In this document: piece after piece, positions 1 to 64,000 of the stretch
Numbering within the stretch: position 1 is the first letter of the stretch
Layout: each line of letters opens with the position of its first letter
Origin: Malacoraja senta
Lineage: Eukaryota
DNA: 64,000 nucleotides
Reading direction: 5' to 3'
Assembly: GCA_038087875.1 (NCBI GenBank)
Contig: CM075987.1
Span: 25,174,001-25,238,000, forward strand
Position numbers and translations under genes: made by a program
Notes under the pieces: generated by a model
What the model was told of the DNA's origin: nothing
The model's database searches: none
What the model saw: the letters and a program-made list of their open reading frames with translations, nothing else

Positions 1-80
1 TCCTTCGCTCCATGGATGCTGAGTTTCTCCAGCATTTTTGTCTATCTTCGATTTTCCAGCATCCGCAGTTCTTTCTTAAA
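1..80 (+). mobile_element. Penelope-like terminal repeat (pLTR) fragment, subfamily B, cut by window edge
   Basis: tccttcgctccat..gctgagtttctccagcatttttgtcta..cagttctttcttaaac matches the repeat at 25900-26008 and 51970-52074. Confidence 0.7.
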
Positions 81-565
81 CCTATCCTGACTGATGTTTC
101 TTCGGCAGGGAACCAGTCCATTCCTGGCATTCGTGCATTGAATCTACGCTGCAGGAAACTGCTTTCAATATATCAACATTGCTCCTTAGACCAACACAGC
201 ACATATTAGTGTAGATGTGGTTTTATGAATGCCTGATAAAACTGAATCGTAACCTGCTACTTTGCTATTCATTTCCATTGAACGTAAACATTACCATTCA
301 TTTTCACAGAATCACTCACTGGTATTCTAAAATATGTTTTTTCCCATTTCAATGTGACCCTTGATTGGTACCAGCCATGCATGAATACAGGCACTTCAGG
401 AAGAAGCCACCATTACTTAGCAAGACAACCCATCCATTTCAGATTTTGAAGTGGTTTGCAGATCTAACGTTCAAAATGTGTCGATCCCAATGAAGGAATT
501 AATCCATAAAAACCCGTCAATATTTACAGGTAATGTGAAACTGCTTTTAAGATTTGATGGTCTTT

Positions 566-774
566 TTAGACTTTAGAGATACAGCGCGGAAACAGGCTCT
601 TCAGCCCACCGAGTCCGCACCGACCACCAATCGCCCCGTACACTAGCACTATCCCACACACACGAGGGACAGGTTTTTTTTCTTCAACTTACCGAAGCCA
701 ATTAACCTACAACGCTGTGCGTCTTTGGAGTGTGGGAGGAAACCAGAGCACCCGGAGAAAACCCACGCAGGTCA
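566..774 (-). mobile_element. V-SINE (HE1-like), 5'-truncated
   Basis: Reverse complement of the V-domain (ttcctcccacactccaaagac) and the tail gctgtatctctaaa. Confidence 0.8.
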
Positions 775-1311
775 CGATTCTGTGCATCCATCTGGCCTGA
801 GAAGAAACCAGAGTTTTGCACATCTGTATGAAGTTTTCTGCAGTTAACCCTATCTCCTGCTTTTGGCTGGATTCCGACAATCCATAAATAATTCACTCTC
901 TGATGAGCTGAGTCCGGCAAATCTGCAGTTATCTGCTAACAATCTTGATGCTGTGAACAAAATAGCAATGGATTCGCCATGCTCCTTGGGTCAGAGATAG
1001 TGCGGTAATGGGCAACTATTTCAGTTAGGCAGGCTGCGTTGCCTTTTTAATGCACATAATATTGCACATTCTCCAGGGTCTCATTTGAGGAGTTATGGTC
1101 GGTACAATCCTTGCAAGCCATGAGCTCCAGTAACATCTTCATGATTTTTTCTTTTGCACTTTATCTGACAGCCAGCGTAAAATGGAATGAAAACCCTTCC
1201 TTCCACAATCACCAATCTTTGGAGGGGTCGTTTGTCTGGGATTGAGCAGCTTGCTAGACACAAAATGCTGGAGTAACTCAGCGGGACAGGCAGCATCTCT
1301 GGAGAAAACAT

Positions 1312-2039
1312 CACCAATGAACCACGAGTTACGTGACTCAATTGAAAAGGAGCAAACAAACACCTCAAGGCACTTAATGTGCAGGAAGGAACTGCAGATG
1401 CTGGTTTAAACCGAAGAAGGACACAAAAAGCTGGAGTAACTCAGCGGGACAGGCAGCATCTCTGGAGAAAAGGAATGGGTGACGTTTTGGGTCGAGACCC
1501 TTCTTCACACTGGTGCAGCAGTAGAGTTGCAGCCTCGCAGCGCCAGAGACCCGGGTTCGACCCCGACCATGGATGCTGTCTGCCCCTGTCTGCCTGCGTG
1601 TGTTTTCTTCAGGGCGCTCCAGTTTCCTCCCACACTCCAAACTCGTAGAGATATGTAGGTTAATTGGCTTGGTGTATGTATGAATTGTCCCTAGTGTGTG
1701 CAGGATAGCGTTAATGTGCGGGGATCGCTGGTCGGTGCGGACTCGGTGGGCCGAAGAGCCTGTTTCCGCGCTGTATCTCCAAACTAAACTAAACTTCCAC
1801 TGGCAGCGAGTTTCCTATGTTTACAGGAGCTATGAACGCAATCTGAAGAAGGGTCTTGACCTGAAACATCACCCATTCCTTTTCTCCAGAGGTACTGCCT
1901 GTCCCGCTGAGTTACTCCAGCATTTTGTGTCCTTCTTCGGTTTAAACCAGCATCTGCAGTTCCTTCCTGCACATGAAGTGGCTTGAGGTGTTTGTTTGCT
2001 CCTTTTCAATTGAGTCACGTAACTCGTGGTTCATTGGTG
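1312..2039. mobile_element. Inverted pair of PLE pLTRs (1378-1510 minus, 1842-1973 plus) with 66-bp inverted extensions, enclosing a V-SINE
   Basis: The arms are reverse complements; the non-repeat extensions 1312-1377 and 1974-2039 differ at 2 positions. Confidence 0.8.
1512..1793 (+). mobile_element. V-SINE (HE1-like)
   Basis: tRNA-like head with B box gggttcgaccc, V-domain, (AAACT)n tail. Confidence 0.85.
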
Positions 2040-2189
2040 TGAGCCCCACACACGAACTCAACTGGGACACATCATTGCTTGCAGTCAACATTCAGATTCA
2101 GGCATGGAATTTCATTAACATTTCATTAACCCTTTCTCACCATCGTTTTACTCATTCGGAGATCGTGGGGAATAGCCAGGAATTGGTAA

Positions 2190-2622
2190 GGGAGTGTGAA
2201 AACACCCAGCTCCAGATTCAGGGACAGTTTCTTCCATGAAACTGAAGAAGCAGTCTGAAGAAGGGTCTCGACCCAAAACGTCACCTATACCTTTCCTCCA
2301 GCGATGCGGCCTGTCCCACTGAGTTACTCCAGGTTTTTTGTGTCTATCTTCAGTTTCTTCCCAGCTGTTATTAAGCAATTGAAGCATCCTATGAACAACC
2401 AGAGAGCAGTCCTGAGCTGCTGTCTACCTCATTAGAGACTCTTGGACTATCTTTGATCCGACTTTATCCTGTGCTAATTGCTATTCACGTTATTCCCCTT
2501 CATCATGTATCTGTGCACTGTGGACGGCTCGATTGTAATCATGTATTGTCTTTCCGCTGACTGGGTTAGCACGCAACAAAAGCTTTTCACTGCACCTCGG
2601 TACACGTGACAACTAACTAAAA
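2190..2622 (+). mobile_element. Rex1/Babar LINE 3' end interrupted by a PLE pLTR fragment (2236-2350)
   Basis: Reads SRFRDSFF|PAVIKQL across the insertion; 11-bp direct repeat cagtttcttcc at 2225-2235 and 2351-2361; the 3' UTR recurs at 7400-7625 and 32760-32912. Confidence 0.7.
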
Positions 2623-3231
2623 TCAACTAAAAAACATTCACACATGTCTACACAACCATTCTGTCCCCCTGCAATCAGTCTGAAGAAGGGTCTCAACCCA
2701 ATCGTGTTCTCCAGAGATGCTGCCTGACCTCCTGAGTTACTCCAGCACTTTATGTCCTTTTGTGTATTTGCCAGCATCTGAAGTTCCTTGTTTCTGCACA
2801 AAGATATCTAGCAATACACAAAGACCAGTCGGTCATATGCCACAATTCTTTAAGGCCTGCAGAGTATTACATACTGTAGGTTACCTGCTACAGATGATAG
2901 GTCACCTAGTTTGAGAGTTTCTGAGAGTTGCTAGTCAAAAAAAAATGCTGATTAAGTTACTGATGCAATTTCCGGTGTGAACAATATTTCTATCCCACGA
3001 TTTCTTCAGGGCCGTTAAAAGTACACAACCTCTTCAATTCTTTTTGCGTTGGTACCAGTTCCATAGCCGGCTCTTTCCATTCACTCTTCATCTCTGATCC
3101 ACCTGGATGCCCTTTCGTGGCGTTCCAGAACTGGAGCATGCTTGCCTTTTCATCTTCGTAACAACTAGAGGGTGGACTTCGAACACGGCGCCAAAATACG
3201 GCACCGCCCAGTAGATTATCCCTGCAACATT

Positions 3232-3640
3232 TGTGTAGGAAGGAACTGCAGATGCCGGTTTAAACCGAAGATGGACACAATAAGCTGGGGTAACCCAGCG
3301 GGACAGTCAGCATCCCTGGAGAGAAGGGATGGGTGACGTTTTGCGTCGAGACCCTTCTTATGTCTGAAGTCTCCAGTCTGAAGGAGGGTCCCGAAGTGTC
3401 AAGGGCCTGTCCCAGTTGGCGATTTTCAAGTGTCGCAACAAAAAATGTTGCGACACTTGAGAAAACACCGCGCGTCAATACGTCATCACGCCGGGACTTT
3501 TTCGGTGACCTGATACGTCAGTCAATGATGCCGACAGTCGCCAAAAAAAAATCACCAAGTGGGACAGGCCCTCCACCCATTCCTTCTCTCTAGAGATGCT
3601 AACTGTCCCGCTGAGTTACTCCAGCTTTTTGAGTCTATCC
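3232..3640. mobile_element. Head-to-head PLE pLTR pair containing a MITE
   Basis: gtaggaaggaactgcagatg..gagacccttct followed by the inverted copy ctgaaggagggtcccgaa..gagttactccagc. Confidence 0.75.
3402..3572. mobile_element. PIF/Harbinger-type MITE
   Basis: TIRs agggcctgtccca / tgggacaggccct; 3-bp flanks tca / cca. Confidence 0.8.
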
Positions 3641-3711
3641 CTGGTCGGGGTGCTGTGAAACTCCACTGGACGGTTTGGAAGGAAAACCATTTCACTGTGT
3701 TAATAATTAAG

Positions 3712-3895
3712 ACATGTGACAATGGGGTTTTGGGGAGTGCCCGGGGAGGGGTCGCTCCTGTGGTGGGGGACATGTCGCGCTGTTCTGAGGGTCGTTCGTC
3801 CTTCCACCTTTGGTCTCCACCTGGCAGCCAGCTCTCACCTGTGGCTACAAGAAGCTGCCAGCATGTGACAGCGGGCACCCCTGAACTGACCAGTG
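3712..3895 (+). mobile_element. Probable RTE-clade LINE 5' UTR fragment
   Basis: ccacctttggtctccacctggcagccagctctcacctgtggct..gctgccagcatgtgacagcgg resembles vertebrate RTE 5' UTRs as I recall them; not searched. Confidence 0.4.
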
Positions 3896-3901
3896 TGATT
3901 A

Positions 3902-4122
3902 GACAATAGACAATAGACAATAGACAATAGGTGCAGGAGTAGGCAATTCGGCCCTTCGAACCAGCATCGCCATTCAATGTGATCATGACTGATCATCCCC
4001 AATCAGTACCCCGTTCCTGCCTTCTCCCCATATCCCCTGACTCCGCTATCTTTAAGAGCCCTATCTAGCTCTCTCTTGAAAGTATCCAGAGAACCGGCCT
4101 CCACCGCCCTCTGAGGCAGAGA
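3902..4122 (-). mobile_element. CR1 (HER1-like) LINE 3' end
   Basis: (ACAATAG)n tail and aggtgcaggagtaggc..tcggcccttcg 3' motif shared with 6505-7140. Confidence 0.85.
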
Positions 4123-4136
4123 GGGTTTCAACAACA

Positions 4137-4445
4137 GGGCGGCACAGTAGCGCAGCGGTAGAATTGCTGCCTTACAGCTCTTACAGCACCAGAGACCCGG
4201 GTTCGATCCCGACTACGGGTGCTGTCTGTACGGAGTTTGCACGTTCTCCCGTGACTGCGTGTGTGTGCTCCGGTTTCCTCCCACACTCCAGAGACGCACA
4301 GGTCTGTAGGTTAATAGGCTTCGGTAAAATTTGTAAATCGTCCCTAGTGTGTGTAGGGTAGTGCTCGTGTGCGGGGATCGCTGGTCGGCGCGGACACGGC
4401 GGGACGAAGGACCTGTTTCCGCGCTGTATCTCTAAACTAAATTAA
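4137..4445 (+). mobile_element. V-SINE (HE1-like), full length
   Basis: A box tagcgcagcggtag, B box gggttcgatccc, V-domain, tail ctgtatctctaaactaaa. Confidence 0.9.
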
Positions 4446-4743
4446 AAATTGAAGCATATGACGTTTTTGGCAAGACGCTGAAAACTTCAGAGACTGAGAT
4501 CGCTCAAAATAGTTTCGAGTTAGAAGATTGAAGATTACACCACACAACGGCCGCCACATGGATTTGTGGCTGTTTGATTTTCTTCCTCCAATCTTTATTT
4601 CTCTCTCTGAGCACAGTTTTCTTTTTGCTATTTTCTGTTATCTTTTAGCTTCTAATCTTTGGGACTCACGCTTTTCCCCAGAACAATCTCAAAAAGTAAT
4701 TCTTCCCATTGGCAACACACACCGCAAGCAGAAATTTCCGTTG

Positions 4744-5459
4744 GTTTAGATTAGAGAACAGGCCTGTCGGCCCACTGAGTCTGCGCCGACCAGCGATCCC
4801 CGCTCACCAACACTAAGAAGAAGCCATCACTGCCGGCCCGCGGCCAACTTCTACCGCGGGGCCGGCATGGACTTACCAACACCCCTGCAGGGGAGCTTCG
4901 ACCGCCGGCCCTGCAGTCTACGGTGCTTCTGGCTGCGGCGGAGACTTTAAATCTCGACAGCCGGCCTGCGGCCTACAACAACTTAAAGCCGTGGTCTCCG
5001 GTGAGGAAGAGCCGATCCTGGACTGACTCTGGACTCTGGTCCTGTCCACGGAGGGGAAATGGAGGAGGATTGGCCAATTTTTTGTGCCTTCCACCACAGT
5101 GTTGAATGCTGTGGTAGATGTTTGTGTTACTTTTTTTATTGTGGTTGTGTGTTCTTTATTATTGTATCGCTGCTGACAACCCAAAAATTCCACCAGCTTG
5201 GCTGTGTGGTCATTAAAATACTATAAAATACTATACTATACTACCCTACACACACTAGGGACAATTAACACATGCACTAGGCCAAATAACCGACATACCT
5301 GCACGTCTTTGGAGTGTGGGAGGAAACCGGAGATCCCGGAGAAAACCCACGCAGGTCACGGGGAGAGCGTACAAACTCCGTGCAGACAGCACCCGTAGTC
5401 GGGATCGAACCCGGGTCTCCGACATTGGCAACTCTACCGCTGCGCCACCGTGCCGCCCC
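4744..5459 (-). mobile_element. V-SINE split by an insertion at 4816-5240
   Basis: Tail half 4744-4815 and head half 5241-5459 join to the consensus (aacacta|ccctacacacactagg). Confidence 0.8.
4816..5240 (+). mobile_element. GC-rich non-autonomous retroelement, 5'-truncated, (ACTAT)n tail
   Basis: Interrupts a V-SINE; shares gcctacaaca and ggaggagga..ttttkgtgcctt motifs with 31881-32726. Confidence 0.55.
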
Positions 5460-5869
5460 ATACTCCTCATTTCTTTTTCTCAGCTATTCTTTCTCCTCTG
5501 CATGCAGATTTTCTATTTTCCCTTCTTTGAGTTTCGTTAACTAATTGTTCTTCTTTCGGAAACTGTCGTTGCAATCCCAAACATTCTTTACATCTCTTCA
5601 GAATCTGTTCCATTATTTTCCCCCTATTTTTCATCAACATACTCGTTGACTGTGACAGGTTTTTTCCAATAAATGATTGACTCGGCATATTGTCTCGGCA
5701 ATTTTCCTGCAATTCTAGTCTATTGCCGTGCAGTTGATTACCTGTTCAATTCAGCTCTATATATTTTGTACGGCTTCCTTTTGTGATTCAATTTTGCACC
5801 GTGATCTTTTCCTTTTCCTTTTCCTATCCTGTTAGTTCAAGAGGCATGGAGTCATGTTTAATTCAGTGT

Positions 5870-6435
5870 CGTGATAAAACCATGGAAATTGGGGCCTCCG
5901 GCCCACCATGACCGCACCAATCATCAATCAACCGTTCCATTTTCTCGCCCAGTCCTGACGTATTAGGGTACATTTTTAAACTAGAGGCCGATTAGCCTGC
6001 AAACCCGCACGTCTTGGGATGTGGGAGGAAACCGGAGCACCCGGAGGAAACCCACGCAGTCACAGGGAGAAACATGCAAACTCCGTTTGGACAGCAACCC
6101 ATGGTCAGGATTAAAACTTGGCTTTCTGGCGCTGTGAGCCAGCAGCTCCACCAGCTGAGCTGTGCCACTGTGCCTCTCGGCACTACTGTGCCACCCTGCA
6201 GAAAGAAATATAGCGCAGAAACAGGCCCTTCAATCCAACAAGTCCACTCAGACTATCCTAATCCCATTTTATCAGTGTCCCCAACAACCACCAGCCCCCC
6301 CCACCCCCCCCTTCCTTCCAGATTCTGCTAGGGACCAGAGCACCTAAAAGAATCCCACCAAGAAATGGGAGAAGGTGCAAACTTCACACAGAAAGCACCG
6401 GAGGTCAGACTTGAACCTGGATCACTGGAGCTATT
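5870..6435 (-). mobile_element. Two older, diverged V-SINE copies
   Basis: tgtgggaggaaaccggagcacccggaggaaacccacgc V-domain near 6020; degenerate second copy 6200-6435. Confidence 0.6.
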
Positions 6436-6504
6436 TCCTATTTATTTGCCCGGTTGTTTTATTTATATATACCGAACTTTTGGGGGGGGGGTTTTAATGG
6501 GTTT

Positions 6505-7140
6505 TACAGAGCAATAGGTTTCCATAGCAGGGAGGTTCTACTGCAGTTGGACAGGGTCTTGGTGAGACCACACCTGGAGTATTGCGTACAGTTTTGGTCT
6601 CCAAATCTGAGGAAGGACATTATAGCCATAGAGGGAGTGCAGAGAAGGTTCACCAGACTGATTCCTGGGATGTCAGGACTTTCATATGAAGAAAGACTGG
6701 ATAGACTGGGCTTATACTCGCTAGAATTTAGGAGATTGAGAGGGGATCTTATAGAAACGTACAAAATTCTTATGGGGTTGGACAGGCTAGATGCAGGAAG
6801 ATTGTTCCCGATGTTGGGGAAGTCCAGGACAAGGGGTCACAGCTTAAGGATAAGGGGGAAATCCTTTAAGACCGAGATGAGGAAAAACCTTTTCACACAG
6901 AGAGTGGTGAATCTCTGGAACTCTCTGCCACAGAGGGTAGTTGAGGCCAGTTCGTTGGCTATATTTAAGAGGGAGTTAGATGTGGCCCTTGTGGCTAAAG
7001 GGATCAGGCGGTATGGAGAGAAGGCAGGTACGGGATACTGAGTTGGATGATCAGCCATGATCATATTGAATGGAGGTGCAGGCTCGAAGGGCCGAATGGC
7101 CTACTCCTGCACCTATTTTCTATGTATCTATGTATCTATG
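6505..7140 (+). mobile_element. CR1 (HER1-like) LINE, 5'-truncated, ORF2 C-terminus still open
   Basis: LVRPHLEYCVQFWSP..EGVQRRFTRLIPG..FTQRVVNLWNSLP in ORF 6454-7041; 3' motif and (TATGTATC)n tail. Confidence 0.95.
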
Positions 7141-7399
7141 TAAAAATGTCATTGTTCCATTCAGGGACATACGTTAATAAAACACTCAAGGGTCAGGCAC
7201 TGGAGAAAGAGTCCACTCCGCCATTCAATCATGGCTGATCTATCTTTTCTCTCTCAAACCCATTCCACTGCCTGCTCCCCGTAACCCCTGACTCCCGTCA
7301 CTAATCAAGCAATGGAGCACGGTCACTGTGGCCCAGTGAGAAGCCACCAGAATTAACCATAATGTGCCAATGAGATGCAAAAAATGTTCCTATGTGAAA

Positions 7400-7625
7400 A
7401 ATGGTGGACTTTTGCAGCAATTGTTTCCCATGTGCTATCTGGCAAACTGAACCATCCTACCACAACGAGGGCGCAGTCCTGAGCTACTATCTTCCTTGTT
7501 GGAGAACCTCGGACTATCTTTGACTGGACTTGACTGGCTTTATCTTGCACTAAACGTTATTCCATTATCATGTATCTGTAACTGTGAGTGACACGATTGT
7601 GGTCACGTATTGTCTCCCCCGCTGA
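7400..7625 (+). mobile_element. Rex1-like 3' UTR fragment
   Basis: Colinear with 2351-2560. Confidence 0.6.
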
Positions 7626-7865
7626 CAGACACAAAATGCTGGAGTAACTCAGCGGGACGGGCTGCATCTCTGGAGAGAAGGAATGGGTGACGTTTTAACT
7701 TGTTTGGGCAGCTGACAACTAAAGGGGGTCTTGAGAAGGTTTGAGGGTCTCGACCCGAAACGTCACCCATTCCTTCCCTCCAGAGACGCTGCCTGACCCG
7801 CTGAGTTACTCTAGCATTTTGTGTCTATATTCGGTGTAAACCAGCATCTGCTGTTCCTTCCTACT
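7625..7865. mobile_element. Head-to-head PLE pLTR pair
   Basis: gacacaaaatgctggagtaactc..tgacgtttt, filler, then gggtctcgacccgaaacgtcaccc.. Confidence 0.75.
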
Positions 7866-8450
7866 TATTAAGAATCAGGAGTGTTTTATTGTCAGACATG
7901 ACAACCCAAACAAGACAATCACATTCTTACTTGCAATAGCTCTTGACTCTTGATGAAGGAGGCTACACTACCTACTTCACTGCTGGACTTTGATTCTTTC
8001 TCCACTCTTCAAGTTCTGATCTACCGCGAAGGAAAGTTAGAAGAGGGAGATAATGGTGCAGCCAGATCGAAATCAAATTGTATACAAGGCATCTGTTGAA
8101 CTTTTTTTTTTTAAGACTTGGCAGTTTCAGTTATGCTAGTCTAATTTCAGAAACAACCTGGTGATTCTCTCCAGCCAATCTGGTAGAAACAAAATATATT
8201 TGAGCGAATACAAGTATCCACCAGCCTCCCTCTTCCTCCCTCACATACTGGTTTAATTACATAAATCACAAATAAATCATTATTTTCTTGCCACTGACTT
8301 TGAAGCAGCGGGTTGCCTGGCAACTGTTCGCCCGTGAGGTTGTGTGTGCTCTTCTTGTGAAGATTTCCAATTTCAAATTGAACCTTGACTCTTCACCCAT
8401 GGTGTCTGACACATCAGTTGCCCCATTCTCTTGGAGTTGGGTCTACTTAG

Positions 8451-8897
8451 GGAGGGCACGGTGGCGCAGGGGTAGAGTTGCTGCCTCGCTGCGCCGGAGA
8501 CCTGGGTTCGATCCCGACCACGGGTGCTGTCTGCACGGAGTTTGTACGTTCTCCCCGTGACCTGCGTGGGTTTTCTCCGGGTGCTCCGGTTTCCTCCCAC
8601 ACTCCAAAGACGTGGAGGTAAGTAGTTTAATTGGCTTGGCGTATGTGTAAATTGTCCCTAATGTGTGTAGGATGGTGTTAGTGTGCGGGGATCACTGGTC
8701 GGTGCGGACTCGGTGGGCCGAAGGGCCTGTTTCCCCGCTGTATCTCGAAACTAAACTTCCACTGGCAGCGAGTTTCTTATGTTTACAGGAGCTATGAACG
8801 CAATCTGAAGAAGGGTCTCGACCCGAAACGTCACCCATTCCTTCTCTCCAGAGATGCTGCCTGTCCCGCTGAGTTACTCCAGCGTTTTGTGTCTAAC
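8451..8897 (+). mobile_element. V-SINE (8451-8756) + 48-bp spacer + PLE pLTR (8803-8897)
   Basis: Same three-part order and spacer as 1512-1973. Confidence 0.8.
8805..8832 (+). ncRNA. Minimal type I hammerhead ribozyme core in PLE pLTR
   Basis: CUGAAGA-A-GGGUC-UC-GACCC-GAAA-CGUC. Confidence 0.6.
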
Positions 8898-9357
8898 CAT
8901 GAGCGCAAGCCTTGTTCATAACGTAAACATTATGTTATCCTCGATATTAGAAAACAAAATAGCACGCGGAGAATTGATTGCCTTTCACTTCCCCCTTTGC
9001 TGTTTTGTTCCAGATCAATTTATTTTTAAATAATCTATGATCAAGCGTTACAAAACCTAATTAGAGGTGCACTGGTAATGATTCTTTTGTTATTGAAGTG
9101 CAGCTTTTGAAGGTCTGACAGGAGTAATCTCTCCAGAACGGAGATTGATTGAAATACAGTAATTATATACAGCTCCGCTTCCCTTTTGTCCATTCTTTCT
9201 GTTTCTGGAAATTAATTGTTTTAATTTAAGCTACAAAAGTATCTTCGCTATACTAGCCACACCTAGATTTACTGATCGATAACATAACAAATATTCTGTA
9301 TATATTTTTTGATTACAGTTATATTCAGTATGTATCAAAAAATATATACATATTTCT

Positions 9358-9361
<4 letters not shown>

Positions 9362-9437
<76 letters not shown>
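9362..9437. repeat. (TA)n microsatellite
   Basis: Direct reading. Confidence 0.98.
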
Positions 9438-9442
<5 letters not shown>

Positions 9443-10540
9443 CTCTGTGTCTCTGTGTCTCTGTGTCTCTGTGTCTCTGTGACCCTGTGTCTCTGTGACT
9501 CTGTGTCTCTGTGTCCCTGTGTCTCTGTGTCATGGTGTCCCTGTGTCTCTGTGTCTCTGTGTCTCTGTGTCTCTGTGTCATGGTGTCCCTGTGTCTCTGT
9601 GTCTCTGTGTCTCTGTGTCTCTGTGACTCTGTGTCTCTGTGACCCTGTGTCTCTGTGTCTCTGTGTCTCTGTGTCTCTGTGTCCCTGTGTCTCTGTGTCT
9701 CTGTGTCTCTGTGTCTCTGTGTCTCTGTGTCTCTGTGTATCTGTGTCTCTGTGTCTCTGTGACTCTGTGTCTCTGTGACTGTGTCTCTGTGTCTCTGTGA
9801 CACTGTGACTCTGTGTCTCTGTGACCCTGTATCCCTGTGTCTCTGTGTCTCTGTGTCTCTGTGTCTCTGTATCTCTGTGTCTCTGTGTCTCTGTGTCTCT
9901 GTGACTGTGTCTCTGTGACCCTGTGTCTCTGTGACTGTGTCTCTGTGTCTCTGTGTCTCTGTGTCTCTGTGTCTCTGTGTCTCTGTGACTCTGTGTCTCT
10001 GTGACTGTGTCTCTGTGTCTCGGTGACACTGTGACTCTGTGTCTCTGTGACCCTGTGACCCTGTGTCTCTGTGTCTCTGTGTCTCTGTGACCCTGTGACT
10101 GTATCTCTGTGTCTCTGTGTCTCTGTGTCTCTGTGACTGTGTCTCTGTGACCCTGTGTCTCTGTGACTGTGTCTCTGTGTCTCTGTGTCTCTGTGTCTCT
10201 GTGTCTCTGTGTCTCTGTGACCCTGTGTCTCTGTGTCTCTGTGTCTCTGTGTCTCTGTGACCCTGTGTCTCTGTGTCTCTGTGACCCTGTGTCCCTGTGT
10301 CTCTGTGTCTCTGTGTCTCTGTGTCTCTGTGACTCTGTGACCCTGTGTCTCTGTGACCCTGTGTCCCTGTGTCTCTGTGTCTCTGTGTCTCTGTGACTCT
10401 GTGACCCTGTGTCTCTGTGTCCCTGTGTCTCTGTGTCTCTGTGTCCCTGTGACCCTGTGTCTCTGTGTCTCTGTGTCTCTGTGACTCTGTGACTGTGACC
10501 CTGTGTCTCTGTGTCCCTGTGTCTCTGTGTCCCTGTGACT
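9443..10540. repeat. (CTCTGTGT)n 8-mer tandem array with variants
   Basis: Direct reading; source of the HRDTETQR ORFs. Confidence 0.97.
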
Positions 10541-10699
10541 CGGGTCAGTGTGAGCGTGCTGGCTGGGGATGGCTGACACCACTGCTCCTTGGTGTCCAGG
10601 CAGATCGCCTGACGCACGCAGGAGGTTGTGATGCGGGGACATGCAGCTGGTGGGTGGGAAACGTCACTGAAGGCAGTTGGCACTAACCTTCCTCTGCAG

Positions 10700-10802
10700 C
10701 CCGTGCGATGAGGTCCATGTGACGCAGATCGACACGACTCAGGACTACAACCTGTGGAAGGAGTGTCCAGTGAACAGTCCCTGTGATGATGCACATTGCT
10801 GA
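10700..10802 (+). CDS. Possible orphan coding exon (PCDEVHVTQIDTTQDYNLWKECPVNSPCDDAHC*), product unknown
   Basis: Branch-point-like cactaac (10681-10687), cttcctctgcag acceptor, GC3-rich open frame to TGA; no partner exons found. Confidence 0.2.
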
Positions 10803-11184
10803 CCTAACCTGGGCACACACACATGCATTTAGTGACTGCACATCAACTCTGATGAGACAAAGTCGACTGTCGAGTGTGAAACAGTTTTAGTTTAGTTTCC
10901 CGTTCCAGCATGGAAACAGGCCATTCGTCCCACTGAGGCCGTTCCAGCCATCAATAACCCTTTCACACTACTTGGGTTTGAGTTTAGTTTACGATACGAT
11001 GAAACTTTATTTATCCCAGGAGGGAAATTGATCTGCCAACAGTCACACAAGATGCATGAAATTGTAAAACCATGAATACAAGGTTTGTTGTCACATGTAC
11101 AGTGAAAAGCTTTTGTTACGTGCCAACCAGTGAGGGGAAAGGCAGTACATGACTTGCAATGAGCAATTTGAAAAGCCATTGAGT

Positions 11185-11508
11185 GACAATAGACAATAGA
11201 CAATAGGTGCAGGAGTAGGCCATTCGGCCCTTCAATGTGATCATGGCTGATCATCCCCAATCAGTTCCCCGTTCCTGCCTTCTCCCCATATCCACTGACT
11301 GCTGTTTTTAAGAGCCCTATCTAGCTCTCTCTTGAAAGCATCCAGAGAACCTGCCTCCACCGCCCTCTGAGGCAGAGAACTTCCACAGACTCACCACTCT
11401 CTGTGAGAAAAAGTGTTTCCTCGTCTCCGTTCTGAATGGCTTACTCCTTATTCTTAAACTGTGGCTCCTGGTTCTGGACTCCCCCAACATCGGGAACATG
11501 TTTCCTGC
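11185..11508 (-). mobile_element. CR1 LINE 3' end
   Basis: MFPMLGESRTRSHSLRIR..FFSQRVVSLW; (ACAATAG)n tail. Confidence 0.85.
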
Positions 11509-11534
11509 CGGAGAAAGTGTTGGAGGAAGCTGCT

Positions 11535-11657
11535 GAGGAAACCCACGCAGTCACATGGAGAACGTACAAACTCTGTACAGACAGCACCCGTAGTCAGGAT
11601 CGAACCCGGGTCTCTGTCGCTGTAAGGCAGCAACTCTACCACTGTGCCACCGTGCCA
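11535..11657 (-). mobile_element. V-SINE head fragment
   Basis: Reverse complement of ggcacggtggcacagtggtagagttgctgcc..gggttcgatcc. Confidence 0.75.
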
Positions 11658-12214
11658 TTTGGTCGGCTAGTTTTCTTGAAAACTGTCTTTTCATTAAGTG
11701 GGTAATAACGTTGAAGTTCGAAGCTTCTTGTCAGACCAAGAATTATATTGAGTACAGATTTAAAAATTAAACAGCATTAATAATGACTTGATTGCTTGGC
11801 TGATGATTTTTCAAAAGGCTTTTCAGAGATAAGGAAGGATGCAGTTGTTTGGACAAAGGGTGAACAGCAGCTGGAACCAAGGGCCAGGAAGATTGGTTGT
11901 GAAACCAAGGCACTGGGCCCATTTAATAAAGATTGGTTGTTATCTTACAAAGACAGTTACGATTTTGTATGTGCAAGGGGAAAGATCGATAGCTAAATTC
12001 ATTTCTCGTGTCGCAATGAATGAGTGGAAACATTCAATTAAAAAATCACCTTCGAGTTGACAAGGATAAAATTAGATATCAAAAGAATACAAAGAGTTAC
12101 TCCAGCATTTTGTGTCTACCTTCGATTTAAACCAGTATATGTGTGTGTGTGTGTGTACATATATACATCTCCTCCATATCCACTCTATCCAAGCCTTTCA
12201 CTATTTGAAAGGTT

Positions 12215-12221
<7 letters not shown>

Positions 12222-12285
<64 letters not shown>

Positions 12286-12304
12286 ACACATGCACAACGC
12301 ACAC

Positions 12305-12368
<64 letters not shown>

Positions 12369-12431
12369 TCTCTCACACACACACACACACTCACTGTCTC
12401 ACACACACTCACACACACATGCACAACGCAC

Positions 12432-12475
<44 letters not shown>

Positions 12476-12486
12476 ACACACACACA

Positions 12487-12555
<69 letters not shown>

Positions 12556-12655
12556 TCTCTCACACACACACTCACTCTCACACACACAACACACACACAC
12601 ACACACTCACTCTCTCACACACACACACACTCACTCTCTCACACACACACTCACT

Positions 12656-12710
<55 letters not shown>

Positions 12711-12868
12711 TCTCTCACACACACACACACACTCACTCTCTCACACACACACACACACTCACACACGCACACACACACACACACACACACGCACACTCAC
12801 TCTCTCACACACACACACACACTCACTCTCTCACACACACTCACACACACATGCACAACGCACACACG

Positions 12869-12953
<85 letters not shown>

Positions 12954-12968
12954 TCTCTCACACACACA

Positions 12969-13055
<87 letters not shown>

Positions 13056-13075
13056 TCTCTCACACACACACACAC
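12222..13075. repeat. Compound (CA)n microsatellite with recurring interruptions
   Basis: Direct reading; catgcacaacgcacacacgca recurs near 12289, 12418 and 12850. Confidence 0.97.
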
Positions 13076-13450
13076 TGTGGTGGATTGAAGGGCCTGTTTA
13101 CCTCACAGGCAACGAACCCTTTAAATAATGCAGCCATCAACATATGGAAGGAGGGTGAAAGAATTCTTGCAGCAACGGTACAACGATTTGAAAAAGACCA
13201 TTAGTCAGAGCGCAAGGACACAGCGTCAGCATTAAATCAGAGCAGCTGCCTGAGATCACAGTTTCCCTCCACACGCCTGGCTGCGGCTGCTGCTGCTGCT
13301 GGTTCGTGCACTCAGAGCCCCACCAACGCTGCACCTGATGGGATTCGTGCAAAAGGTGTGCTCCCGCAGAATGGGTGATTCAGCGCCCTCAGTTACCAAG
13401 GAACACATTGTGCTGAGCTGGACTTGGCAGCCTTCATCTTTCCATGGAGC

Positions 13451-14056
13451 ATTTAGTTTAGTTTAGTTGAGAGATATAGCGTGGAAACAGGCCTTTCGGC
13501 CAACCGGGTCTCACCGACCAGCGATCCCCGCACATTAACTATATCCTACACACACTTGGGACAGTTTACATGTATACTAATGGGGCTGTCCCACTGTACG
13601 AGTTAATTCAAGAGTTCTCCCGAGTTTCCTCTGATTCGAACTCAGAGATTTACGGTAATGGCCGCTCGTCGGGTACTCGGGGCTCTCGTGGACATTTTTC
13701 AACATGTTGAAAAATCTTCATGAGTCTTCCCGAGCTTACCGCGTTTCCCGAGTACCTGCCGTTAGCGTTACGAGCCGCTAAGAGACGTCCCCGATCTCCG
13801 ACGTACCCGCTACGTTCATTCTACGTGCTTACCACTCGGGAGAGCTCTTGGGTGAACTCGTACAGTGGGACAGGCCCATAAGCCCATTAACCTATAAACT
13901 TGAAGTGTGGGGGGAAGCCAGAGCACCCGGAGAAAACCCACGTGGGCCACGGGGAGAACGTACAAACTCCGTACAGACAGCACCCGTAGTCAGGATCGAA
14001 CCCGGGTATCTGGCGCTGTGAGGCAGCAACTCTACCGCTGCGCCACTGTGCCGCCC
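13451..14056 (-). mobile_element. V-SINE interrupted by a MITE
   Basis: Tail 13451-13580, head 13879-14056. Confidence 0.85.
13581..13878. mobile_element. PIF/Harbinger-type MITE
   Basis: TIRs tggggctgtcccactgtacgagtt / aactcgtacagtgggacaggccca; TAA TSD on both sides. Confidence 0.9.
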
Positions 14057-14339
14057 TCAAGGTTTGTTCAACTGATTCATTCTTTACCCTTCACTCCATG
14101 TTTCCCGGACCGCCACGTGTATTCACAAGTCACTGGGGCGGCACGGTGGGGCAACGGTAGAGTTGCTGCCTTACAGCGCCACAGACCCAGGTTCAATCCT
14201 GACCAGTTCCGTTCAGAGATACAGCATGGAAGCAGGTCGTTTGGCCCACCGAGTCCACGCCGACCGTGAATCACCCCTTCACACTCCTTGAGTTTGAGTT
14301 TAGCTTCTTGTCATCTCCTTCTTGAACATTTTTGATCTT

Positions 14340-14560
14340 GAACGAGCTGCCTGAGGAGGTAGTTGAGGCAGGGGGGGGGGGGTATCCCAACGTTTATGAA
14401 GCAATTAGACAGGTACATGGAGAGGACAGGTTTGGAGGGATATGAGTCAAATGCAGACAGGTGGAACTAGCATAGCTGGGACATTTTGGCCGGTGTGGGC
14501 AAGTTGGGCTGAAGGGCCTGTTTCCACACTGTATCACTCTGTGATTCTATGACTCTATAA
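14340..14560 (+). mobile_element. CR1 LINE 3' end (subfamily sharing the V-SINE tail)
   Basis: aacgagctgcctgaggaggtagttgaggc..gggctgaagggcctgtttccacactgtat. Confidence 0.8.
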
Positions 14561-15006
14561 CAAGCAATTCGAGGTGCAAATTGCAAAACTTCCCTGCGGT
14601 GAAGATTCTGACAGTTTTTAATTCACATTAGTAAAATCAAGTGATGAGATTGACAGGAATATTTAACAGCGAGTTTGTGTAGGCTTAGTGCGCAAATAAA
14701 TGGACCTAATTATCATGACAACTCGCACAAACCTACCCCCCATGGGTTTTTAAAGAAGGGATTTAGTCCGTTCTGAATTTCTAAATTTTCAATAGGATGG
14801 TTCTTCAAAAGGAGATCCTTTTTCATCATTAATCACAACCGTCTCTTCTGACGTGCGGGCATCAATTATTGATACTTGCAAGGAACTTTCGTCAGAAGAG
14901 AAGTAAAGAAACCCCATTCTCCTGCCTTCTACCCATAACCCCTGACACCCGTACTAATCAAGAATCCATCTATCTCTGCCTTAAAAATAGGCATTGACTT
15001 GACTTC

Positions 15007-15280
15007 CGCAGCGGTAGAGTTGCTGCCTTGCAAGTCCAGAGACCCGGGTTCAATCGTGACTAAGCTTGCCGTCTGTACAGAGTATGTACGTTCTCCCTGT
15101 GCCCGCGTGGTGCTCCGGTTTCCTCACCCATTCCAAAGGCGTGCAGGTTTGTAGGTAAATTGACTTCTGTAAATTTCCCCTAACGTGTGGGACAGAACGG
15201 GTATGGGTGTACAGGTGATCGCTGGTCGGCGCGGATTAGGTGGGCCGAAAGGCCTGTTTCCGGGCCTGTATCTTTAAATT
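15007..15280 (+). mobile_element. V-SINE
   Basis: Head, V-domain and tail present. Confidence 0.8.
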
Positions 15281-15435
15281 AAACCCATGTCAATGTCTTA
15301 GTATGGAACGCCTCACGTGAACACATCAGACTCCAATTTACACCCAGCTGTTTCACAAGCTTGGTGTGTTGCAAGAAGTATTGGCCTTGCCCCATAAGCA
15401 GAATCACAGTACACCAGGGGGGCTCAGCTACTGCT

Positions 15436-15750
15436 TCAAGATGGCGCCCAGCCCAGGCGACTGTGTGCGTGCTAGCCACAGAAGCAGAGAGCAAACCCAT
15501 TGCTGCCATTAATTTCGGGATTTTTTGGCATTCAACTTTACAACTCCTCGGCCTTCTGTCATGGGGTAGACTGACACTGACTTCCCTCTCCCACCCCCGC
15601 TCCCCCTCCTCCCCAATCTTTGCACATCCCCAAGCCTTTCCTCTCGTCACTTTAATTTCATGTTTCGTGTATCTTCTTGTGTTTTATGACTGTTGGCAGA
15701 TCAATTTCCCTCCTGGGATAAATATAGTCATTTCGTATCGTGTCGTATCG
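15436..15750 (+). mobile_element. Short non-autonomous retroelement with CAAGATGGCG head and (TCGTA)n tail
   Basis: 3' end gatcaatttccctcctgggataaata..tcgtatcg also occurs inverted at 10990-11070. Confidence 0.5.
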
Positions 15751-15752
15751 AG

Positions 15753-15945
15753 AATGCTTGTACACAAAAACATGGATGTAACGCTGAGGCTCTATAAGGC
15801 GCTGGCCAGGCCGCATTTGGAATATTGTGAGCAATTTTGGGCACCGTATCAGAGGAAGGATGTGCTGGCTCTGGAGAGGGTCCAGAGGAGGTTTACAAGA
15901 ATGCTCCCAGGAATGAGTAAGTTGAGCGTTTGTCGGCACTGGCCT
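15753..15945 (+). mobile_element. CR1 ORF2 fragment
   Basis: LYKALARPHLEYCEQFWAPY..ERVQRRFTRMLPG. Confidence 0.85.
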
Positions 15946-16113
15946 GTTAAACTAGTTTAGTTTAGTGATACAGTATGGAAACAGGCCCCTTGCCCCACTG
16001 AGTCTACGCCGACCAACGATCACCTTCTATGTTATCCCAGTTCTGCATCCTAAATACTGGGATGGCCACTGCACTCGATATGCTGTCTGGGGCTGAACAA
16101 TGATGGAGCTGTA

Positions 16114-16479
16114 AGGGCCTGTCCCACGAGCATGCGACTGCATGCGGCAAGCGCAACCTAACGTGGTCGCTTGAGCCGTACGGCCTCGCGGGGCCGGTCC
16201 CACTTCGATCGCCAGAGCCGTATGGAGTTGTGCGGGGCTGGTCCCGACATCGCGCAGGGCTCCGAAAAACTGACAGTGTTAAAAAATTCCACGCGGCAAC
16301 GGCCTGCCGGCCCGCAGCCGCCTCGACGCCGTACGCAGCGTCTTGACGCCGTACGTCACGCGCGAACTTCCCGCGGACTTCACTCGAACTTCACATCACT
16401 CACTCGACCTCCGCGCAGCCCCCGCTTCCAGTTTGGTCGCGCTCGCTGCATGCAGTCGCATGCTCGTGGGACAGGCCCT
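16114..16479. mobile_element. PIF/Harbinger-type MITE (family of 50753 and 62027)
   Basis: Long TIR agggcctgtcccacgagcatgcgactgcatgc; GTA duplicated at 16111-16113 and 16480-16482. Confidence 0.9.
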
Positions 16480-16629
16480 GTAGCTGTACAGCAGCTCTGG
16501 TGATTCCAACCTTAGGTACTGCTTGTGTGAAGTTTGCACATTCTCCACTCCTCCCCCCCCCCCACCCCACTCCCTCCCCCCCAGGTAATCCAGCTTCCTC
16601 GCACATTTCAAGGATCTTCACTTTCAACA

Positions 16630-16919
16630 TTAGAGATACAGCGCGGAAACAGGCCCTTTGGCCCACCGAGACCGCGCCGATCAGCGATGATCCCACACAC
16701 TAGCACTGCCTTACACACACCAGGGACAATTTACAATTTTACCGAAGCCAATTATCTGCCAATCCTGCACGTCTTTGGAGTGCGGGAGGAAATCGGAGAT
16801 CCCGGAGAAAACCCACGCAAGTCACGGGGAGAGCGTACAAACTCCGTACAGACAGCACCCGCAGTCAGGATCGAACCCGGGTCTCCTGCGCTGCAAGGCA
16901 GCAACTCTACCGCTGCGGC
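16630..16919 (-). mobile_element. V-SINE
   Basis: Near full-length reverse copy. Confidence 0.85.
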
Positions 16920-17517
16920 ACTGATCCTCCAGCTCTATTGATGCAGATTTATTTTTGAACCTCCAGTCCGGTTCCAGCCAAGCGAACAACCTGCATTCTG
17001 TGATATTTAATCACCTGTCAGGTCTGTGCAATGAAACAATGACAATCCACTGAACTATTCTCTGTTGCTGAATGGTTTCGCGCTTTCGGAAATTACTGTG
17101 CGGTCGTTAAGTGCGGAACTGCTTCCTGTGTTTAACTTGTGATGTCTGCATTTCTTCAACAAGGCACCTACCTATGGTAATTCATGTTAGGAACAGATGC
17201 TTGGGGGAGGGGAAAAAAAACCCAACTCAGCAGTTTGTTTGAGAGAACACGGAAAAAATAACAAATGTGGATTTGTAGTCAAAAATGATTTCGGGAGAAA
17301 CTGTTTTGTATAAGAAGCCCTTGCATTAATTTCCATTTAAAATGATGTTTGTACACCAGCTTAAAATATCCATTCCTATCTCATTGCCTTCAGTTTATTT
17401 TGCTGAGTAGCAACATGTATGGGGGAGCTGATCTGAAATCCTGAGCGAATTTCACTAAAACCTCGTCACAATTTATCAATGTAAATTCCTCACGTTCGTA
17501 TCTCCTGTAAACACATA

Positions 17518-17831
17518 CAGTGCCCTCCATAATGTTTGGGACAAAGACCCATCATTTATTTATTTGCCTCTGTACGCCACAATTTGAGATATGTAATAGA
17601 AAAAATCTCATATGGTTGTCAGATTTTATTAAAGGCCATTTTTATGCATTTTGGTTTCACTATGTAGACATTACAGCTGTGTTTATACATAGTCCCCCCT
17701 TTCAGAGCAGCATAATGTTTGGGACACATGACTTCACAGGTGTTTGTAATTGCTCAGGTGTGTTTAATTGCCTCCTTAATGCAGGTATAAGAGAGCTCTC
17801 AGCACCTAGTCTGACATTATGGAGGGCACTG
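17518..17831. mobile_element. Tc1/mariner IR/DR-type non-autonomous remnant
   Basis: TA-cagtgccctccataatgt...acattatggagggcactg-TA; internal direct repeat cataatgtttgggaca at 17528 and 17711. Confidence 0.85.
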
Positions 17832-17965
17832 TACATTGATACATATATGTAAGTCATATATATTTATTTTGTACTTAGCAAAATGCGTACACATGTATAT
17901 ATATGCTATAGATATGTAAATACATATACACGTACATAGATATATATATATATATTCTCACGTAA

Positions 17966-18400
17966 ATTTACACTCCAGCGGTATGAATATTGACTTCTCT
18001 AACTTCAAGTAACCCTTGCTTTCCCTCTCCCTCCATCCCCTCCCCCTTCCCAGTTCTTCCACCAGTCTTACTGTCCCTGATTACATTCTATCTCTGTCCC
18101 GCCCCCTCCCCGACATCAGCCTGAAGAAGGGTCTCAACCCGAAACGTCACTCATTCCTTCTCTCCAGAGATGCTGCCTGTCCCGCTGAGTTACTCCAGCA
18201 TTTGGTGTCTACCTTCGATTTAAACCAGCATCTGCAGTACTTTCTCCTGTGTAGGCAGGAACTGCAGATGCTGGTTTAAACCGAAGATAGACACAAAATG
18301 TTGGATGAACTCATCGCGACAGGCAGCATCTCTGGAGAGAAGGAATGGGTGACGTTTCGGGTTGAGAACCTCCTTCTCTAAAGAGATGCTGCTGCCTGTC
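17966..18400 (+). mobile_element. PLE 3' end (ORF stop + pLTR) followed by an inverted pLTR
   Basis: LHSSGMNIDFSNFK* then pLTR to about 18250; reverse copy 18249-18400. Confidence 0.8.
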
Positions 18401-18719
18401 CCTCTTCCTAACCTCTTGGCTTCTGCCGCTCCGTACAAATCTTCCCATTGCAAACTGTAATTTCGAATTGAATTCCAGGCAATTAAACTCAATTTTCAGT
18501 CGTCACAACAGGGTGCATTTTATTAATGAGATTTCGCCTTTGACTGCCGTGTATTCACACTTGGGTGGAAAGTAAAAACCAAGCCTTTTTCCCAGCACCT
18601 GTTTTCTGCTGTTGAGCCAAGCTTAACCCATTTTTGTGAATGGCTTGCCAGTTTTCCCAAACTGCTTCTTAGGTCGAAATGGAGTCATAAATATCCTCAA
18701 ATTCATGAGAGTTTTATGA

Positions 18720-19070
18720 TCATAAGGTCATAAGTGATAGGAGTAGTAGAATTCGGCCATTCGGCCTAACAAGTCTACTCCGCCATTCAATCATGGCTGA
18801 TCTATCTCCCCCTCCTAACCCCATTCTCCCGCCTTCTCCCCATAACCTCTGACACCTGTACTGATCAAAAATCTATCTATCTCTGCCTTAAAAGTATCCA
18901 CTGAATTGGCCTCCTCAGCCTCCTGTGACACAGAATTCCAAAGATTCACCGCCCTCTGACTAAATAGCTTTCTCCTCATCTCCTTTCTAAAAGGTCATGC
19001 TTCAATTCTAAGGCGGTGACCTCTGGTCCTAGACTCTCCCACTAGTGGAAACATCCTCTCCACATCCATG
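18720..19070 (-). mobile_element. CR1 LINE 3' end
   Basis: Reverse complement of gatgtggagaggatgtttccactagtgggagagtctagg..; cataag tail. Confidence 0.85.
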
Positions 19071-19374
19071 ATGCTGCAGATTTGGAGACAGTCAAAAATA
19101 ACTGAAGGAAAACAAACTTGCCATGTGGTGGAATTTGAAACCAGAACAGGATGCCGAATGAACCTAGTCAGTCAATCAGCAAGGGCAACAAGGGAAACTG
19201 GCTGAGGTGAGGTATAAGATAAATGACAGTATGAAATTTATTGCCAGCTGCAGCTTGGACTGTGAAACTGGAACCAAAAACTGGGGCCTGGTCTCAGTGG
19301 GGCTATTCCTACACATTTTGCACTTCATCCCTCTCTCCTCCATCCCTCTCCTCCTCTCCCTCACCCTAATTTGC

Positions 19375-19465
19375 CCATCTCTCTCTCTCTCTTTCTGTCT
19401 ATCTATCTCTCTCTTTCTCTATCTCTCTCTTGATCTCTCGATCTATCTTTCTCTCTCTCTCGATC

Positions 19466-19509
<44 letters not shown>

Positions 19510-19510
19510 A

Positions 19511-19551
<41 letters not shown>

Positions 19552-19569
19552 CATCTATCTATCTATCTA

Positions 19570-19601
<32 letters not shown>

Positions 19602-20270
19602 AATCTCTCTCTCTCTATCTCTCTCTCTCTCCCTCTATTTCTCTATCTTGCTCCCCCCCTCTCTCCCTCTCCCTCTATCTATCTCTTTCTTCCTCTATCT
19701 CTCTCTATCTCTCTCTTCCTCTCCCTCTCCATCTCTCTTTCCCTCTCTTTCTCTATCTCCCTATCTCTCTCTCGCTCTCCATCTCTCCATCTCTCTCTCT
19801 CTCTCTCGCTCTCCATCTCTCTCTCTCTCTCCCTCTATCTCTCTCTCTTTCTCTATCTCTCTCTTGATCTCTCGATCTATCTTTCTCTCTCTCTCTCGAT
19901 CTCTATGTATCTATCTATCTATCTATCTCTCTCTCTCTCTATCTCTCTCTTTCTCTATCTCTCTCTTGATCTCTCGATCTATCTCTCTCTCTCTCGATCT
20001 CTCTATCTCTCTCTCTCTCCCTCTATTTCTCTATCTTGTTCCCCCCCCTCTCTCCCTCTCCCTCTATCTATCTCTTTCTTCCTCTATCTCTCTCTATCTC
20101 TCTCTTCCTCTCCCTCTCCATCTCTCTTTCCCTCTCTTTCTCTATCTCCCTATCTCTCTCTCGCTCTCCATCTCTCCATCTCTCTCTCTCTCTCGCTCTC
20201 CATCTCTCTATCTCTCTCTCTTCCTCTCCTTCTCCATCTCTCTCTCTCTCTCCCTCTCTCTCTCTCAATT
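19375..20270. repeat. Polypyrimidine (TC/TATC)n array with an internal duplication of about 390 bp
   Basis: Block 19640-19800 recurs at 20030-20190. Confidence 0.95.
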
Positions 20271-20730
20271 CAATTCAATTTAAAACTTTGGCATGATACA
20301 AAAACATTGTTATATTGCCAAAGTATGAAACATGACATACATATTTAAGATGCATAAGTATAAATACAAGTATACTGTGCATACCACAGATACACTCCAT
20401 CTCTCTCTCTCTCTCTATCTCTATCTCTCTCTCCCTTTCACATTCAGGTGCCATCTCTTTATTTAATGAGGGAGACACTTTCTCCTGAATGATGCGCTTT
20501 ATTCCAAAGGTCACTCTGACCAGCTGCAGTTCCTTCAGCACCAACGCTTTCTGCAGCCAATTTCCTTTATTACCGATTCAGGAGATTCTCACGAGCCTTG
20601 AGCATCCTGACGCACTGACCAGACCAAGTCACCGCCCCACAGCCAGCAACATAAAACTGTTCATTGTGTAGTGGGAAGGAGCCGGAATAAAAGAATACTT
20701 GTGGGAGATGCCAATTGTTAACAAACCAAA

Positions 20731-21042
20731 GGGCAGCACGGTGGTGTTGCTGCCTCACAGCCCCAGAGACCCAGGTTCGATCCCGACTACGGGTGCTGTC
20801 TGTACTGAGTTTGTACGTTCTCCCCGTGAACGCTTGCGTTATCTCCGACATCTTCGGTTTTCTCCCACACACCAAAGACGTACAGGTCTGGAGGTTAATT
20901 GGCTTTGGTAACATTGTAAATTGTCCCTGGTGTGTGTGTGTGTGTGTGTAGGATAGTGTTAGTGTGCAGGGTGATCGCTGGACGGCACAGACCCGGTGGG
21001 CCGAAGGGCCTGTTTCCGGGCTGTATCTCCAAACTAAACTAA
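20731..21042 (+). mobile_element. V-SINE
   Basis: Head, V-domain, (AAACT)n tail. Confidence 0.85.
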
Positions 21043-21407
21043 GTCGCATTCCATATCCTCATGTAAACCTCAGGATGAGATGATGCTTTTCACTCTACCT
21101 CGGCATACATGACCATAAACTCAACTGATCTGAATGTAGAGAAAGGAACTGCAGATGCTGGTTTATACTGAAGATAGAAGGGTTCTGATCCAAAACGTCA
21201 CCCATCCTTTTTCTCCAGAGATGCTGCCTGACCCGCTGAGTCACTCCAGCACTTTGCGTCTATCTGAGACAATGCTCATATGTCTCTCAGCTCCCCGTTA
21301 GATTATATGGCGACATGTCAGCCTCACATTATATACACCAGATACACCACACATGAACACTATATACACAGCATGGCATGTCCAGTGTCACTGACTGCAA
21401 TTCCTAA

Positions 21408-22020
21408 AGCCCCTGTCCCACTTACGTGTCCTTGACATGCTAATTACGCGACCTTGTGGTTGCGTTGAGGCGCGACGGTCCCGCGAAGGTCGCGCGCGAC
21501 TTCATACGCCCGCATAGCCGTGTGGAGCGCGTGACGTCATTTGAAGACGGACACAAAATGCTGGGTAACTCAGCGGGACAGGCAGCATCTCTGGAGAGAA
21601 GCAATGGGTGACGTTTCGGGTCGAGACTCTTCTTCAGTCTGAAAGAAGGGTCTTGACCCGAAACGTCACCCATTGCTTCTCTCCAGAGATGCTGCCGGTC
21701 CCGCTAAGTTACTCCAGCATTTTGTGCCTATTTTCTTGGCCCCGCCCTGGGAGTAGAAGTGGGGGCGGATCCGGATCCGCAACGGCCGTGAGCCCCAGGC
21801 CGAGCTCGACGATGGTTTGCCTGCTTCTGCTGCTGTTGGAGGTGAGACGTTGCACCGCGCCAGGGTCTTGGGCCTGTCCCACTTTGGCCGGCAGTTACGC
21901 GACAGGCCGGTGACGCGCGAGGATTTCGTTCGCTATAAAATTTCGGAGCGCCGCTCGATACCGTGCACAACTCCATACCCCTCCGTGCTTCTAAGTGGGA
22001 CCGGCCCCGCGCGGCTCCTG
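21408..22020. mobile_element. GC-rich Harbinger-type element (right end missing) enclosing a PLE pLTR pair (21545-21730)
   Basis: taa-agcccctgtcccactt start; internal TIR-like gggcctgtcccactt (~21870) and aagtgggaccggcccc (~21993). Confidence 0.6.
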
Positions 22021-22151
22021 GAATGCTTTCTTATGCTTAAAGACTGTTGATGGTTCCACCGAAGAAAGACAGAAAATGCTGGAGTATCTCAGCGGGACAG
22101 GCAGCATCTCTGGAGAGAAGGAATAGGTGACGTTTTGGGTCGGTCTCGACC

Positions 22152-22205
22152 GGGGTGGGAGATTGAAACCTTCACGCGGTCCGCCCTGTTTCGACGAATG
22201 CAATC
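22152..22205 (+). ncRNA. Minimal HDV-like ribozyme with one P2 mismatch
   Basis: GGGGUGG-GA-GAUUGAA-ACC-UUCACGC-GGU-CCGCCCU-GU-UUCGA-C-GAA-UGCAAUC. Confidence 0.75.
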
Positions 22206-22292
22206 AACCTGGCGTGCACAATCAAATAAGATCAAATAGAACAAGTTGTCCTACAACTTTAGGCTGTGCACGCCATACGCAAGAAGAAGAAG
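22152..22292 (+). mobile_element. 141-bp ribozyme-headed short retroelement, copy 1
   Basis: TSD ggtctcgacc (22142-22151, 22293-22302); (GAA)n tail; 4 differences from copy 2. Confidence 0.9.
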
Positions 22293-23159
22293 GGTCTCGA
22301 CCCGAAACATCACCCATTCCTTTTCTCCAGAGATGCTGCATTTAACATCCATCCAATCTACACCACAGTTGGAGTTCTTGCAGAGCCAAGTTGCTGGAAA
22401 AGATCAGCAATGTTCTGAATGTTATTCAGAATATATCTCTATACATTCCACTTTTCTGTGAATTCACTGCGGGATTGTTACTAGAGGCAACACGCACAAC
22501 AATTGAGAAATCTGACAAGAATAACTATTGCCCTTGTCAATCGGTTCAACATTCAGTTAACTGGAGATACCGTGAACTTCAGTGAATAAAATCATGTATA
22601 TCCTGCGCAATAACCTGAAAGGAAAACATAATGAGAAGATAGACACAAAATGCTGGAGTAACCCAGCGGGACAGGCGGCATCTCTGTGGAGAAGGAGTGG
22701 GTGACGTTTCGGGTCGAGACCCTCCTTCAGACTGAAGATATAGAAGACTGAAGAAAATATAACTTTACAGCTTGGCCAAATAAAATGCTGACAAAGGGAT
22801 ATTTATATATTTGAGCACATTTCATAATATCAGCAGCATGTCTCAGTGTTCTTTATGGCTAACAATGTTTCATATCTTCCCTGGAGATGCTGCCTGATCT
22901 CAAGGGTCACAACCTGAGATGTTGTCCGTCCATTCCTTCCACAGGTGCTACCTGACCCAGTGAGTTCCTCCAGCACTTTATGTTTTGCTGCCTGCTCAGT
23001 TTAGCAATTCCAGTATTTTCTGAAAATAGACACATAAAGCTGGAGTAACTCAGCGGGTCAGACAGCATCTCTGGAGAAAAGGAGTAGGTGTCGTTGTTTG
23101 GGGTCGAGTCTGAAGAAGGGTCTCAACCCAAAGCAATCAGAGTCTGAAGAAGGGTCTCA

Positions 23160-23612
23160 ACCCCGACTACGGGTGCTGTCTGTACGGAGTTTGTTCTTTT
23201 TTTATTTCCTACTCTCTTTTTCTATTTTCTTTTCTTCAATTTCCTTCTTTCACTCTTTTTTTTTCTTTTTCACACACCATATACCTCACGTTTTTCTATC
23301 TTTTACTATCTACTTTCTTTTTCTTATTCTTCTTTATTATAATAAAAAGAAATAAGAAGATGTACATAAAATGTGTTATGTCAACATATATTAGGCACTT
23401 TGGTGCCAGATGATTGTACTTACTTCTAATAAAATAAAAATATTAAAAATTAAAAATAAAAGATGTACAGGTTTGCAGATTAATTGGCTTGATACAAATG
23501 TAAAATTGTCCCTGGTGTGTGTTTGGGGCAGTGTTAGCGTGCGGGGATCGCGGGTCGGCACGGAATCGTTGGGCCGAAGAGCCTGTTTCCACGCTGTATC
23601 TCTAAACTAAAC
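23160..23612 (+). mobile_element. V-SINE with its middle replaced by an L1-like 3' UTR/poly(A) fragment (~23195-23460)
   Basis: T-rich tract ending tacttctaataaaataaaaa, similar to the reverse of 33838-33890. Confidence 0.6.
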
Positions 23613-24192
23613 TATGATTTATGGGCAGATTTTCAAGGGCAATTAAGGGATGGCAATTATTACTGGCCTTGTTATCAATCTCCCACATCCTGTAAATTAA
23701 CAAATAAAAAAAACTAGATGCTAATGCCTTGTTCATCACCTGGGATATCGGCTCAAGGTGAGGGAAGGAACTGTACTACAGTTAATTTATCGCAGCGCGC
23801 CAGGAGAAATGGCAGAGGTTATGTTGGATGCCCAGGTGACTATTTTAAATAGCTCACTGAGCAAAAAGGTGGCGCTGATAAATGTAAGGTTAATAATACT
23901 GTCGAGAAACATGCTGAGTGCGGGTAACATGGAGGACATCTAGCACAAGGAATAACAGGGAAATTCTATATGAAGAATAGATTATCAGCCAGTGTATGAA
24001 AAATCTCCGAAAATATTCAAAAACATACAAATCGTAGAAAGATATGTTCATGAATTCTTGTAATAAGAGCAGAATTAGTTCATTCGGCCCATCAAGTCTA
24101 CTCCGCCATTCTATGATGGTTGATCTATCTCTCCCTCTTAACCCCATTCTCCTGCCTTCTCCCCATAACCCCTGACACCTTACTAATCTGTC

Positions 24193-24392
24193 NNNNNNNN
24201 NNNNNNNNNNNNNNNNNNNNNNNNNNNNNNNNNNNNNNNNNNNNNNNNNNNNNNNNNNNNNNNNNNNNNNNNNNNNNNNNNNNNNNNNNNNNNNNNNNNN
24301 NNNNNNNNNNNNNNNNNNNNNNNNNNNNNNNNNNNNNNNNNNNNNNNNNNNNNNNNNNNNNNNNNNNNNNNNNNNNNNNNNNNNNNNNNNNN
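24193..24392. other. Assembly gap (200 N)
   Basis: N run. Confidence 1.
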
Positions 24393-24614
24393 GCAGCAGA
24401 AACGTGGTCTGTCACAACCTGTGGCTACGTAGCTCTACATACTCCCCCCCTCAACCTCCACAATCAAGCTGTCGATTAACCTGCTTCCTTGAAGAACTTG
24501 GATCATCAGGATGTTAGCAACACCAGACAGACCATGAACTGCGGAGGCAGTAGCCTTGAGAAACACTGCAGGCCGTGTGCTAAACAGCATGCAATAGACA
24601 GAGCTGGCTAGCAA

Positions 24615-24699
24615 GTGTTTCGGCCCGAAACGTTACCTATTTCCTTCGCTCCATAGATGCTGCTGCACCCGCTGAGTTTCTCCAGCATTTTTGTGTACC
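24615..24699 (+). mobile_element. Short PLE pLTR insert, subfamily B
   Basis: TSD ctggctagcaa at 24604-24614 and 24700-24710. Confidence 0.8.
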
Positions 24700-24889
24700 C
24701 TGGCTAGCAACTAATGGGTCAGATCGAGATTCAGAATTCTGCCATGTTTCGGTCTTTACTGAATGTGTAGGAAGGAACTGCAGATGCTGGCTTACACCGA
24801 TTGCTGGAGTAACTCAGTGGGTCAGGCAGCATCTCTGGAGAGAAGGAATGGGTGACGTTTCAGGTCGAGTCCCTTCTTCAGACAACTAA

Positions 24890-25116
24890 AGGGCCTGTCT
24901 CACTTTCACGACCTCTGCCGAGTTTGCCCTTGACTCGTACTCGCAGCATGGTCGTCACGAGGTCGTAGGAGGTCGTAGGTAGGTCGTAGGTAGGTCGTGA
25001 TGCTAGTCGTAGGTACTCGTGGCATCAAGTAGGTCGGGGGCGTTTTTCTAGCATGATGAAAAATGTCCACGAGTAAAAAAGGTCGTGAATTAGGTCGTGA
25101 AAGTGGGACAGGGCCT
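24890..25116. mobile_element. PIF/Harbinger-type MITE
   Basis: TIRs agggcctgtctcactttcacgacct / aggtcgtgaaagtgggacagggcct; flanks taa / tta; internal aggtcgtagg repeats. Confidence 0.85.
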
Positions 25117-25375
25117 TTAGGAAGGAGACGAGGAGGAATTTCTTTACTCAGAGGGTGATGAATCTTAATTCTTTGTCACAGAAGGCAGTGGAGGCCAAGT
25201 CAATGGATATATTTAAGGCAGAGATGGATAGATTCTTGATTAATACAGGTGTCGGGGTTATGGGGAGAAGGCAGGAGAATGGGGTTGGGAGGGAGAGATA
25301 GTTCGGCCATGATTGAATGGCGGAGTAGACTTGATGGGCCGAATGGTCTAATTCTGTTCCTATCACTTCTGACCC
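25117..25375 (+). mobile_element. CR1 LINE 3' end
   Basis: ttctttactcagagggtgatgaatc..gggccgaatggtctaattctg. Confidence 0.8.
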
Positions 25376-25801
25376 AAGTATCTTTTTTTAGCTGACTTCC
25401 TTAAATTACCATCGGAGAATGTCAACATGTTTACTGTGTGAGGTTCACCATGAAAAGCGCACGTTACAAAAATAGACCATGTCACTTCTCAGGATGTTGA
25501 GTGCAGACTGCATCCAGGAGTGTGGGAAATGAGAATTGAACAATCTGACAGTGTTGCAGCTGCCATGAAGTTAAGTGGATCATTTGACAGAAGTTGCTAT
25601 TCCTATTGACATACAATGGAGTATTGCCTTTTGTTAATGCACCAGATAAAAAGGTAGAATAGTACTTATTTTTCTCTGTTTCAGTTTGAATGTACACTTA
25701 CTGTAGTTTAGATTATTCTGTGCTTCTGAAGCCACTTAACCATTCCCAGAAGATGTTATCTATCACGTTGAAAATTCCATCTACAGAGATAAAGATTGAC
25801 A

Positions 25802-26287
25802 AGGTAGACAAAACTGCTGGAGAAACTTAGCGGGTGAGGCAGCATCTATGGAGCGAAGGAAAAAGGCAACGTTTTGGGTTGAGACCCATCTTCAGACCTG
25901 AAACATTGCCTTTTTCCTTCGCTCCATAGATGCTGCCTCACCCGCTGAGTTTCTCCAGCATTTTTGTCTACCTTCGATTTTCCAGCATCTGCAGTTCCTT
26001 CTTAAACAAAAGTGACAAGGTGATCGTTTCATTTGAAGATGGTTTGCATGTCTGGTCATTCTGTAATCATGTGTAGGAAGGAACTGCAGATGCTGGTTTA
26101 AACCCGAAGATAGACGCAAAATGCTGGAGTAAGTCAGCAGGACAGGCAGCATCTCTGGAGAGAAGGAATGGGTGACGTTTGGGGTCGAGACGCTTCTTCA
26201 GACTCAATTCGAAACGTCACCCATTCCTTCTCTCCAGAGATGCTGCCTTTCCCGCTGAGTTACTCCAGCATTTTGTGTCTATCTTCA
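25802..26287. mobile_element. Two palindromic PLE pLTR inserts (25802-26008 subfamily B; 26070-26287 subfamily A)
   Basis: Each is a head-to-head inverted pair; the first is flanked by tgacaaggt direct repeats. Confidence 0.8.
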
Positions 26288-26799
26288 TCCTGAGTATGGA
26301 GCTTAAATTGATCCGTGAAGATATTGTATCGCTTATATATCCTTGTTTTTGGAGCAAATTTGTTTACACGGCTCATAAGTGATAGCAGCAGAATGAGGCC
26401 ATTCGGCCCATCAAGTCTACTCCTCCATTCAATCATGGTTGATCTATCTCTCCCTCCTAACCCCATTCTCCTGACTTCTCCCCATTAGCTATCTGTCTAT
26501 CCTCATCCCACACTGCTTGTTAGCATATTTAATGTTCATAGTGCATCGTTATGCTGTTAATAAATGTGTGAAGAGATTTGTAACTGAACTACATAGAACC
26601 TCCCTCCCAACTGTTGTGGTTCCTGCAGCACGCTGCACATTCTTTTCCAATCAAAGTGCAAAACAAAATCTCTTGTCATTCCCAGAGCCTTTGGTTCACA
26701 ATGGAAATTAATCTGGAAAAGTAAAAAAAAACGTTAGGAACGATGCATTAGATAACTTGGTAAATTTGGAGGGGAATTCCTAATTACCACGAGATAAAA

Positions 26800-27105
26800 G
26801 CGGCACGGTGGCGCAGCGGGTAGAGCTGCTGCCTCACAGCGCCAGAGACCCTGGTTCGATCCTGACTACGGGTGCTGTCTGTACGGAGTTTGCACCTTCT
26901 CCCCGTGACCTGCGTGTGTTTTCTCCAGGTGCTCTGCTTTCCTCCCACACTCCAAAGTCGTACGGGCTTGTAGCATAATTGCCTTCAGTAAAAATTGTAA
27001 ATTGTCTCTAGTCTGTAGGATAGCGCGAGTGTACGGGGTGATCGCTGGTCGGCGTGGACTTGTTGGACCGACGGGCCCCGTTTCTTCCCTGTACGTGCAA
27101 ACTGA
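26800..27105 (+). mobile_element. V-SINE
   Basis: gcggcacggtggcgcagcgg head, V-domain, tail. Confidence 0.85.
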
Positions 27106-27687
27106 AGTTCTTGGTCTTGGTGGCCAGTCGTGCTCATCTCTTTTTTGGTCGATAACGTTTCTACGAGGGTGTCCAGTGAGATATTGTCTCACTGTGTGAA
27201 AGCTGCTCAAAACACCCTAGAGTGGCTGTTGTCTTGGCTAAACTCATTTCCAGCTGAATTAATATTGCCACAGCAGATTACCACTTAAATACATCAAGGG
27301 ATAGTTTTTAATGGGGACAAGAGGAAACAATCTTGTTCCATTATCCCGGAAGATTGCTCTGCTTCATGGGAGGTGTTTGTTTGTGATTATGAACATCATT
27401 TTAGTGGATGCACGAACCATAACCAAACCTGCACCAATTACAAGAGTATTTTGGACATACTGTTTGCAATTTCACCCACACTGGAAACCCTATTCATTTG
27501 TCCGAGTGGAGGTATAAAAGGCTGCATTTACTGACAATGATGTAGCTAGGCAGAGCAGAGAGGCGGAGTGATTAAGCTTGCGAACCATGCCGGTGACTGA
27601 ACAAATGTGTATACAGTAATGTAACTAATCTCCGCACCATGTTGGAGAAAGTACCTTGCTTTAGTTGGGAGAAGTTGTAACCACACA

Positions 27688-28000
27688 GGGCAGCACGGTG
27701 GCGCAGCGGTAGAGTTGCCGCCTTACAGCGCCAGAGATCAGGGTTCGATTCTGATTACGGGTGCTGTCTGTATGGAGTTTGTACGTTCTCCCCGTGACCC
27801 GCGGACGTTTTCTCCATAATCTTCCGTTTTTTCCCACACTCCAAGGACATACAGGTTTGTAGGTTAATTGGCTTGGTGTAACTGGAAAGTTGCCCCCAGT
27901 GTATGTAGGATAATGTTAATGTGCGGGGATCACTGGTTGGTGCGGACTCGGTGGGCCGAAGGGCCTGTTTCCGTGCTCTCTCTCTCTAAACGTAACTGAA
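27688..28000 (+). mobile_element. V-SINE
   Basis: Full-length copy. Confidence 0.85.
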
Positions 28001-28004
28001 CAAA

Positions 28005-28552
28005 CCTTCCGATAGCCCTTGCTTTCTCTCTCCATCCCCTTCCCAGTTCTCCCACTAGTCTTAAGCCCCTGTCCCACTTTCCCGAGTTACCACTTTCCCG
28101 AGTTACCAAGTTTTCCCCTTGATTCAAACTCGGAGAATTACGGTAATAGCCAGCCGTAGGTACTCGGGGCTATATTTTTTACTCGTGGACATGCTGAAAA
28201 ATCGTCCCGACTTACTTGATGCCCCGAGTACCTACGGCTGGCATTACGAGCCACTAGGAAAATATCTACCGACTCCTACGGGCTCGCTAAGGACATTCTC
28301 CGAGTTTGAATCAAGGGGAAAACTCGGGAGAATTCGTGAGTAACTCGGGAAAGTGGGACAGGGGCTTTACTGTCTCCGACTACATTCAACCTTTGTCCCG
28401 CCCCCTCCCCTGACATCAGTCTGAAGAAGGGTCTCGACCCGAAACGTCGCCCATTCCTTCTCTCCAGAGATGATGCCTCACCCGCTGAGTTACTCCAGCA
28501 TTTTGAGTCTACCTTCGATTTAAACCAGCATCTGCAGTTCTTTCTTTAAACA
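28005..28552 (+). mobile_element. PLE pLTR interrupted by a MITE; hammerhead core at 28421-28448
   Basis: Colinear with 18010-18250 once the MITE is removed. Confidence 0.8.
28064..28366. mobile_element. PIF/Harbinger-type MITE
   Basis: TIR agcccctgtcccactttcccgagttac; TTA TSD; empty site agtcttactgtc near 18064. Confidence 0.92.
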
Positions 28553-28821
28553 AACCTTGAACAGGCTTTGCCTTCTTGGCAATCTCTATTGTATAAATTG
28601 ACTTTTTGCTTTATGTGCAAGGCTTCAGCTACAGATGCTTGTGTCACCCGGCATTGTCAATACATTCTCTACAAAAGCAAATAGACACAGTTCGTGGCTT
28701 GTGGTAGAGTTTAATACACCCTGAGCTTTTCATAGTGCTGTTACTAAACTACATAGAGCAGCTACAGTATGTACAGGAACAAACCCTCTGGCCAACAATA
28801 TCCACACTGAACCTGATGACA

Positions 28822-29123
28822 AGTTTAGTTTAGAGATACAGCACGGAAACAGGCCCTTCGGCCCACCGAGTCCGCACCGACCAGCGCTCCCCGTACACTC
28901 TCATTATCCTACACAAATTAGGAACAATTTACAATCATACCACGCCAATCAAACTACAAACCTGTACGTCTTTGGAGTGCAGGAGGAAACCAGAGGTCCC
29001 GGAGAAAACCCATGTAGGTGACTGTGAGAACGTACAAACTCCGTACAGAGAGCAGCCGTAGTCAGAATCGAACCCGGGTCTCTGGCACTGCGAGGCAGCA
29101 GCTCTACCGCTGCGCCACCGTGC
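28822..29123 (-). mobile_element. V-SINE
   Basis: Full-length reverse copy. Confidence 0.85.
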
Positions 29124-29204
29124 AACATCTAAATTTTTTTTTTAAACCTCTTGGTTGGTTGCTTTTCTTGCTATCAGTTATTAAAGAAGCTGAGAGATGA
29201 CTTA

Positions 29205-29568
29205 ATCACAAATTGGAGGAACAGTGTCTCATATTTTGCTTGGGCAGCTTACAACTCGGTGGTTTGAATATTGATTTCTCTAACTTCAAATAACCCTTGC
29301 ACTCCCTCTCTCTCCATCCCTCCCCCACCCAAGTCGCACCAGCTTCTCGTTCTCACCTAGCAAACAGCTGACAACGGCCTGTTTCCTTTATCATCGTTGC
29401 TTCTTTGCATATCTTTCATTCATTTGTTCCCTATCTCCCCTCATCACCGCCTGTACCTCTCGTTTCCTTCTCCCCTGACTAGTCTCCACCGGAGCTGTCA
29501 CCCATTCCTTCTCTCCACAGATGCTGCCTGTCCCGCTGAGTTACTCCAGCATTTTGTGTCGATCTTCA
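29205..29568 (+). mobile_element. PLE 3' end: GIY-YIG endonuclease C-terminal remnant + pLTR
   Basis: Translates HKLEEQCLIFCLGSLQLGGLNIDFSNFK*, matching the PLE endonuclease end motif (E..I..LG.L.P.GLN). Confidence 0.8.
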
Positions 29569-29934
29569 GCTGAATTTAAAATGTCAATTACTTTAGTGGG
29601 AGAGAACTAGATCGTTTGTGTGAGCATCCAGTATTTTAACCATTACACTTCTGCACCTGTTGCAAGCTACTGAGTTGGGTGAGAAAAATCCCTGCTTTTA
29701 TCATTCAAGTATATGGAACAAAAACATTGCGTGGCATTTGAACAGTGGAAATAATGCAACCTCAAGAGCCCGATAGATCCAAATTATTGCCTTGAAACCC
29801 AACTCTCAGTGGAGCAGTTAAGCACAGATAACAAGCTTGTATGCAAACCATACAGCATTGACACATAAAAAGAGTCTGAAACTATATAGACACAAAAGAA
29901 AGAGAACTTATCCTGGATAAGAGAGGATGAAGAG

Positions 29935-30370
29935 AATCTTATCCTGTACTCGCTGGAGTTTAGAAGAATGAGGGGGGATCCCATTGAAACATACAGAATA
30001 ATAAAAGGCTTGGATAGAGTGGATGTGGAGAGGATGTTTCCACTGGTGGGAGAGTCTAGTACTAGAGGTCATAGCCTCAGAATTAAAGGACTTTCCTTCA
30101 AGAAGGAGATGAGGAGGAATTTATATAGTCAGATGGTGGAGCATCTGTGGAATTCTTTGCCACAGAAGGCTGTGGAGGACAAGGCAGTGGATATTTTTGA
30201 AGCAGAGAGATAGATTTTTGATCAGTACGGGTGTCAGAAGTTATGGGGAGAAGGCAGGAGAGTGGGGTTGGGACGGAGAGATAGACCAGCCATGATTGAA
30301 TGGTGGAGTCAACTCAATGGGCTGAATGGCCTAATTCTAGCTCCTATGTCTTATGGTCTTGCGGTCTTCT
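29935..30370 (+). mobile_element. CR1 LINE 3' end
   Basis: MRGDPIETYRIIKGLDRVDVERMFPLVGES..LWNSLPQKAVE. Confidence 0.9.
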
Positions 30371-30984
30371 ACAAAGCATTCGGAAATGTGTCACCTCAAT
30401 GCAGAGCTCCCTTCATTTGGCCCGAATCCCCTTCTATTTAGCTGGCTCCCAGCTTTGTTCTAAATAAACAATCCTGGCTTCCCTCCACGTCACGAGGAGC
30501 AATGCCCCAGCACAGAAAACACTTAAGATGGCAGGTGCACTGAAATATAAAAGGGATTAAGTAGGCTTTGGCCATGTAAACAGTATATCTGTGGGTGCGC
30601 ACTTCTTGCAGGGAGCCAGGTTCAAGCCAGGATTCAGTGTTTTTCATTCCACAAATCTTGAGATGTTTGATCTTCCAAGCCGTGTGACATTCTCAGGAAG
30701 ACACTTGGAGCATTTGTGTTCTTGTTGTTTTCGTGACGCTTTGCAAGCATGGAGCTTGAACACGGAAATATATGCCTGTAGACTGAACAGCTTTCAGTGC
30801 ACGGGTAGACACAAAGTGCTGGAGTAACTCAACGGATCAGGCAGCAAGTCCGGAGATAAAGGATGGGCGATGTTTTGGGTCGGGACCCTTCTTCAAACTA
30901 ATGTCTGAAGGTCCCGAGCCCAAACATCACCCATCCTTTCTCTCCAGAGACGCCGAGTTATTGCAGCACTTTGGGTCAACCTAA

Positions 30985-31227
30985 TGGGCCTTTTTCGGCG
31001 ACTGCCGGCACCCGTCATAGGTCGCCGAAAATTTTCAACATGTTGTACGACTCTTTGGGCGACTGAGGAGACGTCTCATGACCATACAGGCGACACCCTG
31101 GCGACATGTCGTGGGGTGAAGCCTGTACGGTCGTGAGTAGTCGCCCAAAGAGTCGTACCTTGTTCTGCTGCGACTATGACGGGTGCCGGCAAGTCGCCGA
31201 GAAAAATGCGTAAGTGGGACAGGTCCG
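30985..31227. mobile_element. PIF/Harbinger-type MITE, left TIR partly deleted
   Basis: taa-tgggcc..tcggcgactgccggcacccgtcatag / ctatgacgggtgccggca..gtgggacaggtccg-tta. Confidence 0.75.
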
Positions 31228-31544
31228 TTAGGTTCAACAACCTCCTTCAATTTATTGAAGAGAGGATTGATTATAATGTCTATCTTTGGTATATACCAGC
31301 ATCAGCAGTTCTTTGTTCCTACTACAGAGCATGGGGTGGTGGGTTTCGAAGGAAGGTGTGGGAGGTGTAAGTCTGTCGGCACCATTTTAGGCTGCTGTGT
31401 AACACTACATCATGATGGTGCTGTTTGAGGAGGGGGCGGGTGGGAAACGACACTGTCAGACTTCCTTTACAACACTGTGCTATTTCAGAACTAAGCGTTA
31501 CCTGAAAAGCTACGTACCCATTTCTCTCAGCCTCCGGGACTTGG

Positions 31545-31750
31545 TCACAAGAATGATCCCGGGAATGTGTAGGTTAACCTATGATGAGCGTTTGTCGGCA
31601 CTGGGCCTGTACTCGCTGGAGATTAGAAGAATGGGGGAGAGGGGGGGGGGGGCCTCATTGAAACGTACAGAATAGTGAAAGGCTTGGATGGAGTGGATGT
31701 GGAGAGGATGATTCCACCAGTGAGAGTGTCTAGGACTAGAGGTCACAGCT
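31545..31750 (+). mobile_element. CR1 ORF2 fragment
   Basis: TRMIPGMCRLTYDERLSALGLYSLE. Confidence 0.8.
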
Positions 31751-31880
31751 AGTACGAGCACATGAATGGCTCCTTGAGCCCACAATGTTTGTGCCGAACA
31801 TAACGCCAAGGTAAACTGAACTCATCTGCCTGTACGTGATCCATATCGCTTCCTTCCCTGCATTCCATGTGCCTATCCAA

Positions 31881-32726
31881 GATGGCGGATGTGCAGGAGT
31901 GGGCGCCGGTTGTGTGGGCTGCCTGCCTGCAGTCCGTCCTCTAACCCTTTTTTTTTTGTCTATCATTTTTATTTGGAGGTCTATTCTTTCTCTTGTGGGG
32001 GGTGGGGGGGGGGGTGGGTGGGGGAACTGTTTCAACCCCAGTCCTACCTGGTCGGAGATGCGGTTTTCCTCCAAATCGCATCTTCGCTCTCCCCGGGCTG
32101 GAGCGGCGTTTCCTGCCGGGACCACAGCTTCGGCGGCACAGCGCTGGGACACCAACACGGAGCGGGCGATGCCTTGCCGGGTCGCCGCTCCGGAGTGCTG
32201 TGACCGCCGACCACTAACGTCTGCGGTCTGCGGTCTGCGGTCTGAGGGCGTCCCGCCGCGGGCGGGAGGCGCTGGGTCGAGAACACCGCGGAGTCGGAGT
32301 CGAAGCTCCAACCGGCGCGGCCTGAAGACTACGGGCGTCGCAGTCTCCGGGGAGGGAGCGGCCCCTCCAGACATTCCCAAGGCCGCTGAGGACTTTTCCA
32401 CCCGATGCCGGTGTTCCAGCTTCCCGGCGGGTGGGCCTACAACATCGGGCTGCCGTTGCGGCGACTGGCTGCGGAGCCCTCAAACTGGCCCCGATCTCGG
32501 GTGGACTAGGAGGAGGACTGGACATTTTGGTGCCTTTCCCTCGCAGTGGAGAGCGTCGACTCTGCTGTGGGGGGGATGTTCGTGTTGAGTCTCTGATAGT
32601 GTGTCATGTCTTTTTTATTCTACCTTTTTATTTTTTATTTGTGTGGATAATTCTTTGTAAAGCACTTTGGATTCAGTGATCTGATTGAAAAGCGCTATAT
32701 AAATAAACTTACTTTACTTTACTTTA
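31881..32726 (+). mobile_element. GC-rich non-autonomous retroelement with (CAA)GATGGCG head and L2-type tail
   Basis: TSD ctatccaa (31873-31880, 32727-32734); tail tgtaaagcactttgg..gaaaagcgctatataaataaa(CTTTA)n. Confidence 0.75.
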
Positions 32727-32759
32727 CTATCCAAAAGCCCCTTAAACACTGCTATCATA

Positions 32760-32912
32760 ATTTAGTTTATTGCCACATGTACCGAGGTACAGTGAAAAGC
32801 TTTTGTTGCGTGCTATCCAATCAGCGGAAAGACAACGCACGATTAAAATTGAGCCGTCCACAGTGTACAGATACATGATAAGGGAATAATGTTTAGTGCA
32901 AGGTAAAAGCCA
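32760..32912 (-). mobile_element. Rex1-like 3' UTR
   Basis: Reverse complement of 2460-2620. Confidence 0.65.
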
Positions 32913-32934
32913 GCAGCGTCCGAGGTCACGGAGA

Positions 32935-33140
32935 GAACATACGGATGAGATGTCCAGCGGCCCCCCTGAATCGGGCAATCCAATGTGCCACCAGGGCGTG
33001 AGCGCACGACAGGGCAGAAGTGTCCATGAGTGCGATGGCCTCTGGCCACCGCGTGAAACGGTCCACCACCGTCAGCGGGTGCGAGATACCCCAGGACGGA
33101 GGCAGCGGTCCCACGATGTCCACGTGTACATGGTCGAATT
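32935..33140 (-). mobile_element. Ty3/Gypsy integrase core fragment
   Basis: FDHVHVDIVGPLPPS..LTVVDRFTRWPEAI..CAHALVAHWIARF, then a frameshift to GPLDISS. Confidence 0.9.
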
Positions 33141-33230
33141 TTATGTCGAAGGGGGGTCCAGTCGCCAGTTTTTCGACGACCTGCTACGACTATGACAGTC
33201 ACCGCCAGTCGCCTAAGTGGGACAGGCCCA
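33141..33230. mobile_element. Right half of a Harbinger-type MITE
   Basis: ..gcctaagtgggacaggccca-taa. Confidence 0.7.
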
Positions 33231-33837
33231 TAAAGTACATTTGCACACTTTTGAGATCAAGGATTCAAACATATATACTTTAGAAGCAAGATGAAGCCAT
33301 TCAGCCTCGTGATTGCTTTGCCAATTGATTAGATCAAAACAATGTCTCCATTTTGTTTTCCCTTACTCCAGTTGCCATCCTGCCTCTTACATAATGTAGG
33401 GCGGGAGGATACAAACTGATTCAGTCTGGAAGCTATAAATCTGCCAGAACCTTTGTACGTGAAGTATTTAAGGCTCTAGGAAGGAACTGAAGATGCTGGT
33501 GTAAACCGAAGATAGACACAAAAAGCTGGAGTAACTCAGCGGGACAGACAGCATCTCTGGAGCTCCTGTGGTTCTGACTGACCCAATGAGTTACTTCCAG
33601 TTTTTTTTCGCTTTCTTAAATATTTAAGGCGGTTGTTCACGAGCGAGTTGGCAGTTTGACAAGAATCCAGGGGGAAATAGAAGGGAAAATCTCCATCTAT
33701 ATTTTGTATCATTTTATCAGCTCACTTGCAGACTTTTCTCACTGGTCAGCGCCGACTCGGTGGGCCGAACGGATTGTTTCCCCATTGTATCTCTGAACGC
33801 AACTAAAACAAAAACTGAAGGTAGACACAAAATGTTT

Positions 33838-34500
33838 TTTTAATATATATTTTTTTATTTTTTTATTTATTAGAAGTACATTACATTACAACCACATACA
33901 TTAGTACTCGTCACTTATATCTTTTTACAATTAATGTACTCCATTTGTTTTTTACACTAGTAAAAGGAAAGGATAAGATTGAAAGAAAGAAGAAAGTGAA
34001 GGAAAAAGTGAGAGTGTAGAAATTGTGACAACAAAAAAGGACGAAGACCCTATAAGAACAAAATTAAAAACAAAAGAAAAAGAGTTAAGAAATAGACCCT
34101 AGAAAAGAAAGAGAAAGAGAAAGAGGAAAAAAAGAGAAACAAATATTTTTTATGAGCATTACGCAAATGGGACATACCAACTCTTCAACTATCATCCCCC
34201 ATTACCTGACCTCAATTTTTTTAAGGTACCTTTGCACCCTATATTTGTAATAATTCTATAAATGCAGACCACGTCAGGTGGAAGTGATCTGGTTTACCTG
34301 CCAGGAGGAGTCTTATCTCTTCTAGGTGTAATGTTTCGAACATATTTGAAATCCACATGTTTATAGTTGGTATTGGAGCCTTCTTCCAAAATTTTAGGAT
34401 TAGCTTTTTTCCAGTTATTAACCCATAGTATTAGTTTCTTTTGAAACACATTTAGTTCTGGACCATCTTCAGTTATTCCAAAGATAATCCATTCTGCTTT
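33838..34500 (-). mobile_element. L1-clade LINE 3' end (ORF2 C-terminus, 3' UTR, poly(A))
   Basis: Reverse strand reads KKLILKFWKKAPIPTINMWISNMFETLHLEEIRLLLAGKPDHFHLTWSAFIELLQI*; TSD gacacaaaatgttt at 33824-33837 and 34501-34514. Confidence 0.85.
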
Positions 34501-34509
34501 GACACAAAA

Positions 34510-34656
34510 TGTTTAATGTTTTATGTGTCATTCCTAACTGTCACTGTATGTCATGTTGTCACTTGCGGGCAGAGCACCAAGGCAAATTCCTTGTATGTGA
34601 ATACTTGGCCAATAAACTTATTCATTCATTCATTCATTCATTCATTCATTCATTCA
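34510..34656 (+). mobile_element. Rex1 3' UTR fragment with (TTCA)n tail, inside a PLE pLTR
   Basis: Near-identical to 39220-39340. Confidence 0.75.
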
Positions 34657-35306
34657 AAAAGCTGGGGCAACTCAGCGGGGTCACACAGCACCTCTGGAGA
34701 AAAAGGAATAGGTGACCTTTCGGGTCGTTCAGACTGAGAGTCAGGGGAAAGGGAGACGAGAGATGTCGACAGTGATGTAGAGGGGGTGCAGCGAGAGAGG
34801 GTGTTGCAGAACTCTCGTCGAAGAGAGGAGGAGAACTTCTTTAAAGTAGGCATGCCTTGAGGAGATTTCACAGTGGAGCGGACAACGTGTGTATGAAGTA
34901 ACCTACAGGTTTATCCTACCAGAGTAAATGGTGACCGGTATCTTTACATCACATTCTACTTAGGTGAGATATTGCATCACACATGGTCTTCAGTCACTAA
35001 GTAAAGGCTGCAGCTCACCAACATTTTGAATATTTTGACCTGGACCCAAAATATAAATGGTGATTGCAGATAGAAACGGCAAGTCGGAGAGCGTAAAGTT
35101 TAAATAATTTACTTGCTACTCTGTGCAATAGTAAAATGGCAGAGGTTTAAGTAAAGCCAAGCTGTTCTCTTCTCTCCTGGGCTTTTGGCTTCCAACCTAT
35201 AAGTCCAGATAATTGATTTTTCAAGAACTGGGAAGAGCGTTGAGATTTTCCCCCCAACAAAGGATTTCATGCTGATTTTCCCAGGGTAAACTTGTCTTAC
35301 CTCGTA

Positions 35307-35750
35307 GATAGACACAAAATGCCGGAGTAACTCAGCGGGACAGGCAGCATTTCTGGCAGAGAAGGAATGGGTGACGTTTCGGGTCGAGACCCTTCTTCAG
35401 ACTGAAAGTCACAGGAAAGGGAAACGAGAGATGTAGACAATGATTTATAGAACAACTGAATGAAAGATATGCAAAAAAGTCACGATGATAAGCGAAACAG
35501 GCCATTGTCAGCTGATTGCTAGGCGAGAACGAGAAGCTGGTGTGACTTGGGTGGGGGAGGGATGGAGTGGGAGGGAACGCAGAGGTTACCTGAGGTTGGA
35601 GAATCAATACTCATACTCCTGGGGTGTAAGCTGCCCAAGCGGAACATGAGATGCTGTTCCTCCAATTTGCATTTAACCTCACTCTTGCAATAGAGGAAGC
35701 CCTAGGACAGAAATGGTCAGTGTGGGAATGGGAAGGGGAATTAAACTGTT
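35307..35750 (-). mobile_element. PLE 3' end with GIY-YIG remnant; intact hammerhead core 35373-35400
   Basis: Reverse strand reads FNSPSHSHTD..KLEEQHLMFRLGSLHP, followed by the pLTR. Confidence 0.85.
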
Positions 35751-36129
35751 AACTCGTTCTCCTTGCAAGCTAGTTTGCTGAGGCGCTTTAGAATGTAACG
35801 CTACACAATACTCAAGGTCTGCTTTTGTTCATCGTGAATAGATTTTCAAAGTTTCTCTTTGAGAGAATGCATTGGTGTTGGCAACTGCTTGCCAAACACA
35901 TTTTAGAAAAGACTACAATAAACACAAATGCTAGCAGGAAAATCATTTCTCTTCCCAAAACAATGGGTTATTTCCAGAATTTCAGGAAACGTTATTGGTC
36001 GTGTGATATTTTCATTTACACGTAACTGTTTAAAAATTTGCAAAGCACAACATCGTAAATCATAAGTACATATTAACACATTCGCAAAAGGAAATGTTTT
36101 TGTTAAATTCATGTTAAATATTAATGTTC

Positions 36130-36635
36130 ATGTTCATAAGTGATAGGAGCAGAATTAGGCCATTCGGCCCATCAAGTCTTATTCGCCATTGAATCACGGC
36201 TGATTTATCTTTCCCTCTTAACACCATTCTCCTGCCTTCTCCCCGTAACCCCTGACACCCACACTAATCAAGAATCTATCTATCTTTGCCTTAAAATATC
36301 CATTGACTTGGCTCCACAGCCTTCTGTGGCAAAGAATTCCACAGATTCACCACCCTCTGACTAAAGAAATTCCTCCTCATCTCCTTCCTAAAGGAACATC
36401 CTTTCATTCTGAGGCTATGACCTCTGGTCCTAGACTCTCCCACTAGTGGAAACACCCTCTCCACATCCACTATCCAGGCCTTTCACTATTTGGTAAGTTT
36501 CAATCAGGTGTCCCTTCATCCTTCTAAACTCCAGCGAGTACAGACCCAGTGCCGTTAAAAACGCTCATGATATGTTACCGGCACTCATTCCTGGGAACAT
36601 TCTCGTAAACCTCCTCTGGACCCTCTCCAGAGCCA
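36130..36635 (-). mobile_element. CR1 LINE 3' end
   Basis: Colinear with 63260-63770 reversed. Confidence 0.9.
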
Positions 36636-37079
36636 GGTGTGGGACTGAAGACTGCTACTGTGTCGCAGGACTTGCACAGGATGGATAGACTAGTCTCTAT
36701 CTTTGCTGCCAGTTCCTCTGACTCCATGACTGTTTATTCCAAGCCAACGTGATCCGAAAGGTGCACGGCTTGCAATTGCTCTGCTAACATTTCTAACAAA
36801 CTGTTTGATTGATTTTTGATGCACTTAAGTGCATTATTATGTCAGTGGTATTGGGCCATTTAAGATAATTGAGTTGCACCTTTGTTATAATGTAGTGACA
36901 TCTTGTGCTGCAGTTCTGAGAGCAAATAGATCATTCTCTTTTATAGTACCTTATTCCGATTTCTGACCAGAATAAACGGGTTGAGATCATAATTGCAGGT
37001 GCTGGAATCTTCCGCAAAATACAGACATATGTAAACTTGCTCTTCCTGATTGAAAGGAATTCACAATTAATCCTAGAGT

Positions 37080-37572
37080 TATTTTAATAGGAACCTGAGG
37101 GGTAACTTTTGCACGCAAAGGGTGGTGGGGTGTGTGGAACGAGCTGCCGGAGGAGGTAGTTGAGGCTGGCACTGGTTCATTAAGAGGGTATCGGATAAAT
37201 ACTTCATAGAGCTAAGAAAATGGAGGAGGACTGTAGACATTGAGTCACAGTCATAGATTCCTCTAATGTGGAAACAGGCCCTCCAACTCAACTTGCCCAC
37301 AGTCCCATCTACACTAGTCCCACCAGCCTTTGTTTGGCCCATATCCATCTAAACCTGTCCTATCCATCTATATGTTTCTTGAAAAGTTTGCGGCAGTATC
37401 TGCCTTAACTACCTCCTCCGGCATCTCGTTCCATGCAGCATTCAGAGGAAGGGTCTTGACCTGAAACGTCACCTATTCCTTCTCTCCAGAGATGCTGCCT
37501 GACACAACGAGTTACTCCGGCATTTTGTGCCTTTCATCGGTGTAAACCAGCACCTGCAGTTCTTTCCTCCAC
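37080..37572. mobile_element. CR1 fragments (+ 37080-37200, - 37240-37435) and a PLE pLTR (37445-37572)
   Basis: Motif matches to other copies in the window. Confidence 0.7.
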
Positions 37573-37867
37573 ATCCTTGACACCAGGCCACATTGTCTAG
37601 CTGTGCTGGACTCTCCTCTATGCCGCTGCATCCTTCCATGTCGCTGTAATCCCACCACCATTTGCACCTTAACAGAAGTGGACCATGACGAATCGCAGCA
37701 GCATCCAGCTGTGCCAATAATCTTCTCCATTTACATTCATGAATGAAGATGATTTGATCTCGAATGCATCTGATCGTCTTAAACCAGAATTCTGATTGAA
37801 ACCTGCGATTGACAATGAGGCAGCAAGAATTAATGGTGATGGCTGAGACAGTACAAATTAATTAGTG

Positions 37868-38176
37868 GTTTAGTTTTCGTTTAGATTAGAGATACAGCGC
37901 GGAAAAACAGGCCATTCGGCCCACCCAGTCCGCACCAACCAGCGATCCCCATACACTAATACTATCCTACACACACTAGGGACAATTTACACATACACCA
38001 AGCCAATTTAACCCACAAACCTGTACGTCTTTGGAGTGTGGGAGGAAACCGAGGATCTCGGAGAAAACCCACGCAGGTCACGGGGAGAACGTGCAAACTC
38101 CGTACAGACAGCACCGGTAGTCTGGGTCTCCAGCGCTTGAAGGCAGCAACTCTACCGCTGCGCCACCGTGCCGCCC
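37868..38176 (-). mobile_element. V-SINE
   Basis: Full-length reverse copy with a small head deletion. Confidence 0.85.
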
Positions 38177-38759
38177 ATATGATTTTACTCACGTAGGAGA
38201 TAAAATAGAAACTTATATAGATGGTGTCTGAAAATTGAAATGCCCTCGTCAAATACTAATCACCCTTTCTGAATATATATTAATTTGGCAGATCTCGGTT
38301 CATCTCTCGCCATCTGTTTCGTCACCTCTTGTCAATTCCTGCCACTCTTGTACTCTTGCCTAAGTGAACACATTTGGACATATACTGGGGTTGTTTAGCT
38401 TGTGTTTCCAGTCGGAATAGTGTCTCCGCGATTAAATTAAAATCTTGTATTCCAGTGGCAATCTTGGAAGAATCTCAACAAAAAAAGTGTCTCTTTTTAA
38501 TTTGCATACAGAATTAAGGTGTTAGGTCTCTGCGGTGTAATTGCCAAGAATGTTCTCATAAATATGGTGGCTCCAGATGAAGTTTAGCCGCACTTATGCC
38601 GAGAAATTTAATTTCTTGATGCGGTGGAGTTTTTTTCCAACGTCATGCAATTGGATTATTTTCCCCCAGAGTGACGTGCGATAACCAGTTCCAGATCATT
38701 TTCTCACAATCTGGATAATTTGACCTGACTTATCCATGATTGTGACTTGGTCCATGCGC

Positions 38760-39470
38760 ACAAAATCACGAGAGGAATAGATCGGGTAGACGCACAGAGC
38801 CTCTTGCCCAGAGTTGGGGAATTAAGAACCAGAGGTTCATGGTGAAGGGGGAAAGATTTAATAGGAACCTGTGGGGTAACTTTTTCACACATAGGGTGTA
38901 TGGTGGGTGTATGGAACGAGTTGCTGGAAGAGGTATTTGAGGCAGGTACTATCGTAAAGTTTAGCAAACATTTAGACAGGTACATGAATAGGACATGAAT
39001 AAGACTCTCACCCTGGCCACAAACTCTTTGAATCACTTCCCTCTGGAAGGCGACTCCGGACTGTCAAAGCTGCCACAGCCGGACATAAAAACAGTTTTTA
39101 TCCACGAGTAGTTGCTCTACGCAACAGCCAAAAATCTGTAGCCTCCCTTTGATCTGGTATTTTGTTGGTTCACATGCTTGATCAATGGTGTTTTATCATT
39201 AATGTTTTATTATTATTAATGTTTAGTGTTTTCTGAGTCATTCGTAACTGTCACTGTATGTCATGTTGTTACTTGTGGGCGGAGCACCAAGGCAAATTCC
39301 TTGTATGTGAATACTTGGCCAATAAACTTACTTACTTACTTATGTTTGGAGGGATATGGGCCAAACGCAGGCAGGTAGGACTAGTGTAGATGGGAAATGT
39401 TGGCCGGTATGGGCAATTTGGGCCAAAGGGCCTGTTTCCACGTTGCAAGAATCTAACACTTCATGTGACC
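38760..39470 (+). mobile_element. CR1 3' end interrupted by a Rex1 3' end (~39001-39342)
   Basis: Insert reads SHPGHKLFESLPSGRRLRTVKAATAGHKNSFYPRVVAL and ends aataaa(CTTA)n. Confidence 0.85.
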
Positions 39471-40430
39471 TTGAGCCCCAAAACAATTTCCATTGAAAAT
39501 GTAAATTGTCCCTGATGTAGGGTAGTGTTAATGTGCGAGGGATCACTGGTCAGTGCTGACCCAGTGGGCCGAAGGGCCAGTTTCTGCGCTGTATCTCTGA
39601 GAATCTAACTAAACTACTGCTCCCCATCTTCCGAGAGTTAACTGTCATCTCTAATATTAGCAGCACCATCCTCCTCTTCAACATGCTGTTGGTCAACTGG
39701 ATGAGACAAACTTCACCTATTCCCATGACAAACACAAAATGCTGGAGTAACTCAAGTTCAAGTTCAAATTTATTTGTCTCATGCACCTTCAGGTGCAGTG
39801 AAATGTAATTTACCATGCAGCGTTACAAGCGGGTCAGGCGGCATCTCTGGAGAGAAGGAATGGGTGCCGATTTGGGTCGAGACCCTTCCACGGACTGAGA
39901 GTCAGGAGAGAAGGAGATACGGAAGTGTAAGGTGTGAAAACAAGACATCAAAGGGGACATCTATTCCCACACTCAGTTGTAGCTTCCCTTGCCAATCCCA
40001 CAAACCGGGTCAAGGATCCATCTGTACTCTCCACAGTTACACCTACACTCATCTGAAGACATGTTGGGTTATGCCCACGGCACTTGGATCTATTTTGTCC
40101 CTGGACCTCCCCACGTCTTCTGATTCTCACATCATTTGTCTGGAAAGATGCAAGTTATCGGCCTGGAGACTATCACTGAAACATCTAGTAAAATGGTACT
40201 TGCAGCAAGATGTGATAAGCATTGTGTACGTAGGCCGTGAGTCTTTAGCCAACTTATGGACCATGTGCAATTTTAAGATTTTAAGGCAAAGTGAATTTCT
40301 TTGCACAATGACCCAACATGGCTAGAGCTGCTGAGGTGTGGGACCCTTCTTCAGACCACTTCTGTCAAAATTAATGAGCAAATCCTCTCCAATTGGGCTT
40401 ATATTCACTGGAATTTAGAAGGATGAGAGA

Positions 40431-41077
40431 GTCAAGTCAATTTTATTTCTATAGCACATTTAAAAACAACTCTCGTTGACCAAAGTGCTTTGCATCAGTG
40501 CAGGTACTAACATGCTACATACAGTGGTACATAGATCAACAATACATACATAAATACATACATACAGCGCTCCATCAAGGACCTCAAGAAACGCTTGTGA
40601 GTAAAAATAAGTTTTAAGTCTAGACTTAAAAGAGTCGATGGAGGGGGCAGTTCTAATGGGAAGAGGGATGCTGTTCCATAGTCTAGGTGCTGCAACCGCA
40701 AAAGCGCGGTCGCCCCTGAGCTTATGCCTGGACCGCGGGATGGTCAGTAACCCCAAGTCGGCTGACCTGAGGGACCTGGAGGTAGTATGGTTGGTTAGCA
40801 GATTTTTGATGTAGGTGGGGGCAAGCCCGTTAAGGGCTTTGTGTACATAAAGGAGGAGCTTGAAATTGATTCTGAACTGCACTGGGAGCCAGTGGAGAGA
40901 GGCCAGAATCGGGGTGATGTGGTCCCTTTTACCACAGCATTGACTTGTTTGTCAAACTTCAACGCGGAGTCAAATATCACGCCAAGGTTTTTGACTTGAG
41001 GTTTGAGTAAGGTGCTAAGGCTTCCAAGGCTGCCCGCTATCGTATTGATGGAGTTCGAGGGGCCGAGTAGGATGACC
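40431..41077 (-). mobile_element. L2-clade LINE 3' end with an internal deletion
   Basis: GVIFDSALKFDKQVNAVVK joined to HITPILASLHWLPVQFRINFK..AFAVAAPRLWNSIP..FKSRLKTYFY; (TTGAC)n tail. Confidence 0.9.
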
Positions 41078-41189
41078 TTAAGAGGATCTTAAGGGATTGG
41101 ACAGGCTAGATGCAGGAAAAATGTTCCCCGATGTTGGGAGAGTTCAGAACCAGGGGGTCACTGTTTAAGAGTAAGGGGTAGACCATTTA

Positions 41190-41563
41190 CATAGAAACAT
41201 AGAAACATAGAAATTAGGTGCAGGAGTAGACCATTCGGCCCCTTCGAGCCTGCACCGCCATTCAATATGATCATGGCCGATCATCCAACTCAGTATCCCA
41301 TACCTGCCTTCTCTCCATACCCTCTGATCCCTTTAGCCAAAACGGCCACATCTAACTCCCTCTTAAATATAGCTAATGAACTGGCCTCGACTACCCTCTG
41401 TGGCAGAGAGTTCCAGAGATTCACCACTCTCTGTGTGAAAAAAGTTCTTCTCATCTCGGTTTTAAAGGATTTCCCCCTTATCCTTAAGCTGTGACCCCTT
41501 GTCCTGGACTTCCCCAACATCGGGAGCAATCTTCCTGCATCTAGCCTGTCCAACCCTTTAAGA
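41190..41563 (-). mobile_element. CR1 3' end nested in CR1
   Basis: TSD accattta (41182-41189, 41564-41571); (CATAGAAA)n tail. Confidence 0.9.
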
Positions 41564-42146
41564 ACCATTTAGGACTGAGATGAGGAACAACTTTTTCACC
41601 CAGAGAGTTGTGAATCTGTGGAATTCTCTGCCACAGAAAGCAGTGGAGGCCAATTCACTGGATGTTTTCAAGAGCGAGTTAGATAGAGGGTTAATGGAAT
41701 CAAGGGATATGGGGAGAAAGCAGGAGCAGGGTCCTGATTTTGGATGATCAGCCATGATCATATTGAATGGCGGTGCTGGATCGAAGGGCCGAATGGCCTA
41801 CTCCTGCACCCATTTTTTATGATTCGATGTTTCTATGTTTCTAATTGATAGCACAAAACTTGTGTTGCTCTCTGCCTCTGGAATTTAATTATTTTGATAT
41901 CAATGGACCTGAATTAGAGACAAAGGGAGACATCAAACACTGCCACATGGCATCCATTGTGCCAGGAAAATGGAGATCAATTTGAAGACATTTGTCACAG
42001 GTTAATATTTCTTTATGTGCCAGTCGATTAGCGAGTTAAGTATTGACGTTGCTCTTTATGAAACGCAATGACAATGAGTGCTTGCAGATTTTTAGATTGT
42101 TCATGTTATCTTGCTTGAGATGAATACAGCATTCACCCAGGACTAA

Positions 42147-42751
42147 AAGGTCTGTCTCACGAATCTGCGGTCATTGGCGGCGAAACGGGAAGAATCTGCC
42201 GCCATAGACCGCGCACTCGTGAGAAAGAACAATTCCCGGGCCGTGCGACGGTGTTCCCAACACCGCGCGGTGCAAAAATAAAATCGACAATGTCGAAAAC
42301 CAAATACTCACCGCACAACCTCCACCAGTGATGCACGTGTGCGCACGGCCGCTCGCACGGGCCGCCGCCAGTGTGGGTCGAGCGCCGTGCGTCAAACCTC
42401 CTCTGCCACAGCCTCCGCCAGTGACGCACGTGCCGCCGCCAGTTGAGGCACGTGTGCTGCGCGGCCGCAGGCACAGCCACCACTACAGCGCCGCGATCAG
42501 GATGGCCGCCGCCACAGCCGCCGCTGGTGAGTCACGTGCGGGGGGCCGACGTCATCGCAGTCGGCCCGCCCTTTTTTTACTTACCGCAAGCACGTGGGAC
42601 CCGCCGTGTTTGAATTAACTCGGCCCCCACGCAGCATGCGCGCGGCGCTCCGGTGGATAGGCTCGACGCTCTCGCCGTTGCCCGCGCGGTCCTCGCTACC
42701 GGCGACGCCGCGCTTCACCGCCGATGACCGCAAACAGGTAAGACACGGCCT
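42147..42751. mobile_element. CpG-rich Harbinger-type non-autonomous element
   Basis: Imperfect TIRs aggtctgtctcacgaatctgcggtcattggcgg / ccgccgatgaccgcaaacaggtaagacacggcct; TAA on both sides. Confidence 0.75.
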
Positions 42752-42805
42752 TAAGACCCTGTGTCACTAATGATCAGGAAACTAATCATGGCCGATTTTC
42801 TGAAC

Positions 42806-43110
42806 TGTTTAGTTTAGTTTAGAGATACAGCACGGAAGCGGATCCTTCGGACCACTGTGTCCGCGCCAACCAGCCATCCCCGCACACTAACACTATCCTA
42901 CACACACTAGGGGCAATTTACATTCATACCAAGCCAAGTAAACCACAAACCTATACGTTTTTGCAGTGTGGGAGGAAACTGAAGATCTCGGAGAAACCCA
43001 CGCAGGTGACGGGGAGAACGTACAAACTTCATACAGGCAGCACCCGTAGTCAGGATCGAACCCAGGTCTCTGGCACTGTAAGGCAGCAACTCTACCGCTG
43101 CTCCACCCCA
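42806..43110 (-). mobile_element. V-SINE
   Basis: Full-length reverse copy. Confidence 0.85.
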
Positions 43111-44324
43111 ATGGGCCATTATAGCAGTTTCTTCAGCATTAAACTGTGGACTGAAATCGAGTAAAAGAACAGGCTGGAGATACTTGGCAAGGCAGGCAGC
43201 AGCTGTGGAGGGAGAAACGGAGTTAGCATTTCACCAGAAAACCCCACTCTTGTCTCCTGTGCCAGTCGTCAAACAGGCCATGAAACAGAGCAGAACGGAA
43301 CTGCAGACGCTGGTTTACACCGAAAGTCAGTGCAAAGAGCTGGAGTAACTCAGCGTGTCAGGCAACATCTCTGGGAGAAGACGGATGTGTGACATTTCTG
43401 ACCGGGACACTCCTTCAGCCAAAATAACCCGTTCTTGCAAATAATCAACAAATACAAGGAAATATTCAGCTTTATTGTTAACTTCGATGAAAAGATATTG
43501 AAGGCAAAATTGAGATGAATATTTTGTCAATTGTTCAACAGGTATAATAACCTAACAATGAAGAACAAGTCTTTAGGAGAATAATCGAGCCATTGAATGG
43601 TGTTGCATTGATTGCTTATAATGACCATAAAATACGAATCTCCAGTTAATCAGACAACGTATGTTTGCGATAATCATCTTATTGCAAAGAAGTCAGACCT
43701 TTATGCACCAGAAACATGTGTTGAGGCAATAGTTAGACACAAAAAGCTGGAGTAACTCAGCGGGTCCAACAGCATCTCTGGAGAAAAGGAATAGGTGACG
43801 TTTCTGGTCGAGACGCTTCCTCAGACAGCCTGAGATCATTCGATGCCACCTCTGATTGGTCCTGGGCTATTTTTCACCTCCGGCTCTTCACCCCCCACCC
43901 CCGAGAGAGTTAGATTTAGCTCTTGGGGCTAATGGAATCAAGGGATATGGGGAGAAAGCAGCAACTGGGTACTGATTTTTGGATGATCAGCCATGATCAT
44001 ATTGAATGGCGGTGCGGGCTCAAAGGGCTGAATGGCCTCTACTCCTGCACCTATTTTCTAAGTTTCAACCTACAGTCAGAAGAAGGGTCCCGACCCAAAA
44101 CGGAACCCATCCTTTCTCTCCGGAGATGCTGCCTGACCCGATAAGTATGTCCAGAATGTTGTGTCTGTCTTAGGTCATGAAAGGTAGTTGTTTTAATGTG
44201 CATCCAAGCAGGACTGGTCAGTACCATAGGTGACGTTGCATCACTGAGATGCGTGAGATCACTGTGGCAGATTAATTGGGAGGTTTTATCTGAGCCGATG
44301 TTATTCAGCAATTTGTGTACAAGT

Positions 44325-44829
44325 TTTTTAGATTTTAGTTTTGGAGATATAGCATGGAAACAGGCCCCTCGGCCCCTCGAGTCCACACCGACCAGCAATC
44401 CCCGCACATTAACACTATCCTACGCATGCGAGGGCCAATCTTTACATTTATACAAAGCCAATTAACCTACACACCTGAAGGTAGACAAAAAAGCTGGAGA
44501 AACTCAGCGGGTGAGGCAGCATCTATGGAGCGATGGAATTGGCGCCTTTTCCTTCGCTCCATAGATGCTGCCTCACCCGCTGAGTTTCTCCAACTTTTTT
44601 GTCTACCTTCGATTTTTTTCCAGCATCTGCAGTTCTTTCTTAAACCTACAAACCTGTACGTCTTTGGAGTGAGGGAGGAAACCGGAGATAGATCTCGGAG
44701 AAAAAACCCACACAGGTCACGGGGAGAACGTACAACCTCCGTGCAGACAGCACTAGTAGCCAGGATCGAACCTGTGACCCAAGTCTATGGCGCTGGCAGA
44801 CAGCGACTCTACCACTGCGCCACCCTGCC
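44325..44829 (-). mobile_element. V-SINE containing a palindromic PLE pLTR insert (44478-44642)
   Basis: TSD aacctaca(c/a)acctg at 44464-44477 and 44643-44656. Confidence 0.85.
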
Positions 44830-45244
44830 ATCATAGATCCTACTTGGGTTGGATTGAGGTTAAAGAATGATATGGATATACCGAAGAGCGGGGAAGGAGA
44901 GAAGGGTTCTTCACAGCATGTGTTACATGTTCTGAGTGTAAATGAGCTGCCTGCTGTCTTCATTGTAACCACAGAAGCACCTTGTGTTGCAAATTAATGC
45001 TGAAATTTACATAATAATGTTGAAGCTTACTTGTATTTAAATTTACAAATCAATTTACCAATACATGTCACTACGCCAGAGTAAGTGGGAATTAAATCTT
45101 GAAAGAGAATTCTGAATCTCTTTGTTCTTTGCAACTGTTTGCAAAAAATTTTTTTTTTTTGTCAGTTATATTTTCTGCAATTTGTTCTCAACGACAGTGG
45201 GAGATCATAAACCCGTGAATGTATTTCCTGGCTGAATTTTAAAA

Positions 45245-45945
45245 TGCCCATACCGACCAAAATGCCCATCTACACTAGTCCCACCTGCCTGCATTTGGCC
45301 CATATCCCTCTAAACCTGTCCTGTTCCTGTACCTGTCTAAATGTTTCTTAAACATTGCAATAGCCCCTGCCTCAACCACCTCCTCCGGCAGCTCGTTCCA
45401 TACACCCACCAACCAACCACCCTTTGTGTGAAACAAACCTTCCATATGTCCTCTGGGTTCACGATTTCCCCAACCTTGGGCAAGAGAGTCTGTGTGTTCA
45501 CCCCCATCTATTCCTCTCATGATTTTGTACACCTCTACAAGATCACCTCTCATCCTCCTGCGCTGCAAGGAATGGAGCCCCAGCCTGCTCAACCTCTCCC
45601 TGTAGCTCAGGCCCCGGCAACACACTCATCAATCTTCTCCGCACCATTGTCTGGGAAGGAACCGCAGATGTTGGTTTAAACCGAAGATAGACACAAAATG
45701 CTGGAGTAACTCAGCGGGGCAAGCAGCATCTCTGGAGAGAAGGAATGGTCTGCAGAAGGGTTTCGACCCGAAACTGTTCTGCTGAGTTACTCAAGCATTT
45801 TGTGTCTATCTTCTCTGCACCATTTCCAGCTTGACAACATCTTTCCTGTGATACTATGCCCAAAACTGAGCACAGTATTCCAAATGTTGCCTCAACAACA
45901 TGTGTAAGTGCGACATGACATCCCAACTTCTACACTTAATACATC
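45245..45945 (-). mobile_element. CR1 fragment interrupted by a PLE pLTR pair (45650-45815)
   Basis: GLSYRERLSRLGLHSLQRRRMRGDLVEVYKIMRG..WNELPEEVVEAG. Confidence 0.8.
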
Positions 45946-46202
45946 TCAGTCGTAAATGTCTAGTCCCGTATCCTGGGAATGTGGTGTCATCTCCTCTCCT
46001 TGGCCACACCGTTGCTTCCTGCCATCTGTGGTGGAAACGGAAGCGCAGGAGACAGACTTGTGCTTTCCATCTGTGCCAGTGTGATCTTCTTTGCCGTACG
46101 TCTCTTTCCCTAATCCTTTACAGCTGCTTCGACAGACTGCACGAGTTCAAGCACGACGTCTTTCAGGTTGTTGTTGTTGTTGGTGTTCAAGCTGAACAGT
46201 CA

Positions 46203-46510
46203 GGGCCAGTTGGCGCAGTGGTACAGTTGCTGTCTTGCAGCGCCAGAGACCCGGGTTCAATCCTGACTACAGGTGCTGCCTGTACGGAGTTTGTACGTTC
46301 TCCCCGTGACCTGCGTGGCTTTTTTCCCGGCTGCACCGGTTTCCTCCCACACTACAAAGACGTACGGGTTTGTGGGTTAATTGGCTTTGGTAAAAAATTG
46401 TAAATGGTCCCTAGTGTGTAGAATAGTGCTAGTGACAGTGTACGTGGATTGCTGGTCGGCGCGGACTCGGTGGGCCGAAAGCCTGTTTCCCCGGTGTATT
46501 TCTTTAAATA
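46203..46510 (+). mobile_element. V-SINE
   Basis: Head, V-domain, tail. Confidence 0.85.
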
Positions 46511-47554
46511 AAACGTTGCAGTAAGCGTGCAGTAAGGGTGCAGTAATGTGGGGATGATCAACCATGATCACATTGAATGGCGGTGCTGGCTCGAAGGGCC
46601 AAATGGCCGACTCCTGCACCTATTGTCTATTGTCTATTGTCTATTGTAAGCATGAAAACTACCAAAATACAACTGGTGTGTGGTTGACATTAATTGACGA
46701 TGATAATCCCAACAAAATGGATGGAAATCTGATGAATGTTACCTGTTTCTCCTTCCACTGACGCCACCCGACCTGCTGAATGTTCCCAGCATCTTCATTC
46801 AAGCATCAGTTGACCTTGTACTCCTTTTCAACAGGTATCACCCCCCCCCCCCCCCCCCCCAAAGGAACCACAAGAGGTAGTTGAGGCAGGGACGATTGTG
46901 ACGTTTAAGAAACAATTAAACAGGTACATGGATGGGATGGGTTTAGAGAGATATGCAGGCAGGTGGGACAGGTATACATGGGATTTGTTGGTTGGTGTGG
47001 GCAAGTTGGGCCGAAGGGACTGTTTCTGTGCTGTATCCGACTCCAGGATTACTCTGCAGTCACACTATCACTCCTTGAGCAACTGCCCCAGAAGCAGGGC
47101 CTATGAGTGGGGGGGTGCAGGGGGGTAACATCGTACCTGGGCCCGGGGAACGAAAGGGGGCCCGGGAGCCAAGGGAGGAGGGCCGGGAATTTCCTGAAAT
47201 GTCAGAAAATATTTGCGTATGTTTTGTGAAGACGAGCATTCACATTTTGTGTGAGCCTACATAGTTTTATATATCGTGGTTCGTAGACATTGTGATCCAT
47301 AATAAAGCGGGGAATTTTAACTGGAGGGTGTGAGGTCGGGGTAACCTGATTAAAAGAGGGGGAAGGGGAAGGCCCATCACTACTGATGGATCCACCCTGT
47401 AGTAGTTGGGGGGGGGGGGGGGGCATTAGGGCTCAGCAGAGTCAGACCACATGCTGTCTACATGGTGGAGGTTGTAGGCCTGGACCTGCACCTGAACCAA
47501 AGATACTAGAGGAGGCTTCTCTAGTATCTTTGCTTGGAACTCTGGTGAGGTGAA

Positions 47555-47837
47555 TGTGTGTGTGTGGTGGGTGTGGGTGTGTGGTGGTGTGTGTGTGTGT
47601 GGGGTGTGTGTGGTGTGTGTGGGGGTGAGTGTGTGTGTGTGTGTGGGTGTGAGTGTGAGTGTGTGGTGTGGGTGTGTGGGTGTGTGTGTGAGTGAGTGTG
47701 TGGTGTGTGGTGTGTGTGTGGTGTGGTGTGGTGTGTGGGTGTGTGTGTGGTGTGTGTGTGTGTGTGGTGTGTGTGGGTGTGTGGGTGTGTGGGTGTTGTG
47801 TGTGTGTGTGTGTGTGTGGGGTGTGGGTGTGGTGTGT

Positions 47838-47877
<40 letters not shown>

Positions 47878-48056
47878 TGGTGTGTGTGTGTGTGTGGGTG
47901 TGTGTGTGTGTGTGTGTGTGGGTGTGTGTGTGTGTGTGTGTGTGGGTGTGTGTGTGTGTGTGTGTGGGTGTGTGTGTGTGTGTGGGTGTGTGTGTGTGTG
48001 TGTGTGTGTGGGTGTGTGTGTGTGTGTGTGTGGGTGTTGTGTGTGTGTGTGTGTGG

Positions 48057-48087
<31 letters not shown>

Positions 48088-48197
48088 TGTGTGTGGGTGT
48101 GTGTGGGTGTGTGTGGTGTGTGGTGTGTGTGTGTGGGTGTGTGTGTGTGTGTGTGGGTGTGTGTGTGTGTGTGTGTGTGGGTGTGTGTGTGTGTGGG

Positions 48198-48228
<31 letters not shown>

Positions 48229-48292
48229 TGGTGTGTGTGTGTGTGTGTGTGTGGGTGTGTGTGTGTGTGGTGTGTGTGGGTGTGTGTGGGTG

Positions 48293-48323
<31 letters not shown>

Positions 48324-48657
48324 TGTGGGTGTGGTGGGTGTGTGTGTGTGTGTGTGTGTGTGGGTGTGTGGTGGGTGTGTGTGGGGGTGTGTGTGTGTGT
48401 GGGTGTGTGGGTGTGTGGTGGTGTGTGGGGTGGTGTGGGTGTGTGTGGGTGTGTGGTGGGTGTGTGGGTGTGTGTGGGTGTGTGGGTGTGGTGGTGGTGT
48501 GGTGGGTGTGTGGGGTGTGTGTGTGTGTGTGTGTGGGTGTGTGGGTGTGTGGGGTGTGTGGGTGTGTGTGGGGTGTGTGTGTGTGGGTGTGTGTGTGTGT
48601 GTGTGGGTGTGTGGGTGTTGTGTGGGTGTGTGTGTGTGTGTGTGTGTGTTTGTGTGT
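47555..48657. repeat. Imperfect (GT)n array
   Basis: Direct reading. Confidence 0.97.
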
Positions 48658-49414
<757 letters not shown>

Positions 49415-49614
49415 NNNNNNNNNNNNNNNNNNNNNNNNNNNNNNNNNNNNNNNNNNNNNNNNNNNNNNNNNNNNNNNNNNNNNNNNNNNNNNNNNNNNNN
49501 NNNNNNNNNNNNNNNNNNNNNNNNNNNNNNNNNNNNNNNNNNNNNNNNNNNNNNNNNNNNNNNNNNNNNNNNNNNNNNNNNNNNNNNNNNNNNNNNNNNN
49601 NNNNNNNNNNNNNN
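49415..49614. other. Assembly gap (200 N)
   Basis: N run. Confidence 1.
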
Positions 49615-49933
49615 AGAATTAAGGGACAGAAGTTTAGGGGGAACATTAGGGTGAACTTCTTTACTCAGAGAGTGGTAGCTGTGTGGAATGAGCTTCCAGT
49701 GGAAGTGGTGGAGGCAGTTCGATGTTATCCTTTAAAAATAGATTGGATGGGTATATGGACGGGAAAGGAATGGAGGGTTATGGTCTGAGTGCAGGTAGAT
49801 GGGACTAGGGGGAAGTATTCTATTTTTAATTTAAAAAAAAAAATAAAAAAAAAAATTTAAATGTTCGGCACGGACTTGAAGGGCGAGATGGCCTGTTTCC
49901 GTGCTGTTATGGTTATATGGTTATATGGTTATC
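49615..49933 (+). mobile_element. CR1 3' end with (TATGGTTA)n tail
   Basis: ttctttactcagagagtggtagctgtgtggaatgagcttcca. Confidence 0.8.
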
Positions 49934-49934
49934 A

Positions 49935-50380
49935 TAGATGGACACAAAATGCCACAGTAACTTAGTGGGTCAGGTAGCATCTCTGGAGAGAAGGAATGGA
50001 TGACGTTTCGTGTAGAGACCCTTCTTCAGTCCCAGAGTCAGGGGAGAGGGAAACTAGAGGTATGAAAAGGTTCAGAACGAATCAGAGACATTACCGATGA
50101 CCAAGGAAAGGCAGAGCCCACAATGGTCCATTGTTGGCTGTGGAAGAAGCGATAACCAAGGGACGTCTGGATGCAAACAGCGAAACTAGCAGGACGACTG
50201 TGGTGGGGAGCGATGGAGAGAGAGGGAATGCAAGGGTTACTTGAAATTAGATATTCATAATCAATCAATATTCAGACCATTAGTTTGTAAGCTGCCCAAG
50301 CAAAATATGAGGTGCTGTTCCTCCAATATTTGTGTGGCCTCACTCTGACAGTGGAGGAGGCCCAGGACAGGAAAGGTCAG
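49935..50380 (-). mobile_element. PLE 3' end with GIY-YIG remnant
   Basis: Reverse strand reads LEEQHLIFCLGSLQTNGLNID, followed by the pLTR. Confidence 0.8.
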
Positions 50381-50752
50381 GAGTTAAAATCATAGACTTT
50401 CGTAGTGAACCAGCCCTACAGCCCACTGAGTCCACGTTGACCATCGATCACCTGTTCACATCCCATTGCCTCATTCACTCCCCGACAGCCAGCGTTAATT
50501 TACAGCGGCCAATTCACCGACGAATACACACATGGAAGGAAGCGTGGAAACCCATGTGGTCACAGGGCGAACGTGCAAACTCCACACAGACAGTACCGGA
50601 GATCAGGATTGAACCCGGGTCTCTGGTGCAATGAGACAGCGACTCTACCATTTGCGCCACTGTGCTGCCCCCTTAAGTCTGAGTTTGATTGTTAAAATGA
50701 ATAACTTGACTCTTTTAATGGAAGGAGGAAAATAGCTCGAGGTTGAATGTAA

Positions 50753-51248
50753 AGGGCCTGTCCCACGAGCATGCGACTGCATGCGGCTAGCACGACCTAA
50801 CGTGGTCGTGCTAGCCGCGCGGCCTCGCGGGGCCAGTCCCACTTCGATCGCCAGAGCTGCATGGAGTTGTGCGGAGCTGGTCCCGACACCGCGCGGGCTC
50901 CGAAAAACTGACTGTGTTCAAAAATTCCGCGCGGCAACGGCCTGCCGGCCCGCAGCCGCATGGAGGCCGCACGCACCGCCTTGACGCCGTACGCAGCGTC
51001 TTGACGGCGTACGCCTAGCGCGTGGCGTTGCACGATGACGTCACCGCCCGGCGTGCCGTTGCGTGATGACGTACCGCCCGACGCCGTGCGATGTCCAAAT
51101 TCAGTCGGGCCGCCTCCTGCCCAGCTCCGCACAACTCCAGACGCCTCCGCAGTTGGAAGTGGGACCGGCCCCGCGAGGCCGTACACCTCAAGCCACCACG
51201 TTTGGTCGCGCTAGACGCATGCAATCGCATGCTGGTGGGACAGGCCCT
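50753..51248. mobile_element. PIF/Harbinger-type MITE with nested TIRs
   Basis: TAA TSD on both sides; inverted arms of about 130 bp. Confidence 0.92.
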
Positions 51249-51444
51249 TAAGACAGCTGCATAAAGGCAACAAAATGGATGACACCACCTTACCGACTAA
51301 GGACACACTTTCTCCTGTCATTTAATACGTACATTCAATAGACTTTACTGACAATTACATCTGAATAATATGTTGTCGAAGTGGATGCTTGATTTATATT
51401 GTTCTGAATGAATATAAAAAGTAAAGCTGTATATTAAAATAATA

Positions 51445-51870
51445 TAGCATGAAAAGAGGCCCTTCGGCCCAACTTGTCCATGCCGACCGAGATGGCCCCA
51501 TCTATGCTCATCCCACCTGCCTGCATTTGGCCCATATCCTTCTTAACCTATCCTATCTACATACCTGTTCAGATGCCTTAATTATTATAGCCCCTGCCTC
51601 AATTACCTGGTCTGGCAGCTTGTTCCATGTACCCATCTATCTCTGAATGAAACCCTCAGGTTCCCATTAAATCGTGCTCTTCTCGCCTTAAACATATGGT
51701 TCTTGATTTCTCCACTCTGTGCGTAAAAATCTGTGCGTTCACCCTCTCTAATCCAGTCATGGTTTTGTACACCTCGATATAGAGTCACCCATCGGCCTTC
51801 TGCGCTCCAAGGAATACAGTCCTGGCCTGCCCAACATCTCCCAAGAGCTCAGGCCTTGGCTGACTCCTGG
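51445..51870 (-). mobile_element. Diverged CR1 3' end
   Basis: ggcccttcggcccaacttgtccatgccgacc tail; colinear with 45245-45620. Confidence 0.7.
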
Positions 51871-51888
51871 CAACGTATATCTTCCCTG

Positions 51889-52074
51889 GTAGACAAAAAT
51901 GCCGGAGAAACTCAGCGGGTGCAGCAGCATCTATGGAGCGAAGGAAATAGGCAACGTTTCGGCCCGAAACGTTGCCTATTTCCTTCGCTCCATAGATGCT
52001 GCCTCACCCGCTGAGTTTCTCCAGCATTGTTGTCTACCTTCGATTTTCCAGCATCTGCAGTTCCTTCTTAAACA
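51889..52074. mobile_element. Palindromic PLE pLTR insert, subfamily B
   Basis: Centre gcaacgtttcggcccgaaacgttgc; TSD gtatatc(t/c)tccctg at 51875-51888 and 52075-52088. Confidence 0.88.
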
Positions 52075-52825
52075 GTATATCCTCCCTGCACTATTTCAGG
52101 CTTAATGGCAGGAGTTGGATGGATTTTGTTTTTATTTCATTTCCATTGTGTCGGATAAGCAGCAGATGTTTGTGAATTATTTTTTTAGCAGTGCTTCAAG
52201 TCCTGAATGTTTTCTAATTTACAAGCCTATTTTGAAAGGTCACATCTTCAATCGCGCGAGGGATGATGATCTGATTTTGTGCAGTTGTACAACTGCAGTA
52301 AAATTTCTCTTTCAATACGTGTTTTTAAAATATCAAAGGCAGGCAAATAAATCTTTGATCACCCAGTTGAAAAACATGCGAGCAGTTACAGCAGATGTAA
52401 ATTTTTGGAAATATTCCATATTAACCTTATTTACAATTTTTTCGATGATTGTGCAGTGGTTTAAGTGTAGGTGACAATCATTACCTCGGATACATAAATA
52501 AATGGCATGTTCTTGATATATTCATCTATTTGAATATTTTAACTCACAGCTCGAGCTCGAAAGAGAAAATTGAAAAAATATCAATGTTATTTTGTTCTTT
52601 AAAGAATCATGAACCATTTTTAACAACCTACTCAATTCAGCATCTATGGAGATTTTATGTTGGCTTATTAGGTCACTGTACATAATTAAAATTGTACAGT
52701 TTGTCTAATTCACGCATGGAACATATTTGTCAAATAAACCAGAATTTATCATCCATCCCTAATTCTTGTAGGCTGCCGCAGAGGCTCTTAAAAGGTAACC
52801 TACATTTGTGCATCTGGACATCTGG

Positions 52826-53560
52826 CAGAGTTGCTGCCTTGCAGCGCTTGTAGCCCGGGTTCGATCCCGACCACGGGTGCTGTCTGTACGGAGTTTGTAC
52901 GTTTTTCACGTGACCTGCGTGGGTTTTCTCCGAGATCTTCGGTTTCCTCCCACACTCCAAAGACGTGCAGGTTTGTAGGTTGGCTTGGTGTAAGTGTAAG
53001 TTGTCCCTAGTGTGTGTAGGATAGTGTTAATTTGCGGGGGTCGCTGGTCGGCGCAGACTCTGTGGGTCGAGGGGCCTGTTTCTGCGCTGTATCTCTAAAC
53101 GGAAGTAAATGAAACTCCGTACATTAACACTATTCTACGCACACCAGGGACAATTTACAATGTTTTACCAAGCCAATTAACCTACAAACCTGTACATCTT
53201 TGGAGTGTGGGAGGAGGCCAGAGCATCTCGAGAGAACCCACGCAGGTCACGGGGACAACGTACAAACTCCGTACAGACACCACCCGTAGTCAAGATCAGA
53301 GTTGCTACCTTGCAGCGCCAGGGACCCAGGTTCAATCCTGACTACTGGGTGCTGTCTGTACGGAGTTTGAACGTTCTCCCCGTGACCCGCGTGGGCTTTC
53401 TCCGGGATGTCCAGTTTTTTCCCCACACTCCAAAGACGTACAGGTTTGTAGGTTAATTGGCTTGGTTAAATTGTCTCTCGTGTGTGTAGGATAGTGTTAG
53501 TGTGCGGGGATCGCTGGTCGGTGTGGACTGTTTCCACGCTGAGTCTGCAAATTAAAACCA
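52826..53560. mobile_element. Three adjacent V-SINEs in alternating orientation (+,-,+)
   Basis: 52826-53105, 53115-53297, 53298-53560. Confidence 0.8.
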
Positions 53561-53692
53561 AACAAATGTGTTGGAATGGGATTGTCATTGCAAACATCGA
53601 CTCAATGGGCTGAAGGGCCGCCTATGTTGCAAGAAAATATGTAATTGCTTGATTTTTGCATTCTTGTGTTGCATATCAGCGGCAATGTGTTC

Positions 53693-53746
53693 GGGGTGGG
53701 AGATTGCAACCTTCACGTGGTCCGCCCTGTTTCGACGAATGCAATC
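53693..53746 (+). ncRNA. Minimal HDV/CPEB3-like self-cleaving ribozyme, all helices intact
   Basis: P1 GGGGUGG/CCGCCCU (G1.U wobble), P2 GAUUGCA/UGCAAUC, P3 ACC/GGU, L3 UUCACGU, J1/4 GU, catalytic C53736 then GAA. Confidence 0.85.
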
Positions 53747-53833
53747 AACCTGGCGTGCACAATCAAATAAGGTCAAATAGAACAAGTTGTCCTGCAACTT
53801 TAGGCTGTGCACGCCATACGCAAGAAGAAGAAG
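53693..53833 (+). mobile_element. 141-bp ribozyme-headed short retroelement, copy 2
   Basis: gcaatgt direct repeat at 53682-53688 and 53833-53839; (GAA)n tail. Confidence 0.9.
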
Positions 53834-54879
53834 CAATGTCCATTTCATCAGTTTAGGTCCTCGTAAAGTCAGCTAGTGCTCCCATTGCATCACGTCCTAG
53901 TTCCTGATCAACTTCAAACATTATCCCTGCATACACGGGGTCCAGGTCATTAATGAAATTAATTTGATGTGAACTGTACCTGTTTTTCCACGGACTATGC
54001 AAATTAATGCAAGGAAACCTTTTTGGAATCGAACCAGTATGTTGAATCCTCTCAAACATATTCTGCAGGTAATGGAGTTTTCATTCGCAATAAATGACCC
54101 AGAGTGATTAAATTCAATCCACATTCCACCGTGTTACATTTTTTGAAGCTCTAATCTCAAATTAACATGGGCAAGTGTGTAATTTGTTTCACTGTCAGTG
54201 CGGAGTCCCTGTTAATCACATCACTTGCCTATTTCTCATGTTGTTGTGTATTTTATTTATGACAAATAATGATGTATTTTATCAAACCAACATTGAATGC
54301 TCTTGCATTCTCATTGAGTGGATAATGCAAATCGGAGTGCTTTTGGCTATTGCATATTTTTAATTATCAGAAGTGAGTGGAAAGCAGAAAACCCATCCGG
54401 AAATTTCTCCCTTCAGCTGTTTTCTATCAGAATTATGCATTGCCTTGGACTTGTTCTTCCAAAGTCAGTGGGGATAACAAACAGTGTGTGTGAATTAAAA
54501 AAAAAATAGCCTGACAACTTTGAGCGAATGCATTATAGATCTATTCTTCAAGGGCACGGTATTGAATTGGGGTAAATCCCTTTTTGGAAAGATTTTCCAA
54601 GGATCTGTCAATATTGGTTCATGTGACTTTTTATGCTCTGCATGATGTGTTTGTGGTAACGATGCAACTCTTGTATTGTAAGTGTTTTAACTGAATGATG
54701 TGCATCAATAATATCCCTGTCAACAATATAACGTTGCACAATACTGATCCAATATTTTACACAATGAAACGTTACTGTCAAATCAATCTTCAAGAGTTTT
54801 ACAATGTTGTATTTTATCGGGATTTGCTCCTCGGTTATAGATGTAGTAACACTCTGATAATCTGATGCCCTTGTCTTTT

Positions 54880-55196
54880 TTTAGTTTAGTCGAGTTTCGA
54901 GATACAGCGCGGAAAGAGGGCCCTTCGGCCCACCGAGTCCACGCCGACCAGCGATCCCCGCACACTAACGCTATCCTACACACACTAGGGACAATTTACA
55001 TTTATACCAAGCCAATTCACCTACAAACCTGGAGTGTGGGGGGGAAACCGAAGATCTCGGAGAAAACCCACGGCAGGTCACGGGGAGAACGTACGAACTC
55101 CGTACAGACAGCACCTGTGGTCAGGATTGAACCCAGGTCTCTGGCGTGCAAACGCTGTAAGGCAGCAACTCTACCCCTGCGCCACCGTGGCCGCCC
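54880..55196 (-). mobile_element. V-SINE
   Basis: Full-length reverse copy. Confidence 0.85.
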
Positions 55197-55354
55197 CTTC
55201 TTGGCATGTTTTCCAAACCATTGGATTTAGCTGCTATTGATTCACCGGGGAAGTTTAAAATGTGTGTTAATCCTACTCCCCTGTTCAATCCCTATATTCC
55301 TACACGTCTCTGCAACAAATAATCTCTCATCGGTGCACGATACTGTCGTGTGCG

Positions 55355-55815
55355 GAACTTTTACGAGAATGATGCCAGGATTGATTGGGTTAACATGTGA
55401 CAAGCATTTGAAGGCACTGGGCCTGTATTCGCTGGAGTTTAGAATGATGAGGGAGGACCGCATTGAAACTTGCCAAATCATAAAAGGCCTGGATAGAGTG
55501 GATGTGGAGAGGATGTTTCTACTAGTGGGAGAGTCTAGCACCAGAGTCTCAGCATTAAAACACGTTCCTTTAGTAAGGAGATGAGGAGGAATTTCTTTAG
55601 CCAGGATTTGTGAATCAGTGAATTCATTGCCAAAAACGGCTGTGGAGGCCTTCAGTGGATATTTTTACGGAGGGGATTGATAGATTCTTGATTAGTACGG
55701 GTGTCTATGAGGAGAATGTGGTTGAGTGGGAAAGATAGAACAGTCATGATTGAAAGGCGGAGTAGACTTGATGGGATGAATGGTCTAATTCTGCTCCTAG
55801 AACTGATGAACTTGC
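55355..55815 (+). mobile_element. CR1 LINE 3' end
   Basis: FTRMMPGLIGLTCDKHLKALGLYSLEFRMMR.. Confidence 0.85.
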
Positions 55816-56769
55816 ATTGTAACCTCATATATGTGTGGACAGCCCTTTCCATGGCCACTGCTCTGGCACATCAATGCTGGATGGGTAGGTGGGTTGGGGG
55901 GGGTGGGGGGGGGGTATAGGAGTGATGTGGATGTTGAAAGCAAAATGGATATGGAGCCCCAATGATTTCAAAGGAAGCTCGGGATCATAGACTGGGTGAG
56001 TTTAAAGTGAGCCTTGAAAGAGAGATATAATGTGTTAAAAGGCTGTTCAATAACAATAACGATAATGAGATTAAAAGGAACATCAGACCAGAACCCCCGT
56101 CACTTTAAATGTAGCATGGAATGGGTTTGAAGGAGGTTTTGAATACAGATCCAGGTAAGCCAGAAAAAAAATCACCATTATTTCTGAACAATTAGAGTCA
56201 AGTCAGGTTTATTCGTCACATATACACATACGAGATGTGCAGTGAAATGAAAAGTGGCAATGCTCGCAGACTTTGTGCCAAAAAAAACACACAAAAAACA
56301 AACAAACTACAAACAGAATGGAAGAATGGAATCACATATTCTTTTACATATTAAATATGGTGGGGGGAAGGAAAAAGCGGGAAAAACAGAGGAAAAAAAA
56401 CAGCGATTTTTAAAAAAAACAGTAGAGTAAAAAACAGCTAGCAGTTTATTGGAGTTTTACTTTAAACCTCTTTATATTTGGGGCATTTGTGCATCAGACA
56501 ATATCAAAGCAACTATTACATTTACAGTGGCAATGTGGAAGCATGTAAAATGGACCTGACCAAATCTGTGTGTAGGAAGGAACTGCAGATGCTGGTGGAA
56601 ATCGAAGATGGACACATTGTCCCCAGTGTGTAGGATAGTGGGACCGCTGGTCACTGTGGTCACTATGGACTCAGAGGGCCGAAGGACCTGTTTCTGCATT
56701 GTATCTCTAAACTAAACTAAACCAAAAGATTCTGAACATCTATTCTTTCAATACTTCTCATACTTTTAC

Positions 56770-57140
56770 AAGCATCTTTTGGATGATCTCTCATGCTCTC
56801 ATTTCAGTGAGAACAGACCAGCCTATGCAACCTCTCCTTAAAATGACATTATCCTCCATTCTCGGTATCATCCTGGTGATTTTTTCTTGCATTCTTTCCA
56901 CTGCTATTTCATCCTCCCTGTAGTGTGGCAATGGGAACTGGACACAATACTCTAACTGCAGTCCAAGCAATGTTTTCCACAGCTGCAATATGACATCCAA
57001 ACTTTAATATTCAAAGCCACGGGCTATGAAGGCAAGCATACCAAATGACTCTCATTATCCTATTCACCATGATAAGAGAAATATGGGTTTGCACCCAGTT
57101 TCCTCAGTTTAGCAATGCTCTCAAGGCCCCCGCCCAGTAG
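56770..57140 (-). mobile_element. Old CR1 ORF2 fragment
   Basis: VILQLWKTLLGLQLEYCVQF..ERMQEKITRMIP. Confidence 0.7.
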
Positions 57141-57144
57141 AGAG

Positions 57145-57172
57145 TGTATGTGTGTGTGTGTTTGTATATATA

Positions 57173-57231
<59 letters not shown>

Positions 57232-57599
57232 CGTGTTTATGTGTATGCATATATATGTGTGTGTGAGTGTGTATATGTGCGTGTTTATGTGCATGTGTAT
57301 GTGTGTGTGTATATGTGTGAGTATATGTGCGTGTTTATGTGTGTGTATGTGTGTGTGTGTATATGTGTGAGTATATGTGTGTGTTTATGTGTATATATGT
57401 GTGTGTGTGTATATATGTGTTTGTGTGTGTGTATTTGTGTGTGTGTGTGTGTGTATATATGTGTGTGTGTGTATATATGTGTGTGTGTGTATATATGTGT
57501 GTGTGTGTGTATTTGTGTGTGTTTGTGCATGTGTGTATATATGTGTGTGTGTGTATATATGTGTGTGTGTGTGTATATATATGTGTGTGTGTGTGTATT

Positions 57600-57630
<31 letters not shown>

Positions 57631-57935
57631 GTGTGTGTGTGTATATATATGTGTGTGTGTATTTGTGTGTGCGTGTGTGTGTGTATATATGTGTGTGTGT
57701 GTATATATATGTGTGTGTGTGTGTATTTGTGTGTGTGTGTGCGTGTGTGTATATATGTGTGTGTGTGTATATATGTGTGTGTGTGTATATATGTGTGTGT
57801 GTGTATATATGTGTGTGTGTATTTGTGTGTGTGTGCGTGTGTGTATATATGTGTGTGTGTATATATGTGTGTGTGTGTATGTATGTGTACGTGAGTGAGT
57901 GTGTGTGTGTATATGTGCGTGTATATGTACACACA
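57145..57935. repeat. Compound (GT)n(AT)m minisatellite
   Basis: Units like gtgtgtgtgtgtatatat. Confidence 0.96.
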
Positions 57936-58344
57936 TACACTGGAGCACACTATAACCAAGTACCATTCATTTCGATGGTTAGGCTGACTGCAAACAATGA
58001 AGAGGCATACAGTGATTGATGATGGTTTGCTGACATTTTAGATGAGGTTTAGAAGGGCGTATTATTGCGATGACCCTGACTGTCTCTGAGTGAATTGCGC
58101 CATCATGCTTTTATTTAGAAGAAAGAATTGACTTAAAAACCCCAGTGTGTCTAATGTCGACTTTCAGAATAAAACATCGAGTAATGACTTTGAAATGCTC
58201 GGGGAGGGATGGCCCCTGGGGGTGTTAATCCTGCCGTATTAACCTCGACTATCTCACTGTTGAGCATTAATCTCCTGAAACATGACCATGAGAACACACA
58301 AAAATAATAAGGAATTTAAAAATATGGTTTTAATTTTATTTGCT

Positions 58345-59160
58345 CATAAGTGATAGTAGCTGAATTAGGCCATTCGGCCCATCAAGTCTACTCCGCCATT
58401 CAATCGTGGCTGATCTATCTTTCCTTCTTCACCCCATTCTCCTGCCTTCCCCCCCATAACCCCTGACACCCGCACTAATCAAGAATCTATCTATCTCTGC
58501 CTTAAAAATATACACTGACTTGGCCTCCACAGCCTTCTGTGGCAATGAATTCCACAGATTCACCACCCTCTGACTAAAGAAATCTCTCCATCTCCTTCCT
58601 AAAGGAATGTCCTTTTATTCTGAGGCTATGACCTCTGGTCCTAGACTCCCCCACTAGTGGAAACAACTAGGTAACCAACATTTGTTGATCATGATAATAT
58701 TGGTGATCGGGACAAGGGAAGGCTTAGTTGGGCAGGGTGGTTTGAGGAGAGGTCAAGTTAACAAAAACAATATGTTCTATATTTTCTAGTGTACAGGGGA
58801 TTGACGTTCAGAGTGGGCGAAGGGCCTGTTTCTACACTCTTTTTTAAAACTTTTTAAAAACATCTTGTGTTAGAAGCATAGAAACTAGGTGCAGGAGTAG
58901 GCCGTTCGGCCCTTCGAGCGAGCAATTCGAGCCATTCAATATGATCATGGCTGATCATCTAAAATCAGTACCCCGTTCCTGCTTTTTCCCCACATCCCTT
59001 GATTCCATTAGCCCTAAGAGCTACATCTAACTCTCTCTTGAAAACTCCCAGTGAATCGGCCTCCACTGCCTTCTGTGGCAGAGAATTCCACAGATTCACA
59101 ACTCTCTGGGTGAAAACGTTTTTCCTCATCCCAGTCCTAAATGACCTTCCTCTTATTCTT
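58345..59160 (-). mobile_element. Two CR1 3' ends (58345-58665, 58880-59160)
   Basis: Same 3' motifs as the copies at 36130 and 41190. Confidence 0.85.
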
Positions 59161-59308
59161 TAATTATTGTTGTGACCTGGAACTCAAGCCAAATTATGTG
59201 ACAGAGGGGGAATCCATCATCTGGTGAATATGCTTGGATTGATATCTGAGGTACCTTGACTTGCATGACCAACGCAATAGGCCAAAAAGCCTTATCCTTT
59301 ATCATTTG

Positions 59309-59580
59309 GGGCGGCGGTAGACTTGCTGCCTTATGCCAGAGTCCCGGGTTCGATCCTGACTACGGGTGCTTGTCTGTACAGAGTTTGTACGTTTTCCTCG
59401 TGACCTGCGTGGGTTTTCTCCGAGATCTCCGGTTTCCTCCCACATTCCAAAGCCGTACAGGTTTGTAGGTTAATTGGCTTCGGTAAAAATGTAACGTGTC
59501 CCTAGTGCGTGTAGGATAGTGTTAGTATGCGGGTCGATGGGCTGAAGGTCCTTTTTCCACGCTATCTCTCTAAACGAAAA
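59309..59580 (+). mobile_element. V-SINE
   Basis: Head, V-domain, tail. Confidence 0.8.
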
Positions 59581-59944
59581 ATTAATTTTCCATGATTCCA
59601 TTCACATTCTATATATTGTAGTTTTTCACAACTGCTGTCGTCCAACTTTGGGTACTGCTACTCAAAAACTCCTGCCGTTGTAGGGATTTCTCTTGAGTGG
59701 AATTTTCCAGTGTTTGCTCGATATGAGCTTTGATGTCATCGTTCCCTCGAGTTTAAGAAGTGCTTGTGTCTGGCAAGACACAAAACCAGGGATTATTCCT
59801 TGATTCGTTGCAGCGTTGCGTGAAGTTTCTCTGATGCGTTCAATAGTGTGTGTGTTAGTGGTTTGTTCTCATCTGAGGCATCGGCTCCAATAGGGAACTG
59901 CATAATTTTCCATTCGGAAAAGATGAAGGCCATTCCTGTGGTGT

Positions 59945-61050
59945 AGAGGAAATTAAAGTGCGGAGTCGTGCATTTTGGTAGTAGGAATAAAGGCGTAGAT
60001 TGTTTTCTCAATGGGGAGAGAATCCAGAAATCGGAGGTGCTATGGGACTTGGGAGTGTATTTGCAAGTCAAATCAGTAGTAAGGAAGGCAAATGCATTGC
60101 CAGCATTTATTTCGAGAGGACTAGAATACAAAATCAGGGCTGTAATGCTGAGGCTTTATCAGGCGCTGGTCGGACCACATCTGGGGCGCTGTGAGTAAAT
60201 TTGGGACTCTTCTCTGAGTAAGGGTGTGCTGGCCCTGGAGTGGGTCCAGAGGAGATTGATGAGAATGATTCCAGGAATGAGCGGGTTAACCTATGAAGAG
60301 AGTTTGACGGCACTGCACCTCTACTCGCTGGAGTTTAGAAGGATGAAGGGGTACCTCATTGAAACTTACAGAATAGTGAAAGGCCTGGATAGAGTGGATG
60401 TGGAGAGGATGTTTCCACATCCACTCTGAATGGCGGAGTAGACTTGATGGGTGAGTCTAGGACCCGAGGGCATAGCCTCAGAATTAGACTTCCTTTAGGA
60501 AGGAGATGAAGAGGAATTGATTTATTCAGAGGGTGGTGAATCTGTGGAATTCATTGCCACAGAATGCTGTGGAGGCCAAGTCAATGGGTATTTTGAAGGC
60601 TGAAATGACAGATTCTTGATTAGAACAGGTGTCGAGGGTTACGGGGAGAATGCAGGAGTTAAGAGGATAAGATAGATCAGCCATGATTGAATGGCGGAGT
60701 AGACTTGATGGGCCGAATGGCCTAACTCTTCCCCTATCACTTATGAACTTATGAAAAGGCACCTGTGGAGTTCTCCCTGTAGAACTTATCAGGCAATAGT
60801 TTTTCACACAGAGGGTTGTGAATCTGTGGAATACTCTGCCTCAGAAGGCAGTGGAGGCCAATTCTCTGGATGCTTTCAAGAGAGAGTTGGATAGAGCTCT
60901 TAAAGATAGTGGAGTCAAGGGATATGGGGAAAAGGCAGGAACGGGGTACTGAGTGTGGATGATCAGCCATGATCACAGTGTATGGCGGTGCTGGCTCGAA
61001 GGGCCGAATAGCCTACTCCTGCAACTATTGTCTGTTGTCTATTGTCTATT
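59945..61050 (+). mobile_element. Two tandem CR1 remnants (59945-60755, 60790-61050)
   Basis: HFGSRNKGVDCFLNGERIQ..DLGV..KANALPAFISRGLEYK; in-frame stops and deletions. Confidence 0.9.
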
Positions 61051-61054
61051 GGTA

Positions 61055-61195
61055 ACAGAGGGGAAGAACCTATTCCCGAGACTGTTCTGTACCTTTTGCC
61101 AGGCGGTGGCTGGGAGAAGAAGGAATGACCAGGGTGGGACAAGTCTTTGATTAAGTTGGCTGCTTTTCTGAGGCAGCAGGAAGTGTGGATAGAGG
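61055..61195 (-). mobile_element. Rex1 ORF C-terminal remnant
   Basis: CLRKAANLIKDLSHPGHSFFSQPPPGKRYRT. Confidence 0.7.
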
Positions 61196-62026
61196 AATTA
61201 ATAACGAAGATTAAGGTGATGTCAGAGACATTAAACAAGCTGCATTAATTTCGGAGCCCAAGACAGTAGATCGATACCAAGAGGAACTCAAAGCTATTGA
61301 TAACACGAGCGAAAATACTGGGCAAATAATGGAACTGAAGGCTGACAAATCCCTTAGATCTGGGCTGTGATCTCGGTTTCAGCTGAGAAAACAGATGCAT
61401 TGGTTGTGAACCTGCTAAATTCTGGAAATAACTCAAGGCATTGGAAGACAGCAACCAGAACAGTTGGTGAAAGGAACGCATGAGAATGGGAAAGTCTGGT
61501 CTGCCTTGCCTAACATCCATCATTGGGATACGTGTAAAGGAGTTAATAACAGGATACTCAAAAAGTATTGCATGTTCAGACAGAATGTTTTGTTTAGTTC
61601 AGTTTAGCGACACAGCATGGAAACAGGCCCTTCGGCCCATCAAGTCCAGTCCGATCACCTGTTCACACTCGTTCTATGTTATCGCACTCTTGCAACCACT
61701 GCTGACACACTACAGGGCAATCTACAGAGGGCCAATTAACCCACAACCCCTCACGTCTTTGTAACCAGAGCACCCGGAGGAAACCCACGCGGTCACATGG
61801 AGAACATGCAGACTCCACACAGGCAGCATTGTTATGGTTGTTGTAAGAAAGGAAAATTGCACATTGATTTTTTTCTGGTAGAGTGGGTGTATGGGAAGCA
61901 GGTATTAGATTAGGCATTAGATTAAGTCTGATCCAAAAGCTAGCATGCAAAAGAAGGATTGATGGTATTGAAGGCTCAATATTTGCACTGTGCTTGTGCT
62001 GGTAATGAATAGAAAGCAAAGAGTCA

Positions 62027-62584
62027 AGGGCCTGTCCCACCAGCATGCGATTGCATGCATCTAGCGTGACCAAACGTGGTGGCTTGAGGCGTACGGCCTC
62101 GCGGGGCCGGTCCCACTTCCAACCGCGGAGCCGTCTGGAGTTGTGCGGAGCTGGTCCCGACATCATACTCACCAATCAGCTGGGCAGGAGGCGGGCCGAC
62201 TGAATTTGGACGTCGGGCGGTGACGTCATCGCGCAACAGCACGCCGGGCAGTGACGTCATCGCGCAATGCCACGCGCTAGGCGTACGCCATCAAGATGCT
62301 GCATACGGCGTCAAGACGCTGCATACGATGTTGAGATGTTGCGTACGCCCGTCGAGGCGCTGCGTACGGCCTCAATGCGGCTGCGGGCCGACAGGCCGTT
62401 GTCGCGCGGGATTTTCGGACAGTGCAAGATTTTTGGAGCCCCGCGCGATGTCGGGACCAGCCCCGCACAACTCCATACGCCTCCGGCGATCGAAGTGGGA
62501 CCGGCCCCGCGAGGCCGTACGCCTCAAGCGACCACGTTTGTTCGCGCTAGACGCATGCTATCGCATGCTGGTGGGACAGGCCCT
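62027..62584. mobile_element. PIF/Harbinger-type MITE with nested TIRs (opposite orientation to 50753)
   Basis: TCA TSD at 62024-62026 and 62585-62587. Confidence 0.92.
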
Positions 62585-63159
62585 TCAGAGTCATCTTCAT
62601 GTTGGCAAACTTTCACTAGTTGGGTACCTCAAGATCAGTGCTGGGCCTCTGCCGTTCACAAACTATAGTGGTAACTAAGATGGAGAGAATGAACATATTG
62701 TGTCAAAGTGTGGTGATGAAACAAAGCTACACTTGTCACGATACCAACTGTTTGCAAGGAGTTACAATTCCGTTGTGTGAGAGCACTTGAAATTAGCCAG
62801 AGGTGTATAACGCAAGGAGATCCAAGGTTAGCTATTTTATTTGTAAAGCCAGAAAGGAGAGTCTTTATTACCTGAATGTTGTGAGACAATTGCATGTTGG
62901 TGTTCAGATCCATTCATGTGCAAGAAAGAAGCATGCAGATGCAACCAGTAGTACAAACGTCAAATGTGGTGTTGACGTATATTACAGGGTCGGGAACACA
63001 AGAATAGAGATGTCTTGCAACAATCCAGGTGACACAATACTTGGAGCACAACTTTGGAACTCCCTGTTGAAGGAAAGAAGTACTTGCCTCAGAGATTGTT
63101 CAGCAGATGCTTACCCAATTGAGGGTCTTGGATATTGGCTGTCTTTTTTGAGGCATTTA

Positions 63160-63770
63160 TGCTTGCATACAAAAGCAGGGATGTAACGCTGAGGCTCTAT
63201 AAGGTCAGGCCGCATTTGGAATATTGTGAGCAATTTTGGGCACCGTATCTGAGGAAGGATGTGTTGGCTCTGGAGAGGGTCCAGAGGAGGTTTACGAGAA
63301 TGATCCCAGGAATGAGTGGGTTAGCATATGAAGCGCGTTTTATCGGCACTGCGTCTCTACTCGCTGGAGTTTAGAAGGATGAGGGGGAACCTCATTGAAA
63401 CTTACAGAATAGTGAAAGGCTGGGATAGAGTGGATGTGGAGAGGATGTTTCCACTAGTGGGGGAGTCCAGGACTAGAGGTGATAGCCTCAAAATTAAAGG
63501 GCATTCTTTTAGGAAGGAGATGAGGAGAAATTTCTTTGGACAGAGGGTGGTGAATCTGCGGAATTCTTTGCCACAGAAGGCTGTGGAGGCCAAGTTAGTG
63601 GATATTTTCAAGGCAGAGATAGATAGAATTAGGATTAGTACGGGTGTCAGAGGTTATGGGGAGAAGGCAGGAGAATGGGTTTAGGAGGGACAGATACATC
63701 AGCCATGATTGAATGGTGGGGTAGACTTGATGGTCCGAATGGCCTAATTCTGCTCCTTTGACCTTATGAA
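63160..63770 (+). mobile_element. CR1 LINE 3' end, frameshifted
   Basis: RPHLEYCEQFWAPYLRKDVLALERVQRRFTRMIPG / LYSLEFRRMRGNLIETY.. Confidence 0.92.
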
Positions 63771-64000
63771 CATCTTTGATGGTGTGGAGGTCGGAGCCTT
63801 CAATGGACTGGGCAATAACCACCACCTGTCATCCCCTCTGTCCATTTGTTACTGTAAGAACACAAGAAATAGATGCAGTAGTGGACCACATAGCTCTGAA
63901 GACTGCCCAACCATTGAATTAAATCTTGGTTAATAGAACTTTGGCCTCAGCTCAGTTTTGCTATCCAATCTGTGCATCCTTTTAACATTGCGTTATTCGT

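What the first reader, a model, noticed from the sequence alone, without database searches (positions are those of the whole stretch)
53693..53833. A 141-bp retroelement whose head is a minimal HDV/CPEB3-like ribozyme
Seen: the first 54 nt give every element of the HDV nested double pseudoknot in the correct order: P1 GGGGUGG/CCGCCCU with a G1.U wobble, 2-nt J1/2, P2 GAUUGCA/UGCAAUC, P3 ACC/GGU, L3 UUCACGU, J1/4 GU, then UUCGA-C-GAA. P4 is replaced by about 5 nt. A second copy at 22152 differs at 4 of 141 nt, and both have a (GAA)n tail and flanking direct repeats. There is no tRNA head, Pol III box or ORF. Established: L3 UUCACGU, J1/4 GU and CGAA match the mammalian CPEB3 ribozyme; HDV-like ribozymes process the 5' ends of R2, RTE and L1Tc retrotransposons; P4 is dispensable. 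Inference: a young promoter-less SINE-like family that cuts itself out of read-through transcripts and borrows a LINE (probably RTE) reverse transcriptase. I do not know of a description in cartilaginous fish but could not search.
Basis: partly seen in the sequence, partly recalled or inferred. Interest (0 to 1): 0.92.

Follow-up and report, generated by a model that had tools for sequence, protein, structure and literature searches.

The report
Ribozyme-headed 141-bp SINE family
This is a very short, many-thousand-copy retroelement whose first 54 bases fold like a stripped-down CPEB3/HDV self-cleaving ribozyme, one of several ribozyme-headed LINE and SINE families in this genome, which matters for how such elements make their RNA ends and for where the mammalian CPEB3 ribozyme came from.

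Summary
Window 53693-53833 and 22152-22292 are two copies (4 differences) of a 141-bp element with target-site duplications and a (GAA)n tail. Two 30-nt segments of it match 3,457 and 6,417 places in the genome.

In an unbiased sample, 16 of 22 copies start exactly at G1.

The first 54 nt form P1, P2, P3 and P1.1 in HDV order, with the CPEB3 core and no P4.

The interpretation gained strong comparative support:
- The Rfam CPEB3 model finds 39 matches above its cut-off in this genome, up to 64 bits.
- Those matches head a 3.2-kb LINE (single endonuclease + reverse transcriptase ORF, RTE-like) with the same (GAA)n tail, and a second P4-less SINE.
- Across these families the helices covary: 16 of 26 pairs change on both sides, and 93.6% of cells stay paired.
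- A model built without this SINE finds both window copies as the top hits.

Self-cleavage itself is not shown. Poly(A) RNA reads mostly run through G1.

Ribozyme-headed non-autonomous elements are already known (R2 SIDEs, NARTc). I rate this a new variant of a known kind.

The parts
53693..53746 (+). Ribozyme head of copy 1. P1 53693-53699 / 53722-53728; J1/2 53700-53701; P2 53702-53708 / 53740-53746; P3 53709-53711 / 53719-53721; L3 53712-53718; J1/4 53729-53730; 5-nt linker in place of P4 53731-53735; J4/2 CGAA 53736-53739, with the presumed catalytic C at 53736.
   Evidence: Model R1, built without this family, aligns end to end to 53693-53746 at 26.5 bits, E 1.6e-5. Covariation.
53747..53816 (+). 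4-nt spacer (AACC), then a long imperfect hairpin (53751-53816) with an 11-bp basal stem. It is the presumed 3' recognition module.
   Evidence: RNAfold: -24.3 kcal/mol, z = -3.0, 2 of 200 shuffles fold as well. The tail matches its own reverse complement. A 129-bp subfamily lacks 12 nt of the apical part.
53817..53833 (+). 3' terminal motif TACGCAA followed by (GAA)3G.
   Evidence: The tail length varies between copies. The terminus resembles that of LINE-A (ACACGAAAAGAAG).
53683..53688 (.). Left target-site duplication of copy 1 (CAATGT), followed by 4 extra nt (53689-53692) before G1.
53834..53839 (.). Right target-site duplication of copy 1.
22152..22292 (+). Copy 2 of the element. The head is 22152-22205. 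It has a C-to-A change that breaks one P2 pair and a U-to-C change in L3.
   Evidence: R1 gives 25.1 bits, E 4e-5. It fails my strict descriptor.
22142..22151 (.). Left target-site duplication of copy 2 (GGTCTCGACC), abutting G1.
22293..22302 (.). Right target-site duplication of copy 2.

Best explanation
The element is a non-autonomous non-LTR retroelement without a promoter of its own. It consists of three modules:
- a 54-nt P4-less CPEB3-type HDV-like ribozyme;
- a roughly 66-nt hairpin;
- a short terminal motif plus (GAA)n.

Proposed mechanism:
1. A copy lying in sense orientation inside any host transcript is transcribed by read-through.
2. The head folds as it is made. P1 and P3 form first, then P2 closes the pseudoknot. 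It cuts the RNA just 5' of G1, so the element RNA gets a defined 5'-OH end capped by a compact fold.
3. The endonuclease/reverse transcriptase of an RTE-like LINE of the same genome nicks a target. The likely LINE is the 3.2-kb 'LINE-A', which carries a full-size version of the same ribozyme and the same (GAA)n tail.
4. That enzyme primes on the GAA repeats and copies the RNA to its 5' end. The result is a 141-bp insertion that starts at G1 and has 7-13-bp target-site duplications.

Shown here: the anatomy, the copy number, the duplications, the 5' pile-up, the fold and its covariation, the presence of the LINE, and the presence of the element inside longer poly(A) RNAs.

Inferred: catalysis, the use of read-through transcripts as the source, and which LINE supplies the enzyme.
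For: 1. Fold at the exact 5' end. A generic descriptor hits only 53693 in the window. The chance rate is 2.5e-7 per position (5 sites in 19.7 Mb of shuffles). The minimum-energy fold of the head equals P1+P3 with the P2 strands free.

2. 5' ends. In a sample chosen only by a tail match (29 places), 22 are SINE-type. Of these, 16 start at position 1, 3 at position 2, and 1 each at positions 3, 5 and 11. 16 of 22 have an exact 8-12-bp direct repeat ending 0-3 nt before the first base.

3. Relatives. Rfam RF00622 (CPEB3_ribozyme) searched over the genome gave 39 rows over the 35-bit cut-off among 59 scored candidates, the best at 64.2 bits. Ten were fetched, and all re-scored at 37-64 bits. They fall into families A-D. 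Each has different upstream flanks and conserved downstream sequence.

4. Covariation on the 11-sequence alignment A1:
- 93.6% of cells are paired, against 74.9 +/- 1.8 in 500 shuffles (0 reach it).
- 16 of 26 pairs change on both sides, against 9.5 +/- 1.8 in shuffles (0 of 500).
- Slid controls give 36-45% paired and 0-3 such pairs.
- In P2, 6 of 7 pairs are compensatory.
- Invariant columns include U20, U21, C22, C24, G25, U36, G37, U38, C44, A46 and A47.

5. Independent model. R1 was built from families A-D only. Searched over the window with filters off, its two best hits are exactly 53693-53746 (26.5 bits) and 22152-22205 (25.1 bits). The next hit scores 11.6 bits.

6. A second P4-less family. 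SINE-D is about 185 bp, with TSDs of 10-11 bp abutting its GGGG. Its 29-nt head has 2,646 pattern matches, and it passes the Rfam cut-off. P4-less HDV-like ribozymes cleave in vitro (passages of PMC10879173 and of 10.1101/2023.06.13.544163).

7. Partner. LINE-A runs: ribozyme, then a 930-aa open frame with Exo_endo_phos and RVT_1, then a 3' UTR, then ...ACACGAAAAGAAGAAGAAGAG, then an 11-bp TSD.
- Its 3' 23-mer has 214 matches, at least 100 of them perfect.
- Uninterrupted frames of 940-1014 aa spanning nearly the whole query occur in 3 of the matches listed.

8. Common variants among copies in three other coded organisms fit the fold:
- G8A lies in J1/2.
- G32A turns U.G into U-A.
- C54U turns G-C into G.U.
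- G45U lies in J4/2.
- Variable positions: 2 of 34 paired against 6 of 20 unpaired, Fisher p = 0.04.

9. 93% of laid RNA reads run on into unrelated flanks. So copies are transcribed inside longer RNAs.
Against: - No experiment shows cleavage.
- In two oligo-dT RNA runs of a coded relative (organism C), no pile-up of read starts at G1 was listed. The listing threshold is a fifth of the depth. 541 and 488 reads run through G1 into flanks, against 633 and 693 at the 3' junction. Most element-bearing RNA there is therefore uncut, antisense, or from decayed copies. The library's strandedness is unknown.
- Only 5 of 22 unbiased copies still pass my strict descriptor.
- Rfam's CPEB3 and HDV models do not report this SINE head even at E<=10.
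- The SINE shares only about 8 nt plus the (GAA)n tail with LINE-A. No LINE carrying its hairpin was found.
- 7 of 29 tail-anchored hits belong to a longer repeat in which conserved sequence precedes G1.
- The structure tested was derived from these sequences, and the families number only about five. The shuffle statistics therefore overstate independence.
- E-values of R1 are rough, because the calibration was short.
Confidence: 0.8

Rival explanations
1. The double-pseudoknot fold is conserved for a reason other than cutting. It could act as a cap-like 5' shield or as a handle for the LINE protein. In that case the 5' end at G1 is set by transcription initiation.
For: [quoted passage not shown] RNA reads show no pile-up at G1.
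Against: - Dispersed copies have unrelated 5' flanks, so there is no shared upstream promoter.
- There is no tRNA, 5S or 7SL-like head.
- The residues needed for catalysis rather than for folding are invariant across families: C44, A46, A47, U20, G25.
- Protection and cleavage are not exclusive of each other.
Confidence: 0.1
2. The head is an inactive relic. Losing P4 killed a ribozyme inherited from a LINE. New copies come from a few master loci with an outside promoter, such as the conserved sequence that precedes G1 in the longer repeat (L-class).
For: The L-class has conserved sequence upstream of G1, with a CCAAT motif and an AT-rich stretch about 20-30 nt before G1. Most RNA reads are uncut.
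Against: - Two different P4-less families have each amplified to thousands of copies.
- The SINE's P1, P2 and P3 are perfectly complementary, yet differ from every relative found.
- No L-class copy carries the SINE's last 38 nt. 22 of 23 L-class copies have the head broken by a deletion.
- P4-less forms are active in vitro in phages.
Confidence: 0.08
3. The resemblance to an HDV-like ribozyme is a chance one, in an ordinary SINE.
For: Rfam gives no hit for this head. A generic descriptor would hit roughly a thousand places by chance in a 1.94-Gb genome, extrapolating.
Against: - The hit starts on the TSD-defined first base.
- The core is identical to CPEB3.
- An independent model scores it about 15 bits above the best other hit in the window.
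- The helices covary with homologous families.
Confidence: 0.01

Closest known systems
R2 SIDEs and R2/R1 hybrid SIDEs of Drosophila (PMC3414825; abstract and outline read)
   Same: These are non-autonomous non-LTR elements made of a 5' HDV-like ribozyme joined to a LINE 3' end. They are mobilised in trans. The hybrids combine the ribozyme of one element with the 3' end of another, as seems to happen here.
   Different: SIDEs insert site-specifically in rDNA, are rare, and are plain internal deletions of a known parent. This element is dispersed in thousands of copies. It has a P4-less ribozyme, and it shares only about 8 nt plus the tail with the LINE found.
NARTc / L1Tc Pr77 and trypanosomatid SIDERs (PMC3383444, PMC3185411, PMC4035085; abstracts from the listing)
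   Same: A dispersed non-autonomous element shares a 5' HDV-like ribozyme with its LINE. The ribozyme releases the element from longer co-transcripts.
   Different: Pr77 is also an internal promoter. It is 77 nt long and not CPEB3-like in sequence. Its hosts are protists with polycistronic transcription.
HDV-like ribozymes at the 5' ends of RTE and baggins LINEs, and 'hundreds of intergenic copies' with conserved downstream sequence (Webb 2009 and Ruminski 2011, seen only as summarised in passages of the review PMC6765202)
   Same: Promoter-less LINEs are processed out of read-through transcripts by a 5' HDV-like ribozyme. The review also states that some non-autonomous SINEs use HDV-like ribozymes.
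   Different: I could not read the primary papers. I therefore cannot say whether P4-less or CPEB3-type heads, or vertebrate SINEs, were among their cases.
Mammalian CPEB3 ribozyme (Rfam RF00622)
   Same: L3, J1/4 and J4/2 are identical, and the helix lengths and numbering agree. Family C of this genome also shares the P2 and P4 sequence with the Rfam consensus.
   Different: CPEB3 is a single intronic copy with a P4 helix. The SINE head lacks P4, has different P1, P2 and P3 sequences, and does not reach the Rfam threshold.
Minimal (P4-less) HDV-like ribozymes: drz-Mtgn and theta ribozymes (PMC10879173 and 10.1101/2023.06.13.544163; passages)
   Same: An HDV fold without the P4 domain. Self-scission was shown in vitro and is abolished by changing the catalytic C to U.
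   Different: Those are reported to be almost confined to gut bacteriophages, next to tRNAs. Here the minimal fold heads retroelements of a chordate.
Hammerhead-bearing SINE-like elements (Sm-alpha) and retrozymes (passages of PMC6765202)
   Same: A self-cleaving ribozyme is built into a non-autonomous retroelement.
   Different: They use a different ribozyme class. Those elements rely on Pol III promoters or on tandem or circular RNA intermediates.

Membership tests
HDV-like (delta-like) self-cleaving ribozymes | Nested double pseudoknot with P1, P2, P3 and P1.1 in the canonical order | tested here: met
   Direct reading. Descriptor hit. The minimum-energy fold equals P1+P3 with the P2 strands free. 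93.6% of cells are paired across families.
HDV-like (delta-like) self-cleaving ribozymes | G1.U wobble closing P1 at the cleavage site | tested here: met
   G1.U36 in both window copies. U36 is invariant in alignment A1. SINE-D lacks the G at this column.
HDV-like (delta-like) self-cleaving ribozymes | Catalytic cytosine in J4/2, and the L3 U20/G25 pair | tested here: met
   C44, A46, A47, U20, C22 and G25 are invariant in A1. The matching CPEB3 residues are named in PMC4836649.
HDV-like (delta-like) self-cleaving ribozymes | P4 helix | tested here: not met
   It is replaced by 5 nt. The literature treats P4 as dispensable, since minimal drz variants exist.
HDV-like (delta-like) self-cleaving ribozymes | Mg2+-dependent self-scission giving 5'-OH and 2',3'-cyclic phosphate ends | not testable with these tools
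   RNA reads gave no listed pile-up at G1, but that test is insensitive.
Rfam CPEB3_ribozyme (RF00622) | Score at or above the 35-bit gathering threshold | tested here: not met
   There is no match for the SINE head even at E<=10 and none in the window at gathering level. The threshold is met by families A-D of the same genome, at 37-64 bits.
This genome's CPEB3-type retroelement ribozymes (model R1, built from families A-D) | Significant end-to-end match to a covariance model that did not include the SINE | tested here: met
   26.5 and 25.1 bits, with rough E-values of 1.6e-5 and 4e-5. The next hit scores 11.6 bits.
SINE (canonical, Pol III-transcribed) | tRNA-, 5S- or 7SL-derived head with an internal Pol III promoter | tested here: not met
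   ARAGORN finds none. Rfam finds none at E<=10. It is SINE-like in size and mobilisation only.
Non-autonomous non-LTR retroelement mobilised by TPRT | Variable TSDs, a simple-repeat 3' tail, 5'-truncated copies, no ORF, many dispersed copies | tested here: met
SIDE (internally deleted derivative of a LINE) | 5' and 3' ends co-linear with those of an identified parent LINE | tested here: inconclusive
   The head is of the same ribozyme class as LINE-A's, but its helices differ. The 3' end shares only about 8 nt plus (GAA)n. No closer parent was found.
RTE clade (for the partner LINE-A) | About 3.2 kb, a single ORF with APE endonuclease and RT, no ORF1, a short-repeat tail | tested here: inconclusive
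   The architecture fits. No RT phylogeny with reference clades was possible. The clade features are recalled, not taken from a call.

The most novel reading that the evidence does not exclude
This genome preserves the retroelement lineage from which the 'mammal-only' CPEB3 ribozyme was domesticated. RTE-like LINEs carry full-size CPEB3-type ribozymes with sequence-level identity in P2 and P4 as well as in the core. They have spawned a distinct kind of SINE with no polymerase III promoter. That SINE's only 5' module is the smallest natural eukaryotic HDV-like ribozyme (54 nt, no P4), and it needs only about 8 terminal nt plus (AAG)n to borrow the LINE enzyme.
Probability: 0.4. Interest if true: 0.85.

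Novelty: new variant of a known kind. Interest (0 to 1): 0.68.

Why it matters
- It would be a chordate case of a promoter-less SINE whose 5' end is made by RNA catalysis. It would also show that the P4-less minimal HDV fold is used thousands of times in an animal genome. That fold is reported as almost confined to gut phages (PMC10879173).
- The CPEB3 ribozyme's origin becomes testable. Multi-copy LINE heads here score up to 64 bits on the model built from the mammalian intronic ribozyme.
- Thousands of potential self-cutting sites sit inside host transcripts. They could affect host RNA processing.
- The element defines a very small natural cassette recognised by an RTE-like enzyme: a 54-nt 5' module plus a roughly 85-nt 3' module.

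Tried and rejected
- **Rfam on the element.** No ribozyme hit at E<=10, and none at gathering level for the whole window or for 16 L-class loci.
- **LINE partner sought through the SINE tail.**
  - A pattern with excluded letters upstream of positions 59-88 gave only SINE variants, 5'-truncated copies and the L-class.
  - The same approach for the last 30 nt gave only SINE variants; the one recurrent class I fetched is a 12-nt-deletion subfamily.
  - A sensitive BLAST of head and tail against the window and 30 loci found nothing.
  - A scan of all 342 kb held for other (GAA)n-tailed families found none.
- **L-class as a LINE: rejected.** It has only low-complexity CT-rich 'frames' and none of the SINE's last 38 nt.
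- **Family D as a LINE: rejected.** 4 kb downstream holds no long ORF. It is a SINE of about 185 bp.
- **RNA evidence.**
  - No RNA holder was listed by the index.
  - The lay of two raw RNA runs showed no listed start pile-up.
- **Earlier findings of this scan.** Nothing by place, sequence or words.
- **Papers.** Ruminski 2011 (PMC3308841) and Webb 2009 (PMC3159031) are not held. Their content is known to me only through review passages, and their supplements may list similar elements.
- **Protein atlas.** It gave 'Chordata' and generic RT clusters only, with no clade name.
- **Literature searches for a prior description.**
  - HDV-like + SINE + non-autonomous.
  - HDV-like + ribozyme + shark.
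  - Minimal HDV-like ribozymes.
  - Self-cleaving ribozyme + SINE + HDV + fish.
  - CPEB3 ribozyme + retrotransposon + origin.
  - CPEB3-like + ribozyme.
  - HDV-like + RTE + ribozyme + LINE.
  - From the listed titles and abstracts, and from the passages I read in some of these papers, none describes this element or CPEB3-type heads on vertebrate retroelements. Repbase and Dfam could not be searched.

Full report
**1. The observation**

Window 53693-53833 and 22152-22292 hold two + strand copies of a 141-bp element. They differ at 4 positions. Copy 2 is flanked by a perfect 10-bp direct repeat that abuts G1 and follows the (GAA)3G tail. Copy 1 has a 6-bp repeat with 4 extra bases before G1.

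Read from G1, the first 54 nt give, in HDV order:
- P1: 7 bp, including the G1.U36 wobble.
- J1/2: 2 nt.
- P2: 7 Watson-Crick pairs, closing a pseudoknot.
- P3: 3 bp.
- L3: UUCACGU.
- J1/4: GU.
- A 5-nt linker where P4 should be.
- J4/2: CGAA.

The Rfam CPEB3 consensus printed shows the same L3, GU and CGAA. Passages of PMC4836649 name the same residues at the same numbers. ARAGORN and Rfam find no tRNA-like or other known RNA there.

**2. More than chance**

I wrote a generic HDV descriptor. It requires:
- a 7-bp P1 starting with G;
- a 3-bp P3;
- an L3 of 7-8 nt;
- a 2-bp P1.1;
- a P2 of at least 6 bp;
- a C followed by 3 nt before the P2 3' strand;
- a spacer of 3-60 nt in place of P4.

It hits one site in both strands of the window, which is 53693. 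It hit 5 sites in 154 dinucleotide-preserving shuffles (19.7 Mb), or 2.5e-7 per position. Genome-wide that rate would give about a thousand chance hits. But this hit begins on the base that the target-site duplications define independently as the element's first base.

The pseudoknot-free minimum-energy fold of the 54 nt is exactly P1+P3. Both P2 strands stay single-stranded.

**3. The family**

- The genome is 1.94 Gb in 6,182 contigs.
- All 40 scored matches to the element are 97-100% identical, and nearly all are full length.
- A 30-nt piece of the middle matches 3,457 places and the last 30 nt match 6,417 places. The reversed control patterns match none.
- I fetched 29 places chosen only by the tail match, so they are unbiased for the head. 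22 are dispersed SINE-type copies, 121-130 of 131 identical to the majority sequence.
- 16 of these start at position 1, 3 at position 2, and one each at positions 3, 5 and 11.
- 16 of 22 have an exact 8-12-bp direct repeat ending 0-3 nt before the first base.
- 5'-truncated copies and a 129-bp deletion subfamily also exist.

These are the marks of target-primed reverse transcription by a LINE enzyme.

**4. Relatives in the same genome**

Rfam's own models do not report the SINE head. Searching the whole genome with RF00622 (CPEB3_ribozyme) gave 39 rows above the 35-bit cut-off among 59 scored candidates, the best at 64.2 bits. I fetched ten. All re-score at 37-64 bits. They fall into four families, each with unrelated upstream flanks and conserved downstream sequence.

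Family A (LINE-A) heads a LINE:
- An 84-nt ribozyme with P4.
- Then one open frame of 930 aa in the copy fetched, with Exo_endo_phos, Exo_endo_phos_2 and RVT_1 domains.
- Then a 3' UTR of about 220 nt ending in ACACGAAAAGAAGAAGAAGAG.
- Then an 11-bp target-site duplication.
- Its 3' 23-mer has 214 matches, at least 100 of them perfect.
- Five ribozyme hits have such a 3' end about 3.1 kb downstream on the same strand.
- Uninterrupted frames of 940-1014 aa spanning nearly the whole query occur in 3 of the matches listed.

Family D (SINE-D) is a second SINE:
- It is about 185 bp long.
- Its head also lacks P4.
- 10-11-bp duplications abut its first G.
- Its tail is GATAAGAAG(AAG).
- Its 29-nt head has 2,646 pattern matches.

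A second LINE family (LINE-E) is about 50% identical in protein to LINE-A:
- It ends in GGACTCGAAGAAGAAG, close to SINE-D's terminus.
- At its TSD-defined 5' end it gives sub-threshold matches to three HDV-type Rfam models.

**5. Covariation and an independent model**

MAFFT aligned the two window heads with nine heads of families A-D in perfect register. The catalytic core is invariant: U20, U21, C22, C24, G25, U36, G37, U38, C44, A46, A47.

On the pseudoknotted structure:
- 93.6% of 218 cells are standard pairs, against 74.9 +/- 1.8 in 500 shuffles (none reaches it).
- 16 of 26 pairs change on both sides, against 9.5 +/- 1.8 in shuffles (none reaches it).
- Sliding the partners by 1-3 columns gives 36-45% paired and 0-3 such pairs.
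- P2 is not part of any covariance model used here. It has 6 of 7 pairs with compensatory change.

Caveats: the structure came from these sequences, and the independent lineages number only about five.

A covariance model built from families A-D alone (R1) was run over the window with filters off. Its two best hits are exactly 53693-53746 (26.5 bits) and 22152-22205 (25.1 bits). The next hit scores 11.6 bits. The E-values are rough.

**6. RNA and variation in other runs**

Words of the element occur in runs of seven coded organisms. I laid two raw oligo-dT RNA runs (organism C) and contigs of two others.
- The element is covered in all four runs.
- The flanks are covered only in one, which looks like the orthologous locus of a close relative.
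- 93% of laid RNA reads continue into unrelated flanks, in both directions equally. So copies are transcribed as parts of longer RNAs.
- No start pile-up at G1 was listed. The threshold is a fifth of the depth, so up to about a fifth cannot be excluded.
- 541 and 488 reads cross the 5' junction, against 633 and 693 at the 3' junction. This gives no positive evidence of cleavage.
- Copies in that organism are mostly 90-99% like the window copy. In this genome only 5 of 22 unbiased copies still pass my strict descriptor. A majority of uncut RNA is therefore expected either way.

The common head variants fit the fold:
- G8A lies in J1/2.
- G32A turns U.G into U-A.
- C54U turns G-C into G.U.
- G45U gives CUAA, which is also what family B has.
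- Variable positions are 2 of 34 paired against 6 of 20 unpaired (p = 0.04). Head against tail is not significant (p = 0.19).

**7. A complication: the L-class**

7 of the 29 tail-anchored places, and 16 further loci, belong to an older, longer repeat whose copies are 70-93% alike. I call it the L-class. Its parts, in order:
- about 315 bp of conserved 5' sequence;
- one to three tandem units of about 128 bp, each ending in SINE positions 1 to about 31;
- SINE positions up to about 103;
- then 1.5-3 kb of CT-rich minisatellite.

But these copies lack the SINE's last 38 nt. In 22 of the 23 copies seen, a deletion removes the P1 3' strand (positions 28-37 or 30-58, or a larger deletion).

I read it as an old SINE copy captured in another repeat. 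If that repeat spreads through RNA, only ribozyme-dead versions could stay in one piece. That last point is speculation.

**8. Mechanism, membership and novelty**

The best reading is a promoter-less, ribozyme-headed non-autonomous retroelement. It is released from read-through transcripts by self-cleavage at G1. It is copied by an RTE-like LINE enzyme that needs little more than a terminal motif and (GAA)n. The pairings SINE with LINE-A and SINE-D with LINE-E are suggested by the termini only.

It works like an HDV-like ribozyme and meets that family's structural criteria except for P4. It fails Rfam's CPEB3 threshold but passes a model of its genomic relatives. It is not a canonical Pol III SINE.

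The kind is known:
- R2 SIDEs (PMC3414825).
- NARTc (PMC3383444, listing).
- A review that already mentions HDV-like ribozymes in RTEs and in some SINEs (PMC6765202).

As far as my seven searches show, three things appear new:
- a P4-less minimal form in an animal genome;
- its CPEB3-type sequence;
- the sequence-level relatives of the 'mammalian' CPEB3 ribozyme on LINE heads.

I could not read the two primary surveys, nor search Repbase or Dfam.

The organism is a chordate by atlas clusters. 'Cartilaginous fish' was not tested.

Noticed in passing
L102 + L111 (G000:C1:217550485-217553627): LINE-A is a roughly 3.2-kb LINE. It has an 84-nt CPEB3-type ribozyme (63.8 bits) at its 5' end, one APE+RT open frame, a (GAA)n tail and an 11-bp TSD. 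Its 3' 23-mer has 214 matches. Several copies have uninterrupted frames.
   Followed up: yes
L107-L110, L113-L115: SINE-D is a second P4-less ribozyme-headed SINE of about 185 bp, with 10-11-bp TSDs. Its head has 2,646 pattern matches. It lacks the G that pairs with U36: a T from the flank sits there in 4 of 4 copies. Its exact cleavage site is therefore unclear.
   Followed up: partly
L031-L036, L039-L041, L043-L045, L053, L054, L056, L059, L061-L068, L069, L086, L087, L090-L092, L096: The L-class is an older composite repeat. It has about 315 bp of conserved 5' sequence, tandem units of about 128 bp that contain SINE positions 1-31, a SINE-like stretch up to position ~103, and then 1.5-3 kb of CT-rich minisatellite. 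It is sometimes arrayed in tandem. The ribozyme is broken by a deletion in 22 of 23 copies. Its nature and mode of spread are unexplained.
   Followed up: partly
L116-L120 (for example G000:C4794:29330-32800): LINE-E is a second RTE-like LINE family, about 50% identical in protein to LINE-A. It ends in GGACTCGAAGAAGAAG. Its TSD-defined 5' end gives sub-threshold matches to HDV_ribozyme (21.9 bits), HDV-F-prausnitzii (21.3 bits) and drz-agam-1 (14 bits). Its P3 is ACC/GGU, like the SINE's.
   Followed up: partly
L117-L120, about 20 nt before the tail: The LINE-E 3' UTR contains an 11-nt string identical to SINE positions 8-18 (J1/2 plus the P2 5' strand). This may be chance or a trace of recombination.
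   Followed up: no
L105, L106: Family C heads share not only the core but also the P2 and P4 5' strand sequence with the Rfam consensus of the mammalian CPEB3 ribozyme. The two copies fetched are decayed. What element they head is unknown.
   Followed up: no
L104: Family B is a CPEB3-type ribozyme (59.7 bits) with a longer P4 and CUAA in J4/2. It was not characterised further.
   Followed up: no
window 22100-22151 and 22293-22340; also L013, L019, L048, L057, L067, L072: A common repeat with a palindromic core (…GTTTCGGGTCGAGACCC…) hosts copy 2 of the SINE. It lies next to several other copies. Its identity was not determined.
   Followed up: no
L098-L100: A 129-bp SINE subfamily lacks 12 nt of the apical part of the tail hairpin. 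The deletion lies between two ACAA repeats.
   Followed up: yes
window 53600-53717 and 53816-53930 in run X15: Contigs of a coded relative (organism D) cover the unique flanks of copy 1 at about 96% identity and run into the element. This suggests the insertion is shared, although the contigs bridge by fewer than 31 nt.
   Followed up: no
L034 933-1288: A tRNA-derived SINE with a GGTTCGAATCC B box is inserted in an L-class unit. Canonical Pol III SINEs therefore coexist with the ribozyme-headed ones.
   Followed up: no
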